Source of the DNA: Burkholderiales bacterium
GTDB taxonomy: Bacteria > Pseudomonadota > Gammaproteobacteria > Burkholderiales > Burkholderiaceae_C
DNA length: 64,000 nucleotides
NCBI GenBank assembly: GCA_003963075.1
Contig: RXJV01000016.1
Location: 140 to 64,139 of the forward strand
Reading direction: 5' to 3'
The position numbers were made by a program, and so were the translations under genes. Shown here in pieces: positions 1 through 64,000 of this stretch. How positions within the stretch are numbered: position 1 is the first letter of the stretch; each line of letters begins with the position of its first letter. A model generated the notes under the pieces. The model did no database searches. It was not told where the DNA came from and saw nothing but the letters and a program-made list of their open reading frames with translations.

Positions 1-1732
<1,732 letters not shown>

Positions 1733-1796
1733 GGCTAGAAGCAGGGTGCGGTTCGCCGCAGCGCACAGCAGCGTGGCCGCGACGACGCACCTCGAC

Positions 1797-1829
1797 TGAA
1801 GGCCGGTCCTCATCCGGCCTTCATTTTTT
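1797..1829 (+). terminator. Rho-independent terminator after rpoD
   Basis: 10-bp stem TGAAGGCCGG/CCGGCCTTCA, 7-nt loop, followed by TTTTTT. Confidence 0.85.
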
Positions 1830-1848
1830 GCGCCCTAAACTTGAGTCC

Positions 1849-2817
1849 ATGACCGCGATTCGCGAGCGCACCGTCCTCTTCGCCGACCTGCGTGGCAGCA
1901 CGGGCCTCTACGAGTCCCTGGGCAATGCCGAGGCAAGCGGCCTGGTCACGCAAACGGTCAGCCAGATCAGCGAGGCCGTGCTGGAGAGCGGCGGCCACCT
2001 GATCAAGACGCTGGGCGACGGCCTGATGGCCGCTTTCGAAACGCCGCGAGACGGCGTGCGTGCCGCCCAGCGCATGCAAGACATGCTGGAGCGCACCGTG
2101 CAGCGTGCCCGGCGCCTCAATAACCCTGCAATGCTGGCGCTGCGGCTGCAGGTGGCACTCGCGCGCGGCGAGGTGGTCGAGCTCAATGGCGACTGTTTCG
2201 GCGACGCTGTTAATGTGGCGGCGCGTCTGATCGACCACGCCGGCGATGGCGAAATCCTGATCACCGCCGAAGTGCTCGGCGGCCTGCACCACGCCTCCAA
2301 GGGGCGCTTTCGCAGCCTCGACCGCATCTCGGTGCGTGGCCGCATCGAGCCGGTCCATGTCTACCGCATGGATGCCGCGCCGCTCGCCGCGGCCGACTCG
2401 GCCGCAACCCAGTTCGGCGAGCCGATGCGTTCGACCGAGCCCGATGGCATGCGGCTGGTCTGGGGTGACCTGGACCGCGTCTTCGACATCCTCAACATGC
2501 CGGTCGTGCTCGGCCGCAGCGTGCAGGCCACCTACTGCATCACCGATGCGCGCGTGTCACGCTCGCATGCCCGCATCGATTGGCAGGGCAGCAGCTTCGA
2601 GCTGACGGATCTGTCGTACAACGGGACTTATGTGCGCTTTGGCGACTCGGGCGAACTGCTCAGCCTCAAGCGTGGCAACTGCACGCTGCACGGCAGCGGC
2701 ACTATCGGCCTGGGCGGCCCGCCCGGCGAGCAGCAGTCGCCCAGCGTGCGCTTCGAGGTGCTGCATTTCGCCGACACCGAGCCCCAGCCCTTCGGCGGCC
2801 CGCGCTCGCGGCGCTGA
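1849..2817 (+). CDS. Class III adenylate/guanylate cyclase with C-terminal FHA domain
   Basis: TVLFADLRGST, IKTLGDGLMAAF and GDCFGDAVNVAARL cyclase motifs; FHA motifs LGRS, VSRSHARI, DLSYNGTYV; ATG 1849 chosen over the ORF-track start. Confidence 0.9.
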   Translation: MTAIRERTVLFADLRGSTGLYESLGNAEASGLVTQTVSQISEAVLESGGHLIKTLGDGLMAAFETPRDGVRAAQRMQDMLERTVQRARRLNNPAMLALRLQVALARGEVVELNGDCFGDAVNVAARLIDHAGDGEILITAEVLGGLHHASKGRFRSLDRISVRGRIEPVHVYRMDAAPLAAADSAATQFGEPMRSTEPDGMRLVWGDLDRVFDILNMPVVLGRSVQATYCITDARVSRSHARIDWQGSSFELTDLSYNGTYVRFGDSGELLSLKRGNCTLHGSGTIGLGGPPGEQQSPSVRFEVLHFADTEPQPFGGPRSRR

Positions 2818-2833
2818 CCCTTTTCCCAACCCG

Positions 2834-3943
2834 ATGCCCCCCTTCCTACCCGAACCGCCGCAGCGCCACGGCGCTGCACCCGTTGGCCCGCTAGCGACCG
2901 ACGTCGCCGTGCTGCTGTGCAACCTCGGCACACCCGAGGCGCCGACTGCTGCCGCCCTGCGCCGCTACCTGGCCCAGTTCCTCGCCGACCCGCGCGTCGT
3001 CGAGATCCCCAAGCTGGTCTGGGCCTTCATCCTGCACGGCATCATCCTGCGCGTACGGCCGGCCAAGTCGGCCGCCAAGTACGCGACCGTCTGGACGCCC
3101 GAGGGCTCGCCGCTCAAGGTCTGGACCGAGAAGCAGGCCAAGCTGCTGCAGGGGTTGCTGGGCGAGCGCGGCCACCGGGTGCGCGTGGCCTATGCGATGC
3201 GCTACGGCCAGCCGGCCATCGCCGCGCAGCTGGACGCCCTCAAGCGCGAAGGCGTGCGCCGCGTGCTGGTGCTGCCGGCCTACCCGCAGTACTCCGGCGC
3301 TACCACCGCCAGCGTCATCGACGACGTGGCCCGCTGGGCACTGCAGACCCGCCACCTGCCCGAATTGCGCTTCATCAACCGCTACCATGACGACCCCGCC
3401 TACATTGCCGCGCTGGCCCAGACCGTGCGCGAGCACTGGCAGCGCGAGGGGCGCACCGAGAAGCTCGTGATGAGCTTTCATGGCATGCCCGAACGCACGC
3501 TGCATCTCGGCGACCCCTACCACTGCGAATGCCTGAAGACCGGGCGGCTGCTGGCCGAGGCGCTCGGCTTGCAGGGCGGTGAATGGCTGGTGACCTTCCA
3601 GAGCCGGTTCGGCAAGGCCAAGTGGCTGGAGCCCTATACCGAGCCCAGCCTGGTCGCGCTGGCCCAGGGTGGCTGCAAGTCGGTGGACCTCATCTGCCCG
3701 GGCTTCTCGGCCGACTGCCTGGAAACGCTGGAGGAGATCAACCAGGAAGCCCGCGAAGCCTTTTTGCACGCCGGCGGACAGCGCTTCGGCTACATCCCCT
3801 GCCTGAACGACCATCCGGCCGGCATCCGCGCGCTGGCCTCAATCGCCGAGCGCCACCTGCAGGGCTGGCCCACGGCCTTGCCCGACCCGACCGAGCTGGC
3901 CCGGCAACGGGAGCGCGCCTTGGCCGCGGGAGCACCGCAGTGA
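2834..3943 (+). CDS. hemH: Ferrochelatase
   Basis: LLCNLGTPEAP, RYLAQFLADPRVVEIP, SFHGMP, FQSRFG, CPGFSADCLETLEEI; start MPPFLPEP at 2834. Confidence 0.96.
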   Translation: MPPFLPEPPQRHGAAPVGPLATDVAVLLCNLGTPEAPTAAALRRYLAQFLADPRVVEIPKLVWAFILHGIILRVRPAKSAAKYATVWTPEGSPLKVWTEKQAKLLQGLLGERGHRVRVAYAMRYGQPAIAAQLDALKREGVRRVLVLPAYPQYSGATTASVIDDVARWALQTRHLPELRFINRYHDDPAYIAALAQTVREHWQREGRTEKLVMSFHGMPERTLHLGDPYHCECLKTGRLLAEALGLQGGEWLVTFQSRFGKAKWLEPYTEPSLVALAQGGCKSVDLICPGFSADCLETLEEINQEAREAFLHAGGQRFGYIPCLNDHPAGIRALASIAERHLQGWPTALPDPTELARQRERALAAGAPQ

Positions 3944-4362
3944 GCGAAGCGCTGGCCAGCATGCGGCTGGACAAATGGCTCTGGGCGGCACGCTTCTACA
4001 AGACCCGTGCGCTGGCGGTGGACGAGATCAACCTGGGCCGGGTCCGCGTGAGCGGCCAGCCGGTCAAGCCGGCGCGCGATGTGCGCGTGGGCGATGTCTT
4101 GAGCATCCGCATCGGTGGGGTGAGCCGCGAGATCGAGGTGCGCGGCCTGTCGAACCAACGGGGCCCGGCGCCACAGGCGCAATTGCTCTATGCCGAGACG
4201 GCGGCCAGCATCACCGCCCGGGAGGCCGCGGCCGAGGCGAGGCGGCTGGCGCCTGAGCCGGCCGCCACCATCGTTCAGGGCCGCCCGACCAAGCAGGACC
4301 GGCGACGCCTGGCCGAGTGGGACCGCTGGTCGGTCTCGATCGACGACATCTCTCCGGGTTGA
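3940..4362 (+). CDS. hslR: RNA-binding S4-domain heat-shock protein Hsp15
   Basis: MRLDKWLWAARFYKTRALA, GRPTKQDRR; GTGA overlap with the hemH stop. Confidence 0.92.
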   Translation: MSEALASMRLDKWLWAARFYKTRALAVDEINLGRVRVSGQPVKPARDVRVGDVLSIRIGGVSREIEVRGLSNQRGPAPQAQLLYAETAASITAREAAAEARRLAPEPAATIVQGRPTKQDRRRLAEWDRWSVSIDDISPG

Positions 4363-4389
4363 CCCGGATCCACCCTCGCCATCTCCCCT

Positions 4390-4417
4390 CTTGAAACCGG
4401 GACATCGCGCCCCATAT
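4390..4417 (+). promoter_or_regulatory. Sigma-32 (RpoH) promoter of grpE
   Basis: CTTGAA-N14-CCCCATAT, a near-perfect heat-shock promoter consensus 25 nt upstream of the grpE ATG. Confidence 0.85.
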
Positions 4418-4442
4418 CCGCGCGGTTCCGAACCTATCTGCC

Positions 4443-4979
4443 ATGACGACCGATACCCCCACGCCCGAAGACGCGGCCGGCACCGCCCCCGAACCGACGG
4501 CCGCCGAGCTGAACCCCGAGACCCTGCTGGCCGAGCTGGAAGGCCAGAAACAACGCCTCGCCGAGATGAGCGACGCCTACCTGCGCGCCAAGGCCGAGGT
4601 CGAAAATGTGCGCCGCCGCGCCGATGAGGACATCAGCAAGGCCCGCAAGTTCGCGGTCGAGAGCTTCGCCGAGGCCATGCTGCCCATCATGGACAGCCTG
4701 GAAGCCGCCATCGCCACGCCGAACGCAAGCGTCGAGACCGTGCTGGAAGGCGTGCACGCCACCCGCCGTCAGCTCGCCAGCGCACTCGAGCGCAACAAGG
4801 TGATCGAGATCAACCCCGGCCAGGGCACCAAGTTCGATCCGCACCAGCACCAGGCGATCTCGGTCGTACCGGCGCCCACGCAGGACGCCAACACCGTCGT
4901 CACCGTGCTGCAGAAGGGCTTTCTGATCGCCGACCGGGTGCTGCGGCCGGCCCTGGTCACCGTTTCCGCACCCAAGTAA
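4443..4979 (+). CDS. grpE: Nucleotide exchange factor GrpE
   Basis: [43 protein letters not shown]. Confidence 0.98.
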
Positions 4980-4996
4980 TTCACAGCTCGCCGTCT

Positions 4997-5024
4997 CTTG
5001 AAGACGGCGAAGTTATCCACAAAT
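4997..5024 (+). promoter_or_regulatory. Sigma-32-type promoter of dnaK
   Basis: CTTGAA-N14-CCACAAAT (same spacing as the grpE promoter, two mismatches in the -10); the -35 lies in the loop of a 9-bp inverted repeat at 4988-5010. Confidence 0.6.
5013..5021 (+). promoter_or_regulatory. Perfect DnaA box overlapping the dnaK promoter
   Basis: TTATCCACA, exact consensus; function not demonstrated. Confidence 0.45.
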
Positions 5025-5061
5025 CGAACAGCATCCACGCATTCTCTTCAGGAGCAAAAAA

Positions 5062-7014
<1,953 letters not shown>

Positions 7015-7029
7015 GTCCCGCACGAACCC

Positions 7030-7067
7030 AGCCCGGGACCGCATGGCGCGCCCGGGCTTTTGTTTTT
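7030..7067 (+). terminator. Rho-independent terminator/attenuator between dnaK and dnaJ
   Basis: AGCCCGGG/CCCGGGCT stem followed by TTTGTTTTT. Confidence 0.7.
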
Positions 7068-7081
7068 GAAAGAGGGTCCGG

Positions 7082-8233
7082 ATGGCCTCCAAACGCGATT
7101 ACTACGAAGTCCTCGGCGTCGCCAAGAACGCGACGGAAGACGACATCAAGAAGGCTTACCGCAAGCTGGCGATGAAGTACCACCCCGACCGCAACCAGGG
7201 CGACGGGGCGAAGAAGGCCGAGGAGCAGTTCAAGGAGGCCAAGGAGGCCTACGAGATGCTGTCCGACGCGCAAAAGCGCGTGGCCTATGACCAGTACGGC
7301 CATGCCGGCGTCGACCCCAACATGGGCGCCGGGCGGGGAGGCCCCGGTGCGGAAGGCTTCGGCGGCTTCGCCGAGGCCTTCGGCGACATCTTTGGAGACA
7401 TCTTCGGCGGGGCTGCCGGTGCGCGGCGTGGTGCGGCCGGCCAGCAGGTCTACCGTGGCAGCGACCTCAGTTACGCGATGGAAATCACGCTCGAGGAAGC
7501 TGCCCGCGGCAAGGAAACGCAGATCCGCATCCCGAGCTGGGAAGGCTGCGAGACCTGCGGCGGCACGGGTGCCAAGCCCGGCACCAGCGCCAAGACCTGC
7601 GGCTCCTGCGGCGGCTCCGGCACGGTGCACATGCGCCAGGGCTTCTTCAGCATCCAGCAGACCTGCCCGCACTGCCACGGCAGCGGCAAGATCATTCCCG
7701 ACCCCTGCATGGCCTGCAACGGCCAGGGCAAGGTCAAGAAGACCAAGACGCTGGAGGTCAAGATCCCGGCCGGCATCAACGAGGGCATGCGCATCCGCTC
7801 CGCGGGCAATGGCGAGCCCGGCGTCAACGGCGGGCCGAGCGGCGATCTCTACATCGAGATCCGGATCAAGCAGCACGACATCTTCGAGCGCGATGGCGAC
7901 GACCTGCACTGCACGATGCCGGTGTCGATGATCACCGCGGCGCTGGGCGGCACGATCGAGGTGCCGACGCTGGGTGGCAAGGCCGAAATCGAGTTGCCCG
8001 AGGGCAGCCAGCATGGCAAGACCTTCCGGCTGCGTGGCAAGGGCATCAAGGGCGTGCGGTCAAGCTACCCCGGCGACCTGTACTGCCACATTGCCGTCGA
8101 GACGCCGGTCAAGCTCACCGAGCACCAGCGCAAGCTGCTCAAGGAGCTCGACAAGAGCCTGCGGGACGGAGGCGACCGCCACTCGCCCAATGCGAAGAGC
8201 TGGACCGATCGCGTCAAAGACCTGTTCAAGTAG
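7082..8233 (+). CDS. dnaJ: Chaperone DnaJ
   Basis: J-domain HPD, G/F region with DIF repeats, four CxxCxGxG zinc-finger repeats. Confidence 0.99.
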
Positions 8234-8395
8234 AGCGCGGCACCGCGCCCACACGGCAGCGCTGGCAGCGCTCGGGCCGACGCTGTGGCTATGGCCTGAC
8301 AGCGCTGCGCGCACGCCGGAGCGGGCTGCGCCTTAAATCACGCCACGCGCCGGCAGCGCGGGGAAAACATCTCACATCCCGGAACGCAAAACCTC

Positions 8396-8423
8396 TAAAG
8401 TGAATCGACTGTCACGCTGATAA
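8396..8423 (+). promoter_or_regulatory. Possible sigma-28 (FliA)-type promoter
   Basis: TAAA-N16-GCTGATAA versus consensus TAAA-N15-GCCGATAA; one mismatch and spacing off by one. Confidence 0.3.
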
Positions 8424-8492
8424 CCCATAAGTGATCGCTTCATCGACCGCCACGCTCATAGCGCGCCGCCTTGCACGGCCCAGGGGTTGGTC

Positions 8493-10133
8493 ATGTTTTT
8501 GATGGACGACACCATTCAGGACGCAACGGCGCTGATCATCGACAGCAACGCCAATTCGCGCAGCCTGATGTCGGCCCAGCTGCGCGATCTCGGTGTGGGT
8601 ACCGTGCGCCAGACGCCCCGCGTCAAGGACGCGCGCGTGATGCTGGAGCATCAGACCTTCGACATCGTGCTGTGCGATTACCACTTCGATGTCAGCGACA
8701 CCTCGGGTCAGGACCTGCTCGACGAGTTGCGGCGCGAGGGGCTGCTGCCCTATTCCACGGTCTTCTGCATGGTCACCAGCGAGGCCACCTATGCCAAGGT
8801 GGCCGAAGCGGCCGAAGCTGCGCTGGACGCCTACCTGATCAAGCCCTACACCAGCGCCAACCTCGCCGAGCGGCTGGCAAGTGCCCGCCTGCGCAAGCGC
8901 GTGCTCAGGGACATCTTCGAGGCGATCGAAAACCAGGACTTTGAGACCGCGGCCAACCTCTGCCTGGCTCGCTTCGAGGCCAAGGGCAAATACTGGCTCT
9001 ACGCGGCGCGCATCGGCGCCGAGCTGCTGCTCAGGCTCAAGCGCTATGACGACGCGCGCAGCCTGTACGAAGCCATCATCGCCGCCAAGACCGTCCCGTG
9101 GGCGCGGCTGGGCGTTGCGCGCACCGAGCTCGGCAGCGGCAAGCTGCAGGCGGCAAGACGCACGCTGGAAAACCTGATCGGCGAGCTGCCCGATTACGCC
9201 GATTCCTACGACCTGATGGGCCATGTGCAAATGGAACAGGGCGAGCTGCAAGAGGCGCTGAAAACCTATCAGACCGCGGCCACCCTGACCCCGGGATGCC
9301 TGCTGCGCTTGCAGCGTTGCGGCACGCTGGGCTTTTACGCCGGCCAGCGCAGCGAAGCGCTCAAGATGCTGGAGCGGGCCATGTCGCTGGGCCTGCGCTC
9401 CAAGCTGTTCGACATGCTCAGCCTGGTGCTGATCGGCTTGCTGCGCTTCGATGCCAAGGACTTCAAGGGCTTCAAGTACGCCCACGATGCGCTGTCGGCC
9501 GCGATCGAGCGCGCACCGGGTTCCGTTCGTTTGCGGCGCTTCGCCCTGGTCTTCCGCGGCCTCTCCTACCTGCTCGACCGCCGCGTCGGCCAGGCCCTCG
9601 TGGTCGCGCGCGAGTTGAGCGAGGACGCTGACTCGGGTGACTTTGACCTCGAGGCATCGTCGCTGCTGACCGCGCTGTGGATCCGCCTGTCCAGCCAGGA
9701 GGTCGAACTCGAGGAGATGTTGCCCATCCTGCGCGAGTTGGGCGTGCGTCACTGCACGACCAAGGCCAGCACCGAGATCCTCGTCGCGATGACCGAGGGG
9801 CATTTGGGCGCGGCCGAGCAGTACCGCGGCTGCCATCACCAGATCTTCAACGTCGCGGAGACGGCCATGCGCTATGCGATGCGCGGCAGCGCCAAGGCCG
9901 CCGTCGAACTGCTGATCCAGCAGGGCGAAATCACGCGCAACGCCAAGCTCATCGACATGGCGGGCCTGGTGCTCAAGCGCCATGCCGAGAAGATCGACGG
10001 CGAGGCCGAGCTGACGCAGCGCATCGAGGCGCTGCATGGCCGCTATGTGAAGCCGATGGCCGGCGGCCCGACCAAGGCGTCGCGTGCCACCGGCGGCGTG
10101 GCCTTGCGAACCGCTGCGACGGCGCCCGCCTGA
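8493..10133 (+). CDS. Response regulator: CheY-like receiver followed by a TPR-like helical domain, no DNA-binding output
   Basis: IIDSN, IVLCDY (phospho-Asp), VTSE, LIKPY receiver motifs; amphipathic A/L-rich repeats such as ARSLYEAII and ALKTYQTAATLTP. Confidence 0.8.
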   Translation: MFLMDDTIQDATALIIDSNANSRSLMSAQLRDLGVGTVRQTPRVKDARVMLEHQTFDIVLCDYHFDVSDTSGQDLLDELRREGLLPYSTVFCMVTSEATYAKVAEAAEAALDAYLIKPYTSANLAERLASARLRKRVLRDIFEAIENQDFETAANLCLARFEAKGKYWLYAARIGAELLLRLKRYDDARSLYEAIIAAKTVPWARLGVARTELGSGKLQAARRTLENLIGELPDYADSYDLMGHVQMEQGELQEALKTYQTAATLTPGCLLRLQRCGTLGFYAGQRSEALKMLERAMSLGLRSKLFDMLSLVLIGLLRFDAKDFKGFKYAHDALSAAIERAPGSVRLRRFALVFRGLSYLLDRRVGQALVVARELSEDADSGDFDLEASSLLTALWIRLSSQEVELEEMLPILRELGVRHCTTKASTEILVAMTEGHLGAAEQYRGCHHQIFNVAETAMRYAMRGSAKAAVELLIQQGEITRNAKLIDMAGLVLKRHAEKIDGEAELTQRIEALHGRYVKPMAGGPTKASRATGGVALRTAATAPA

Positions 10134-10206
10134 GGCGCCGCGCCCACGGCTGACGAACGCCGCACCGAGGCCCAGGGCCGGATCTGCGGGCGACCGGCTG
10201 CCCGTT

Positions 10207-11292
10207 CTAGAACAGTTGGCCTTGTGCTGGCGGCGGCATGCGGTTTGGCCGCCGGAACAGGCCCAGTTCGACCGGCCGCCGCTCGGTGCGCATGCCGTGC
10301 TTGCGCGTGGCGCGCTGCAAACGAGCGCGCAGCAGCTCGGCCCAGACGCCCTCGCCGGTGAAGCGCGTGCCGAAGCGAGCATCGTTGTCCCGCCCGCCCC
10401 GCATCTCCCTCACGCGCGCCATCACCCGCGCGGCGCGGTCCGGGAAATGGCGTTGCAACCAGTCCTGAAACAGCGGGTTCACCTCCCAGGGCAGGCGCAA
10501 GGGAATGCTGAAGGCGCTGCTCGCACCTGCCGCAGCGGCGGCCTCGACGATGCGTTCCAGCTCGGGCTCGTTGATGAAGGGAATGACCGGCGAGATGCTC
10601 ACGCCCACCGGAACACGCGCCTCGGCGAGGGCCTGGATCGTGCGCAGCCGCCGCGCCGGCGCCGCCGCGCGCGGCTCCAGGATGCGCGCGAGCTCGTGGT
10701 CCAGCGTCGTCACGGACAGGTAGACCGACACCAGGCCCTGCGCCGCCATCGGCGCGATCAGGTCCAGCTCGCGCTCGATGCCCGAGGACTTGGTGACGAC
10801 GGAGAACGGGTGCCGGGCCTCGGCCAGCACTTCGACGACACCCCGTGTGATGCCCAGCCGCCTTTCCACCGGCTGGTAGGCATCGGTCGCCGTGCCCAGC
10901 ACCAGCGAGCGCGGCACATAACGCGGACTGGCGAGCGTCTCGCGTAGCCGCTCGGCCGCATTGACCTTGGCGATGATGCGCGTCTCGAAATCGAGGCCGG
11001 GCGACAGGTTCAGGTAGCTGTGCGTGGGCCGCGCGAAGCAGTAGATGCAGCCATGCTCGCAGCCCCGGTAGGGATTGATGGAGTAGTCGAAGCTGATATC
11101 CGGCGACTGGTTGCTAGTGACGATTGCCCTGGCCTGCTCCTCGATGATGTGGGTCGCGGGCGCCAGCCGCTCCTCGGCGGCCTGCTGCTCGAGCGTGCCC
11201 CAGCCATCGTCGACCTGCTCCCGCCGCCGCTGCGTGAAGCGGTGCGGCATTGCGCTCGCACTGCCGCGGCCCTTGATCGACTCCAGAGGCAC
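10207..11292 (-). CDS. PA0069/Rv2578c-family radical SAM protein (spore photoproduct lyase-like)
   Basis: IKGRGSAS N-terminus, NPYRGCEHGCIYCFARPTH (CxxxCxxC), LGTATDAYQP, C-terminal QGQLF; start placed at GTG 11292, downstream of the LexA box. Confidence 0.9.
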   Translation of the reverse strand: MPLESIKGRGSASAMPHRFTQRRREQVDDGWGTLEQQAAEERLAPATHIIEEQARAIVTSNQSPDISFDYSINPYRGCEHGCIYCFARPTHSYLNLSPGLDFETRIIAKVNAAERLRETLASPRYVPRSLVLGTATDAYQPVERRLGITRGVVEVLAEARHPFSVVTKSSGIERELDLIAPMAAQGLVSVYLSVTTLDHELARILEPRAAAPARRLRTIQALAEARVPVGVSISPVIPFINEPELERIVEAAAAAGASSAFSIPLRLPWEVNPLFQDWLQRHFPDRAARVMARVREMRGGRDNDARFGTRFTGEGVWAELLRARLQRATRKHGMRTERRPVELGLFRRPNRMPPPAQGQLF

Positions 11293-11335
11293 CAGGCTGG
11301 GCTGAGCAGGCGCGATGAGCGCGGGCGGTTTAATA

Positions 11336-11351
11336 CTGTAAATATATACAG
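11336..11351. promoter_or_regulatory. LexA (SOS) box
   Basis: CTGT-AAATATAT-ACAG, perfect CTGT-N8-ACAG with an AT-rich spacer in otherwise GC-rich DNA, upstream of the radical SAM gene. Confidence 0.85.
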
Positions 11352-11510
11352 CTTTTGGCCATTCAGCCAGCCACGCAGCCCGCGTAGGCCGAGGGCCGCG
11401 CCGGCCGCTTGAGCCTTGCGGCACGACGCGCTCAGCCATGCCCTGCCGCTGAGTCGCGAATACCGTGCTGGCCAGGGGCATCGCCGCGCCATGGCGGGCG
11501 AGCCGTGGCC

Positions 11511-11933
11511 CTAGCGAAGCAAACGGCGCGCCTGCTCCAACCCTGGGCTGTCGGGAGCGTCGATGCGCTGGCGCAGCTCGATCAACTGCTCTGTCAACGC
11601 GCGGCCGAGGCTGGTGTGGCCGGCGGCACGGTGCAGAACGGCGAAGGCATGCAACTGACGGGCTTGCTGTTCGATGTCGCGCACGGCCCAGCGGTTGGAG
11701 TCGCCGAGTTGCTCGTAGGCCTTCAGGGCTTGTTCGGCATCGTCGCTACCGGGCTGGGCCTCGGCGAAGGCCGTCAGCAGGGCGAGCGCGCCGCTGAAGT
11801 CGCCGCCGGGTGCCGACATCGTGTGCAGCAGGCCATCCCGGCGCTCGCGGCTGACGGCGATTCTGCCGCCGGCCAAGTCAAGTTGTGCCCGGCGCGCCCG
11901 GGCCTGCTGCCTCAACAGTTCCGTACGTGGCAT
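11511..11933 (-). CDS. Hypothetical all-helical protein (possible TPR-like remnant)
   Basis: 140-codon ORF filling the gap, in-frame stop at 11976-11978 upstream; C-terminus LIELRQRIDAPDSPGLEQARRLL resembles TPR-like tails. Confidence 0.45.
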   Translation of the reverse strand: MPRTELLRQQARARRAQLDLAGGRIAVSRERRDGLLHTMSAPGGDFSGALALLTAFAEAQPGSDDAEQALKAYEQLGDSNRWAVRDIEQQARQLHAFAVLHRAAGHTSLGRALTEQLIELRQRIDAPDSPGLEQARRLLR

Positions 11934-12094
11934 GAATCGCCCCGGGGTTTCCTGGACACCTGGTCGCCGCGTTGACTACGGCGGTATTCCCTCGAGCGTC
12001 GACCGCCGGGCCGTGCTGATTTTCAGCGCAAGCCATCCGGCGCCTCACCCCGCCGTCGCGCCCGGGCCGGTCCCGTCCGATCGGGGCGCCGAGA

Positions 12095-12589
12095 TCAACT
12101 GATGCTGATCAGCAGCGCCGCTTGCAGGATGCGGCAGCGCTGCTCGTCCGGCGGCACCTCGCCGTCCAGCGCGTCGGCCAGAGCGGTGATCGGATGCTCG
12201 GCGGTGGCCAGGCCCGCGAACACCGGGATGCCCGCGCTGCGCGCCAGCCGACCCACCAAGGCGGCCGGCAAATGCTGGCATTCGACCGCGTCGTAGAGCT
12301 GACCGAGCATCCGCGCCGTCTCGTCGATCTCGCGCTCGCTGCTGCGGGCGCTCAGCCCGGGCTGGACCACCGAGACATGCGCGCCAAGCGCCGTGGCGGC
12401 CTGGACGAACTCCAGCGCACTGTGGTCGCCCTTGCACGGCGACAGCAGCGCCAGGCGCTTGCCGCTGAGCAGGCGCACCGAGCCGTCGCCGGCCCCGGCG
12501 AGGGCTCGCGCCTGCCGCATCAGGGCTGCGGCATCCCTGACGTCGGCGAAGTCGGCACCGGCGGCGCCTGGACGAGGTGATGAACACAT
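12095..12589 (-). CDS. Truncated ornithine carbamoyltransferase-like protein (carbamoyl-phosphate domain only, predicted inactive)
   Basis: LSGKRLALL, FVQAATALGAHV, ETARMLGQLYDAV and IPVFAGL..EHPITALAD align with the OTC N-domain; STRT replaced by GDHS; no ornithine domain. Confidence 0.75.
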   Translation of the reverse strand: MCSSPRPGAAGADFADVRDAAALMRQARALAGAGDGSVRLLSGKRLALLSPCKGDHSALEFVQAATALGAHVSVVQPGLSARSSEREIDETARMLGQLYDAVECQHLPAALVGRLARSAGIPVFAGLATAEHPITALADALDGEVPPDEQRCRILQAALLISIS

Positions 12590-12623
12590 GGCGGCGAGCG
12601 TAGCGAAGGCGACGGTGCGCCGT

Positions 12624-12637
12624 TTGACCACCGTCAA
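12624..12637. promoter_or_regulatory. FNR/FixK-type binding site
   Basis: TTGAC-CACC-GTCAA within the palindrome GTTTGAC-N4-GTCAAAC; centred 41.5 nt from the ATG at 12589, with a minus-strand -10 TACGCT at 12597-12602. Confidence 0.7.
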
Positions 12638-12784
12638 ACCGCGGCCACACGACCGATGGTCAGGGGACAGTCACCATCGGTTCACGCACTGTTACGCAGC
12701 GCGACCAAGCGATGCCGCGCATTGCTTCTCCGGTGTCACGGCCTGCCTAGCATGCCTTCCATCGATCCCCACACGGAGCAGCGC

Positions 12785-13546
12785 ATGTACACCCAGACCG
12801 CCCACACCTCAGCCGGCCACAGCCCAGCCCGTCGCCAGGCCTCGGGCGACCTGACCAGGGGCTGCGGTCAACGTGCGACCGAGTTGCTGCAGCTCATCGC
12901 CGCCGTGCTCGAACCCAAGCGCCGCGTCGTGCATGCCGGCGATGTGCTCTACCGCGCCGGCGAGCCGCTGACCAACCTGCACCTGCTGAATTCAGGCCTG
13001 TTCAAGCTGATCAGCCTGTCGGCGGATGGCCGCGAGCAGGTGGTCGGGCTGCGCTTTCGCGGCGACTGGCTGGGCTTCAGTGCGATCGCCGAGGGCCACT
13101 ATGCCTGCGAGGCGATTGCGATGGACACCGGCGAGGTCTGGACCGTGCGCTACGAAGCCCTGCTGCAGGCCTGCAGCCGCCACCCCAAGCTGATGGCCCT
13201 CGTGCACGAGGCCATGAGCCACGAGATCGTGCGCGACCGCGACACGCTGATCGCCCTGTGCACGCTGCCGGCAGACGCGCGGGTCGTGGCCTTCCTGCAG
13301 TACTGGGCGGCTTCGCTGGCCGCGCGCGGCCTGCGCTCCGATCAGATCAGCCTGCGCCTGACCCGCGCCGAGATCGGCAACTACCTGGGCCTGACGCTGG
13401 AGACGGTCAGCCGGGTGCTCTCCAAGCTGGCACGGGCCCGGCTTATCGCCTTCAACGAAAAGAGCCGCCGGGACATCTGCATCCCGGACTTCCACGCGCT
13501 CGACGCCTTCGTGCAACGCCGCGAAGCCGGTGTCGGCCTGCACTGA
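12785..13546 (+). CDS. Crp/Fnr-family transcription factor, FixK-like (no Fe-S cysteine cluster)
   Basis: cNMP-like domain (DGREQVVGLRFRGDWLGF), HTH LTRAEIGNYLGLTLETVSRVLSKL; GGAG RBS before ATG 12785. Confidence 0.9.
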   Translation: MYTQTAHTSAGHSPARRQASGDLTRGCGQRATELLQLIAAVLEPKRRVVHAGDVLYRAGEPLTNLHLLNSGLFKLISLSADGREQVVGLRFRGDWLGFSAIAEGHYACEAIAMDTGEVWTVRYEALLQACSRHPKLMALVHEAMSHEIVRDRDTLIALCTLPADARVVAFLQYWAASLAARGLRSDQISLRLTRAEIGNYLGLTLETVSRVLSKLARARLIAFNEKSRRDICIPDFHALDAFVQRREAGVGLH

Positions 13547-13579
13547 GGCCGCGGCGCTCCGTCAGCGCTCCGTCGGCGC

Positions 13580-15664
13580 TCAGTCCGCGCCCGACAGCGC
13601 CCGCACAATGGCCTGGCCAAGTTCGGCGCGCGAATAGGGCTTCTGAAGCAATTCCCAACCGGGCGGCGAGTCCCGATCGGCATCCAGCAGCTCCACGGAG
13701 AAGCCGGACATCAGCAGGATGCTCAAGCCGGGCAGGCGCGACTGCGCGATGCTGGCCAGTTCGGTGCCGCGCATGCCGGAGCCGAGCGCGATGTCGGTCA
13801 GCAGCAGTTGGAAGGCCGCCCCAGGCGCCAGCAACAGCAACGCCTGCTCGGCACTGGCACAGGCGGTAACCTCGCAACCCAGCGTCGCGAGGAACTGCTC
13901 GGCGACCGAGCGCACCTCTGCATCGTCCTCCACCATCAGCACCCGCAGCCCCTGGGGGATGCCATCGGCGGCGGCAGGGTGGGCATCGGCGGCATCCGGC
14001 TCGCCCCAGGGCCTCGGCAGATACAGCGAGATCGTGGTGCCCACACCCGGAGCCGACTCGATCGCCACCGCACCGCGCGATTGCTTGACGAAGCCGTAGA
14101 CGGTGCTGAGCCCCAGGCCGGTGCCGCGCCCGGACTGCTTGGTGGTGAAGAAGGGCTCGAAGGCTCGCTCCCTGACCTCCTCCGACATGCCCGACCCGGT
14201 GTCGGAAATCGCGATGCACAGGAAGCGATCATCCTGGGCGCTGGGATCGTCGATCTCGCGACGCACCCGCGCCGGCAGCCGGCCGGCCAGGCCGACGACG
14301 AAGCGCAGCGAGCCGCCGTCGGGCATGGCGTCGCGTGCATTGATGGCGATATTGAGCAGCGCGGCTTCGAGCTGGCCCGGGTCGGCCTGCACGGTGGCAT
14401 AGGGGTCTTGCAGGTCAACGCTGATGGCGATGCGTTGGTCCAGCGTGCGCCTGAGCATGTCGGCCAGCGAATGCAGCATCCCGCCGACGTCGACCGCGGT
14501 CGGCTGCAGCACCTGACGCCGCGAGAACGCGAGCAGCTTGCTGGTCAGCTCGGCACTTCGCCGCGCCGCGCGGGTCGCCGCGCCGACGAGCTGCTGACCC
14601 AACGCGTCGCTGGCCAGGGACGGCAACTCCTCAAGCACCTGCAGATTGCCCTGGATGACGGTCAGCAGGTTGTTGAAGTCATGGGCGATGCCCCCGGTCA
14701 GTTGCCCGACGCTCTCCAGCCGCTGAGCATGCTTGAGCGCCTCCTCGCTCTGGGCCCGCTGCAGGCAGGTGGCGAGCAGGTTGGCCAGCGACTCCAGGAA
14801 GCGCGTGTCATCGCTGTTGAAGTGCGACGCTTCGCGCGACAGGGCCGTCAGCACGCCAACGACCCGGCCACGGTCGGTCAACGGCACCGCCAGCGCGCTC
14901 GCCACGCCGGCATCGTGCCAAGCCTGGGGAAGCTCGAAGCCCGCCGCCTGGTGCAGTTCATTGACGATGAGCGGCTGCCCCTGCAACAGCACCCGCCCGG
15001 CCCAGGTGTCGGGGCGGTTGGGCGTCAGGCTGCCGACCGGCGCACCGTCCATGTCGCCCGAGCGGCTCACCACACGGAAGGCCAGGCGGTCCGGCTCCAG
15101 CAGCTTCACGCTCGCGAACTCCACTTCCAGCGCCTGTGTCGCCACCGTGGGTGCACGCAGCAGCAGCCGCTGCGGGTCCCGTTCATCCACCGCGCTGCGG
15201 CCGAGCTGTGCAAGGTGTTCGCTGTGGCGCGCCCGCCGCAAGGCCTGCTTGACCCGCGGATAGGCGCCAATGTCCCGGATGGCCGCGACGACAAAGGGCA
15301 GGCCCTGGCTCTGCAGTGGGCTCAACGCGATCTCGACCATGACCTCGCTGCCGTCGCCGCGCCGGGCGACGAGCTCCATCTGCGTACCCATGGGCCGTGT
15401 ACGCGGCGCCTGGCCATAGGCTTCACGGTAGGCCGCATGGCGCGGGCGGATGCTGTCGGGCACCAGGGCATCCACGCTCAGGCCGGCCAGGGCCTGAGGC
15501 GTGTAGCCCAGCAACACCGCGGCAGCCGGATTGGCCAGCGCGATGTGGCCGTTCGCGTCCACCAGCAGCAAGGCATCGGGGCAGGCCGCGAACAGCGCGC
15601 GGTAAACCGCTGGATCGTCCGCCGGCTGCGGCAACGCGGATGGCGGCACGCCGGTCGGCTGCAT
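13580..15664 (-). CDS. Hybrid sensor histidine kinase PAS-GAF-HisKA-HATPase-REC with a FixL-like PAS domain
   Basis: PAS LVPDSIRPRHAAYREAY..RPMG..RRGDGS; H-box GGIAHDFNNLL; NARDAMPDGG, FFTTK, GTGLGL; C-terminal receiver VEDD..LTDI..QKPY. Confidence 0.92.
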   Translation of the reverse strand: MQPTGVPPSALPQPADDPAVYRALFAACPDALLLVDANGHIALANPAAAVLLGYTPQALAGLSVDALVPDSIRPRHAAYREAYGQAPRTRPMGTQMELVARRGDGSEVMVEIALSPLQSQGLPFVVAAIRDIGAYPRVKQALRRARHSEHLAQLGRSAVDERDPQRLLLRAPTVATQALEVEFASVKLLEPDRLAFRVVSRSGDMDGAPVGSLTPNRPDTWAGRVLLQGQPLIVNELHQAAGFELPQAWHDAGVASALAVPLTDRGRVVGVLTALSREASHFNSDDTRFLESLANLLATCLQRAQSEEALKHAQRLESVGQLTGGIAHDFNNLLTVIQGNLQVLEELPSLASDALGQQLVGAATRAARRSAELTSKLLAFSRRQVLQPTAVDVGGMLHSLADMLRRTLDQRIAISVDLQDPYATVQADPGQLEAALLNIAINARDAMPDGGSLRFVVGLAGRLPARVRREIDDPSAQDDRFLCIAISDTGSGMSEEVRERAFEPFFTTKQSGRGTGLGLSTVYGFVKQSRGAVAIESAPGVGTTISLYLPRPWGEPDAADAHPAAADGIPQGLRVLMVEDDAEVRSVAEQFLATLGCEVTACASAEQALLLLAPGAAFQLLLTDIALGSGMRGTELASIAQSRLPGLSILLMSGFSVELLDADRDSPPGWELLQKPYSRAELGQAIVRALSGAD

Positions 15665-16461
15665 CAGCAGACCGGACCGACTGGCGGCACGAAGATGTAG
15701 CCAGCGCCGCGCACCGACTTGATGATCTGCGGGTTGGCCGCGTCCGATTCCAACTTGCGGCGCAGCCGCCCGATCTGCACGTCGATCGTGCGGTCGAACG
15801 GCCCGGCCTCGCGGCCACGCGTCTGCTCCAGCAGGAAGTCGCGTGAGAGCACCCGGCCCGGGTTCTGCGCCAGGGCCGCGAGCAGCTCGAACTCGCCGCT
15901 CGTGAGCCTCACCTCGACGCCATCCGGCCCGTCGAGGCGGCGCGCGGCCAGATCAAGCTGCCAGTCGAGAAAGCCGAGCCGGGAGCCACCGACCGACGGC
16001 AGTGCAGCCACGGGCCCGCCCGGGACCGGCGGCGTCGTGGTCGCAGGCGGCAGCAGGCGTCGCAGCACGGCTTTGATCCGGGCCACCAGTTCACGCAGGT
16101 CGAAGGGCTTGGTGACGTAGTCATCGGCCCCGACTTCCAGGCCCACCACCTTGTCGACCGCATCGCCCCGACCGGTGATGATGACCAGGCCGCAGCGCCA
16201 GTGTTCGCGCAGCTGTCGCGCGATCGCGAAACCGTCCTCCCCGGGCAAACCAAGGTCCAGCAGCACCAGTTCGGGCGGGTCGACCGGCATCAGCGTCATC
16301 AACGCCCGGCCCGAGTGGAGCTGCGTGACCCGAAAGCCCTGCAGCCCCAGGTAGCCGGCCAGCAATTCGGTGATCGCCGACTCATCATCGACAACGGCAA
16401 TATGCTGGGAGGTCAAGCGTTGCTCAGCTGAAGCGTTATGGCGGTGCGACGATTTTGTCAT
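15664..16461 (-). CDS. OmpR/PhoB-family response regulator
   Basis: AVVDDES, VLLDLGLPGEDG, TKPFDLRELVARI, winged helix RTIDVQIGRLRRKL; TGATG coupling to the kinase; true start may be slightly downstream. Confidence 0.92.
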   Translation of the reverse strand: MTKSSHRHNASAEQRLTSQHIAVVDDESAITELLAGYLGLQGFRVTQLHSGRALMTLMPVDPPELVLLDLGLPGEDGFAIARQLREHWRCGLVIITGRGDAVDKVVGLEVGADDYVTKPFDLRELVARIKAVLRRLLPPATTTPPVPGGPVAALPSVGGSRLGFLDWQLDLAARRLDGPDGVEVRLTSGEFELLAALAQNPGRVLSRDFLLEQTRGREAGPFDRTIDVQIGRLRRKLESDAANPQIIKSVRGAGYIFVPPVGPVC

Positions 16462-16720
16462 CGATCGAACGGATGTCGGACGACGTCCGAGCCGTCGCTG
16501 ACGGCGGGGCGTCGGCGACGGCGGTCACGGCGCCAGGGCCTGCATTGGCGGCATGTTCGCGTGGGCGCCCGATGGCCAAAGCCAGTTGCCAGAGCCAGTT
16601 GGCCATCCGGCCGCCAAAGCCGGCCGGATGGCCAAGCCTCACTGCGGCGCTGCGCGGTCGCCAAAGAAAAACAGGTTAGTGCCTGGCGGCACTAACCTGT
16701 CGATCCATTTCTTGTTTTTC

Positions 16721-16797
16721 TGGCGCGGCTGGCAGGATTCGAACCCACGACCCCTTGGTTCGTAGCCAAGTACTCTATCCAACTGAGCTACAGCCGC
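16721..16797 (-). tRNA. tRNA-Arg (ACG)
   Basis: GCGGCTG/CAGCCGC acceptor stem, D-loop AGTTGGATAGA, anticodon arm CTTGG-CTACGAA-CCAAG, T-loop GGTTCGAATCC, encoded CCA. Confidence 0.98.
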
Positions 16798-16808
16798 TGA
16801 AGCCTCTC

Positions 16809-16837
16809 AGTATAACCAGATTTTCGAGCCCCGCCAA
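16809..16837 (-). promoter_or_regulatory. Sigma-70 promoter of tRNA-Arg
   Basis: Minus strand TTGGCG-N17-TATACT ending 11 nt before the tRNA 5' end. Confidence 0.65.
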
Positions 16838-16892
16838 AGACTTCGACAAATTTTTGAAACACGCCCAGCTGGCGGACCGCCACCGCGCCCAA

Positions 16893-18140
16893 TCAGGGCA
16901 CGCGCGCCGCCGACTCATAGCATCGGGCTCGACGCGGCTCGTCACCCTCCTGCTCCGCCAGCGCCGCAAGCGCCAGCCAGCTGCGCCGCCGAGCCGGGCC
17001 GGGCATGGTGGTGTCTTCGGCAACAGCCTCCAGCATCAGGCGCGCCTTGCCCCACAGCTGCCGTTCGGCCAGGGCGTGGCCCAGGGCATAGGCCAGCGCA
17101 CGCTCGCGCGGGAAACGCGCCTGGGCCACTTCGAGGCGCTGCAACCAGTCGGGCCCGCAGCCGGCCAACACAGGCACCAACGCATTCGCGATGGCCGCCC
17201 GGTCATCGGCCTGGATCTCTCCCAAGTCGTCAAAGAACGGGCGCAGCCAGCCACGCCCGTCATCTGGGGCGCCCAGCTGCGCGGCACATTGCGCGGCACG
17301 CGCGGCAACCATGGGATCACGCCGATCGGCCGGGTCAAGCTGCTGCCAGACGGAGCGAAGCTGGTCGACATCACGCGCGCCATCCAGCGCTTCAAAGGCC
17401 AGCGAGCGCAGCAGGCCCTGAGCCGCCGCCTTCGAAAAGGCCTGGTGCTTGGCCAGCAAGCGTGCCGTGCGCAAAGCGTCCAGGGGCTGACGCGCCAACC
17501 GCGATGCCTGCAGGCGCAGGCGCAGGGCTTGAGTGCGTCGCGCGACCCCGGGCGCCAGTTCCCCGAGCAGGCTGAGGGCGCGCGACGCGTCGCGGTCGTC
17601 CAGCGCCCACTCGGCGGCGAGCAATCGGGCGCCATCTTCCTGGGCCCGAGCGCCGCCGGCGCGGCGGGAGAGTTCGAGCGCCCGGTTCAGCTGCTCGTCG
17701 CGGCGGCGGCGGTCCTGCAGGCGGTGCGCGCTGGCGGCGGCCAACAGATGGGCCAGGGCCATGAAGGCTTGGTCCGCGGCGAGTTCGGGCGTCGCGGACT
17801 GGATGTTGAGCGCCCTCTGCGCGGCCTTCTGCGCCCGGCTGAAGCGCGCACCGAAAAGCTCGACCAAGGCTTCGCGCAGCGCGAGCTGGGCGCTGCGCTC
17901 GCGCTGGGCCAGGCGCCATTCGCGAGCGCGCTTGGGCAGCGTCGTCAGGGACTCGATCGTCTGGATGACCGTGACAAGGACGAAACAGCTGCCGACCAGC
18001 AGCAGCAGGAAGAGGTTCAGCGAGATGTCGAGCCGCCAGCTCCTGAAATAAAAGCTGGCCAGCCCGTCGTTGGAGCCGAAAAACAGCGCCGACACCACCG
18101 CCAGAGCGAACAGCAGCACCAGCCAGATGACGAGACGCAT
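16893..18140 (-). CDS. hemY: HemY-family membrane/TPR protein
   Basis: Two N-terminal TM segments, TPR-like C-terminus (QLWGKARLMLE), follows hemX. Confidence 0.85.
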   Translation of the reverse strand: MRLVIWLVLLFALAVVSALFFGSNDGLASFYFRSWRLDISLNLFLLLLVGSCFVLVTVIQTIESLTTLPKRAREWRLAQRERSAQLALREALVELFGARFSRAQKAAQRALNIQSATPELAADQAFMALAHLLAAASAHRLQDRRRRDEQLNRALELSRRAGGARAQEDGARLLAAEWALDDRDASRALSLLGELAPGVARRTQALRLRLQASRLARQPLDALRTARLLAKHQAFSKAAAQGLLRSLAFEALDGARDVDQLRSVWQQLDPADRRDPMVAARAAQCAAQLGAPDDGRGWLRPFFDDLGEIQADDRAAIANALVPVLAGCGPDWLQRLEVAQARFPRERALAYALGHALAERQLWGKARLMLEAVAEDTTMPGPARRRSWLALAALAEQEGDEPRRARCYESAARVP

Positions 18141-18153
18141 GCTCAGCGCCCCT

Positions 18154-19290
18154 TCACCGACCGGCCGCGGCCGCGGACAGGGCAGCCAGGGTGTCATCGG
18201 GCCGCGGCACGATGATCTGACGCGCCTGGCCTGCCACCTGACGCAGCAGTTCCGTCACGCCGACGACCTTGCGCGAGCGCGTGTCGAAATAGCGGTTCAG
18301 CATGTCCTGGCAGTCGCGCAGGTCGGACTGCGCCGTGTCGAACTGGCGGCTCAACAGGGCCAGCCGGGCATTCAACAGGCGCAGCTTGAGGTTCTCACGC
18401 AGGAAGAAGCTCTGGTCGGGCGAGATCAGCGCCGCCTCGGGATGCTCGATGCGGGAAACACGCAGCAGCGTGCGCGCCTCGCCCCAGATGAGGCCCGTCC
18501 AGCTCGACAACTGCTGCGTGGCCTGCCACCACCACAGCGCCAGCGTGCCGTCGGCCGCCGCAGCGGCCTGCTCGCGTTGCAACCTGAGCGCCCGCTCGCG
18601 GTCCTTGCCGACGGTATCGCTGCTGCGCTCGTCGCGCGGGCGCGCGACCGCCTCGTGGCCTGACACTAGCGGCAGCTCGTCGGCCATGCGCACCACTTCG
18701 TCGAGCTTGATGGTCAGCGTCGACACGTCGACCACGGCCACGGCCTTGACGCGGTCCAAGTCACGCGCGGCGGCGCGACGCACGCCTTCCATGCGGGGCT
18801 GCTTGTAGCGCTGCAGGCGTTCGTCGGCCTGCTTCAGCGTGGCCACCAGCGGCTCCGCGCTGCCGGTGATCTGCGCCTGCTGCATCGCGACCCGGATGGA
18901 GGCCTCAATGTCGCCAACGACGTTTTCGTCCCGCGAGCGCGACATGGACTGGATGAGTTCCTCCAACTGGCCGCGCTGCAGCGCCACCTCGGCCAGGCGC
19001 GCGTCCAGCAGCGAGACCTTGGCCGCCGTGTCCCGCACCAGCTCGGCGGACTGCTTGGCAGCCAGCCGCGCCTCGGTGGACTCGGCCTGGCTGGCCTCCT
19101 GACGACGCACCAGCTCCTGCTCCAGCGACTGCTGGCGCGACAGGCTTTGCCAGGCCAGCACGACGCACAGCAGCACGGCCACGCCCATCAGGGCCAGCAG
19201 CCATGGCAGCCATCCCGGCAGGGTCGGAGGGTTGGGGGGCGGCGGGGCCACAGGCTCGGCCGCGGGGACAGCGGAAATCGGCTCACTCAC
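18154..19290 (-). CDS. hemX: HemX-family protein
   Basis: N-terminal TM, coiled coil, FFLRENLKLRLLNARLALL, YFDTRSR; lies between hemD and hemY. Confidence 0.85.
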   Translation of the reverse strand: MSEPISAVPAAEPVAPPPPNPPTLPGWLPWLLALMGVAVLLCVVLAWQSLSRQQSLEQELVRRQEASQAESTEARLAAKQSAELVRDTAAKVSLLDARLAEVALQRGQLEELIQSMSRSRDENVVGDIEASIRVAMQQAQITGSAEPLVATLKQADERLQRYKQPRMEGVRRAAARDLDRVKAVAVVDVSTLTIKLDEVVRMADELPLVSGHEAVARPRDERSSDTVGKDRERALRLQREQAAAAADGTLALWWWQATQQLSSWTGLIWGEARTLLRVSRIEHPEAALISPDQSFFLRENLKLRLLNARLALLSRQFDTAQSDLRDCQDMLNRYFDTRSRKVVGVTELLRQVAGQARQIIVPRPDDTLAALSAAAAGR

Positions 19291-19306
19291 AGTGCGCCAG
19301 ATTCTG

Positions 19307-20053
19307 TCAGAGGCGTTTCAGGGCCTGAGTCACCGCTTCAGGGTCCGGTCGCGCCAAAACCACAGGCTCGAAGCCAGCGACCGAGGCCGCCTCGCCGATG
19401 CGCGGATGCGTGGCGATCGCGCGCTGCCCGCTCAGGCCCAGGCTGCGCAGATGCCCGACGGCCTCCGCGCTGCTGAACAGCCAGACAAAAGCCGCCGGTT
19501 CGGCCCGGACCGCGTCCAGCAAGGCCTGCTCGGCGACGCTGAAGCAGGGTCCCGCACGGTGATAGACCGTTACCGCCTCCACCTGGGCGCCGCATTCGGC
19601 AAGGCGTTCAGCCAGCCAATCGCGCCCGCCGTCGCCGCGCAGCAGCAGCACCCGGGCGCCGGCCCAGTTCCGCCGCTCAGACAGCTGCTCCCACAGATGT
19701 TCGGAATCCAGGCTCGCCGCCTGGGCCGCCGGCTGCACGACGGCAGCGGCCGGCACACCACGCGCCACCAGGGCCTGGGCGCTGCCGGGGCCCACGCAGG
19801 CGGCCAGCAGCTGCGCGGGCCAGCGGGCGCCGCCGGCATGCGCGAAGAATTGCTCCACCGCGTTGGGGCTGACAAATACCGCGAGGTCGACCCGATCGAG
19901 CGCTGCCCAGGCAGCACGCACCGGCACCGCGTCACGCGCCGGCAGGATCTCGATCAAGGGCAGCGCCGCCGCCGTCACACCGAGCTGGGCCAACCGGCCC
20001 AGCCAAGCCGCGCACTGAGGCCGCGGCCGCGTGACCAGCAGCGTCACGCTCAT
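19307..20053 (-). CDS. hemD: Uroporphyrinogen-III synthase
   Basis: [44 protein letters not shown]; ATGA overlap with hemC. Confidence 0.92.
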
Positions 20054-20976
20054 GCCGGCAGGTAGGCCCCGGCGCCAAGCTCGCGCAGGCCGGCGGCGAC
20101 TTGCTGGCCCAGGGCACGGGCGGCCGCCCCATCCCCCACCTCGGCGGCCATCGCAAAGCGCAGCAGCGGCGAGCCGTGGACCTCGGCATGCCCAAGCGCC
20201 GCGTCGAGCAGCAATCGGCTGCCCTGCCACCGCGCGTGCGCCGCCAGTGGCAGGCTGCAGCTGCCGCCAAGCGTCCGGGAGACGGCGCGCTCGGCCTCGC
20301 AGGCCAGCAGGGTCGGCGCATGGTTCAGCTGCAGCAAGGCCTCGCCGAGCGCGGCGGCGTCGGCGCGGATCTCCAGACCCAGCGCCCCCTGCCCCGCGCA
20401 CGGCAACATCTGCTCGACCTCGAAGACGCTGCGCACGCGCTCCCCCAGGCCCAGGCGCTTGAGACCGGCAGCGGCCAGCACGATGGCGTGGTAGCCGCCC
20501 TCATCGAGCTTGCGCAGCCGGGTATCGAGGTTGCCGCGCAGCGGCTCGACGCGCAGGTCGGGCCGCAGGTTCAGCAGCTGCGTCACGCGACGCAGGCTGG
20601 AGCTGCCAACGACGGCGCCCTCGGGAAGTTCGGCCAGCGACGCATAGTCGTTCGAGACGAAGGCGTCGCGCGGGTCTTCGCGCTCCAGCACGGCGGCGAG
20701 CATGAAGCCCTCCGGCAGCTCCATCGGCACGTCCTTCAGCGAGTGCACCGCGAGCTGGGCGCGCCCTTCGGCCAGGGCGGTCTCGAGCTCCTTGACGAAC
20801 AGGCCCTTGCCGCCGACCTTGGCGAGCGCGCGGTCGAGAATCTGGTCGCCGCGCGTCGTCATGCCCAGCAGCGTGGCCGTCAGGCTCAATTCGCTGGCAA
20901 GGCGGGCCTGCACATGCTCGGCCTGCCAGAGCGCCAGGCGGCTTTCGCGCGTCGCGATGGTGATGGAGGTGGTCAT
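20050..20976 (-). CDS. hemC: Hydroxymethylbilane synthase (porphobilinogen deaminase)
   Basis: [53 protein letters not shown]. Confidence 0.98.
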
Positions 20977-21016
20977 GCCCGGATTATCGAGGCCGCGCCT
21001 GCCCCGTCAGCCGGAC

Positions 21017-23248
21017 TCAGGCATGCGGGCGCCGGCTCTTGAAGAAGGCATTGATCGTGAGCCGTCCGGGGCCCTGGACGTAGGCGGCCGGTTCGGCCCA
21101 GCGGATGTCGCCCGAGTGGAAGATGCCGCCGTTGTAGAACACCGCACGGTTCCAGCGAGCCGCCACGCGGCCGATGACCTCGAAGTAGCGGTTGCTCTCG
21201 GTCATGTAGCCGGGCGGGATGCCGTATTTGTCGCCGAAGGCCGCCGCCCCCAGCGTGTTGGCGTCGCGCATGAACTGCTGCGTGTCCTCGTCGGACATCC
21301 GCGAGCGGAAGAACACGGTCCCGCCCAGCGCCGCGTCGCGGAACAGGTAGTGCACGGCAGCACACACCATGTCGCGCGGGTCGAGGCCGGAGTCGTCGCG
21401 ATGGCAGATGCGCTGGCGCGCGTCCAGCGCCCCGGCCGCCTGCGTGACGCGGGAGAAGCGGGCATAGCTGCCCTGCGGCAGGCCCGCACCGAGCCGGGCG
21501 CGGAAGTGCTGCTGGAAATGAGCCTCCAGCGCTGCGGTCATCGCGGGCGGCAGGTCGAGCTGCGGCCCCGGGTAGGGATGACCGGCCGGGGCCTCGAAGC
21601 GGCCGGCGGCGGACTGGGCCAGCGCGACCAGGGACTCGGGGTCTGCGACGAAATCATCGACCACGTGGACCTCGGAGCCGTCATCGAGCCGGACGGTCTC
21701 CACCCGGGCCGCCGGGTTGAAGCGCCAGGCGCCGGCCATCGCAGACACCGCCTCGGGCGGCGATGCCGGGCAGAACTGCTGGATGAATTGATGGTGCCGG
21801 GGCAGCTTCATCAGCGTGCGCGCGACGTCGCGGCGCATCTCGCCGAGGAAGTCGGCCAGGCTGCGGTCATCCATATTGCGCGTGATCGGATGGTGGGCTG
21901 ACGGCAGGATGCCCTGCCCCATCATGACCTGCACCCAGGAGTTCTCGGCAAACAGCTCGCCCTGTCGCAGCATGATGCGCGCCGTGTCACGGAAGTGCTG
22001 GATGCGGTGGGCCAGCAACGGCGGCACCTCCATGTCGCGGCAGCCGCGCCAGAACGCCGAATCGGCGCGTTGGGTGACGTGGTAGTGCAGGATGATGAAG
22101 TCGCGGATGACCTCGATCTGTTCGCGGGCCTGGGCGTTGTATTCGTCGACGTCGCTCTGGCGGATGCCGTCGGTCGGGAACAGCTCGATCAGCCGCGTGA
22201 GCCCGCGTTGGATCAGATGGATGCTGGTGGACTCCAGCGGCTCCAGGAAGCCGCTGGACAGGCCGATGGCGACGACGTTGTTCTTCCAGACCACCTCACG
22301 CTGACCCGGCGTGAACTTGATGACGCGTGGCGGGCGCAGCACCTCGCCCTGCACATTGGCCAGCAGCGCGGCCTTGGCCTCGTCGTCGCTGATGTGGCGG
22401 CTGCTGAACACGAGGCCGTTGCCGACGCGGTGCTGCAGCGGAATGCGCCACTGCCAGCCCCAGGGATGGGCGATCGAGCGGGTGTAGGGCACGGGCTCGC
22501 CGACGGAGGCCGTCTGCACGGCCAGCGCGCTGTCACAGGGCAACCAGTGCGACCAGCTCTCGTAGCCCACGCCCAGGGTCTCGCCAAGGAGCAGCGCACG
22601 CATGCCGGTGCAGTCGATGAAGAAGTCGCCCTCGACCCGTGCGCCGTTGTCGAGCGCGAGGCCGGTGATGTCGCCGCTGCCCTCGGCCTGGTGGACCTGG
22701 ACGATCTTGCCCTCCAGGCGCTGCACGCCGAGGGCCTCGGCGTAGCGCCGCAGATAGTGGCCGTAGAGCGTGGCATCGAAGTGGTAGGCGTAATTGATGC
22801 CGTTGTCGGGCAGCAGGGCGAAGCGGTTGTCCATCGCCGCGCGCAGCTCCAGGCAGTAGTCGCCGTAATCGCTGGCCACGCCCCGCCGCCGCGCCTCCAG
22901 CCAGAAGTGCTGGAAGCCGGCGGTCCAGTGGCCCTTGCCGGTCTTGCCGAAGGAGTGGAAATAGTGCTCGCCGACGTTGCGCCAGTTCTCGAAATGGATG
23001 CCGAGCTTGAAGGTGGCCTGCGTGGCCTGGATGAATTCCTTCTCTTCGAGGTCGAGGATCTCGTGCAGGAAATGCAGCGTCGGGATGGTGGCCTCGCCGA
23101 CGCCGACCGTGCCGATTTCCTCGGATTCGACGAGCCGGATCTCGCATTGCTTGCCCAGGCATTTGGACAGGCCGGCGGCGACCATCCAGCCGGCGGTGCC
23201 GCCACCGGCGATGACGATGCGACGGATGGGTTGGGAAGCAGCGGACAT
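21017..23248 (-). CDS. Flavin-dependent (tryptophan halogenase-family) halogenase fused to a C-terminal 2OG-Fe(II) oxygenase-like (DUF6445-like) domain
   Basis: IAGGGTAGW, ATFKLGIHF (catalytic Lys), WGWQWRIPL, GFLEPLESTSI; after residue ~503 a 240-aa domain with RICHRD, IFHSG and RLTINAF. Confidence 0.88.
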   Translation of the reverse strand: MSAASQPIRRIVIAGGGTAGWMVAAGLSKCLGKQCEIRLVESEEIGTVGVGEATIPTLHFLHEILDLEEKEFIQATQATFKLGIHFENWRNVGEHYFHSFGKTGKGHWTAGFQHFWLEARRRGVASDYGDYCLELRAAMDNRFALLPDNGINYAYHFDATLYGHYLRRYAEALGVQRLEGKIVQVHQAEGSGDITGLALDNGARVEGDFFIDCTGMRALLLGETLGVGYESWSHWLPCDSALAVQTASVGEPVPYTRSIAHPWGWQWRIPLQHRVGNGLVFSSRHISDDEAKAALLANVQGEVLRPPRVIKFTPGQREVVWKNNVVAIGLSSGFLEPLESTSIHLIQRGLTRLIELFPTDGIRQSDVDEYNAQAREQIEVIRDFIILHYHVTQRADSAFWRGCRDMEVPPLLAHRIQHFRDTARIMLRQGELFAENSWVQVMMGQGILPSAHHPITRNMDDRSLADFLGEMRRDVARTLMKLPRHHQFIQQFCPASPPEAVSAMAGAWRFNPAARVETVRLDDGSEVHVVDDFVADPESLVALAQSAAGRFEAPAGHPYPGPQLDLPPAMTAALEAHFQQHFRARLGAGLPQGSYARFSRVTQAAGALDARQRICHRDDSGLDPRDMVCAAVHYLFRDAALGGTVFFRSRMSDEDTQQFMRDANTLGAAAFGDKYGIPPGYMTESNRYFEVIGRVAARWNRAVFYNGGIFHSGDIRWAEPAAYVQGPGRLTINAFFKSRRPHA

Positions 23249-23258
23249 GGGCGATCGC

Positions 23259-24239
23259 CTATCGATTGAGTCGGTTCAGCAGCACCACGCGCAACTGGCG
23301 CGCGAGGCTCTCGTTCAGCGGCCCCAGCACACCGCGCGCCGCGGCCGGGATGTGGGCGGCGGTCTGGGCATCGGCCTGGAACACATAGTGGTCAAACAGG
23401 TTCGCCCAGGCCTGGCGCTGGGCGGGCGGCAGGTCGCGCAGCGTGAGCAGGGCCAGCATCAGCGTGTTCAGCGGCGTGTCCATGTAGGCCGGCGTCTGCC
23501 GCCACCAGAAGTTGACGAGCGCGTTGATCGGGTCCAGGCCCTCGACGCCATGCCACCACTGGCTGGGGATGAAGAGCGCATCGCCCGGCTCCAGCGTCAC
23601 CACCTGGGCCTGCGGCAGGGCCTCGGCAAAGCGCGGGAAGCGCGCCAGGTCGGGCGCGGCCAGGTCGACCAGGCTGATCGGCTGGCCCGCGGGCGTGAGG
23701 TCCAGCGGGCCGATGTAGAGCCGGTCGACCAGCTCGGGCGCGAACAGCGTGAAGCGGCGCCGGCCGGCCACGACGCAGGCGATGTTGTCGGGCACATCGA
23801 AGTGCGCCGGCACGCGGACGCGGTTGCCCAGCCACAGGCTGACCAGCGGGTCCCGGACCTGCAGGGCTAGCGGGTTGTCTTCACGCAGGCCAGGGAAGGA
23901 GCCGTCCAGTTCGGTCGACCCAAGGTAGAGGGCCTCGGGCGAGCCGGCGAGCAGCTCGTCCAGCAGCCGGCCGAAGGGGCCCACGACACGCTCGAAATTG
24001 AAACCGTCGAAGCGGTCGTTGTAGAAGAAGCGCCCGCCGATCTCCGGTGCACCGCGCCACAGGCCGACCCGGGTCTGGTCGCCAAAGCGGCGCAGGTAGT
24101 CGCAGAAGTCGGCATCCGAGCGGCGCGCCGCCTGCACCAGCGGCCAGTGGCTCACGAGACCCCGCAACAGCACCGGCTCGGTGGACTGCAGCAGCGCGGC
24201 CGGCAAGGCTTGAGCGCTCAGGTCGCTGCGCTCGATCAT
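23259..24239 (-). CDS. Cupin-like (JmjC/Cupin_8) 2OG-Fe(II) oxygenase
   Basis: WLGN..VPAHFD..NIACVVAGRRRFTLF, LEPGDALFIPSQWWHGV: HxD...H triad intact. Confidence 0.88.
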   Translation of the reverse strand: MIERSDLSAQALPAALLQSTEPVLLRGLVSHWPLVQAARRSDADFCDYLRRFGDQTRVGLWRGAPEIGGRFFYNDRFDGFNFERVVGPFGRLLDELLAGSPEALYLGSTELDGSFPGLREDNPLALQVRDPLVSLWLGNRVRVPAHFDVPDNIACVVAGRRRFTLFAPELVDRLYIGPLDLTPAGQPISLVDLAAPDLARFPRFAEALPQAQVVTLEPGDALFIPSQWWHGVEGLDPINALVNFWWRQTPAYMDTPLNTLMLALLTLRDLPPAQRQAWANLFDHYVFQADAQTAAHIPAAARGVLGPLNESLARQLRVVLLNRLNR

Positions 24240-24243
24240 GTCG

Positions 24244-24939
24244 TCAGGCCGTACGGGACAGGTGGCGGCGGATCAGCTTCGTGAGGTTGGACAGCGAGGC
24301 GATCGCCATGTAGATGGGCTGCAGATAGTCGGCCTGGTGCAGCAGGCCGATCGTGTCGGCGCTGAGCGCGGCCAGGCGCTCCTCGTTGATCATGTAGAAG
24401 CCTTCCAGCCGGCCGTGCGAGCCATCGGGCCGCTCAACGTCGAGCACAAAGGATTCGAGCAGCTCATGCGCCGTCAGGGCCTGGACGAACTCGGGCAGGG
24501 CCTGCAGACCTTCATGCAACGTGCGCAAAACCGAGTTCACCTGCTCCAGATGGTCCGTCAGGCCGCCCTGCGGCAGGAACAGCGCCTCACCCTCGGCACC
24601 TCGGCTGATGCGCGGGCTGTCCATGTCCACCATGATGCGCAACTCCTCCCCGGCAATGCCGATCGAGAAGGGCATGCGCTGCATGGACAGCGGCAGGTAC
24701 TCGGCCTCCCAGCCGTTGTCGCTCAGGAACAGGTTGTCGCCCTGCTCCAGGCCGAACAGGGCGACCGGCAGAAAACTGCCGCTGCCATCGGGCTGGAAGA
24801 GGATGGGGTAGTCGGCCTGCAGGCTGCGGAATTCGTCGGGCGTGACGGGGGCCGACATCACGTCGTCGCCCCAGGCGGCACCCCGCTCGGTGATGACGCG
24901 CAGGTCCTTGTGGGTGATGTTGTCGAGCAGTTGCAGCAT
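24244..24939 (-). CDS. SapC-family protein
   Basis: LLDNITHKDLRV, EFRSLQADYPILF, ALFGLEQGDNLFL, YLPL..RMPF, GFYMINEERL; start chosen at MLQLLDN. Confidence 0.8.
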   Translation of the reverse strand: MLQLLDNITHKDLRVITERGAAWGDDVMSAPVTPDEFRSLQADYPILFQPDGSGSFLPVALFGLEQGDNLFLSDNGWEAEYLPLSMQRMPFSIGIAGEELRIMVDMDSPRISRGAEGEALFLPQGGLTDHLEQVNSVLRTLHEGLQALPEFVQALTAHELLESFVLDVERPDGSHGRLEGFYMINEERLAALSADTIGLLHQADYLQPIYMAIASLSNLTKLIRRHLSRTA

Positions 24940-25094
24940 GGGAATGGTCAGGCGCTCGGGCGCCGATGGCGGCATGGCGATTGTGACGCCCGGGCACGCG
25001 ACAAATGCAGGCGCCGACAGGGGGCGGACCCCTGTCGGCCAGAAGCAACCGCCCAGCCACCAACACGAAGCTGACAACCGGGCCGGTGCTGCGC

Positions 25095-28000
25095 TCAGAA
25101 GCGGTAACGGGCACCAATCAGGTAGCGCCGGCCGGTCTGGATGGCCGAGACGAGCTGCTCCTTGGCACGACCATGCTGGCGGATATAGCCATCGTTCAGG
25201 TTCAGCAGGTCGGCCTGGATGGTCAGGTTCTTGCCCAGCTTGTAGCCGATCGACATGTCCACCTGACCGTAGGCCTCGGTGTAGACCGGGTTGTTGCCGG
25301 CACCGTCGGTCTTCTGCGCCAGGAACTCGCCGCGCCAGTTGTAGGCTGCACGCACCGACCAGGTGTCGTCTTCATAGAAACCCACCAGATTGGCTGAATC
25401 GCTGACGCCCGGCAACGCCGACTGTGTGGTCAGGTTGGTGTTGTCGTACTTCAGGCCCGTCTTGACCCAGGTGTAGTTGCCCGAGACGCCAAAGCCGCTG
25501 CTGCCGAACAGATGCTGGAAGTTCAGCTCCAGGCCCTTGATGTTGTCGCCGGCTTCATTGGACGGTTTGGTCACGAGGAAGCTCAACAGCGGATCGCTGG
25601 CCTGACCGCTGATGGTGCCCAGCACTTCGGCGTCGGTCAGCGGCCCGGTCGCCGTGACGCCTGGTTGGCCGTTGTAGTTGCGGAAGATGTAGTTGCGAAT
25701 GCACAGCGGCTGCGGGTTGGCGCCGCAGGCGGCCGCGCCGGCCTTCCAGTAGGCACCGCCGATCGGCGTCGTCAGTCCAGGCACGGTCAAGGTCGTGGTG
25801 GAAGTGCCGATGAAGTTGCTGACCTTCTTGTAGAACGCGCCCACCGCGGCATAGCTTGACTTGGCGTAGTACCACTCGGCCGACAGGTCCAGGTTCTTGG
25901 ACCGCAGCGGCTTGAGGGCCGGATCGCCAGTCGAGCCGGTGCCACCGCCGGCATTGGCCCCCGAGCTCAAATTCACGCCACCCAGCAGTGCATCCCATCC
26001 CGGCCGGCCAATGTTCTCGCCGTAGCTCGCGCGCACCTTCACATTGCTGGCGAGGTCGGCGTCCCAGTCGATGCTGGGCAGCCAGTAGTTGTACTTGCCA
26101 GACTTGCCGCCGAAGGTCGTCCCGGCGCTGCCGAGGTTGACCTCGTTCTGGGTGCCCCAGGTGCTGCCCGCGCGCGTCACCACTTGCGACGACGAGTCGA
26201 CCGTGGTGCTTTCGTACCGCAGCCCGACCGACAGGTTCATCGGGATGGCCGTGCCGAAGGCGTGGTCCCACTGGCCGAAGAAGCTCGTGGACTTTTCCGT
26301 CGTACGCCAGTCATTGCCCTTGGTGTAGTCCGGCGCCGCCGAGAAATAGGCCTCGGCCTGGGCCTGCGTCACCCCCCGGGACTTGATCAGCGACTGAATG
26401 GCCGCAGCACGCAGGCTGTTGAAGTCCGCGAGGTAAAAGTCCTTGAACAGCCGCGGGTCGTTGTGGCCCGGGATCTGGCCGAAGAATCCGCCCAGGCTCT
26501 CTGTGTAGAGCCTGACGTTGGCGTAATCGGCCCGTGCGCCCACACCACCCCAGTCATTGTTCTGGTTGTTGTAGCTGGCAGCGCGGTTCTTGACCTTGGT
26601 GAAGCCCAGCCCGGCCAGCAACTTGTTGTCGTCGTCGAGGCGGTAGGTGCCGCGGGCCTGGAACTGGTCAACCGTCTGGTCCGCCATGTTGTTGACGAAC
26701 TGCGAACCGGTCTGCTGAAGCTTGCTCGAGTCCAGCGTCGTCGTCGGCAGGCTCAGGATGGGCAGCTTCTGGTCGTAGTAGGCAACGGCATTGCCCTGGT
26801 TGAACAGGCCCAGGTCCATCGTCGAGTACGTGCCGAAGGGGCTGTTCGGCTTGGTGTTGGACGTCGAGTGGTGCGCGTCCAGCTCGATGGAGAGCACGTT
26901 GCTGACTTTCCACGCGGTGTTGAAGCCGGTGGAGCTCAGTTTGGACTTCTCGCCATAGATGCCAGCGTTGATCGCCAGGTCGTGGTCGTTGGTCGGGAAC
27001 AGGGCCGTCTGGATCAGCGGCGAGGCCACCGGTCCGCTCGTGAAGGTGGTCGGGCCGAACGAGAAGTTGAACCAGCTGGACAGCTCCGCGTTCTTCTTGT
27101 TGAGAGTGTTCGACGCGATCGTATGGTCCAGCGTGAAGCGCAGGTCCTTGCTCGGTGCGAACTGCAGCGTGAGCTGGCCGTTGAGCCGCTCGCGCTCGAT
27201 CGCCGTCAGTGAATAGCGCATGTCGACCGAGGTCGAGTACAGGCCGGTCGGGCGGTTCGTGATCGGGTCGGTACCGGCCGCGGGCTTGGCCGGGATCGTG
27301 CCCCAGTCGGTAGACGACGCCGTGAAGGTGCGCCAACCGCCTTGCGTGTAGGCATTGTTGGAACCCGACTCACGCTTGGAGTAGCTGCCGCTGATCGCAA
27401 TGCCGATGGTGCGGTCGGCGAAGGTCTCGCTGTAGATGCCCGAGATTTCCGGCGTCACTTGGCTGCCCTTGAAGGACGCGGGCAGTCGGTTGTTGGAGTC
27501 GTCAAAGTTGGCCTTGACGCCAATGCTCGCGACGCGATCGCGCAGGTCCAGCGGGCGGGCGGTTCGGACATTGATCGTCGCGCCGATGCCGCCCGTCGGC
27601 GACTCGGCGCGGCCGGTCTTGTAGACCTCCAGCGCCGAGATGGAATCGGACGACAGGTTGGAGAAGTCGAAGGCGCGCGATCCGCTGGCGCCACCGTTCA
27701 ACTGGCTGATCGTCGAGGTCGGCATCTGCCGGCCGTTCAACAACACCATGTTGAAGTCGGGGCCGACGCCGCGCACGGTGACCTTGGACCCCTCGCCACT
27801 GGCGGCACGATCGATGGACACGCCGGCGATGCGCTGCATCGACTCGGCCAGGTTGGTGTCCGGGAACTTGCCGATGTCCTCGGCCACGATGCCATCCACC
27901 AGGCCGCGCGACTCCCGCTTGAGGGTGACAGCGCTGTCAAGCGACTTGCGAATGCCCGTGATGACCACGGTCCCCAAGTTCTGCGGGGTGGTCGCGGCGT

Positions 28001-28133
28001 CCGCCTGCTGCGCCTGGGCCTGCGAGGCCGTCGCGCCGGTCAGCAGCGCGAGCGAGGCCGCAAAGGCCACCGGCTTGAGAGGCCGAGCCCGCCAGGACCC
28101 GCGCCGCTTCTTGGAAATCTGAGGGTGTTTCAT
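25095..28133 (-). CDS. TonB-dependent outer-membrane receptor (Xanthomonas/Caulobacter carbohydrate-associated type)
   Basis: Signal peptide, TonB box TVVITGIR, plug DIGKFPDTNLAESMQRIAGVSI, C-terminal GRRYLIGARYRF; GGAG RBS before ATG 28133. Confidence 0.95.
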   Translation of the reverse strand: MKHPQISKKRRGSWRARPLKPVAFAASLALLTGATASQAQAQQADAATTPQNLGTVVITGIRKSLDSAVTLKRESRGLVDGIVAEDIGKFPDTNLAESMQRIAGVSIDRAASGEGSKVTVRGVGPDFNMVLLNGRQMPTSTISQLNGGASGSRAFDFSNLSSDSISALEVYKTGRAESPTGGIGATINVRTARPLDLRDRVASIGVKANFDDSNNRLPASFKGSQVTPEISGIYSETFADRTIGIAISGSYSKRESGSNNAYTQGGWRTFTASSTDWGTIPAKPAAGTDPITNRPTGLYSTSVDMRYSLTAIERERLNGQLTLQFAPSKDLRFTLDHTIASNTLNKKNAELSSWFNFSFGPTTFTSGPVASPLIQTALFPTNDHDLAINAGIYGEKSKLSSTGFNTAWKVSNVLSIELDAHHSTSNTKPNSPFGTYSTMDLGLFNQGNAVAYYDQKLPILSLPTTTLDSSKLQQTGSQFVNNMADQTVDQFQARGTYRLDDDNKLLAGLGFTKVKNRAASYNNQNNDWGGVGARADYANVRLYTESLGGFFGQIPGHNDPRLFKDFYLADFNSLRAAAIQSLIKSRGVTQAQAEAYFSAAPDYTKGNDWRTTEKSTSFFGQWDHAFGTAIPMNLSVGLRYESTTVDSSSQVVTRAGSTWGTQNEVNLGSAGTTFGGKSGKYNYWLPSIDWDADLASNVKVRASYGENIGRPGWDALLGGVNLSSGANAGGGTGSTGDPALKPLRSKNLDLSAEWYYAKSSYAAVGAFYKKVSNFIGTSTTTLTVPGLTTPIGGAYWKAGAAACGANPQPLCIRNYIFRNYNGQPGVTATGPLTDAEVLGTISGQASDPLLSFLVTKPSNEAGDNIKGLELNFQHLFGSSGFGVSGNYTWVKTGLKYDNTNLTTQSALPGVSDSANLVGFYEDDTWSVRAAYNWRGEFLAQKTDGAGNNPVYTEAYGQVDMSIGYKLGKNLTIQADLLNLNDGYIRQHGRAKEQLVSAIQTGRRYLIGARYRF

Positions 28134-28208
28134 TTGTCTCCTTGATTGCTTTGGCGGCCCAACGGCTGAGCCGGTTGAGGACTCGCGGATGGCACACACA
28201 CTGAACAC

Positions 28209-28222
28209 TGGTAGCGATACCA
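28209..28222. promoter_or_regulatory. LacI-family operator-like palindrome upstream of the TBDR operon
   Basis: TGGTAGCGATACCA (near-palindrome with central CG); a second degenerate copy TGGTAGCGATCTCA at 28416-28429. Confidence 0.55.
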
Positions 28223-28231
28223 ACGCGCTCC

Positions 28232-28278
28232 AAAAAAAGAGGTGCCACCCCAAGCGCCTGCGGCAACTCTATTTTTTT
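28232..28278 (-). terminator. Terminator-like hairpin after the BaeSR-like pair
   Basis: Imperfect stem AGAGGTGCC/GGCAACTCT flanked by A7 and T7 tracts; long loop. Confidence 0.45.
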
Positions 28279-28471
28279 GCTGCCCCGCGTTCTGCTGGGG
28301 TTTACGCGAGTTGATCGGCTCGGTTTCGCGCGAATTGCCACATGCCATCGAGCTAGGGATGGGCAGAAATGACAACGCTGCCATTTTGTCGGCATACTCC
28401 GCCTCTTGTGCCGGCTGGTAGCGATCTCAAGCACCGCGCCACCGCCAGCTGCGCGGCCGCTTCAAGCTCGC

Positions 28472-29164
28472 TCAGGGAAGGTCCATCCGGTAGCCGACCC
28501 CGTAGACGGAGGCGATGCACTCCTGCGGCGGATCCAGAGCCGCCAGCTTGCGACGGATGTTCTTGATGTGGCTGTCGACCACGCGGTCCGACACATCGCG
28601 AAAGTCTTCATGGATCAGGTCCAGCAACTGCGCACGCTCGAACACCCGCCTCGGGTGCTGCAGCAGCTGGCGCAGCAGGCGGAACTCGACGGGGGTCAGC
28701 GCGAGGCCCTGGGCCTGCCACAGGATCCGCTGCCCGGCCTCGTCGATGGCGAAGCCGCCGGCCGCCGGCACCCATGACACCGGAGCCAGCCGCCCCTGGG
28801 CGCGGCGCAGCAGCGCCTTGACCCGCGCGACCAGCTCACGCGGGCTGAAGGGCTTGCAGACGTAGTCATCCGCGCCCAGCTCCAGCCCCAGCAACCGGTC
28901 CAGTTCCTCGACGCGGGCACTGCAGATGAGGATGGGAACATCACTGAAAGCGCGCACCGCGCGGCACAGTTCCAGCCCGTCGAGTCCGGGCAGCATCAGG
29001 TCCAGGATCAGCGCAGCGGGCATCGCGCCGCCCTGCAGCCGCTCCAGCGCCTGACGGCCATCGGCGAGCCACTCGCTGTCCAGGCCCGCAGCGCGCAGGT
29101 AGTCGCACAGCAATGCCGCCAGCTTGGGTTCGTCTTCGACGACCAGCACCCGTTCAGTCATCAC
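28472..29164 (-). CDS. BaeR-like OmpR-family response regulator
   Basis: VLVVEDEPKLA, LDLMLPGLDG, CKPFSPRELVARV, DRVVDSHIKNIRRKL. Confidence 0.92.
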   Translation of the reverse strand: MMTERVLVVEDEPKLAALLCDYLRAAGLDSEWLADGRQALERLQGGAMPAALILDLMLPGLDGLELCRAVRAFSDVPILICSARVEELDRLLGLELGADDYVCKPFSPRELVARVKALLRRAQGRLAPVSWVPAAGGFAIDEAGQRILWQAQGLALTPVEFRLLRQLLQHPRRVFERAQLLDLIHEDFRDVSDRVVDSHIKNIRRKLAALDPPQECIASVYGVGYRMDLP

Positions 29165-30659
29165 GCCCCCTCTGTGCCGCCAGCGGCAAGCTCAACACAA
29201 CCGCAAGCCCACCGAGCGCCGACGCCTCGGCGTGCAGCCGACCGCCGTGGGCCGATGCGATCGCCCTGGCAATGGCCAGACCCAGGCCCGAGCCACCAAA
29301 CGCACGGCTGCGCGAAGGATCGGCACGGTACAGCGGATCGAACAACCGACCGAGATCCGCGGCGGGCACGCCGGGCGGGCTGTCGTCGACCCGAATCTGA
29401 ATCGCCGCGCCCACAGCATGGGCCGACACCTGCACCCGTCCCGGCGCCTCGGTATAGCGCAGGCTGTTCTCAAGCAGATTGGCCAGCAGCTGCGCGATCC
29501 GCTCCGCATCCCAGCAGGCGGTGGGCAGCATCGGCGGCAGTGCCGCGTCGACCACCAGGCCGAGCGCCTGGGCTCGCGGCGCCACGCGCTCGATGGCCGT
29601 TTGCAGCAGCGCCACCGGCATGACCGGCTCGAACACGCACGGCAGCGCACGCAGCTCCGAGGTGGCCAACAGATGAAAGTCGTCCACCAGCCGCGACAGC
29701 CGCCTCACCTCCTCCTGCAGCGACGCCAGCGCGGCCGGCCCCAGCGGCCTCAGGCCGTCGGCCAAGGCCTCCAGTTCGCCGCGCAGCACCGCCAGCGGCG
29801 TGCGCAGTTCATGCGACAGCTCCGCAATCCAGCGTTGCCGGCTGGTCTCCAGGGTCGACAGCGCCTGCGCCATCGCATTGATGTCGGCATGCAGGGCCGC
29901 GATCTCGCTTGCACCGCCCTCGCGCGGCTGGGGCAGTCGCACACCGAACTCACCGGCGGCGATCCGGCGCGCCGCCGCTTGAGCCTGCGCCAAGGGCTGC
30001 GCCCACCGCCCAGCCATCAACCGTGCCAGCACCAGCGCGGCAACGAGCACACCGCCCGCAACCAGCGCCAGCCCGGTGTACTGCCGGCGCAGGAAGCTGG
30101 CATCCACGCCCTCGGCCGGCCCGGCGCGCTCGGCAAGGCGCAAGACGCCCAAGGTCTTCCCATTGAGCTTGACCGCGCGGGTCTGGCCCGGGCGGTTCAG
30201 GGTTTCGCGTCGCCCGGCCAGCGGCGTGACGCCGTCTGCCGCCAGCAGCACGATGCGCTGGCCGATCTGGGCCGGATCGCGCGGCGGTGGCGGCGGCGGA
30301 CCCTGCCGGCCCTCGGGCGGCGGTGGCCGATCGTCGCCACCCGCACCGCGAACACCGGGCGGCGGCCCGTCGGCGGGTCCTGCGAAGCGACGTTCGCCCT
30401 GCGGACCACGCCCGTCCACCACCCGTGCCGATTCCAGCCAGCCACGCAGCACCGGCCGCCAGTCGTCCGGAGCGCCGCCGCGCTGCGCCAGGTCGCGCTC
30501 CGCGACCTCCATCAGCCGCGTCAGCTGCTCGCCGTCCAGGGCCTGCAGATAGTCCGAAAAGCCGGCCCGCAGATTCCATCCGACGAGGCCGGCCACGGCG
30601 GCGACCGCCGCGAGTGCAACGGCAGCGAAAAGCAGTGAGAGCTGATGGACCAGGCGCAT
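29154..30659 (-). CDS. BaeS-like sensor histidine kinase (TM-periplasmic-TM-HAMP-HisKA-HATPase)
   Basis: ELSHELRTPLAVL, NLLENSLRYT, DDSPPGV, GGSGLGLAI; Pro/Gly-rich periplasmic loop. Confidence 0.92.
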   Translation of the reverse strand: MRLVHQLSLLFAAVALAAVAAVAGLVGWNLRAGFSDYLQALDGEQLTRLMEVAERDLAQRGGAPDDWRPVLRGWLESARVVDGRGPQGERRFAGPADGPPPGVRGAGGDDRPPPPEGRQGPPPPPPRDPAQIGQRIVLLAADGVTPLAGRRETLNRPGQTRAVKLNGKTLGVLRLAERAGPAEGVDASFLRRQYTGLALVAGGVLVAALVLARLMAGRWAQPLAQAQAAARRIAAGEFGVRLPQPREGGASEIAALHADINAMAQALSTLETSRQRWIAELSHELRTPLAVLRGELEALADGLRPLGPAALASLQEEVRRLSRLVDDFHLLATSELRALPCVFEPVMPVALLQTAIERVAPRAQALGLVVDAALPPMLPTACWDAERIAQLLANLLENSLRYTEAPGRVQVSAHAVGAAIQIRVDDSPPGVPAADLGRLFDPLYRADPSRSRAFGGSGLGLAIARAIASAHGGRLHAEASALGGLAVVLSLPLAAQRGRDD

Positions 30660-30762
30660 GCCCGCATCTTGCCGTGCAACTGTGGAGACGCCCTCCACAG
30701 TTCCTCCATCCTCGCCGCATGGTTGCCGCCGATGCTGCCGGCGTCATTCAGAGGAGACCGCC

Positions 30763-32016
30763 ATGAGCATTCCACGCACCCCAACCGCACTGCTGCTGAT
30801 CTGCCTGCTCAGCGCATGCGGCGGCGGTGGCGGCAGCGACACCGCAGGCACCGGCAGCCGCACGGGCACAACGGCCGCCCCTTCCCCCGCACCCGCACCC
30901 GCGCCGGCTCCAGCGCCGGCGCCCGCACCGACACCGACGCTGGCCCAGGTCGGCGACCGCCTGTTTGACGAGACCACCCTGTCTGCCAGCGGCAAGCTCG
31001 CCTGCGCCAGCTGCCATGTCGAAACCCGCGGCCATGCCGACGCCCAGGGCAGCTTCCTGCCCCTCGGCGGCGCCGACGGCAGCCGCCAGGGTCTGCGCAG
31101 CTCGCCCAGCACCCGCTACCTCGACCAGGCCGGCGCCTTCGGCTTCGATGCCCAGGGCCGGCCGCACGGCGGCCTGTTCTGGGACGGCCGGGCCAACAAC
31201 CGCACCGAGCAGGCCCGGGGCCCGCTGTTCAACCCGGACGAAATGGCCAACACCGACACGGCCGCGCTGGCCGCGCGGCTGCGGGCCCTGCCCTATGCCG
31301 CCGACCTGCGCGCCGCGGCCGGACTGCAGGCCGCCGCGACCGACGCGCAGCTGGTCGACGCCGCCATCAGCGCGCTGGTGCGCTACCAGACCGACGACAG
31401 CAAATTCCATCCCTTCACGAGCAAGTTCGACGCCGTGGAGGACGGCCGTGCCAGCTTCACCGCCCAGGAGCAGCGTGGCCTGGCCGCCTTCAACGACCCG
31501 CAGCGCGGCAACTGCGCCAGCTGCCACGACAGCCGGCCCGCGCCGGGCCTGGGTCGGGCCCTGTTCACCAACTTCAGCTACCACGCCCTCGGCGTGCCGC
31601 GCAACACCAGCCAGGCCACCGCCAACCCGGCCTTCTTCGACCTCGGCCTCTGCGGCCCGCAGCGCAGCGACCTGGCCGGCCGGAGCGACCTCTGTGGCCT
31701 GTTCCGCACACCGTCGCTGCGCAATGTGGCCCTGACCGCGCCGTACTTCCACAACGCCAGCTTCGCCACGCTCGAAGACGTCGTGAGCTTCTACGCCACG
31801 CGCGACACCAACCCCGCCCGCTGGTACCCGACGGTCAACGGCCAGGTCCAGCTCTACAACGACCTGCCGGCCGCCTACCGCGGCAACCTGCAGCGCGGCG
31901 CTCCGTTCGTGCGTGCCGGCCAGGCGCCGCAGCTCTCACCGCAGGACGTGGCCGACATCGTGGCCTTCCTGAAGACGCTGACCGACGGCTTCGGCACGAC
32001 CCAGCCCGCCCGTTGA
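30763..32016 (+). CDS. Diheme cytochrome c peroxidase/MauG-superfamily lipoprotein
   Basis: Lipobox LSAC, AP linker, two CASCH heme motifs, GLFWDGRA, FRTPSLRNVALTAPYFHN; GAGGAG RBS. Confidence 0.92.
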   Translation: MSIPRTPTALLLICLLSACGGGGGSDTAGTGSRTGTTAAPSPAPAPAPAPAPAPAPTPTLAQVGDRLFDETTLSASGKLACASCHVETRGHADAQGSFLPLGGADGSRQGLRSSPSTRYLDQAGAFGFDAQGRPHGGLFWDGRANNRTEQARGPLFNPDEMANTDTAALAARLRALPYAADLRAAAGLQAAATDAQLVDAAISALVRYQTDDSKFHPFTSKFDAVEDGRASFTAQEQRGLAAFNDPQRGNCASCHDSRPAPGLGRALFTNFSYHALGVPRNTSQATANPAFFDLGLCGPQRSDLAGRSDLCGLFRTPSLRNVALTAPYFHNASFATLEDVVSFYATRDTNPARWYPTVNGQVQLYNDLPAAYRGNLQRGAPFVRAGQAPQLSPQDVADIVAFLKTLTDGFGTTQPAR

Positions 32017-32065
32017 CGAGGGCTTCACCGGCTCCGATCCGCAGAAGAAACTGATAGAGTCATGA

Positions 32066-32086
32066 AGAGGTAATTTGGTTACCTCT
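32066..32086. promoter_or_regulatory. Palindromic operator upstream of ppc (HexR-like)
   Basis: AGAGGTAA-TTTGG-TTACCTCT; core GGTAAT-N3-GTTACC resembles the HexR TGTAAT-N3-ATTACA motif. Confidence 0.4.
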
Positions 32087-32117
32087 CCTCTGGCAAATCA
32101 TCTCCGGACGCACCGCC

Positions 32118-34937
<2,820 letters not shown>

Positions 34938-35010
34938 ACCGCTATTGACTGAGCGGCACACGGCGGAGCCCGTTCGCGCCCTATCGACGCTCCCTCGAAG
35001 CCGGTGCGGT

Positions 35011-36207
35011 TCAGTGCCCCTGGCGCTGCGACAACAGGGACAGGGCCAGGGCGAGTTCGCCCTTCTCGGCCCGCTCGCGGCTGAAGCCCGTCCATTTCAC
35101 GAGGGACGGACAGTCGAAGCCCATCAAGGCCGAGCCGGATTCGCTGTAGGCCTCCCGCGCCGCCTTCAGCGTCGGCGCGTCGAAGGCCTGTGCCGACTTC
35201 GGCACGCCCATCTGGTCGGCCAGCCTCTGTGCCAGTGATGCCTCCATCAGGTTGCTTGACGCTGCGAGCAGTTGGCGCGCCGCGGCACGGCACGGCGGCA
35301 GCCGCTTTGCGTGCGCCGCGAGCTTGCTGTCACAGGCTCTCATCAGGTTCAAAATGTCCACATTGACCGTCGCGGCGTCGACGCCGATCACCTTGACGAG
35401 CGCTTGGCCACGTGCCGCGATGTCGGGCTCGGTCTCGATGACGGCCGCGAGCTCGGACTCCAGCAACCAAAACCCCCTCGACAGCTTGGTGCGCGCCGCC
35501 ACCCCGGCCAGCGCCGCGTCGATGGCCGCCTCGCCGCCCCGCTGCAGGGCGACGCCGAGCATGCCGATCCAGGGCCGTGCATCGGCGGGGTCCAACTCGG
35601 CCCAGCGTTGAACCGACAGCCCGCGGCACCCGGGCCATTCGGCCAACGTGCGCCCGGGAGCGCAGGCGGTCAACGCCAGTTGATACGCCACCGGATCGGC
35701 ACTGGGCGAGGCCAGCAGCGCCGCTCCGTTGACATCGCCCATCATCAACCTCGCCGCCACCTGCTGCCGGTCGCTGCCGGCAGCCAGCCGCGCGGCCATA
35801 CGCGCCAAGGCCGCATCCCCGCGCAGGGTCAGCTGGGCCAGCTCGCCCTGCCAGCTCGCCACGCTGCCAGGATTCTCAGACGCGCGGCGGATCTCGTCGG
35901 CAGAGACACGGCCCATGCCGCAGATCTCAAAGCCTTCCGGCGGAATGCGTTCACCCGCAATGACGATTTCCGACCTGGACGATGGCGTGTCGACCACCGA
36001 GCCACCGGCCGCAGCACTGGCCACCGCGCTCGCCGCCGGGCCAGTTGGCGCGCCGTTTTGCGATGAGGCCGCGGCAGCGCCCGGTGCCAACCCTCGCGCC
36101 GCTTCACCCGGCGATGACGCCGGCCGCAGCCCCTGCCACCCCAACACGACCACCAGACCCAGCAGCCCGACCACCAGCCACCGACGCTTCAGCCAGCGAC
36201 GTCCCAT
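35011..36207 (-). CDS. Hypothetical exported/membrane-anchored protein with several Cys
   Basis: Basic N-terminus plus one TM segment, Ala/Pro/Ser linker, helical domain; TGATG overlap with the LytTR gene. Confidence 0.65.
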   Translation of the reverse strand: MGRRWLKRRWLVVGLLGLVVVLGWQGLRPASSPGEAARGLAPGAAAASSQNGAPTGPAASAVASAAAGGSVVDTPSSRSEIVIAGERIPPEGFEICGMGRVSADEIRRASENPGSVASWQGELAQLTLRGDAALARMAARLAAGSDRQQVAARLMMGDVNGAALLASPSADPVAYQLALTACAPGRTLAEWPGCRGLSVQRWAELDPADARPWIGMLGVALQRGGEAAIDAALAGVAARTKLSRGFWLLESELAAVIETEPDIAARGQALVKVIGVDAATVNVDILNLMRACDSKLAAHAKRLPPCRAAARQLLAASSNLMEASLAQRLADQMGVPKSAQAFDAPTLKAAREAYSESGSALMGFDCPSLVKWTGFSRERAEKGELALALSLLSQRQGH

Positions 36208-37043
36208 CAGCCGCGCACCCCCGCCAGCGCCTCCCGCACCGCTGCCACCTGCCGGCGCGACACGGCCAGCCATTCGTCCACATGCACGACGCGCACCGCC
36301 CAGCTGTCGGCCACCTCGGCGTTGGGGTCAGTGGCATCGAGTTCGCCAAAGCTGGTCGGCGCATGCCGCTCCAGCTCGCGCACGGCCCAGCGGGCCACCA
36401 GCGCGTTGCGGTGGATGCGCAGGAAGCGGTCGCCCCAGCGCTGCTCCAGGTCGGACAGCGCGCCGTCCATCACATGGCTTTCGCTGGCGGTGCGCAGCGT
36501 CACGTACTTGAGCTCGGCCTTGAAGTACAGCACCTCGGCCACCGTCACGCGCTTGAGCCGGCCACGGTCGGTGATGGTGATGAAGTCGGCGTCCGGCGCG
36601 GCCGCGCCATCGCTGGCAGTGGCGGGTTGGTGGGCCTGCACCGCGGCCCGCTCGGCCAGCCGTTGGGCCGCGCGCGCCAGTGCCGCCTGCAGCCGCTCAC
36701 GGCGCACCGGCTTGGTCAGGTAGTCCAGCGCATCGAGCTCGAAGGCGCGCAGTGCATGCATGGCATGCGCGGTGACAAACACGATCAGCGGCACCGCCTG
36801 GCCGGCGGCGACGCGCTGGCCCAGGCCATCGGCCAGCTGCAGGCCATCGGCGCCGGGCAACTGCACATCGAGCAGCACCACATCGCAACTGTGCTCGCGC
36901 AGCCAGGTGGCCGCCTGCGAACCCGTGGCGGCCTCCGCCACCACTTCGCAGCGCGGTTCGGCGATCGCCTCGACCAACCCGCGCAGCCGCAGCCGCGCCA
37001 GGGATTCGTCGTCGACGATGAGGATGCGCAGGGCAGGCGTCAT
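36207..37043 (-). CDS. LytTR-family response regulator (AlgR-like)
   Basis: ILIVDDESLARLRL, LLDVQLPG, FELDALDYLTKPV, YFKAELKYVTL, FLRIHRNALV, VSRR. Confidence 0.93.
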   Translation of the reverse strand: MTPALRILIVDDESLARLRLRGLVEAIAEPRCEVVAEAATGSQAATWLREHSCDVVLLDVQLPGADGLQLADGLGQRVAAGQAVPLIVFVTAHAMHALRAFELDALDYLTKPVRRERLQAALARAAQRLAERAAVQAHQPATASDGAAAPDADFITITDRGRLKRVTVAEVLYFKAELKYVTLRTASESHVMDGALSDLEQRWGDRFLRIHRNALVARWAVRELERHAPTSFGELDATDPNAEVADSWAVRVVHVDEWLAVSRRQVAAVREALAGVRG

Positions 37044-38158
37044 AACGGCAACAGCATACGCAAGGCGAACCGGGTCTGGCTGGATTCGACCTCAAACTGG
37101 GCCGCCACATCGTGCATCAAGCGCAGGCGCTGCCGCACATTGCGCAGGGCCAGGCCGTGGCCCTGAGTGCGCGCCGGTGCACCCACGCTGTTGACGATGC
37201 GGATCTCCACCTCCGAGCCCTGGCGGGAGGTGGTCACCACCAGCTCGCCGCCCTCGTCGTTTGGCTCCACGCCATGGCGCACGGCGTTCTCGACCAGCGG
37301 CTGCAGCAGCAGCGGCGGCAGCCGCGCCGGGTCCGCGGCCGGGTCCAGGTGCCAGACCACGCGCAGCCGCTTGCCAAAGCGGATCTGCTCGATCGCCAGG
37401 TAGCGCTTGGCCAACTCGACCTCCTCGGCCAGCGAGACGGAGGCGCTGGAATCGGCCAGGGCCACGCGGAACAGTTCGGCCAGGTCTTCCAGCACGCCCT
37501 CGGCGCGGGTCGGGTCGACCCGCACCAGCGCGATGGCGCTGTTCAGCGTGTTGAACAGGAAATGCGGGCGGATGCGCGACTGCAGCTCGACCAGCTGCGC
37601 CAAGGCGTCCGCCGGGCGCTGGCTGTGCTCGCGCAGCTTCAGCCAGGCCAGCAGCATGACCGCACCGCTGGCTCCCACCGCCGCCATGCTGCCCCAGCGC
37701 CAGGCCGAGGCCGGTTCCTCGAAGGTCAGGTTCAGCAGCGCGAAGCCCAGCAGCGATGCGATGGCGCCGAGCAGCGTCAGGACGCCCCACTGCGCGGCCT
37801 CGGGCAGCCGAGGCCACAGGCGCTTGGCCGCGCAGACGACGAGCAGCCAGGACAGCACCGCAAACATCGTGACCACGGTGCCGCTGGCCGTCAGCGTCAG
37901 CCATTGCGAGCCGTCTCGCGCGACAACCGCGGCGCCCAGGGCCAGCAGCAATTGCACGCCCAGCACCGCGCGCAACACCAGGCCGACGTGGCAGACGTCG
38001 AAGGCCCGTGTCGGGTCCAGCAGCGGTGGTGAGCTCAGTTCGGGCAGTTCGGGCAGCTCGGTCGGCGCAAACCCCAGCCACTGGCTGACCTGATGCGAGT
38101 CATGCCAGACGCTGTGGCGGGGCGCGGGCCGGCGGCGCTTGAGGAAGGACAGGAGCAT
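37040..38158 (-). CDS. LytS/AlgZ(FimS)-like sensor histidine kinase
   Basis: Several TM segments, [41 protein letters not shown]; start uncertain. Confidence 0.9.
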
Positions 38159-38228
38159 GGGCAGAGAGCGGCACTCGATAATGACGCGCTGCGGCGCATT
38201 GTGCGCGCCGAGATCCGACGCTCACGCC

Positions 38229-39626
38229 ATGTCCGACAACCAACTCGCCAACAAATCCCACGCCTGGTCCGCCCTGTTCTCCGAGCCGATGAGCGATCTC
38301 GTCAAGCGCTACACGGCCAGCGTGGGCTTCGACCAGCGCCTGTGGCGCGCGGACATCACCGGCAGCCTGGCCCATGCCGAGATGCTGGCGGCGCAGGGCA
38401 TCCTCAGCGCCGAAGACCATGCCGCCATCCAGCGCGGCCTGGGCGAGATCGCCGCCGAGATCGAGGCCGGCCGGTTCGACTGGAAGCTGGACCTGGAGGA
38501 CGTTCACCTCAACATCGAGGCTCGCCTGACCGAGCGCGTGGGCATCGCCGGCAAGCGCCTGCACACAGGCCGCAGCCGCAACGACCAGGTCGCTACCGAC
38601 GTGCGCCTGTGGCTGCGCGGCGAGATCGACGAGATCCACGGTCTGCTGACGGCGCTGCAGCGCGTGCTGGTGGACCAGGCCGAGCGGCATGCCGAGGTCA
38701 TCCTGCCCGGCTTCACCCATCTGCAGGTGGCCCAGCCGGTCAGCTTCGGCCACCACCTGCTGGCCTACGTGGAAATGTTCGCCCGCGACGCCGAACGCCT
38801 GCTGGACACGCGCAAGCGCGTGAACCGCCTGCCGCTGGGCGCCGCCGCGCTGGCCGGCACCAGCTACCCGCTGGACCGCGAGCGCGTGGCCCGCACGCTG
38901 GGCATGGAGGGCGTCTGCCAGAACAGCCTGGACGCCGTCAGCGACCGCGACTTCGCGATCGAGTTCTCGGCCGCAGCCTCGCTCGTGATGCTGCACATCT
39001 CGCGGCTGTCCGAGGAGCTGATCCTGTGGATGAGCCAGAACTTCGGCTTCATCGCGCTGCCCGATGCCTTCTGCACCGGCTCGTCGATCATGCCGCAGAA
39101 GAAGAACCCCGACGTGCCCGAGCTAGCACGCGGCAAGGCGGGCCGCGTGGTGGGGCACTTGGTCGGCCTGGTCACGCTGATGAAGGGCCAGCCCCTGGCC
39201 TACAACAAGGACAACCAGGAGGACAAGGAGCCCTTGTTCGACACGGTCGACACCTTGAAGGACACGCTGCGCATCTTTGCCGACATGCTGGCCGGCCTGA
39301 CCGTGAGACCAGAGGCCATGCGCGCCGCGGCGCTCAAGGGCCATGCCACGGCGACCGACCTGGCCGACTACCTGGTCAAGCAGGGCCTGCCCTTCCGTGA
39401 TGCCCACGAGGTGGTGGCCCACGCGGTCAAGACGGCAACGACGAAGGGCGTGGACCTGGCCGCGCTGTCTCTGGACGAGCTCAAGGCCTTCGATGCCCGC
39501 ATCGAGGCCGACGTGTTCGAGGTGCTGTCGCTGGAAGGCTCGCTCAACGCCCGCAAGGTGCTGGGCGGTACCGCACCGGCCCAGGTGCGCGCGCAGGTGG
39601 CGCGGCACCGGGCAAGGTTGGCTTGA
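38229..39626 (+). CDS. argH: Argininosuccinate lyase
   Basis: [40 protein letters not shown]. Confidence 0.99.
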
Positions 39627-39627
39627 G

Positions 39628-42462
39628 TTAGAGGAACTTGTACTCGGCGGACAGACGCAGCACGCGGCCCATCACATCCGCCCGGTTGTCGGGAATGATG
39701 CCGCCTTGGCCAAAGCTGCGGTAGTCGATCGGGGGACGACTGCCGAGAACGTTGCGCAGATTTCCGGTCACGGTCAACGCCTTGGTCGGCCTCCAGCTCA
39801 CGTTGTAATCAAGCCGTTTGTCACTGCCGACCTTGCACTGCGAAGCGCTGAGCTTTTTGTTCTTGGCACAGTCATCGACGGTCCAGGTGGCGTCAAAGTA
39901 GTCCGCCGTCAATGTCGTGCTCGATGTCCAGAAGTAGCTCAGCGTGTGGGTCCAGTTGCCCAGGTCCTGGCTGGCGCGCAGCTTCGAGTTGAACCGCGGG
40001 TATGTCCAACGCCCCGCAAGATTGTCCCCATAACGCTTGTCCGAAGTGCTGTACTGCTTGAACTCCAACAGATAGGTGGAGTCAAAGCTCACCGACATGC
40101 GTCCCAACGGGTTGTTGAACTGACTGCTCATGGTCCAGTCAATGCCGCTGGTCTGGGTTTTTGCGAGGTTTTCGAACTGACCACTGACCAGCGTCAACCG
40201 GCCTGCACCAGGGGCATATTGAGCCACCTCAGCAGCGGTCTTGAACGTCGGGTCATTGTTGAAATTCGGCGCACGGACGATGGTGCCGGCCGGTTGCTGG
40301 GCCTCGGCATTCAGCAAATCCTGCGGGCTCTTGACGTTGATCTCATCGGTGCGCGTGATGTTGTAGTAGTCAACCGTCGTGCTGAAGAACTTCGCCGGCT
40401 GAAACCCGATGCCCAGCGTAAAGATCCTGGAGGTCTCGGGCTTGAGGCCGGGGTTGTTGCGCACCACACTCGCCACGCCCAGGCTGCACTCGTCGATGGC
40501 GTCGGCACGAGACTGCAGCAACGTCTTGTTCGGATCGCTATTCGGCAAGGCAGCCGCTGCGGCGGTGAGGTCGGCGATCAGCTTGCTCGCCGCATCACAA
40601 CGCTTCGGATCGCTCACTCCGGGGTTAAACGCCGACTTGCTCGACGCCGCACTCTCTGTCAGGTTGGGCGCACGGAACCCACCCTCGTAACCGCCGCGCA
40701 GCAAGAACTCCGGCAGCGGTTGAATGCGGAGTGCCAACTTCGGAGAGAAGTGCGCCGAGAAGCCCGGGAACTTGTCGAGACGCCCCGCGACCTGAGCCTC
40801 CACCGATTTGAGCAATGGCAGGCTGGCCTCGGTAAAGATCGCACCAAACGACCGGCCGGCATCCGCGCGCACGGTCCCGAGTCCCACGATGTCACCGGAA
40901 GCCGACAGCGCGTCCGGCGCGATCTTCATGTGCTCATTGCGCAGCTCGAACCCGGCCGCGATGTTGATGGCACCGCCGGGCAGGCTGCCGTACTCGCCAG
41001 AGACCTTACCGTCCAAGAACGTCTGGCTGACCTGGGCGTCGTAGCCGAACGCCGGGAACAGCCTGTCGATCACTGCTGCCGAGTTTGGCTTGCCGATCTT
41101 GTAACCGTTGGCCTTGTTGAAGAAGTCGGCGTCCAACACATCCTTGGTGTAGTCGCCAATCACCTCCTTGAACCCGCTGTCGCTGAACTGGCCCCGCGAG
41201 CGCTGCGTGGTCTTGCCGCCCATCACACCGATCGCGGTCTCCCAGTCCCAACCCTGCCAATCACCCTTGAGGCCGGCCAGCAGCCGGTACTGATCGGTGG
41301 ACACCTTGTTGGTCTGCCCGTCATCGACGAACCGGTAGCGGAATTCCACCTCATCGCCGGTCTGATTGAGCGGATGCTGGGCCGGGAGTCCGCGGAACAC
41401 GAAGGTGCGGGCCGCATTGGTGTTCGGATCACCCCACACGATATTCGCGGCTGCGGCGCCATAGGTCGTGTGCGCGCTGGAATAGGTGTTCTTGGTATTT
41501 GCGTAGAGCAACTCAGCGAAACCCTGCAGGTTCTGAGAGAGCTTCAGCTTGCCCGCGACGATACCGCTGACTCGGTCAGCTGCGGGCTGCACAGAGAAGC
41601 GCTGATAGCGGTCGTACATGCAGAGTGTCTTGGACGCGTTGAACGTGGTGCAACCGTCTACTGGGCCCTGTCCGATCACCGTCCCGGGGTAGCCGTAACT
41701 TGAGAAGCTGCCAAAGCTCGGCGAGAAATCCTTGTAGGCCGGGTTGCTGTACTGCAGCACGTCACGCCAGAAGAAGTCGCCCCGGTGGTAGTAGTCGATA
41801 TTGGCCAGCACGTTGAAGCCGTCGGCATTCAAGTCGCCAACGCCGCCCGTCACGGAGAACGACTGATCCTTGAACTGTTTGGACTTCAGCGATTCCTGCG
41901 CAGAACCACTCACACTGAGACCTTTAAAGCTGCTCCGCGTGACGATGTTGAGCACCCCGGCGACCGCGTCAGAGCCATAGAGTGCGGAGCCACCGCTTTT
42001 CAACACCTCGATCCGTTCAATGGCCTCGACCGGCAAAGAGTCAAGGTTGGAAAACACCTCGTTGTAGTCGGCAAGCGGATATGCCGCGATACGACGCGAG
42101 TTCAACAGCACCAATGTCGACTGTTTGCCCAGGTTGCGAAAACTCGCCCCGGTGCCACCATTGCCGAAGGAGTTGCCGCCATTGAGGTCGGACAGCGTGT
42201 TGCCATTGAAGCCGGGCAGCGTCTCGAGAAGGTCGCGCGTGGTGGCAACGCCAGAACGCTGGATCTCCTCGCGAGTGATCAGGGTGATCGGGTTGGCCGT
42301 CTCATCGCCAATGCTGATGCGCTTGATCCGGCTGCCGATGATCTCGATGCGCTCGAGCTCCTCACGTGCGCCAGGCGCGGCAGACTGGGCCAACGCGGGC
42401 CACTGCGACAGGCCTGCCAAGGCCAGAGCAACACAGAGAGGCTTCAACGTTTTGCACTTCAT
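39628..42462 (-). CDS. TonB-dependent receptor with atypical base composition
   Basis: Signal peptide, TonB box RIEIIGSRI, plug TLVLLNSRR and IERIEVLKSGGSALYGSDAVAGVLNI, C-terminal LSAEYKFL. Confidence 0.92.
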   Translation of the reverse strand: MKCKTLKPLCVALALAGLSQWPALAQSAAPGAREELERIEIIGSRIKRISIGDETANPITLITREEIQRSGVATTRDLLETLPGFNGNTLSDLNGGNSFGNGGTGASFRNLGKQSTLVLLNSRRIAAYPLADYNEVFSNLDSLPVEAIERIEVLKSGGSALYGSDAVAGVLNIVTRSSFKGLSVSGSAQESLKSKQFKDQSFSVTGGVGDLNADGFNVLANIDYYHRGDFFWRDVLQYSNPAYKDFSPSFGSFSSYGYPGTVIGQGPVDGCTTFNASKTLCMYDRYQRFSVQPAADRVSGIVAGKLKLSQNLQGFAELLYANTKNTYSSAHTTYGAAAANIVWGDPNTNAARTFVFRGLPAQHPLNQTGDEVEFRYRFVDDGQTNKVSTDQYRLLAGLKGDWQGWDWETAIGVMGGKTTQRSRGQFSDSGFKEVIGDYTKDVLDADFFNKANGYKIGKPNSAAVIDRLFPAFGYDAQVSQTFLDGKVSGEYGSLPGGAINIAAGFELRNEHMKIAPDALSASGDIVGLGTVRADAGRSFGAIFTEASLPLLKSVEAQVAGRLDKFPGFSAHFSPKLALRIQPLPEFLLRGGYEGGFRAPNLTESAASSKSAFNPGVSDPKRCDAASKLIADLTAAAAALPNSDPNKTLLQSRADAIDECSLGVASVVRNNPGLKPETSRIFTLGIGFQPAKFFSTTVDYYNITRTDEINVKSPQDLLNAEAQQPAGTIVRAPNFNNDPTFKTAAEVAQYAPGAGRLTLVSGQFENLAKTQTSGIDWTMSSQFNNPLGRMSVSFDSTYLLEFKQYSTSDKRYGDNLAGRWTYPRFNSKLRASQDLGNWTHTLSYFWTSSTTLTADYFDATWTVDDCAKNKKLSASQCKVGSDKRLDYNVSWRPTKALTVTGNLRNVLGSRPPIDYRSFGQGGIIPDNRADVMGRVLRLSAEYKFL

Positions 42463-42750
42463 GAGGGGTCCTTGCTCGTTGACCGGGCTTCGCAAGCTTG
42501 GTGGCGCATGTACACGAAGCAACATCCGGTTGGATGGGTTGAGAAACACCAAAATCACTCTAGGTTCAAGCTGCAGACCATCCACGCGGGTTTTCCCAAC
42601 AACGCAGCATTGGCGCCACTGCGCGAAAACACGAGGCCCGGCGAACTAAAAAATCTGCTGCGGCTCGCTGCCGTGACCCGCCCGGTTGCGGTCCAGCCGC
42701 CTTGCGTCGCCTCAAATCAAGAGGAATCTGCAAGCCCTAGCATCTGCACC

Positions 42751-43242
42751 ATGAACACCCTTGCCTGGACCGACTCCCTCGTCCTGAACCAGCCCCAGCT
42801 GGACACCACCCACCAGGAGTTCATCGAACTGCTGAACGCCTTCGGCGACGCGCTGGATGCCGGCGTGGACGCCCTGCCCGCTTACCACGCGCTGCTGGCC
42901 CACACCGAGGACCACTTCGCGATGGAGGAGGACTGGATGGCGCGCTGCGGCTTCGAGCCGCAGAACTGCCACAGCAGCCAGCATGCGATGGTGCTGAACG
43001 TGATGCGCGAGGCGCTGCGCTACGCGAACGAACTCAACGACCGCGAACCGCTGGGCATCCTGCGCAACGAGCTCGCGAGCTGGTTCCCGCAACACGCCGA
43101 GATGATGGATGCGGCGCTGGCCTGGACGATGGAGCAGCGCGGCTTCGACCCGGTCACCGGCAATTGCCGCGAGCCGGCCGCAACGGCCACTGCAGCCGAG
43201 GCGCCCGCCCACAGTTGCGGCGCGGGCGGCTGCAGCGGCTGA
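42751..43242 (+). CDS. Single-domain bacteriohemerythrin with Cys-containing tail
   Basis: Di-iron ligands THQEF, HTEDHFAMEE, HSSQH, WFPQHAEMMD. Confidence 0.9.
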   Translation: MNTLAWTDSLVLNQPQLDTTHQEFIELLNAFGDALDAGVDALPAYHALLAHTEDHFAMEEDWMARCGFEPQNCHSSQHAMVLNVMREALRYANELNDREPLGILRNELASWFPQHAEMMDAALAWTMEQRGFDPVTGNCREPAATATAAEAPAHSCGAGGCSG

Positions 43243-43271
43243 GTTCAGCCGTCATCGCGGCCCGGGCGGGT

Positions 43272-45173
43272 TCAGCCCTGCAGCAGGGCCTTGACCTGCG
43301 CCAGCGCGCTGGGGTCGTCCAGGGTCGTCAGGTCGCCCGGGTCACGGCCCTCGGCGACGGCTTGCAGCGCGCGCCGCAGCAGCTTGCCGGAGCGGGTCTT
43401 GGGCAGCAGGCTCACAAAGCGCACGCGCGACGGCCGCGCCACGGCGCCCAGCTGCTCATCCACACGCTTCATCAACTGGCCCTCCAGCGCCAGGGCCGCC
43501 TCGGGCGTGGCAGGCATCTCGCGCGGAATCGCAAAGGCCAGGGCCACCTGGCCCTTCAGCGCGTCGGCCACGCCGACCACGGCCACCTCGGCGATCGCCG
43601 GATGGCCGGAGAGGCATTCCTCGATCTCGCGCGTGCCCAGCCGGTGGCCGGCCACGTTGATGACGTCGTCGGTGCGACCGAGGATGAAGGTGTAGCCGTC
43701 GGCGTCGCGCACGCCCCAATCGAAGGTGGAGTAGACCTGCCGGCCGGGCACGCTGCTCCAGTAGGTCTTCACGAAGCGCTCGTCGTCGCCCCACACCGTC
43801 TGCAGGCAGCCCGGCGGCAGTGGATGCTCGATGACCAGCACGCCCTTCTGCTCGGGCCCGGTCAATTCGTCGCCGGTGCTCTCGTCCAGCAGCTTGACGC
43901 CATAGCCGTACATCGGCACGCCGGGCGAGCCGAAGCGTGTGGGCACCGCCTGCACGCCGGGGATGTGGTGGGCCACGGTCAGCAGCGGCCAGCCGGTCTC
44001 GGTCTGCCAGTAGTTGTCGATGATGGGCACGCCCAGGCTGTCGGCGATCCAGCGGCCGGTGGGCTCGTCCAGCGGCTCGCCGGCCAGAAAGAGCGCCCGC
44101 AGCGACGACAGGTCGTGGCGCTTCAGCAGGGCCGGGTCGTGCTTCTTGAGCACGCGCACGGCGGTGGGTGCGCTGAACATCACCGTCACGCGGTATTTCT
44201 CGACCAGACTCCACCAGACGGCGGCATCCGGGTTGACCGGCAGGCCCTCGTACATCAGCGTCGCCATGCCGGCGATCAGCGGCCCGTAGATGATGTAGCT
44301 GTGGCCGACGACCCAGCCGATGTCGCTGGTCGAGAAATAGGTCTCGCCGGCCTTGCCGCCGAAGATGTAGTCCATGCTCGTGGCCAGGGCCACCGCGTAG
44401 CCGCCCACGTCGCGCTGGACGCCCTTGGGCTTGCCAGTGGTGCCGCTGGTGTAGAGGGTGTAGCTGATGCGGTTGGATTCCAGCCACGTGACCGGTACGC
44501 GGCTGCCCCAATGGGCCTGGCGCAGTGCCGCGTAGTCCAGGTCCCGCCCGGCCACCGGCGTGAAGCTGGCCAGGCCGCGGTCCACCATCAGCACGCGCTC
44601 GGGCTTGTGCGCAGCCAGCGTGATGGCCTCGTCCAGCAGCGGCTTGTAGGCCACCACCTTGCCACCGCGGCTGCCGGCGTCCGCGCTGACGATGAGCTTG
44701 GGCGACGCGTCATCGATGCGGCTGGCCAGGCTCATCGATGCGAAGCCGCCGAACACCACCGAGTGAATGGCGCCGATGCGGGCGCAGGCCAGCATCGCGA
44801 ACGCGGCCTCCGGGATCATGGGCAGGTAGATCAGCACCCTGTCTCCCTCGCCCACGCCCTGGGCCTGCAGCAGGGCCGCAAACGCCTCCACCTCCTGCTG
44901 CAACTGCGCGAAGCTGTAGACCTTCTCTTGACCGACCTCGGTGGACACCCAGATCAGCGCGCGGTCGTCGGGCCGTGTCGCCGCATGCCGGTCCACCGCG
45001 TTGTGGCAGAGGTTGGTGGTGCCGCCGACGAACCAGCGCGCAAACGGCGGCCGGCTGGTGTCGCAAACCTGCTCGGGCGGTGTCTGCCAGTCGATGCGGC
45101 GAGCCTGCTCGGCCCAGAAGGCGTCACGCGCTGCCAGCGAGCGCTGGTGAAAGTCGGCATAGGTCTGCGTCAT
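43272..45173 (-). CDS. prpE: Propionate--CoA ligase (Acs/PrpE family)
   Basis: NLCHNAVDRH, YTSGTTGKPKGVQRD, DNYWQTETGW, GRTDDVINVAGHRLGTREIEE, PKTRSGKLLRR. Confidence 0.88.
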   Translation of the reverse strand: MTQTYADFHQRSLAARDAFWAEQARRIDWQTPPEQVCDTSRPPFARWFVGGTTNLCHNAVDRHAATRPDDRALIWVSTEVGQEKVYSFAQLQQEVEAFAALLQAQGVGEGDRVLIYLPMIPEAAFAMLACARIGAIHSVVFGGFASMSLASRIDDASPKLIVSADAGSRGGKVVAYKPLLDEAITLAAHKPERVLMVDRGLASFTPVAGRDLDYAALRQAHWGSRVPVTWLESNRISYTLYTSGTTGKPKGVQRDVGGYAVALATSMDYIFGGKAGETYFSTSDIGWVVGHSYIIYGPLIAGMATLMYEGLPVNPDAAVWWSLVEKYRVTVMFSAPTAVRVLKKHDPALLKRHDLSSLRALFLAGEPLDEPTGRWIADSLGVPIIDNYWQTETGWPLLTVAHHIPGVQAVPTRFGSPGVPMYGYGVKLLDESTGDELTGPEQKGVLVIEHPLPPGCLQTVWGDDERFVKTYWSSVPGRQVYSTFDWGVRDADGYTFILGRTDDVINVAGHRLGTREIEECLSGHPAIAEVAVVGVADALKGQVALAFAIPREMPATPEAALALEGQLMKRVDEQLGAVARPSRVRFVSLLPKTRSGKLLRRALQAVAEGRDPGDLTTLDDPSALAQVKALLQG

Positions 45174-45411
45174 GGCAGCCAGTGTGTACAGCGCGCACTG
45201 ACATCAGTCTGACCGGGGTCAACGCGTGACAGAATCAAGGGTATTCACGGACAAACCCGGCGCCCACGGCCGGGTTTGCCCTGAAAATCGCGCCCTTTGC
45301 GCGCGGCCATGTTGACTCTGCCGAACTGCCCCCCTAACCTGCGCGCCGCCGTCCCCCCTCCGCTACCGCGACCGCCCCCGGTCCGCATCTGATCCCGGCC
45401 CCGTCCTGCGA

Positions 45412-46149
45412 ATGCCCCTGGTGTCCATCGCTCCGCTGAACCGCCTTGCCGCTGCCTGCCTGCTGGCCGCCAGCGCCTGCGCGCATGCGCAGGGCGTGGC
45501 CCAGGCGGCGACGACACCGCCGCCGGGCACGATGATGGGCGCCTACGGCCAGAGCCTGCAGCAGCAGGCCACGCAGGACGTGGTGGCACCGGCCGCCAAG
45601 ACGGCGCTCGCGCCGACTGCCAACCCGAGCACCGCCAACAGCGCGGGCGACGCGGTGAGCCGCTTCCTGAGTGAACGCGGCCTGCTCAATGCGAGCGAAC
45701 CCAGTGCGCCGGCCCGCCTGCTGAACAGCGTGCGCGACACCGCCTCCGACCTGGTGCTGTCGGCGATGAACTTCCTCGGCGTGCGCTACACACGCGGCGG
45801 CAACTCGGTCGAAAACGGCTTCGATTGCAGCGGCTTCACCCGGCACATCTTCGAGATGAGCGTTGGCCTCGTGCTGCCCCGCCGCGCCGATGAACAGGCC
45901 AAGGACGGCAGCCTGCTGGCCATCCGCAAGGACGACCTGCGGCCGGGTGACCTCGTGTTCTTCAACACCATGAAGGCCACCTTCAGCCATGTCGGCATCT
46001 ACGTCGGCGAAGGCAAGTTCATCCACGCCCCGCGCACCGGCAGCGCGGTGCGGGTGGAGGACATGCGCGATGCCTACTGGGCCAAGCGCTTCACCGGCGC
46101 GCGCCGCGCGGACCTGAAGGCAGCGGGCGAGGGGCCGGTCACCCGCTGA
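45412..46149 (+). CDS. NlpC/P60 (C40) cell-wall peptidase, exported
   Basis: Signal peptide; GFDCSGFT, GDLVFF, SHVGIYVGEGKFIHAP. Confidence 0.93.
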   Translation: MPLVSIAPLNRLAAACLLAASACAHAQGVAQAATTPPPGTMMGAYGQSLQQQATQDVVAPAAKTALAPTANPSTANSAGDAVSRFLSERGLLNASEPSAPARLLNSVRDTASDLVLSAMNFLGVRYTRGGNSVENGFDCSGFTRHIFEMSVGLVLPRRADEQAKDGSLLAIRKDDLRPGDLVFFNTMKATFSHVGIYVGEGKFIHAPRTGSAVRVEDMRDAYWAKRFTGARRADLKAAGEGPVTR

Positions 46150-46174
46150 GCACTGCCTGCCGCGCTCCCCGCTG

Positions 46175-46504
46175 TCAGCCGGGTGGTGCCACAAACGTGC
46201 CGACGGCCAGGCCCGCCAGAAACGCGACCCCAGCGAAGAACAGCAGCAGCGCCAGTGGATCGCTGACTCTCGCCATTGGCCGTTCAGTCCCGACCACCAG
46301 CCACGCCGCGATCCTTTGCAACGGGGTCGAAGCTTGATCCTCAGGCTCTCGCGCACTCATGGCCGCGAGCGAGCCGAACACCAAGGTGACGAGCAGCCCT
46401 CCCAGCAGCACATCGCCCAGCCACGCGGAAGGAACCCCAAAGGGAGCCAGACCTCCTGCCATCGCGGCCACCGCCAGCACCAGCGCAGCACGGTTTCTGT
46501 TCAT
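46175..46504 (-). CDS. Small hypothetical membrane protein (about 3 TM segments)
   Basis: 109-codon hydrophobic ORF filling the gap after paaZ. Confidence 0.55.
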   Translation of the reverse strand: MNRNRAALVLAVAAMAGGLAPFGVPSAWLGDVLLGGLLVTLVFGSLAAMSAREPEDQASTPLQRIAAWLVVGTERPMARVSDPLALLLFFAGVAFLAGLAVGTFVAPPG

Positions 46505-46532
46505 CGTTGCGATGCCTGAGCGGGCGGTGTGA

Positions 46533-48569
46533 CTACCCGCGCTTGGCCACCAGCGTCAGGATTTCGTAGCTGGCACACAGCTCGCCACGCTGGTTGGTCA
46601 CGGCCACGTCCCAGCCGATCACGCCCTGGGCGGGCTGGTCGTCGCGCGGCGGGCGGTCGATCTTGCGCTTGGCGGTGAGCCGCGCCTGGATGGTGTCGCC
46701 AATCGCCACCGGCGTCACGAAGCGCAGGTTTTCGAGGCCGTAGTTGGCCAGCACCGGGCCCGGTGCCGGGCTGACGAACAGGCCCGCGGCCGCCGACAGC
46801 ACGAAGTAGCCGTGGGCGATGCGCTTGCCGAACGGCGACGCCTTCGCGGCCACCTCGTCGAAGTGCATGTAGAAGTAGTCGCCCGACAGGCCGCCAAAGG
46901 CCACGATGTCGGCCTCGCCGACCGTGCGGCGGTGGGTCAGCAGGCTCATGCCGACCTCGACATCCTCGAAGTAGCGCCGGAAGGGATGGACCTCGCTCTC
47001 GGTGACCGCGCCGCCGCGCTGGTACTCGCCGGTGACGGCCGAGATCATCGTCGGCGAGCCCTGCACCGCGCAGCGCTGCAGGTAGTGCTTCACAGCGCGC
47101 AGGCCGCCCAGTTCCTCGCCGCCGCCCGCGCGGCCGGGGCCGCCGTGCTTGAGCTTGGGCAGGGGCGAGCCGTGGCCGGTGTTCTCCAGCGCCGCCTCGC
47201 GGTCCAGCACCAGCATGCGGCCGTGCCAGGCGGCAAAGGTCGGCACCGCGTGGGCGGCGAGCGCCGGCGTCTTGGTGCAGACGGTGCCGACCAGGCTGCC
47301 ACGGCCCAAGGTGGCCAGGTGCAGGGCCTCATCGAAGTCGCCGTAGGGCATCAGCGTGGTCACCGGGCCGAAGGCCTCGACATGGTGGGCATCGCTCGCC
47401 GCCGCATCGCGCGCCAGCAGCAGCGTCGGGGCGAAGAAGGCGCCGTCGCCCACGCCCTCGCCCTTGGGCGCGAAGCCGTCCCGGGCGGAGAGCAAGACCT
47501 CGCACTGCGCCGCCAGCTGGGCCACGCGCTCGCCCACATCGGCCTGCTGGGCCTTGCTGGCCAGCGCGCCCATGCGCACCCCCTCCACCGCCGGGTCGCC
47601 CACCACCGTCTTGGCCAGGCGTGCCTTCAGCGCGCTGCCGACGGCCTCGACCAGCTGCCGCGGCACGATGGTGCGGCGGATGGCCGTGCACTTCTGGCCG
47701 GCCTTGGCCGTCATCTCGCGGGCCACTTCCTTGATGAAGAGGTCGAACTCCGGGTCGTCCGGTGTTACGTCGGGCGCGAGGATGGCGCAGTTCAGGCTGT
47801 CGGCCTCGGCGTTGAAAGGGATGCTTTTCTTCAGCAGATTGGGGTGGGCCTTGAGCTGCAAGGCGGTGTCCGCGCTGCCGGTGAAGGTGACGACGTCCGC
47901 CTCGTCCAGCCGCTCGAACAGGTCGCCCGTGCCGCCGATGATCAGCTGCAGCGCGCCCGCCGGCACCAGGCCCGACTCCACGATCAGGCGAACGCAGGCC
48001 TCGGCCACATAACTCGTCGCGGTGGCGGGCTTGACGAGGCAGGGCATGCCGGCCAGGAAGCTGGGCGCGAACTTCTCCAGCATCCCCCACATCGGGAAGT
48101 TGAAGGCGTTGATGTGCAGGGCCACGCCGCGCTTGGGCACCAGCACATGGCTGCCGATGAAATGGTTGTTGGCGCCGAGTCGCATCGGCGGGCCTTCGTG
48201 CAGCACATTGCTGCTCGGCAGGTCCTTGCCGCCGATGGAGGCGTAGGCGAACAGCGTGCCGATGCCGCCCTCGATGTCGATCCACGAATCGGCCCGCGTG
48301 GCGCCGGTGTGGGCGCTGATGGCGTAGAGCTGCTCTTTGCGCTCCAGCAGGTAGGCGGCCAGGGCCTTGAGCACCCGGGCCCGGTCCTGGAAATGGGTGC
48401 GCAGCAGCGACGGCAGCGCGGTGCCGCGGGCGTAGGCCATGGCTTCGGCGAAGTCCAGGCCCTCCTCGTGCGTGTGCGCGACGACGCGGCCGTTGATCGC
48501 GCTGGCCAGCGGCTTGGCGGCCCGGGTGCCGACCCAGCGGCCGGCGATGTAGCTCTGCAGCGTATTCAC
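46533..48569 (-). CDS. paaZ: Bifunctional oxepin-CoA hydrolase / 3-oxo-5,6-dehydrosuberyl-CoA semialdehyde dehydrogenase
   Basis: ALDH domain (HINAFNFP, FTGSA, EADSLN, AGQKCTAIRR, EAFGPV) plus MaoC domain (GDYFYMHFD, IAHGYFV); GTG start overlapping the upstream stop. Confidence 0.95.
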   Translation of the reverse strand: MNTLQSYIAGRWVGTRAAKPLASAINGRVVAHTHEEGLDFAEAMAYARGTALPSLLRTHFQDRARVLKALAAYLLERKEQLYAISAHTGATRADSWIDIEGGIGTLFAYASIGGKDLPSSNVLHEGPPMRLGANNHFIGSHVLVPKRGVALHINAFNFPMWGMLEKFAPSFLAGMPCLVKPATATSYVAEACVRLIVESGLVPAGALQLIIGGTGDLFERLDEADVVTFTGSADTALQLKAHPNLLKKSIPFNAEADSLNCAILAPDVTPDDPEFDLFIKEVAREMTAKAGQKCTAIRRTIVPRQLVEAVGSALKARLAKTVVGDPAVEGVRMGALASKAQQADVGERVAQLAAQCEVLLSARDGFAPKGEGVGDGAFFAPTLLLARDAAASDAHHVEAFGPVTTLMPYGDFDEALHLATLGRGSLVGTVCTKTPALAAHAVPTFAAWHGRMLVLDREAALENTGHGSPLPKLKHGGPGRAGGGEELGGLRAVKHYLQRCAVQGSPTMISAVTGEYQRGGAVTESEVHPFRRYFEDVEVGMSLLTHRRTVGEADIVAFGGLSGDYFYMHFDEVAAKASPFGKRIAHGYFVLSAAAGLFVSPAPGPVLANYGLENLRFVTPVAIGDTIQARLTAKRKIDRPPRDDQPAQGVIGWDVAVTNQRGELCASYEILTLVAKRG

Positions 48570-49711
48570 TTGATCAGCTTCCAGCCGCCGTTCTCGATCT
48601 GCACCATCACGCGGGCGCGCTGGTCCAGGCCCAGATGGTCTTGTGCGGACATATTGAACACGCCGTGCGCGCCGGCCAGGTTCTTCACCCCCTCCAGCGC
48701 ATCGCGCAGCGCGGTGCGGAAGGCCGGCGTGCCGGGCGGGGCCTTCTTCAGCGCCTCGGGCGCAGCGGCTGCCAGCAGCAGACCGGCATCCCAGGCATGG
48801 CCGCCGAAGGTCGACACCGTGCCCTTGCCGTGGGCGGCCTCGTACTTGGCGATGTAGTCCTGGGCGCTCTTCTTGACCGGATGGTCGGCGGGCAGCTGGG
48901 CCGCCACCAGCACCGGGCCGGCCGGCAGCAGCGTGCCTTCGACATCCTTGCCGCCGACGCGCAGGAAGTCGTTGTTGGCAATGCCGTGGGTCTGGTAGAT
49001 CTTGCCGGCATAGCCGCGCTCCTTCAGCGCCTTCTGCGGCAGGGCCGCGGGCGTGCCGGAACCGGCGATCAGGATGGCGTCGGGCTTGGCGGCGATGAGC
49101 TTGAGCACCTGGCCGGTGACCGAGGTGTCCGTGCGGTTGTAGCGTTCGCTGGCGACGATGTTGAGCTTCTTGGCCGCGGCGATCTTGTTGAACTCGCCCC
49201 ACCAGCCCTCGCCGTAGGCATCGGCAAACCCGATGAAGCCCGCCGTCTTGATGCCGTTGTCCACCATGTGGGTCACGATGGCCAGGGCCATCATGATGTC
49301 GTTCTGCGGCGTCTTGAACACCCAGCGCTTCTTCGCGTCGATCGGCTCGACGATGCGGGCCGAGGCGGCCATCGAGATCATCGGCGTGCCGGACTCGGAC
49401 ACCGCATCGATCATCGCCAGCGAGTTGGGCGAGGTGGTCGAGCCGATGATGATGTCGACCTTGTTGTCGGTGATCAGCTTGCGCGCATTGGCGACGGCCG
49501 TGGTGGTGTCGGAGGCGTCATCCAGGATGATGTAGTTGACCTTCTGGCCACCCAGGGTCTGCGGCATCAGCGCGAAGGTGTTCTTCTCGGGGATGCCCAG
49601 CGACGCGGCCGGGCCGGTGGCCGACAGCGTGACGCCGACATTGATGTCGGCCTGGGCGGCCAGGGCCAGCGATGCGGCGAGCGCCGCGGCGAGTTGCTTG
49701 AACCGGATCAT
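48566..49711 (-). CDS. ABC transporter substrate-binding protein (Liv/aromatic-acid type)
   Basis: Signal peptide, LSATGPAASLG, LDDASDT, DAYGEGW, YQTHG; no permease or ATPase genes adjacent. Confidence 0.9.
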   Translation of the reverse strand: MIRFKQLAAALAASLALAAQADINVGVTLSATGPAASLGIPEKNTFALMPQTLGGQKVNYIILDDASDTTTAVANARKLITDNKVDIIIGSTTSPNSLAMIDAVSESGTPMISMAASARIVEPIDAKKRWVFKTPQNDIMMALAIVTHMVDNGIKTAGFIGFADAYGEGWWGEFNKIAAAKKLNIVASERYNRTDTSVTGQVLKLIAAKPDAILIAGSGTPAALPQKALKERGYAGKIYQTHGIANNDFLRVGGKDVEGTLLPAGPVLVAAQLPADHPVKKSAQDYIAKYEAAHGKGTVSTFGGHAWDAGLLLAAAAPEALKKAPPGTPAFRTALRDALEGVKNLAGAHGVFNMSAQDHLGLDQRARVMVQIENGGWKLIK

Positions 49712-49735
49712 GGCGTGTCTCCTCGGGGGTTGTTG

Positions 49736-50353
49736 TCAGGGCACCAGGGCGGGCTGACGCAGTTGCACCGCGCCGAGGCCGCCAAAGAACAGATCGCTGA
49801 CCAGGGCCGCCAGCGTCTTGTGCGAGAGCTCGCCGTCGGGCCGCAGCCAGGTGAAGGTCCAGTTGATCATGCCAAAGAGCAGCATGGTCAGGGGCTTGTG
49901 CAGCCGCGCGTCCTGCAGCTCCGGCCGCACCTGGCTCAGCGCCGCCGCGAACTCGGCCACGACGCGGCGCTCCACGTCCAGCAGGCGCTCGCGCTCGGCG
50001 TCGGCGAGGAAGCGGATCTCGCTGGTCAGCACGCGGTGCTCGTCCTGCGCATCGGCGTAGGCGCGGGTGAAGCGCTCGATCAGCGCCCGCAGCTGGGCGT
50101 CGGGCGCCAGCCGCTGCGCCTTGACCTCGTCCACCAGCGCCAGCAGCGCATGCACATGGCTGTCGCAGATCTGCGCGAGCAGCTCCTGCTTGTCCTGGAA
50201 GTAGTGATAGAGCGTCGGCTTGGCCACGCCGCAGGCCTCGGCGACCTGGTTCATCGAGGTGGCACTGAAGCCCTGTTCGGCGAACAGCCGGGCGGCCGCG
50301 GCGAGGATGTCCTCGCGCTGGGCTTCAAAACCGGGGGCGCGTTTGCGGGCCAT
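49736..50353 (-). CDS. TetR-family regulator (PaaR-like)
   Basis: ILAAAARLFAEQGF..SMNQVAEACGVAKPTLYHYF HTH; embedded in the paa operon. Confidence 0.88.
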   Translation of the reverse strand: MARKRAPGFEAQREDILAAAARLFAEQGFSATSMNQVAEACGVAKPTLYHYFQDKQELLAQICDSHVHALLALVDEVKAQRLAPDAQLRALIERFTRAYADAQDEHRVLTSEIRFLADAERERLLDVERRVVAEFAAALSQVRPELQDARLHKPLTMLLFGMINWTFTWLRPDGELSHKTLAALVSDLFFGGLGAVQLRQPALVP

Positions 50354-50357
50354 GCGC

Positions 50358-51422
50358 TTAGCGCTCGTCGAAGCTGATGACGACACGGTCGGTCAGCGGA
50401 TGCGCCTGGCAGCTGAGGATGAAGCCGGCGGCGACCTCGTCCTTGTCGAGCGCGAAATTGCGGTCCATGCGCACCTGGCCCTCCAGCAGCTTGCAGCGGC
50501 AGGTGGAGCACACACCGCTTTTGCAGGAGAACGGCACGTCCATGCCCTCGCGGGCGGCTGCATCCAGCAGGCTGGGGTCGCCGGCGTGGAACTCGATCTC
50601 GCGCGACATGCCGTCGCGGATCACGGTGACCCGGGCCTCGGCCGCGTCGCCGGGCTTGTGCTCGTGAGGCGCGGGCTGGCCGCTCATCGACTGCGGCGTG
50701 CCAAAGCGCTCGATGTGGATGTGCTCGGCCGGGATGCCCGCGCCGCGCAGCGCGGCCTCGGCCTGGTCGTTCATCTCGAAGGGCCCGCAGACAAAGACCT
50801 CGTCCACGCTGGCCGCCGGCACCGGCCCGGCCAGGAAGGCGCTGAGCTTGCCGGCATCCAGCCGCCCGCCATACAGCGGCGCATCCACCGCCTCGCGGCT
50901 GAAGACGTGGTGCAGCGACAGGCGCGTCATGAAGCGGTTCTTCAGGTCCTCCAGCGCTTCCTTGAACATTGTCGAGGCGGTGCGGCGGTTGGCATAGATC
51001 AGCGTCGCGCGCGACGCCGGTTCGCGTTCCAGCAGCGCGGCCATCAGGCCCATCATCGGCGTGATGCCCGAGCCGCCGGCGATGAACAGCACATGCCGGC
51101 CCTCGGCCCGCGCCGGTGGCAACACGAAGCGGCCCTGCGGCGGGTAGGCCTCGATCACGTCGCCCGGCTGGAGCTGCTCATGCGCCCAGGTCGAGAACAC
51201 CCCGCCGTCGACACGCCGGATGCCGACCTGCAGCTGCCGGTCCGAGCACAGCGAGTAGCTGCGCCGCACCTCCTGGCCGCCCAGCGTTGCGCGCAGCGTC
51301 AGGTACTGGCCGGGCTCGAAGGCAAAGCTGCCGTCGGCCGGCGCGTCGAAGCGGACGACCACCGCGTCCTCGGTGTCGCGCTCGACCGAGGCTACGCGCA
51401 GGGGATGGAAGTGAAGGGCCAT
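50358..51422 (-). CDS. paaE: Phenylacetyl-CoA epoxidase reductase subunit (FAD/NAD/2Fe-2S)
   Basis: RRSYSLCS, AGGSGITP, FVCGP, ferredoxin SCKSGVCSTC...LSCQA. Confidence 0.95.
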   Translation of the reverse strand: MALHFHPLRVASVERDTEDAVVVRFDAPADGSFAFEPGQYLTLRATLGGQEVRRSYSLCSDRQLQVGIRRVDGGVFSTWAHEQLQPGDVIEAYPPQGRFVLPPARAEGRHVLFIAGGSGITPMMGLMAALLEREPASRATLIYANRRTASTMFKEALEDLKNRFMTRLSLHHVFSREAVDAPLYGGRLDAGKLSAFLAGPVPAASVDEVFVCGPFEMNDQAEAALRGAGIPAEHIHIERFGTPQSMSGQPAPHEHKPGDAAEARVTVIRDGMSREIEFHAGDPSLLDAAAREGMDVPFSCKSGVCSTCRCKLLEGQVRMDRNFALDKDEVAAGFILSCQAHPLTDRVVISFDER

Positions 51423-51470
51423 GATGTCTGGATGCCTGAGCGCTCGCCGCGGCGCGCGAAGGGGGTGGGT

Positions 51471-51941
51471 TCAGAGTGGCTTGAAGTATTCGAACGGCTC
51501 GCCGCAGTCGACGCAACGCCAGGTGGACTTGCACGGCGTGGAGCCGAAGCGCGAGAGCTGCTCGGTCTGCGCGCCACGGCAGCGCGGGCAGCGCAGGCGC
51601 GGCACCACGCGGATGGCCTGCTCGGCACTGCATTGCGGCGGCACGATGCCGTACTGCTGCAGCTTGTCCCGGCCCTCGGGCGTGATCCAGTCGGTCGTCC
51701 ACGCCGGCACGCGCTGCAGCGTGACCGTCACCGGCCCGAACTCGGCCAGCGCGGCGCGCACGTCGTCGGCGATCAACTCGGTGGCCGGGCAGCCGCTGTA
51801 GGTGGGCGTGAGCACCACCTCCAGGCCGGCGTCGGTCTCGCGCAGGTCGCGCACGATGCCCAGCTCCATCAGGCTGACGGCCGGGATCTCGGGGTCGGGC
51901 ACGGCCGCCAGCCGTGCCCGCGCGGCCGCGAGGTTCACCAC
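51471..51941 (-). CDS. paaD: Phenylacetyl-CoA epoxidase subunit D
   Basis: VPDPEIP, TPTYSGCPA, WTTDW, CPRC..STPCK..C..CGEPFEYFK. Confidence 0.95.
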   Translation of the reverse strand: MVNLAAARARLAAVPDPEIPAVSLMELGIVRDLRETDAGLEVVLTPTYSGCPATELIADDVRAALAEFGPVTVTLQRVPAWTTDWITPEGRDKLQQYGIVPPQCSAEQAIRVVPRLRCPRCRGAQTEQLSRFGSTPCKSTWRCVDCGEPFEYFKPL

Positions 51942-52699
51942 ACGCCCCCGGGGTAGGCGCGCTGCAGGTGCTGCATCGTCGCCAGCAGGTGGCCCATGTG
52001 CTCGCTGTGGATGCCCAGGTGGCCCTGCGGCTGCATCGCGCTGTCGCGCGGCAGTGCGAGCGTGGCCTCGGCCATCAGCGTGGCCCAGCGCGCGCGCCAG
52101 TCGGCTTCCAGCTCACGCCAGGCCGGGCCCACGCCCTCGACGCCCGCGGCCGCGAACAGCTCGTTGACGTAGGGCCACAGCACGGCCAGTGCGGCCTGCA
52201 TGCGCGCCTGCGACTCCTCGGTGCCATCGCCCAGGCGCACCACCCAGTCGCTGCTGTGCTGGCGGTGGTAGCGCACCTCCTTCAGCGACTTGGCGGCGAT
52301 GCCGGCCAGCTCGGCGTCGGCGCTGCCCTGCAGGCGCTCGTAGAGCAGCTCCAGCCAGAGTGCCACCGCGGCATTGCGCAGCTTGGTGAATGCAAAGTCC
52401 CGTCCGCCGCTGCCATCGCTCGGGCTCGCCGCGGCATTCGGCAGCTCGACGAGCACCACGTTGCGGTAGTCGCGCTCCAGGCGCAGGAAGGCGAGCTGGT
52501 CTTCATCCCGGCCGGCGCCTTCGAGCTGGCCGGCGTAGGTCAGCAGCGCGCGGGCCTGGCCCAGCAGGTCCAGCGCCATGTTGGACAGGGCCAGGTCTTC
52601 CTCCAGCACCGGGGCATGGCCGCACCACTCGCCCAGGCGCTGGGCGTGGATCAGGCAGGTGTCCGCCAGTTGCAGGACGTAGGTGAGCTTGGCGTCCAT
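51935..52699 (-). CDS. paaC: Phenylacetyl-CoA epoxidase subunit C
   Basis: QRLGEWCGHAPVLEEDLALSN, KSLKEVRYH, RLGDGTEES, HSEHMGHLL. Confidence 0.95.
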   Translation of the reverse strand: MDAKLTYVLQLADTCLIHAQRLGEWCGHAPVLEEDLALSNMALDLLGQARALLTYAGQLEGAGRDEDQLAFLRLERDYRNVVLVELPNAAASPSDGSGGRDFAFTKLRNAAVALWLELLYERLQGSADAELAGIAAKSLKEVRYHRQHSSDWVVRLGDGTEESQARMQAALAVLWPYVNELFAAAGVEGVGPAWRELEADWRARWATLMAEATLALPRDSAMQPQGHLGIHSEHMGHLLATMQHLQRAYPGGVW

Positions 52700-52992
52700 C
52701 ACATGTGGTTCAGTTGTTCCGGCAGTTCGTAGAACGTCGGATGGCGGTAGACCTTGTCGTCGGCCGGCTCGAACAGGCTGCCCTTCTCGACCGGGTCGCT
52801 GGCGACGATCTGCTCGGAGCGCACGACCCAGATGCTCGTGCCTTCCTGGCGGCGGGTGTAGACGTCACGGGCCATCTGGATGGCCATGGCCGCGTCGGCG
52901 GCATGCAGGCTGCCGCAGTGCTTGTGGTCCAGGCCCGCCTTGCTGCGGACGAACACTTCCCACAGCGGCCATTCGTTCTTGGTGTTGCTCAT
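52699..52992 (-). CDS. paaB: Phenylacetyl-CoA epoxidase subunit B
   Basis: WPLWEVFVRSK.GL.H.HCGSLHA, ARDVYTRRQEG.SIWVV, KVYRHPTFY. Confidence 0.96.
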   Translation of the reverse strand: MSNTKNEWPLWEVFVRSKAGLDHKHCGSLHAADAAMAIQMARDVYTRRQEGTSIWVVRSEQIVASDPVEKGSLFEPADDKVYRHPTFYELPEQLNHM

Positions 52993-53003
52993 GGTGTGAT
53001 TCC

Positions 53004-54008
53004 TCAGGCGGCCTGCGCCTTGACGGCCTGCTTCTTCGCGTGGGCCAGCGCGGCCTCACGCACCCAGGCGCCGTCGTCCCAGGCCTTGTTGCGCGCCGCC
53101 AGGCGCTCGCGGTTGCAGGGGCCTTCGCCGCCCACGACGCGCCAGAACTCGGCCCAGTCGATGGCGCCGAAGTCGTAGCTCTGGCGTTCCTCGTTCCACT
53201 TCAGGTCGGGGTCGGGCACGGTCACGCCGAGGATCTCGGCCTGCGGGATGGTGGCGTCGACGAACTTCTGGCGCAGCTGGTCGTTGGTGACGCGCTTGAT
53301 GCCCCAGCGGATGCTCTGCTCGGAGTTCGGCGAGTCCTTGTCGGCCGGGCCGAACATCATCAGCGCGGGCCACCACCAGCGGTTCACCGCGTCCTGCACC
53401 ATGGCCTTCTGCGCGTCGGTGCCCTGCTGCATCATCACCAGCAGGCTCTCGTAGCCCTGGCGCTGGTGGAAGCTCTCCTCGCGGCAGACGCGGATCATGG
53501 CCCGCGCATAGGGCGCGTAGGAGCAGCGGCACAGCGGCACCTGGTTCATGATGGCCGCGCCGTCCACGAGCCAGCCGATGACGCCGATGTCGGCCCAGGT
53601 CAGCGTGGGGTAGTTGAAGATCGAGCTGTACTTGGCCTTGCCGCTCAGCAGCGCGGCGGTCATCTCGTCGCGGCTGGTGCCCAGGGTCTCGGCGGCGGCA
53701 TAGAGGTAGAGGCCGTGGCCGCCCTCGTCCTGCACCTTGGCCAGCAGAATGGCCTTGCGCTTGAGCGTGGGCGCGCGCGTGATCCAGTTGCCCTCGGGCA
53801 GCATGCCGACGATCTCGCTGTGCGCATGCTGGCTGATCTGGCGCACCAGGGTCTTGCGGTAGTGCTCGGGCATCCAGTCCTTGGCCTCGATGAAGTCTCC
53901 CGCATCGATGCGGGCTTCAAAGGCCTCCTCGCGGGCCAGTTCCTCGGCGCTCTTGACGACCTTGGGCTTGGCCTCGCGGGCCATCAGATCCATTGCCTGG
54001 GTGTACAT
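53004..54008 (-). CDS. paaA: Phenylacetyl-CoA epoxidase catalytic subunit A
   Basis: [46 protein letters not shown]; ATG 54008 with GGAG RBS. Confidence 0.97.
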
Positions 54009-54030
54009 CACAGACTCCTTGTTGAATTGC

Positions 54031-54112
54031 CCAGCGGCCAGCGCAGGTCCGGCTTTGCCGGGCCGCCGGTGGCGCCCCCTCGAAGGGGGCGCGCGAAGCG
54101 CGTAGGGGGTGG
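54031..54112. repeat. REP/MITE-like palindromic intergenic element
   Basis: Hairpins CCGGC-TTT-GCCGG and CGCCCCCT-CGA-AGGGGGCG followed by GCGCGAAGCGCGTAGGGGGT; partial look-alike at about 51436-51470. Confidence 0.5.
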
Positions 54113-54114
54113 TC

Positions 54115-55413
54115 TCATTGCTTGCGTTGGTCCACCACGCGGCGGGCTTTGCCCACCAGCGTGCGTTCGATGGATTCCGGGGGCTCGACGTTGATGCGCG
54201 CCGACACGCCAATCAGGTTCTTGATGCGTTCGGCCAGCCGCCTGCCGATGCCGTCATCGGTGGCGCCGAGCGCCAGTTCGCAGCGGATCAGCAACTCATC
54301 CAAGTGCCCGTCGCGCGTGACGACGAGCTGGTACTGCCCGCCGAGGCCCGGCTCCTGCAGCACCAGCTCCTCCACCTGGGTGGGGAAGAGATTGACGCCG
54401 CGGATGATCAGCATGTCGTCGCTGCGGCCGACGATCTTGCCGATGCGCCGCATGCTGCGCGAGGTGGGCGGCAGCAGCCGGGTCAGGTCGCGGGTGCGGT
54501 AGCGGATGACGGGCATCGCCTCTTTGCTGAGCGACGTGAACACCAGCTCGCCCTCGCTGCCGTCGGGCAGCACCTCGCCGGTCTCGGGGTCGATAATCTC
54601 GGGGTAGAAGTGGTCTTCCCAGATCACCGGGCCGTCCTTGCTTTCGACGCACTCGCTGGCCACGCCCGGGCCCATCACTTCGGAAAGGCCGTAGATGTCC
54701 ACCGCATCGATGCCCGCGCCGGCCTCGATCTCGCGGCGCATCGCCTCGGTCCAGGGCTCGGCGCCGAAGATGCCGATCTTCAGCGAGGACTCGCGCGCAT
54801 CCAGCCCCTGGCGACGGAACTCCTCGATCAGCACCTGCATATAGCTGGGCGTGACCATGATGATGTCGGGCTGGAAGTCGGTGATCAGCTGCACCTGCTT
54901 CTCGGTCTGGCCGCCGCTCATCGGGATGACGGTGCAGCCCAGCCGCTCGGCGCCGTAGTGCGCGCCCAGGCCGCCGGTGAAGAGGCCGTAGCCATAGGCC
55001 ACATGCACCAGGTCACCCGCACGGCCGCCCGCGGCGCGGATGGAGCGCGCCACCAGATTCGCCCAGGTGTCGATGTCCTTCAGCGTGTAGCCCACAACCG
55101 TGGGCTTGCCGGTGGTGCCGGACGAGGCATGGATGCGGGCCATCTTCTCGCGCGGCACCGCGAACAGGCCGAAGGGGTAGTTGGCCCGCAGGTCCTGCTT
55201 GGTCGTGAACGGGAACATGGCCAGGTCGGCGAGCGTCTTCAGGTCCGAGGGGTGCACGCCCTTCGCGTCGAACGCGGCCTTGTAGTGCGGCACATGCTCG
55301 TAGGCATGCTGCAGGCTCCAGCGCAGGCGCTCCAACTGCAGCGCCTGCAGCTCGTCGCGGCTGGCGGTCTCGATGGGCTCCAGCTCGCCCGGGACAGGCG
55401 TCTTGACCGTCAT
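54115..55413 (-). CDS. paaK: Phenylacetate--CoA ligase
   Basis: [55 protein letters not shown]. Confidence 0.97.
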
Positions 55414-55838
55414 GCTTCGAACACCTTTCTGTCGCCCAACCGGTAGGACCGGCCGCGGAACATCGCAATCAGTTCGCCGCGCTGGTTGGTGACCGTGATG
55501 TCATAGAGCCCGGTGCGACCGCCCAGCGAGGCTTCCTCGGCGCGGGCGGTCAGCAGGTCACCCAGCTTCGCACTCCTGAGGATATCGATATCGAAGCCCG
55601 AGGCCACGGTCAATGCATTGCGGCTGTTGCAGGCGAAGGCGAAGGCCGAATCCGCCAGCGTCGCGATCAGGCCGCCGTGGCAGACCGCGAAGCCGTTGAG
55701 CATGTCGACCCGCACGGTCATCGTCAGCACCGCGTGGCCGGGCCCGATCTCGACGACCTGCATGCCCAGCATCCGGCTCGCCGCATCGTCGACGAACATG
55801 ACCTCGCGGACCTTGTCCGCCGTGCTCTGAGCATCCAT
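55410..55838 (-). CDS. paaI: Acyl-CoA thioesterase PaaI
   Basis: Hot-dog fold motif NGFAVCHGGLIATLADSAFAFACNS. Confidence 0.95.
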   Translation of the reverse strand: MDAQSTADKVREVMFVDDAASRMLGMQVVEIGPGHAVLTMTVRVDMLNGFAVCHGGLIATLADSAFAFACNSRNALTVASGFDIDILRSAKLGDLLTARAEEASLGGRTGLYDITVTNQRGELIAMFRGRSYRLGDRKVFEA

Positions 55839-55840
55839 CG

Positions 55841-56632
55841 TCAGCGATCCTTGAACCGGGGTGCGCGCTTGTCCATGAAGGCCGCGACGCCTTCCTGGTA
55901 GTCATGCGCAAAACCGAGCTGGCGCTGCAGCGCCGCTTCGCGCTGGAGGGCGGCATCGAAGTCCAGCTTCAGCGCCTCGTCGAGCGCGCGCCGCGTCTCG
56001 ACCAGGGCGCGGGTCGGCAGGCCGGCCAGCTTGTGCGCCACCGCCATCGCGGCGTCCAGCAGTTCGGCGTCGGGCACCACGCGGCTGATCAACCCCAGCC
56101 GCTCCGCGTCGACCGCCTTGAGCTTGTCGCCGAGCAGGGCCAGCTCCAGCGCCTTGGCACGGCCCACGAGACGCGGCAGCAGCCAGGTACCGCCGCAGTC
56201 CGGCACCAGGCCGATCTTGCCGAAGGCCTGGATGAAGCTGGCGCCTTCCGCCGCCAGCACGAGGTCGCAGCCCAGCGCCAGATTGGCACCCGCGCCGGCG
56301 GCCACACCGTTGACCGCCGCCACCACCGGCACCGGCATGCTGCGCAAACGCAGCGCCAGCGGGATGTAGTGGTGCTCCAGCATCAGCCCGATGTCCTTGG
56401 GCGACCCGTCTGGCGCGACGAGTGGATCGGCCAGGTCCTGGCCGGCGCTGAAGGCCCGGCCCGCGCCGGTGATCAGCACCGCCCGCACCTGCTCGTCTGC
56501 GGCGGCGGCTTCCAGCGCCGCGCGCAGTTGGCCGAGCAGGTCGGACGTCAGCGCGTTCAATGCCTGGGGGCGGTTCAGGCGCAGCAAAAGCACCTGGCCT
56601 TGCGGCTCGATCTGGATCAGTTGCTCGGGCAT
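55841..56632 (-). CDS. paaG: 1,2-epoxyphenylacetyl-CoA isomerase (crotonase family)
   Basis: LNRPQALNAL, GRAFSAGQDL, VNGVAAGAGANLALGCD, GLVPDCGGT; first gene of the paa operon. Confidence 0.9.
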   Translation of the reverse strand: MPEQLIQIEPQGQVLLLRLNRPQALNALTSDLLGQLRAALEAAAADEQVRAVLITGAGRAFSAGQDLADPLVAPDGSPKDIGLMLEHHYIPLALRLRSMPVPVVAAVNGVAAGAGANLALGCDLVLAAEGASFIQAFGKIGLVPDCGGTWLLPRLVGRAKALELALLGDKLKAVDAERLGLISRVVPDAELLDAAMAVAHKLAGLPTRALVETRRALDEALKLDFDAALQREAALQRQLGFAHDYQEGVAAFMDKRAPRFKDR

Positions 56633-56643
56633 CAAATTCCTCT

Positions 56644-56657
56644 ACCGACCGGTCGGT
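56644..56657. promoter_or_regulatory. PaaR (TetR) operator
   Basis: Perfect palindrome ACCGACCGGTCGGT 11 nt upstream of paaG; matches the inverted repeat described for TetR-type PaaR in Burkholderia. Confidence 0.85.
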
Positions 56658-56706
56658 TAATCGTAGAGCTGCCCTGGATCTGGAACAAGTGAGATACGGG
56701 AAACCC

Positions 56707-57648
56707 CTAGGTCGCCACGATCTCCACCGCATCGGCCAGTGCCGCCACCAGGGCCGGCCGGGGCGGCGCGAACCCCGGCGCGTTGCAGGCGGCGGCGCCC
56801 GCTGCCAAGGCCCAGCGCAAATGCTGCTCAGCGGGCGCGCCGATGTCGCGCATCAGGCTGTCGAGCAGGCCTGCCAAGGCCGCATCACCGGCGCCGACCG
56901 TATCGACCACCTCCACCTGCGGCGGCCGGCCGCTGCACTCATCAACCCCGTGGAACAGCGTCGCGCCCTCGGCCCCACGGGTCAGCAGCAGCCAGGCCGA
57001 GGGGTTCCACGCCGCGATCTGGGCCAGGCCCGAGTGGTAATCCGGCAGCCGGAACAGGCCGCGCAGGTCGTCGTCGGAGACCTTGATGACATCGGCCAGC
57101 CGGCACATCTGCTCCAGCGTGTCGTCATAGCTGGCATCCATGGGCGGCGAACGGAAATTGGGGTCGTAGCTGATCATGCGTCCCTCGGCCTTGAGCGCCT
57201 GGGCCAAGGCCAGCAGCCGCCCGGCCAGAGGCTGGCGCACCATGCCCAGGCTGCCGAAATGGGCCCAGCGCAGCGCCCGCGTCCAGCCCATCGGCAGGCC
57301 CTCGGGCCTGAAGTGCAGATCGGCGCTGTCCTGGCCGATGAAGAAGTACTGCGGTGGGTCCAGCTCATGCACGACGGCGAGCAGCGGCGGCCGCGGCAAC
57401 TGCTGGATGAAGCGCATGTCGAGGTTGGCCTCCTGGCTGGCGCGCCAGATCTCGGCGCCAAAAATGTCGGCGCTGATCGCACCGCCGAAGGCACTCAGCT
57501 GCCCCAGTGTCGACATCGCCGCCGCCACATTCCACGGTGAGCCTCCGCAGGCACTGCGCCAACGGCCAGGCCCGGTGCGGATCAGGTCTGTCAGGGCCTC
57601 GCCGAAAGCGACGAAGCGTGGCAGGTCGGGGTGAAGCATCTGCAGCAT
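56707..57648 (-). CDS. PfkB-family carbohydrate kinase (fructokinase-like)
   Basis: AFGEALTDL, GGSPWNVA, SYDPNFR, IKVSDDDL, VVDTVGAGDA. Confidence 0.92.
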   Translation of the reverse strand: MLQMLHPDLPRFVAFGEALTDLIRTGPGRWRSACGGSPWNVAAAMSTLGQLSAFGGAISADIFGAEIWRASQEANLDMRFIQQLPRPPLLAVVHELDPPQYFFIGQDSADLHFRPEGLPMGWTRALRWAHFGSLGMVRQPLAGRLLALAQALKAEGRMISYDPNFRSPPMDASYDDTLEQMCRLADVIKVSDDDLRGLFRLPDYHSGLAQIAAWNPSAWLLLTRGAEGATLFHGVDECSGRPPQVEVVDTVGAGDAALAGLLDSLMRDIGAPAEQHLRWALAAGAAACNAPGFAPPRPALVAALADAVEIVAT

Positions 57649-57723
57649 TTCTTTCGATTCAAGCGCCCAGGGTCCAGCACCGCAAGCCCCCCGAGGGCTT
57701 TTGGCCACTGACACAATGCCGGC

Positions 57724-58851
57724 ATGCCTGCCCGCGTCATTCCCCTGCACGATGCCCGTACGCTGCAGCCGGCGCTTCCGGTTGCCGCTGGGCGGTCCTG
57801 GCCACCTGGCCAGGCCGGCAGTGTCGCCGACGCTTTGGGCCGCCCCCTGCGTGATCTGCGCATCTCGGTCACCGATCGTTGCAACTTCCGCTGCGGCTAC
57901 TGCATGCCCAAGCAGGTGTTCGGCAAACACCACGAATTTCTGCCTCACGCCGAGCTCCTCAACTTTGAGGAAATCACGCGGCTCGCCGGCGTCTTTGTCG
58001 GCCTGGGTGTCGAGAAGCTGCGCATCACCGGCGGCGAGCCGCTGCTGCGCCGTCACCTCGAGACGCTGATCGAGATGCTGGCGCCACTGCGCACGCCCGC
58101 TGGCCGCCCGCTGGACCTGACGCTGACCACCAATGGCTCGATGCTGGCCCGCAAGGCCGCAGCGCTGAAGGCCGCCGGGCTGCAGCGCCTGACGGTCAGC
58201 CTGGACGGGCTGAACGACGCCGTCTTCCAGCGCATGAACGATGTCGGCTTCCCGGTGGCCGAGGTGCTGGAGGGCATCCGCGCCGCCCAGGCCGTGGGCC
58301 TGGGGCCGATCAAGGTCAACATGGTTGTGCAGCGAGGTGTCAATGACGACCAGATCCTGCCGATGGCGCGCCACTTCCGCGGCAGCGGCGTCGTGCTGCG
58401 CTTCATCGAGTTCATGGACGTTGGCGCCACCAACGGCTGGCGCATGGAACAGGTGCTGCCCAGCGCCGAGGTGATGCGCCGCATCGCCGCCGAGTTCCCG
58501 CTTGTGCCACTGTCGAGTTCGGCGCCGGGCGAGACCGCCGAGCGCTGGGCCTATGCCGATGGTTCCGGAGAGGTGGGCTTCATCTCGTCGGTCACCCAGG
58601 CCTTCTGCGGCGACTGCAACCGGGCACGTCTGTCCACCGAAGGGCAGCTCTACACCTGCCTGTTTGCGACACGCGGGCATGATCTGCGCGGGCTGCTGCG
58701 CGGTGCCGCGCCGGTCGACGACGGCCAGCTGTCGGCGGCGGTTGCCGCGGTCTGGGCTGGCCGCACCGACCGCTACTCGCAGTTGCGCGGCCGCGGCGCT
58801 CCGACACCCGACGGCCCCCGCCGGGTCGAGATGCATTACATCGGCGGATGA
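57724..58851 (+). CDS. moaA: GTP 3',8-cyclase
   Basis: [43 protein letters not shown]-terminal MHYIGG. Confidence 0.98.
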
Positions 58852-59417
58852 CGCTGCCCCACGCCCTCGTGCTCGCCGGCGGCCGCGGCAGCCGGATGGG
58901 CGGCGTGGACAAAGGCCTGGTGCCGCTGGACGGCCGCCCGCTGGCCGCGCACGTGATCGAGCGGCTCGCGCCGCAGTCGTCCTGCGTGCTCATCAGCGCC
59001 AACCGCAACCTCGACGCCTATGCCGCCTTCGGCTGTAGCGTGTTGACCGACCCACCTGGCCTGGAGTTCGCCGGCCCGCTGGCGGGCATGCTGGCCGGGC
59101 TGCACGCGATTCCCGAGGACGCCTGGTTGCTGACCGCGCCCTGCGACTGCCCCGACCTGCCGGCCGACCTCGGGCCGCGCCTGCTGGCCGCAGCCCGGCC
59201 GCATGGCCTCGCGTTTGCCCGTGCCGCACGCGAGCATCCGGCCCATGCGCTGCTGCATGCCCGCCTGCGCGAGCCGCTCGCCGCTCATCTGCGGTCGGGC
59301 GGCCGCGCGCTGCTTGGCTGGATGTGCGCGCAGCCGCATGGCATTGCGCAGTTCGATGACGAGGCGGCCTTCGCCAACCTGAACACGCTCGACGAGCTGG
59401 AGCGGCCGCGTGATTGA
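58848..59417 (+). CDS. mobA: Molybdenum cofactor guanylyltransferase
   Basis: [37 protein letters not shown]. Confidence 0.95.
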
Positions 59418-59979
59418 CGACCTCTGCATCCGCACCCTGCTCGAGCCCGACCTGCTCGGCTACAAGGCCCTGCGCGACGCCATGCTGTCGAGCCATCCCG
59501 AGGCCTTCACCTCCGACGCCGAAAGCGAGGCCGCGCGGGACTTGGCCAGTTACCGCAGCCGCCTGACCGGCGGCGCGGCCGGTGCCACGCTGTTCACGCT
59601 GGTGGCCCTGGATGCTGCACGCATCGTCGGCGCCCTCACCTGCGAGCGCGAGCCGCGGCGCAAGGTGAATCACCTCGCCCACCTGATCGGCATGATGGTG
59701 GCGGACACCCACCGCGGCCGCGGCATCGGCCGCGCGCTGCTGGCGGCGGCGATCACGCGGCTGCGCGCCACGCCGGGCCTGGCCCAGGTCACGCTGAGCG
59801 TGACGGCCGGCAACCAAGCCGCCATCGGCCTCTACGAAAGCCAGGGTTTCGAGCGCTATGGCCGGCTGACCGATGCCATCCGCCTGCCGGACGGCCGCCG
59901 TCTGGACAAGGAGCTGATGCGGCTCGTGCTGTTCGATCAGGCCCCGCCGCTGCCGGCCGCGGCGCTGGGCCGCGGTTGA
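59410..59979 (+). CDS. GNAT-family N-acetyltransferase
   Basis: MMVADTHRGRGIGRALL, NQAAIGLYESQGF. Confidence 0.88.
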   Translation: MIDDLCIRTLLEPDLLGYKALRDAMLSSHPEAFTSDAESEAARDLASYRSRLTGGAAGATLFTLVALDAARIVGALTCEREPRRKVNHLAHLIGMMVADTHRGRGIGRALLAAAITRLRATPGLAQVTLSVTAGNQAAIGLYESQGFERYGRLTDAIRLPDGRRLDKELMRLVLFDQAPPLPAAALGRG

Positions 59980-59985
59980 GCGGGC

Positions 59986-60696
59986 CTACGGTTGGGTCAG
60001 CTCGAACTGCACGACCAGCGCGTCCTGCACGGCCAGCAGCCCACCGAGCACGGTGAAGGGCACGATGCCGAAATCGCTTTGCCTGAGCACGGCCTCGCCG
60101 CGCGCATGCCGGCCGTCCACCGCCACCACCAGCCACTGCCGCCGGGTCAGGCCATGCCAGCTGATCTCGGCCTCCACCGCGCGCCGATCGCCCTCACCCA
60201 CCTGCTGCAGCGTGCGCACCACCACCTCCGGATGCGCCTCAGCATCTAGGGCCTTCATCAGGTTGGCTCGGGTGCCGGCACGGGCCTGATCGTCCAGCAG
60301 GCTCGCGAAGGCGGGGCCGAGTCGCTCGCGAATCTCGGGCGGGTCGATGGTCAGTTCGTCCAGCCGAAAGCGCAGCACCGGGCCGCCGGCCGCCCAGTCG
60401 ACGCGCAGGTCGCCCGCGAGCAGCACATGGTTATGGCCGAACCGCGCGGCGCTGCCGCCCCGAAACACCAGCACACGCAGTTCGTTGCCGACCTCGGCCG
60501 GAGCTTGCGGGCTCGGCGCAACGGCGGCGGACCGGGGCGCCGGCGATGCGGCTTGCAGGGTTGCTTGCTGGGTGGCTTGCGGCGGCGCGCTGCTGCAGGC
60601 GGCCAGCACCAGCAGGCCCGTCAGCGCCGTGCGCCGTCTAGTCGCTCGCAGATTCAATTGGGCATTCCGAAGGAGTTTTGCAAGCCGGCCCTCCAC
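59986..60696 (-). CDS. YceI-like lipoprotein
   Basis: Lipobox LAAC, ARFGHNHV, QSDFGIVPF.VLGGLL.V.D; start uncertain (possibly TTG near 60660). Confidence 0.7.
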   Translation of the reverse strand: MEGRLAKLLRNAQLNLRATRRRTALTGLLVLAACSSAPPQATQQATLQAASPAPRSAAVAPSPQAPAEVGNELRVLVFRGGSAARFGHNHVLLAGDLRVDWAAGGPVLRFRLDELTIDPPEIRERLGPAFASLLDDQARAGTRANLMKALDAEAHPEVVVRTLQQVGEGDRRAVEAEISWHGLTRRQWLVVAVDGRHARGEAVLRQSDFGIVPFTVLGGLLAVQDALVVQFELTQP

Positions 60697-60750
60697 GCGA
60701 CGCGCCGAGCTGCACTAGCATAGGCCCATCCTCCTCATCGGAGCCCTTGC

Positions 60751-61287
60751 ATGGCCAGCCTGTTCCGCCCCGCCCTCGACCTGATGGCGCAATACGCCGC
60801 CTACCACCGCGATCGACGCAATATCGCGACCCACTTCATTGGCATCCCGCTGATCGTCTTCGCGATCAGCGCGCTGCTGGCGCGCGTCGAGTTCACGCTG
60901 GCGGCCCAACCGATGAACCTGGCCATCCTGGCCTGGGCGCTGTCGGCGCTCTGGTATCTCACACGCGGCAACCTGGTGCTCGGTGTCGCCACCACCATCG
61001 CCAACGGCCTGCTCACGGCGCTGGCGCTGCCTGCCGCGCAGGGCTCGACGACGGGTTGGCTGGTCATCGGCGTCGGCAGTTTTGTCGTGGGCTGGGTGTT
61101 CCAGTTCGTCGGCCATTACTACGAAGGCCGCAAGCCGGCCTTTGTGGACGACCTGGTCGGCCTGCTGGTCGGCCCGATGTTCGTCGTCGGCGAAGCGATG
61201 TTCACGCTCGGCTGGGGCCGCTCCCTGCTGGCCGAGATCGAGCGGCGCGTCGGCCCGACCCATCTGCGCGATCTCGCCCACCCTTGA
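60751..61287 (+). CDS. DUF962/Mpo1-like membrane protein
   Basis: YAAYHRD.RN..THFIGIP, FQFVGHYYEGRKPAF. Confidence 0.85.
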   Translation: MASLFRPALDLMAQYAAYHRDRRNIATHFIGIPLIVFAISALLARVEFTLAAQPMNLAILAWALSALWYLTRGNLVLGVATTIANGLLTALALPAAQGSTTGWLVIGVGSFVVGWVFQFVGHYYEGRKPAFVDDLVGLLVGPMFVVGEAMFTLGWGRSLLAEIERRVGPTHLRDLAHP

Positions 61288-61299
61288 AGCCCTGAACCG

Positions 61300-62313
61300 A
61301 TGCCCGGCGTTCTGGTGATGGGCGCCGGCTCGGTCGGCTGCTTTATCGGCGGCCTGACCCAACTGGCCGGCGTGCCCGTACATTTCGTGGGCCGCCCACG
61401 CGTGCTGGCCGGCCTGCGCAGGCAGGGCCTGCGGCTCACCGACCAAGACGGCGGAGACCGCCGCATCCCGGCGCTCGAGCTGCGCCTGCACGAGGAGCCG
61501 CCGGCCGAACTCAAGCCCGACCTGGTGCTGCTGTGCGTGAAGTCCGGCGCCACCGCCGAGGCCGCCACGGCCCTGGGCCTGACGCTGCCGCCGGGCACAC
61601 CGGTCGTCAGCCTGCAGAACGGCATCGGCAATGCCAGCCTGGGCCGCGCCACGGCGCCGCAGCTGCGCTGGCACGCCGGCATGGTGCCGTTCAACATCGC
61701 GGAACTGAGCGCCGGCCACTACCACCGCGGCACTGGCGGCGCGCTGGCGGCCGAGGCCGCTGCCGGAGACACCGCGCTGTCGGCCTGGCAGAAGGCGCTG
61801 GCGCATCTCGGCCTGCCTCTGGAGCTGCACGACGACCTCGCCCCGGTGCAGTGGGGAAAGCTGCTGCTGAATCTGAACAACCCGGTCAATGCGCTGAGCG
61901 GCCTACCGCTGCGCGACGAGCTGCTGCAGCGTGGCTACCGGCGCGTGCTGGCCGCACTTCAGCACGAGGCGCTGGACCTGCTGGACGCCGCCCGCCAGCC
62001 GGTCGCCCAGCTCACGCCACTGCCACCGCGCCGCCTGCTCACAATGCTGCGCATGCCCGACATCGTGTTCCGGCTGGCCGCCGCGCGCATGCTGCGCATC
62101 GATGCCAAGGCCCGCTCCAGCATGGCCGACGACCTGGCGCAGGGTCGCACCACCGAGATCGACGCCCTGTGCGGCGAGGTCGTGCGCCTGGCCCAGCGCC
62201 TCAAGCGCGGCGCGCCGCTGAACGCCAGCATGCAGGCCCTCATCGAGGCCTGGCCCTCGCGCCGCCAGCCCTACTCGCCCTCCGAACTGCTGCAGGTCCT
62301 GCAGCTGGACTGA
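61300..62313 (+). CDS. 2-dehydropantoate 2-reductase family oxidoreductase
   Basis: MGAGSVG, LCVKS, SLQNG, QWGKLLLNLNN, SSMADDL..GR.TEID.LCG. Confidence 0.88.
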   Translation: MPGVLVMGAGSVGCFIGGLTQLAGVPVHFVGRPRVLAGLRRQGLRLTDQDGGDRRIPALELRLHEEPPAELKPDLVLLCVKSGATAEAATALGLTLPPGTPVVSLQNGIGNASLGRATAPQLRWHAGMVPFNIAELSAGHYHRGTGGALAAEAAAGDTALSAWQKALAHLGLPLELHDDLAPVQWGKLLLNLNNPVNALSGLPLRDELLQRGYRRVLAALQHEALDLLDAARQPVAQLTPLPPRRLLTMLRMPDIVFRLAAARMLRIDAKARSSMADDLAQGRTTEIDALCGEVVRLAQRLKRGAPLNASMQALIEAWPSRRQPYSPSELLQVLQLD

Positions 62314-62451
62314 AGCAAGCCCGCGCGCGCCACCCTGGGCCAGCGGCATGACCCGACACCGCAAGGAAAGCGTAAGCGACACTCTGCGCGAGCCTGCCGG
62401 CATCGGCGCAAGGGCTCGGGACAATCGCCGGTTAACCAAGGAACTCGCACC

Positions 62452-63213
62452 ATGCTCGAACTGCTCTCCAACCCGCAAGCCTGGATCGCCTTGGCGACGC
62501 TGACCGCACTGGAGCTGGTGCTGGGCATCGACAACATCATCTTCATCAGCATTCTGGTGGACAAGCTGCCCAAGGCGCGTCAGGAGCTCGCACGTCGCCT
62601 GGGCCTGTTCGCCGCGATGTTTATGCGCATCGGCCTGCTGATGATGCTGGCCTGGATCGTCGGCATGGTGGAACCGCTGTTCACGCTGCCGGTGCTCGAC
62701 AAGCCCATCTCGGGCCGCGACCTGATCCTGATCGGCGGCGGCCTGTTCCTGATCTGGAAGAGCACGGCCGAGATCCACGGTTCGCTGGAGGGCGAAGATG
62801 AAGCCCACGGCCCCAAGGCCGTCAAGGCCGCCTTCGGTGCGGTCATCCTGCAGATCATGGTGATCGACCTGGTGTTCTCGCTCGACTCCATCATCACGGC
62901 CGTCGGCATGGTGGACGACGTGCGCATCATGATCGCTGCCGTGATCGCCTCGGTGGGCCTGATGATGCTGTTCGCCGGCCCGATCGGGCGCTTCGTGTCG
63001 GCCCACCCGACGATCAAGATGCTGGCCTTGAGCTTCCTCGTCGTGGTCGGCGTCGTGCTGGTCGCCGAGGGCTTCGGCCACCATGTGCCCAAGGGCTATA
63101 TCTACTTCGCGATGGCCTTCTCTCTCGGCGTCGAGATGATGAACATCAAGATGCGCAAGAAGGCCGACTCGACGGTCAAGCTGCGCCAGCAGATCCCCGG
63201 CGGCGACGACTGA
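62452..63213 (+). CDS. TerC-family membrane protein
   Basis: LELVLGIDNIIFISIL, DLVFSLDSIITAVGM, HPTIKMLALSFL, PKGYIYFAMAFS. Confidence 0.93.
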   Translation: MLELLSNPQAWIALATLTALELVLGIDNIIFISILVDKLPKARQELARRLGLFAAMFMRIGLLMMLAWIVGMVEPLFTLPVLDKPISGRDLILIGGGLFLIWKSTAEIHGSLEGEDEAHGPKAVKAAFGAVILQIMVIDLVFSLDSIITAVGMVDDVRIMIAAVIASVGLMMLFAGPIGRFVSAHPTIKMLALSFLVVVGVVLVAEGFGHHVPKGYIYFAMAFSLGVEMMNIKMRKKADSTVKLRQQIPGGDD

Positions 63214-63257
63214 GCGCGCATGCCGGGGCCGATCCATCGCCCACCGACCGACTTCCG

Positions 63258-63743
63258 ATGCAGATTTCCCTGCGACCCGTCACGCGCGAGAACTTCGACG
63301 ATGTCGTCGACCTGAAGCTGCTTGACCATCAACAAGACTTCCTCGCGAGCAACGCCTACTCGATTGCGGAGGCCAGCCTCAACCCCGCCCTGCGCACCCA
63401 TGCAATCTATGGCGATGAGCGGGTGATTGGCTTCGTCCTGTACAGCCGGCCCGAGGAGACCGACGCACAGCCCGGATCATTCGGCATTTGGCGGTTGATG
63501 ATCGGTGCCGAATTCCAGGGCCGTGGCTATGGCAGACAGGCCCTGGAGCTCGTGCTGCGCGAGATCTGCGCCGATGAAACCGCCCGTGCGATCCACATCT
63601 GCTACCTGCCGGACAACGAGGCGGCCAGGCGCTTCTACGCAAGTCTGGGCTTTCGGGAGCTCGGCATCGAACCGGAATCCGGCGAGATGGACGCCGCCGT
63701 CAGCCCCGCGGACATCCGGTGGACGCACCGCACCGGCGCCTGA
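63258..63743 (+). CDS. GNAT-family N-acetyltransferase (spermidine acetyltransferase-like)
   Basis: SLRPVTRENF, FLASNAYSIAEA, IWRLMIGAEFQGRGYG, YLPDNEAARRFYASLGF. Confidence 0.88.
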   Translation: MQISLRPVTRENFDDVVDLKLLDHQQDFLASNAYSIAEASLNPALRTHAIYGDERVIGFVLYSRPEETDAQPGSFGIWRLMIGAEFQGRGYGRQALELVLREICADETARAIHICYLPDNEAARRFYASLGFRELGIEPESGEMDAAVSPADIRWTHRTGA

Positions 63744-63856
63744 ACTGCGACGAAAGCCTGCCGCGTCGTTCAGTGAATGATGCGGCCCCGCGCTGCCTCA
63801 CGCGCGCCGTCACGCTGAGCGATCACTGGGCTTGACCGCAGCGCGGCCGGGCCGGG

Positions 63857-64000
63857 TCAGTGCCCGTGGCCATGCGAAGGGGCGTGCCCGCAGCCAGGGC
63901 CGTGCACATGGCCGGCGTCGTGCGCCTTGACCGGGATGGCCAGGGGCTTGCGCGAGGGCGCCGAGGCGGCCTCATGCGTGTGGCCAGGGTCGTGGTGCCC
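63857..64000 (-). CDS. C-terminal His-rich tail of a gene that starts beyond the window
   Basis: Reads GHHDPGHTHE...HDAGHVHGPGCGHAPSHGHGH-stop on the minus strand. Confidence 0.7.
   Translation of the reverse strand, partial: GHHDPGHTHEAASAPSRKPLAIPVKAHDAGHVHGPGCGHAPSHGHGH

What the first reader, a model, noticed from the sequence alone, without database searches (positions are those of the whole stretch)
12095..16461. Putative hFixL-FxkR-FixK-like oxygen-sensing cascade in a betaproteobacterium
Seen: hybrid kinase whose PAS keeps the FixL-like helix LVP..IRPRH..Y..AY, including the His equivalent to the FixL proximal heme ligand; a translationally coupled OmpR-type (not FixJ/NarL-type) regulator; and a convergent Crp/Fnr factor lacking the FNR cysteine cluster and the C122 equivalent. 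Known: Rhizobium etli uses a hybrid hFixL, the OmpR-family FxkR and FixKf. Inference: an analogous three-tier module, with an added GAF domain and the OTC-like pseudoenzyme as local output, located just downstream of tRNA-Arg.
Basis: partly seen in the sequence, partly recalled or inferred. Interest (0 to 1): 0.75.

Follow-up and report, generated by a model that had tools for sequence, protein, structure and literature searches.

The report
Heme-sensor kinase cascade driving FNR-like regulator
This is a conserved four-gene signalling module of soil and freshwater Burkholderiales: a probable heme-binding sensor kinase and its OmpR-type partner appear to switch on a cluster-less FNR copy, which drives a "half-OTCase" gene; it mirrors the rhizobial hFixL-FxkR-FixK oxygen cascade but was probably built independently.

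Summary
The window has an OmpR-type regulator (15664-16461) whose stop overlaps (TGATG) the start of a soluble PAS-GAF-HisKA-HATPase-REC hybrid kinase (13580-15664). A convergent Crp/Fnr gene (12785-13546) lacks the FNR cysteines. A divergent 164-aa OTCase N-domain pseudoenzyme sits at 12095-12589.

The PAS domain matches only heme-PAS structures (FG214, DosP, FixL). His76 and Met92 align with FG214's heme ligands and are invariant in 118 orthologues. The FixL/DosP O2-binding Arg is Met here.

An 11-genome footprint shows two promoters in the intergenic region:
- Phased GTTAC-type hexamers lie about 62 nt upstream of a predicted Crp start site, with the same geometry as the FxkR K-box.
- A TTGAC-N4-GTCAA box sits at about -41.5 of a leaderless pseudoenzyme gene.

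The kinase occurs in 75 of 401 genomes of the family. The pseudoenzyme lies within 15 kb in 56 of those. Neighbours are often hypoxia-type genes.

It is not an orthologue of the rhizobial system. The regulator forms its own clade, the Crp is closer to FNR than to FixK, and the sensor architecture differs.

Verdict: a new Betaproteobacterial variant of a known cascade type. Every biochemical step is inferred, and the signal (O2, redox, CO or NO) is open.

The parts
15664..16461 (-). OmpR-family response regulator (265 aa; receiver Asp69; winged-helix output)
   Evidence: Pfam Response_reg plus Trans_reg_C; NCBIfam best match OmpR at 219.7 bits, below the cut-off. 45% identical to FxkR9. Forms its own clade with 100/99 support.
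13580..15664 (-). Soluble hybrid histidine kinase: PAS-GAF-HisKA(His328)-HATPase_c-REC(Asp624). Its start overlaps the regulator's stop (TGATG).
   Evidence: Kinase core plus REC is 46% identical to hFixL9. More than 120 orthologue clusters at 63% identity or higher, and every one that carries a taxon name is Burkholderiales.
15260..15613 (-). Putative heme-b PAS domain (aa 18-135). His76 codon at 15437-15439, Met92 at 15389-15391, Met96 at 15377-15379.
   Evidence: The top 14 PDB sequence hits are all heme-PAS proteins (FG214/10JX 1.3e-17, DosP, FixL); the next hit is at 4e-4. The top 32 Foldseek hits are heme-PAS. His76 and Met92 are invariant in 118/118 orthologues and Met96 in 114/118. They map to FG214 His156 and Met172.
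14756..15181 (-). GAF domain (aa 162-303), less conserved than the PAS domain
   Evidence: Pfam GAF_2, GAF and GAF_3. Only weak PDB hits, and none to a heme-binding GAF such as DosS. Conservation profile.
12785..13546 (+). FNR-lineage Crp/Fnr regulator without an Fe-S cluster (253 aa); recognition helix LTLETVSRVL
   Evidence: A. fischeri FNR 3e-30, FixK2 7e-13, DNR 3.6e-5. Cys122 is replaced by Trp. The N-terminus is variable with no conserved Cys.
12670..12716 (+). Phased direct hexamers GTCACC-N4-GTTCAC-N5-GTTACG-N4-GCGACC-N4-GATGCC. This is the predicted binding array of the OmpR-type regulator (K-box-like).
   Evidence: Footprint across 11 loci. 14 phased [GT]TNAC pairs against 0.14 in dinucleotide shuffles, with 0 of 1000 shuffles reaching 14. 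K-box consensus GTTACA-N4-GTTACA from PMC7888657.
12748..12761 (+). Predicted Crp promoter: -10 TAGCAT (12748-12753) and conserved CATCGA at the inferred start site (about 12761). No -35 hexamer.
   Evidence: CCTAGCAT and CATCGA are conserved in 10 of 11 loci. The start site is inferred, not measured.
12624..12637 (.). FNR/FixK-type box TTGACCACCGTCAA, centre 12630.5
   Evidence: Conserved in all Crp-linked loci, and as a one-mismatch version in L005. The genome has 16 strict boxes against about 2 expected.
12597..12602 (-). -10 TACGCT of the pseudoenzyme promoter. It places +1 on or next to the A of ATG 12589, giving a leaderless mRNA.
   Evidence: The AGCGTAG block is conserved. The box centre lies 41 nt before the ATG in L084, L085, L087 and the window.
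12095..12589 (-). 164-aa OTCase N-domain pseudoenzyme ('half-OTCase'), the conserved local output
   Evidence: OTCace_N only. STRTR becomes GDHSA, catalytic Arg106 becomes Gln, HPxQ becomes HPIT. 164 homologue clusters with a fixed length of about 164 aa. Lies within 15 kb of the kinase in 56 of 75 genomes.
13468..13487 (-). Terminator-like hairpin plus T-run after the kinase gene, inside the 3' end of the convergent Crp gene
   Evidence: This is a consensus scan only; the number of sites found equals the number expected from shuffles.

Best explanation
This is a self-contained three-tier sensory cascade. No step has been shown biochemically; what the data show directly is the sequence, the homology and the comparative conservation.

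1. A cytoplasmic hybrid kinase carries an N-terminal PAS domain that most likely binds heme b through His76. Met92 (and possibly Met96) is available as a displaceable sixth ligand. Kinase output would therefore follow the heme ligation or redox state, set by low O2, reduction, or CO/NO.
2. The kinase phosphorylates the translationally coupled OmpR-family regulator.
3. The phosphorylated regulator binds a head-to-tail array of GTTAC-type hexamers spaced 10-11 bp apart. The array is centred about 62 nt upstream of a promoter that has no -35 element. Binding activates the convergent Crp/Fnr gene.
4. That protein is an FNR duplicate that lost its [4Fe-4S] cysteines but kept the E--SR recognition helix. 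Its activity is therefore set by its abundance. It binds TTGAY-N4-GTCAA boxes.
5. The box shared with its own divergent neighbour is at class II position (-41.5) and drives a leaderless mRNA for the 164-aa half-OTCase. In other genomes the same box type precedes adjacent USP, phosphoketolase and MBL-RNase genes, and sometimes the regulator-kinase operon itself.

The canonical Fe-S FNR encoded elsewhere in this genome probably shares these boxes. That would give the same two-sensor logic as FnrN plus hFixL-FxkR-FixK in Rhizobium.
For: - Domain architecture and gene coupling.
- PAS domain: exclusively heme-PAS relatives by sequence and by fold. The heme ligands of the closest solved relative FG214, a spectroscopically proven heme-b protein with His156 proximal and Met172 ligating the ferrous iron, are invariant in 118 orthologues.
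- This is the only heme-PAS-type domain detected in the genome.
- The kinase core is 46% and the regulator 45% identical to hFixL9 and FxkR9.
- The 11-locus footprint conserves the hexamer array, both -10 elements and the FNR box. The phased repeats are strand-specific and about 100-fold over shuffles.
- The hexamer pair centre lies 86.5 nt before the Crp ATG, against 93-95 nt for the Rlv3841 K-boxes. Its position relative to the predicted start site is about -62, against the published -62.
- The Crp lacks the cluster cysteines and keeps the FNR DNA-reading helix.
- FNR boxes are enriched 8-fold in the genome and sit before ccoN, hemN/fnr and cyoA.
- FNR boxes precede neighbouring hypoxia-type genes in other loci.
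- The module is syntenic in 10 loci with varying flanks: USP, Zn-ADH, ADP-forming acetyl-CoA synthetase, phosphoketolase, BON, phbB, cydAB.
- The kinase and the half-OTCase co-occur.
Against:
- The distal Arg that gives FixL and DosP their O2 response is Met here, so O2 may not be the ligand.
- The window's hexamers match the K-box only partly: GTTACG-N4-GCGACC is 8 of 12 positions, and the exact consensus is absent from the genome.
- GTTAC-like half-sites are, from my own recollection of the OmpR literature, typical of the wider OmpR subfamily, so another OmpR-like regulator could bind them. The genome encodes several at 45% identity.
- Start sites are predicted from conserved -10 elements only.
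- The FNR box could be served by the canonical FNR alone.
- One related locus (L005) has the regulator, kinase and half-OTCase but no adjacent Crp.
- How a hybrid kinase with its own receiver passes phosphate to the regulator without an Hpt domain is unknown, as it also is for hFixL.
Confidence: 0.55

Rival explanations
1. The wiring is the same, but the sensor is not an O2 sensor. A six-coordinate His/Met heme would report redox state, CO or NO, as in FG214, RcoM or ferrous EcDOS.
For: The FixL Arg220/DosP Arg97 equivalent is Met96 in 114 of 118 orthologues. The invariant Met92 aligns with FG214 Met172, which ligates the ferrous heme. In Ideonella the module adjoins Rrf2 and NnrS genes, which are typical of NO responses.
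Against: Most neighbourhoods are hypoxia or energy-starvation genes (USP, ADH, cydAB, ADP-forming acetyl-CoA synthetase) rather than CO or NO metabolism genes. EcDOS is also His/Met in the ferrous state and still responds to O2 (from my own knowledge of the literature).
Confidence: 0.25
2. The two-component pair and the Crp gene are neighbours without a direct link. The hexamer array is bound by another regulator, and the OmpR-type regulator controls other targets.
For: The regulator's orthology to FxkR is unsupported. The window's match to the K-box consensus is partial. L005 keeps regulator, kinase and half-OTCase without an adjacent Crp. Only four K2-pattern sites exist genome-wide, so no wider regulon can be seen to confirm the motif.
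Against: The Crp gene stays next to the pair in 10 of 11 loci across at least six genera, although the flanks differ. Head-to-tail hexamers at helical spacing, at a promoter lacking a -35 element, are, from general knowledge of the family, the typical OmpR/PhoB-family site layout.
Confidence: 0.15
3. The PAS domain binds no heme. It binds another ligand or is only a dimerisation module, and the conserved His/Met are structural.
For: Heme binding cannot be computed. The AF2 model is only moderate (pLDDT 71.7, FG loop below 50). Identity to proven heme-PAS domains is 24-40%.
Against: There is a gap of about 10 orders of magnitude in E-value between heme-PAS hits and all other PAS structures. Both ligand positions are invariant. 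The PAS domain is the most conserved part of the sensor region.
Confidence: 0.12

Closest known systems
hFixL-FxkR-FixKf cascade of Rhizobium etli / R. leguminosarum (Zamorano-Sanchez 2012; PMC7888657)
   Same: Both have a hybrid kinase with a heme-PAS-type sensor and C-terminal receiver, an OmpR-family regulator, head-to-tail hexamers (6+4+6) about 60 nt upstream of the start site of a Cys-less Crp/Fnr gene, FNR-type boxes downstream, and coexistence with a true Fe-S FNR. The kinase core is 46% and the regulator 45% identical.
   Different: Here the sensor is PAS-GAF, not PAS-PAS. The PAS is only 24% identical to hFixL9's and lacks the distal Arg. The regulator is not in the FxkR clade. The Crp derives from FNR rather than FixK. 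The gene order differs. A half-OTCase is an obligatory partner. The host is Betaproteobacteria and no nitrogen-fixation genes were seen next to any locus examined.
FixLJ-FixK systems (Bradyrhizobium, Caulobacter, Burkholderia) and the B. cenocepacia lxa low-oxygen locus (PMC3721108)
   Same: A heme-PAS kinase sits above an FNR-type factor. The TGA-N6-TCA motif precedes USP, ADH, phbB and MBL-RNase-type genes. A Crp, regulator and kinase are clustered inside the low-oxygen island.
   Different: Judging from a B. stagnalis Crp locus (L095), where a FixL-like heme-PAS lies near the Crp and none of the four Crp loci examined held a homologue of this module's regulator, PAS-GAF kinase or half-OTCase, the Burkholderia locus looks like a FixLJ-type arrangement and not this module; the identity of its response regulator was not checked.
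FG214 heme-PAS one-component regulator, PDB 10JX (bioRxiv 10.64898/2026.03.15.711900)
   Same: It is the closest solved PAS (1.3e-17, 36-40% identity). The proximal His and the RxMG methionine are shared.
   Different: FG214 is an HTH-PAS transcription factor with bis-His ferric ligation. Its distal His175 is Gln95 here. The output here is a kinase.
EcDOS/DosP heme-PAS
   Same: His77 aligns with His76. Both have a Met-containing FG loop and a soluble sensor.
   Different: DosP Met95 and Arg97 align with Thr94 and Met96 here. The DosP output is c-di-GMP phosphodiesterase.
FixT (FixK-induced inhibitor of FixL)
   Same: Both are small proteins encoded beside the cascade and expressed from a FixK/FNR-type box. 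This is an analogy only.
   Different: There is no sequence relationship. A feedback role for the half-OTCase is pure conjecture.

Membership tests
Heme-binding PAS domains (FixL/DosP/FG214 type) | Proximal His on the F-alpha helix, in the L-x-P-x-x-x-R-x-x-H-x-x-Y context | tested here: met
   His76 aligns with DosP His77, the hFixL9 heme His and FG214 His156. It is invariant in 118/118 orthologues.
Heme-binding PAS domains (FixL/DosP/FG214 type) | Closest relatives by sequence and by fold are proven heme-PAS domains | tested here: met
   The top 14 phmmer hits (1e-17 to 4e-9) and the top 32 Foldseek hits are all FG214, FixL or DosP.
Heme-binding PAS domains (FixL/DosP/FG214 type) | Actual heme binding | not testable with these tools
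   Needs the purified protein and UV-visible spectra.
FixL-type O2 sensors | Distal Arg on G-beta (BjFixL Arg220, DosP Arg97) that hydrogen-bonds the bound O2 | tested here: not met
   The position is Met96 in 114 of 118 orthologues and Arg in 2.
hFixL-FxkR-FixK cascade (orthology) | The regulator belongs to the FxkR orthogroup | tested here: inconclusive
   45% identity to FxkR9, but FxkR9's best hit in this genome is on contig C74. In the tree the module clade (100/99) and the FxkR9+L010 clade (94/93) join in an unresolved polytomy. Unrelated alphaproteobacterial OmpR-like regulators score 46-48%.
hFixL-FxkR-FixK cascade (orthology) | K-box GTTACA-N4-GTTACA upstream of the fixK-type gene | tested here: inconclusive
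   The geometry and the GTTAC core are conserved, and the position is about -62. The window's pair matches 8 of 12 positions and the orthologues 9 of 12. The exact consensus has 0 hits in the genome.
hFixL-FxkR-FixK cascade (orthology) | hFixL architecture PAS-PAS-HisKA-HATPase-REC | tested here: not met
   The architecture here is PAS-GAF-HisKA-HATPase-REC. Only the transmitter and receiver align well (46%).
FixK-type (sensor-less) Crp/Fnr factors | No N-terminal Cys cluster, no Cys122 equivalent, and an FNR-type E--SR recognition helix | tested here: met
   Variable N-terminus without a conserved Cys, Trp at the Cys122 position, and LETVSR conserved.
FixK-type (sensor-less) Crp/Fnr factors | Orthology to rhizobial FixK | tested here: not met
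   FNR 3e-30 against FixK2 7e-13 in the PDB search. 29% identical to FixK9b against 37% to this genome's own FNR.
Ornithine carbamoyltransferase | STRTR and HPxQ carbamoyl-phosphate motifs, catalytic Arg106, and the C-terminal ornithine domain | tested here: not met
   GDHSA, HPIT, Gln at the Arg106 position, and no second domain. Scores of 40-55 bits are far below the equivalog cut-offs of 280-559.
Class II FNR-dependent promoter | Box centred at -41.5 from a mapped start site | not testable with these tools
   The geometry fits: the centre is 41 nt before the ATG, and -10 TACGCT lies 7 nt before the ATG, in four genomes. No start-site data are available.

The most novel reading that the evidence does not exclude
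The half-OTCase is not a metabolic relic. It would be a dedicated partner of the cascade, for example a FixT-like feedback modulator of the kinase or regulator, or a small-molecule or redox adaptor using its invariant YDAVECQ cysteine. The sensor would be a His/Met heme switch that reads redox state, CO or NO rather than O2. Together these would define a previously undescribed signalling system of Comamonadaceae/Sphaerotilaceae that arose independently of the rhizobial cascade.
Probability: 0.2. Interest if true: 0.8.

Novelty: new variant of a known kind. Interest (0 to 1): 0.55.

Why it matters
- It would be a second, apparently independent invention of the design [quoted passage not shown], so far only known from Rhizobiaceae.
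- It is present in about one fifth of the sampled genomes of a large environmental Betaproteobacterial family: Roseateles/Pelomonas, Variovorax, Ideonella, Methylibium and Albitalea.
- It gives concrete, testable sites for how strictly respiratory soil and water bacteria enter low-oxygen survival programmes: His76/Met92, the hexamer array at 12670-12716, and the box at 12624-12637.
- It ties an unexplained, widely mis-annotated "ornithine carbamoyltransferase" fragment to that response.

Tried and rejected
- Direct orthology or horizontal transfer from rhizobia. Rejected by the reciprocal search, the regulator tree and the Crp's affinity to FNR.
- Equivalence with the Burkholderia lxa regulators. 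One of the four Crp loci examined in B. stagnalis has a FixL-like heme-PAS nearby, and none has the PAS-GAF kinase or the half-OTCase. The B. stagnalis regulator at 45% identity is paired with a different kinase and has no Crp within 9 kb.
- Alphaproteobacterial regulator hits at 46-48% identity (Sinorhizobium, Azospirillum, Microvirga). These are ordinary OmpR-like pairs, so that level of identity is not diagnostic.
- A heme-binding GAF like DosS/DosT. No support; there are only weak generic GAF hits.
- A recent foreign island at tRNA-Arg. GC content is flat at 0.66-0.72, flanks are not shared with other genomes, and no integrase was seen. The tRNA gene is a separate transcription unit.
- An FNR box or K-box in front of the regulator gene in the window. 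None was found, although L086 and L087 have an FNR box there.
- Transcript evidence.
- A GC3-only gene filter in related loci did not separate sense from antisense frames. It was replaced by a GC1>GC2 rule.

Full report
**Anatomy.** The region holds four genes.
- An OmpR-family response regulator lies at 15664-16461(-).
- A 694-aa hybrid histidine kinase lies at 13580-15664(-). It has PAS, GAF, HisKA, HATPase_c and receiver domains and no membrane segment.
- A convergent Crp/Fnr regulator and a divergent OTCace_N-only ORF complete the set.
- The regulator's stop and the kinase's start overlap as TGATG.
- Comparison with orthologues and the local sequence moves two starts. The Crp starts at ATG 12785, preceded by GGAG. 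The OTC-like gene starts at ATG 12589, giving 164 aa, the length called in most orthologues examined.
- tRNA-Arg(ACG) at 16721-16797 has its own promoter-like site and a 14-bp-stem terminator, so it is a separate transcription unit.

**Sensor.**
- Residues 1-153 hit 14 PDB sequences at 1e-17 to 4e-9. All are heme-PAS proteins (FG214/10JX, DosP, FixL). The next PAS hit is at 4e-4.
- An AlphaFold model (pLDDT 71.7) gives the same ranking: the top 32 Foldseek hits are heme-PAS.
- FG214 is a proven heme-b protein. His156 is proximal, His175 is the ferric distal ligand, and Met172 ligates the iron in the reduced crystal.
- In the alignment these map to His76, Gln95 and Met92. His76 and Met92 are invariant in 118 of 118 orthologues.
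- The Arg that contacts bound O2 in FixL and DosP aligns with Met96, which is Met in 114 of 118.
- The domain is therefore very probably a heme-PAS, but of a His/Met type. O2, redox state, CO and NO all remain possible signals.
- The GAF domain is less conserved and shows no tie to heme-binding GAFs.
- This is the only heme-PAS-type domain detectable in the genome.

**Relation to the rhizobial proteins.** I fetched the Rlv3841 pRL9 cluster.
- The kinase core plus receiver is 46% identical to hFixL9, and the PAS domain 24%.
- The regulator is 45% identical to FxkR9. However, FxkR9's best match in this genome is a paralogue on contig C74.
- Alphaproteobacterial hits at 46-48% identity are ordinary OmpR-like pairs.
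- In a maximum-likelihood tree the module regulators form their own clade (100/99). FxkR9 groups with a Hyphomicrobiaceae regulator (94/93). The two clades join in an unresolved polytomy.
- The Crp is much closer to FNR (3e-30) than to FixK2 (7e-13) or DNR. It has Trp at the Cys122 position, no conserved N-terminal Cys, and keeps LETVSR.
- It is 37% identical to this genome's true FNR, which carries the Cys cluster and sits next to hemN.
- The system therefore works like hFixL-FxkR-FixK, but orthology is not supported.

**Regulatory DNA.** I aligned the Crp/half-OTCase intergenic region from 11 loci: the window plus Roseateles/Pelomonas, Ideonella, Albitalea, Methylibium, Variovorax and metagenome-assembled genomes. 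The conserved elements are:
- TTGAY-N4-GTCAA (window 12624-12637).
- An AGCGTAG block, which reads as -10 TACGCT on the minus strand (12602-12597).
- A run of head-to-tail hexamers at 10-11 bp spacing. In the window this is GTCACC, GTTCAC, GTTACG, GCGACC, GATGCC at 12670-12716. Some genera lack exactly one 10-bp unit.
- CCTAGCAT (-10, 12748-12753) followed by CATCGA.

Phased [GT]TNAC pairs number 14 against 0.14 in dinucleotide shuffles, with 0 of 1000 shuffles reaching 14, and only 2 on the opposite strand. The loci are related, so this is not a true probability.

With +1 at about 12761, the GTTACG-N4-GCGACC pair is centred near -62. It lies 86.5 nt before the ATG. The Rlv3841 K-boxes (GTTACAAACTGTTACA) are reported at -62 and lie 93-95 nt before the fixK ATGs. 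The exact K-box consensus does not occur in this genome.

For the half-OTCase gene, the box centre is 41 nt before the ATG in four genomes. The -10 element lies 7 nt before the ATG. This implies a class II FNR-type promoter and a leaderless mRNA.

**Context and distribution.**
- The four-gene set is syntenic in Variovorax, Methylibium, Roseateles/Pelomonas, Ideonella and Albitalea. Some genomes have a PAS-GGDEF-EAL gene, with or without an MCP gene, inserted after the Crp.
- Flanks are not shared with the window. They repeatedly include USP, Zn-ADH, ADP-forming acetyl-CoA synthetase/acetyltransferase, phosphoketolase, BON, phbB and MBL-RNase genes, and in one metagenome-assembled genome cydAB. 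Several of these are preceded by FNR boxes. This resembles the Burkholderia lxa low-oxygen locus.
- In a B. stagnalis stand-in, one of four Crp loci has a FixL-like heme-PAS nearby and none has this module's PAS-GAF kinase, regulator or half-OTCase, so the Burkholderia regulators do not look like this module.
- In 401 genomes of the same family, the PAS-GAF kinase occurs in 75 (48 of 201 genera). An OTCace_N-like hit lies within 15 kb in 56 of those, typically about 2.2 kb away. Most exceptions are fragmented assemblies. OTC hits without the kinase are mostly full-length argF-type genes.
- The window's genome has 16 strict FNR boxes against about 2 expected. They lie before ccoN, hemN/fnr, cyoA, a P-type ATPase gene and bchF.

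**Pseudoenzyme.** The 164-aa protein aligns with the carbamoyl-phosphate domain of OTCases. STRTR is GDHSA, Arg106 is Gln and HPxQ is HPIT, and the ornithine domain is absent. Its 164 homologue clusters keep the length and a YDAVECQ motif. Its function is unknown. A feedback or adaptor role is conjecture.

**Literature.** Searches found no description of an FxkR-type cascade in Betaproteobacteria. The library is limited to open-access papers and preprints.

**Verdict.** The module is a widespread, uncharacterised Betaproteobacterial analogue of hFixL-FxkR-FixK. It has a distinct His/Met heme-PAS-GAF sensor, an FNR-derived third tier and an obligatory half-OTCase output. It is best read as an independently assembled version, not an orthologue. 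All mechanistic steps are inferences from homology and comparative genomics. Two earlier first-reader notes, on the pseudoenzyme and on the leaderless class II promoter, agree with what I derived independently.

Noticed in passing
genome contig C111, about 7619-8455 and 15047: A canonical FNR with the N-terminal Cys cluster (CASCNLRELC) is divergent from hemN, with a shared TTGATCCACGTCAA box. A second box precedes ccoN. The genome therefore has a direct Fe-S O2 sensor as well as the cascade.
   Followed up: partly
genome contig C102, about 41620: An FNR box lies 41 nt upstream of a BchF-like gene (2-vinyl bacteriochlorophyllide hydratase). The organism appears to carry photosynthesis genes under FNR-type control.
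   Followed up: no
window 16721-16797; L003:5429-5504; L084:4620-4844: Three of 11 module loci lie just downstream of tRNA genes, and these are different tRNAs (Arg, Thr, Lys x2). In L084 small hypothetical genes and an HTH_3 gene lie between. This may be a trace of past mobility, but no integrase was seen.
   Followed up: partly
L087:9077-12436, L089:9077-12397, L090:9082-14123: In some genomes a large PAS-GGDEF-EAL gene lies downstream of the Crp in the same orientation, and in L090 a PAS-MCP chemoreceptor gene does too. This suggests c-di-GMP and taxis outputs of the cascade.
   Followed up: no
L005:221-6802: In an uncultured betaproteobacterium the order is cydA-cydB-regulator-kinase-half-OTCase with no adjacent Crp. 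A near-FNR box (TTGCGCGACGTCAA) still precedes the half-OTCase gene.
   Followed up: partly
window 16598-16630 (- strand): A long GC-rich inverted repeat (ggccatccggccgg...ccggccggatggcc) lies between the tRNA-Arg terminator and the regulator gene. Its function is unknown.
   Followed up: no
window 11511-11933 (-) and 8487-10133 (+): A 140-aa ORF downstream of the half-OTCase gene has no Pfam match. Nearby are a receiver-TPR protein and a radical-SAM gene (10207-11481). None of these is conserved next to the module in other genomes.
   Followed up: partly
L010:9055-10743: A Hyphomicrobiaceae metagenome-assembled genome has a regulator that clusters with FxkR9. It is divergent from a Crp gene, with a triple ATTACA/GTTACA/TTTACA repeat between them. 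This looks like a likely true FxkR-FixK pair outside Rhizobiaceae.
   Followed up: partly
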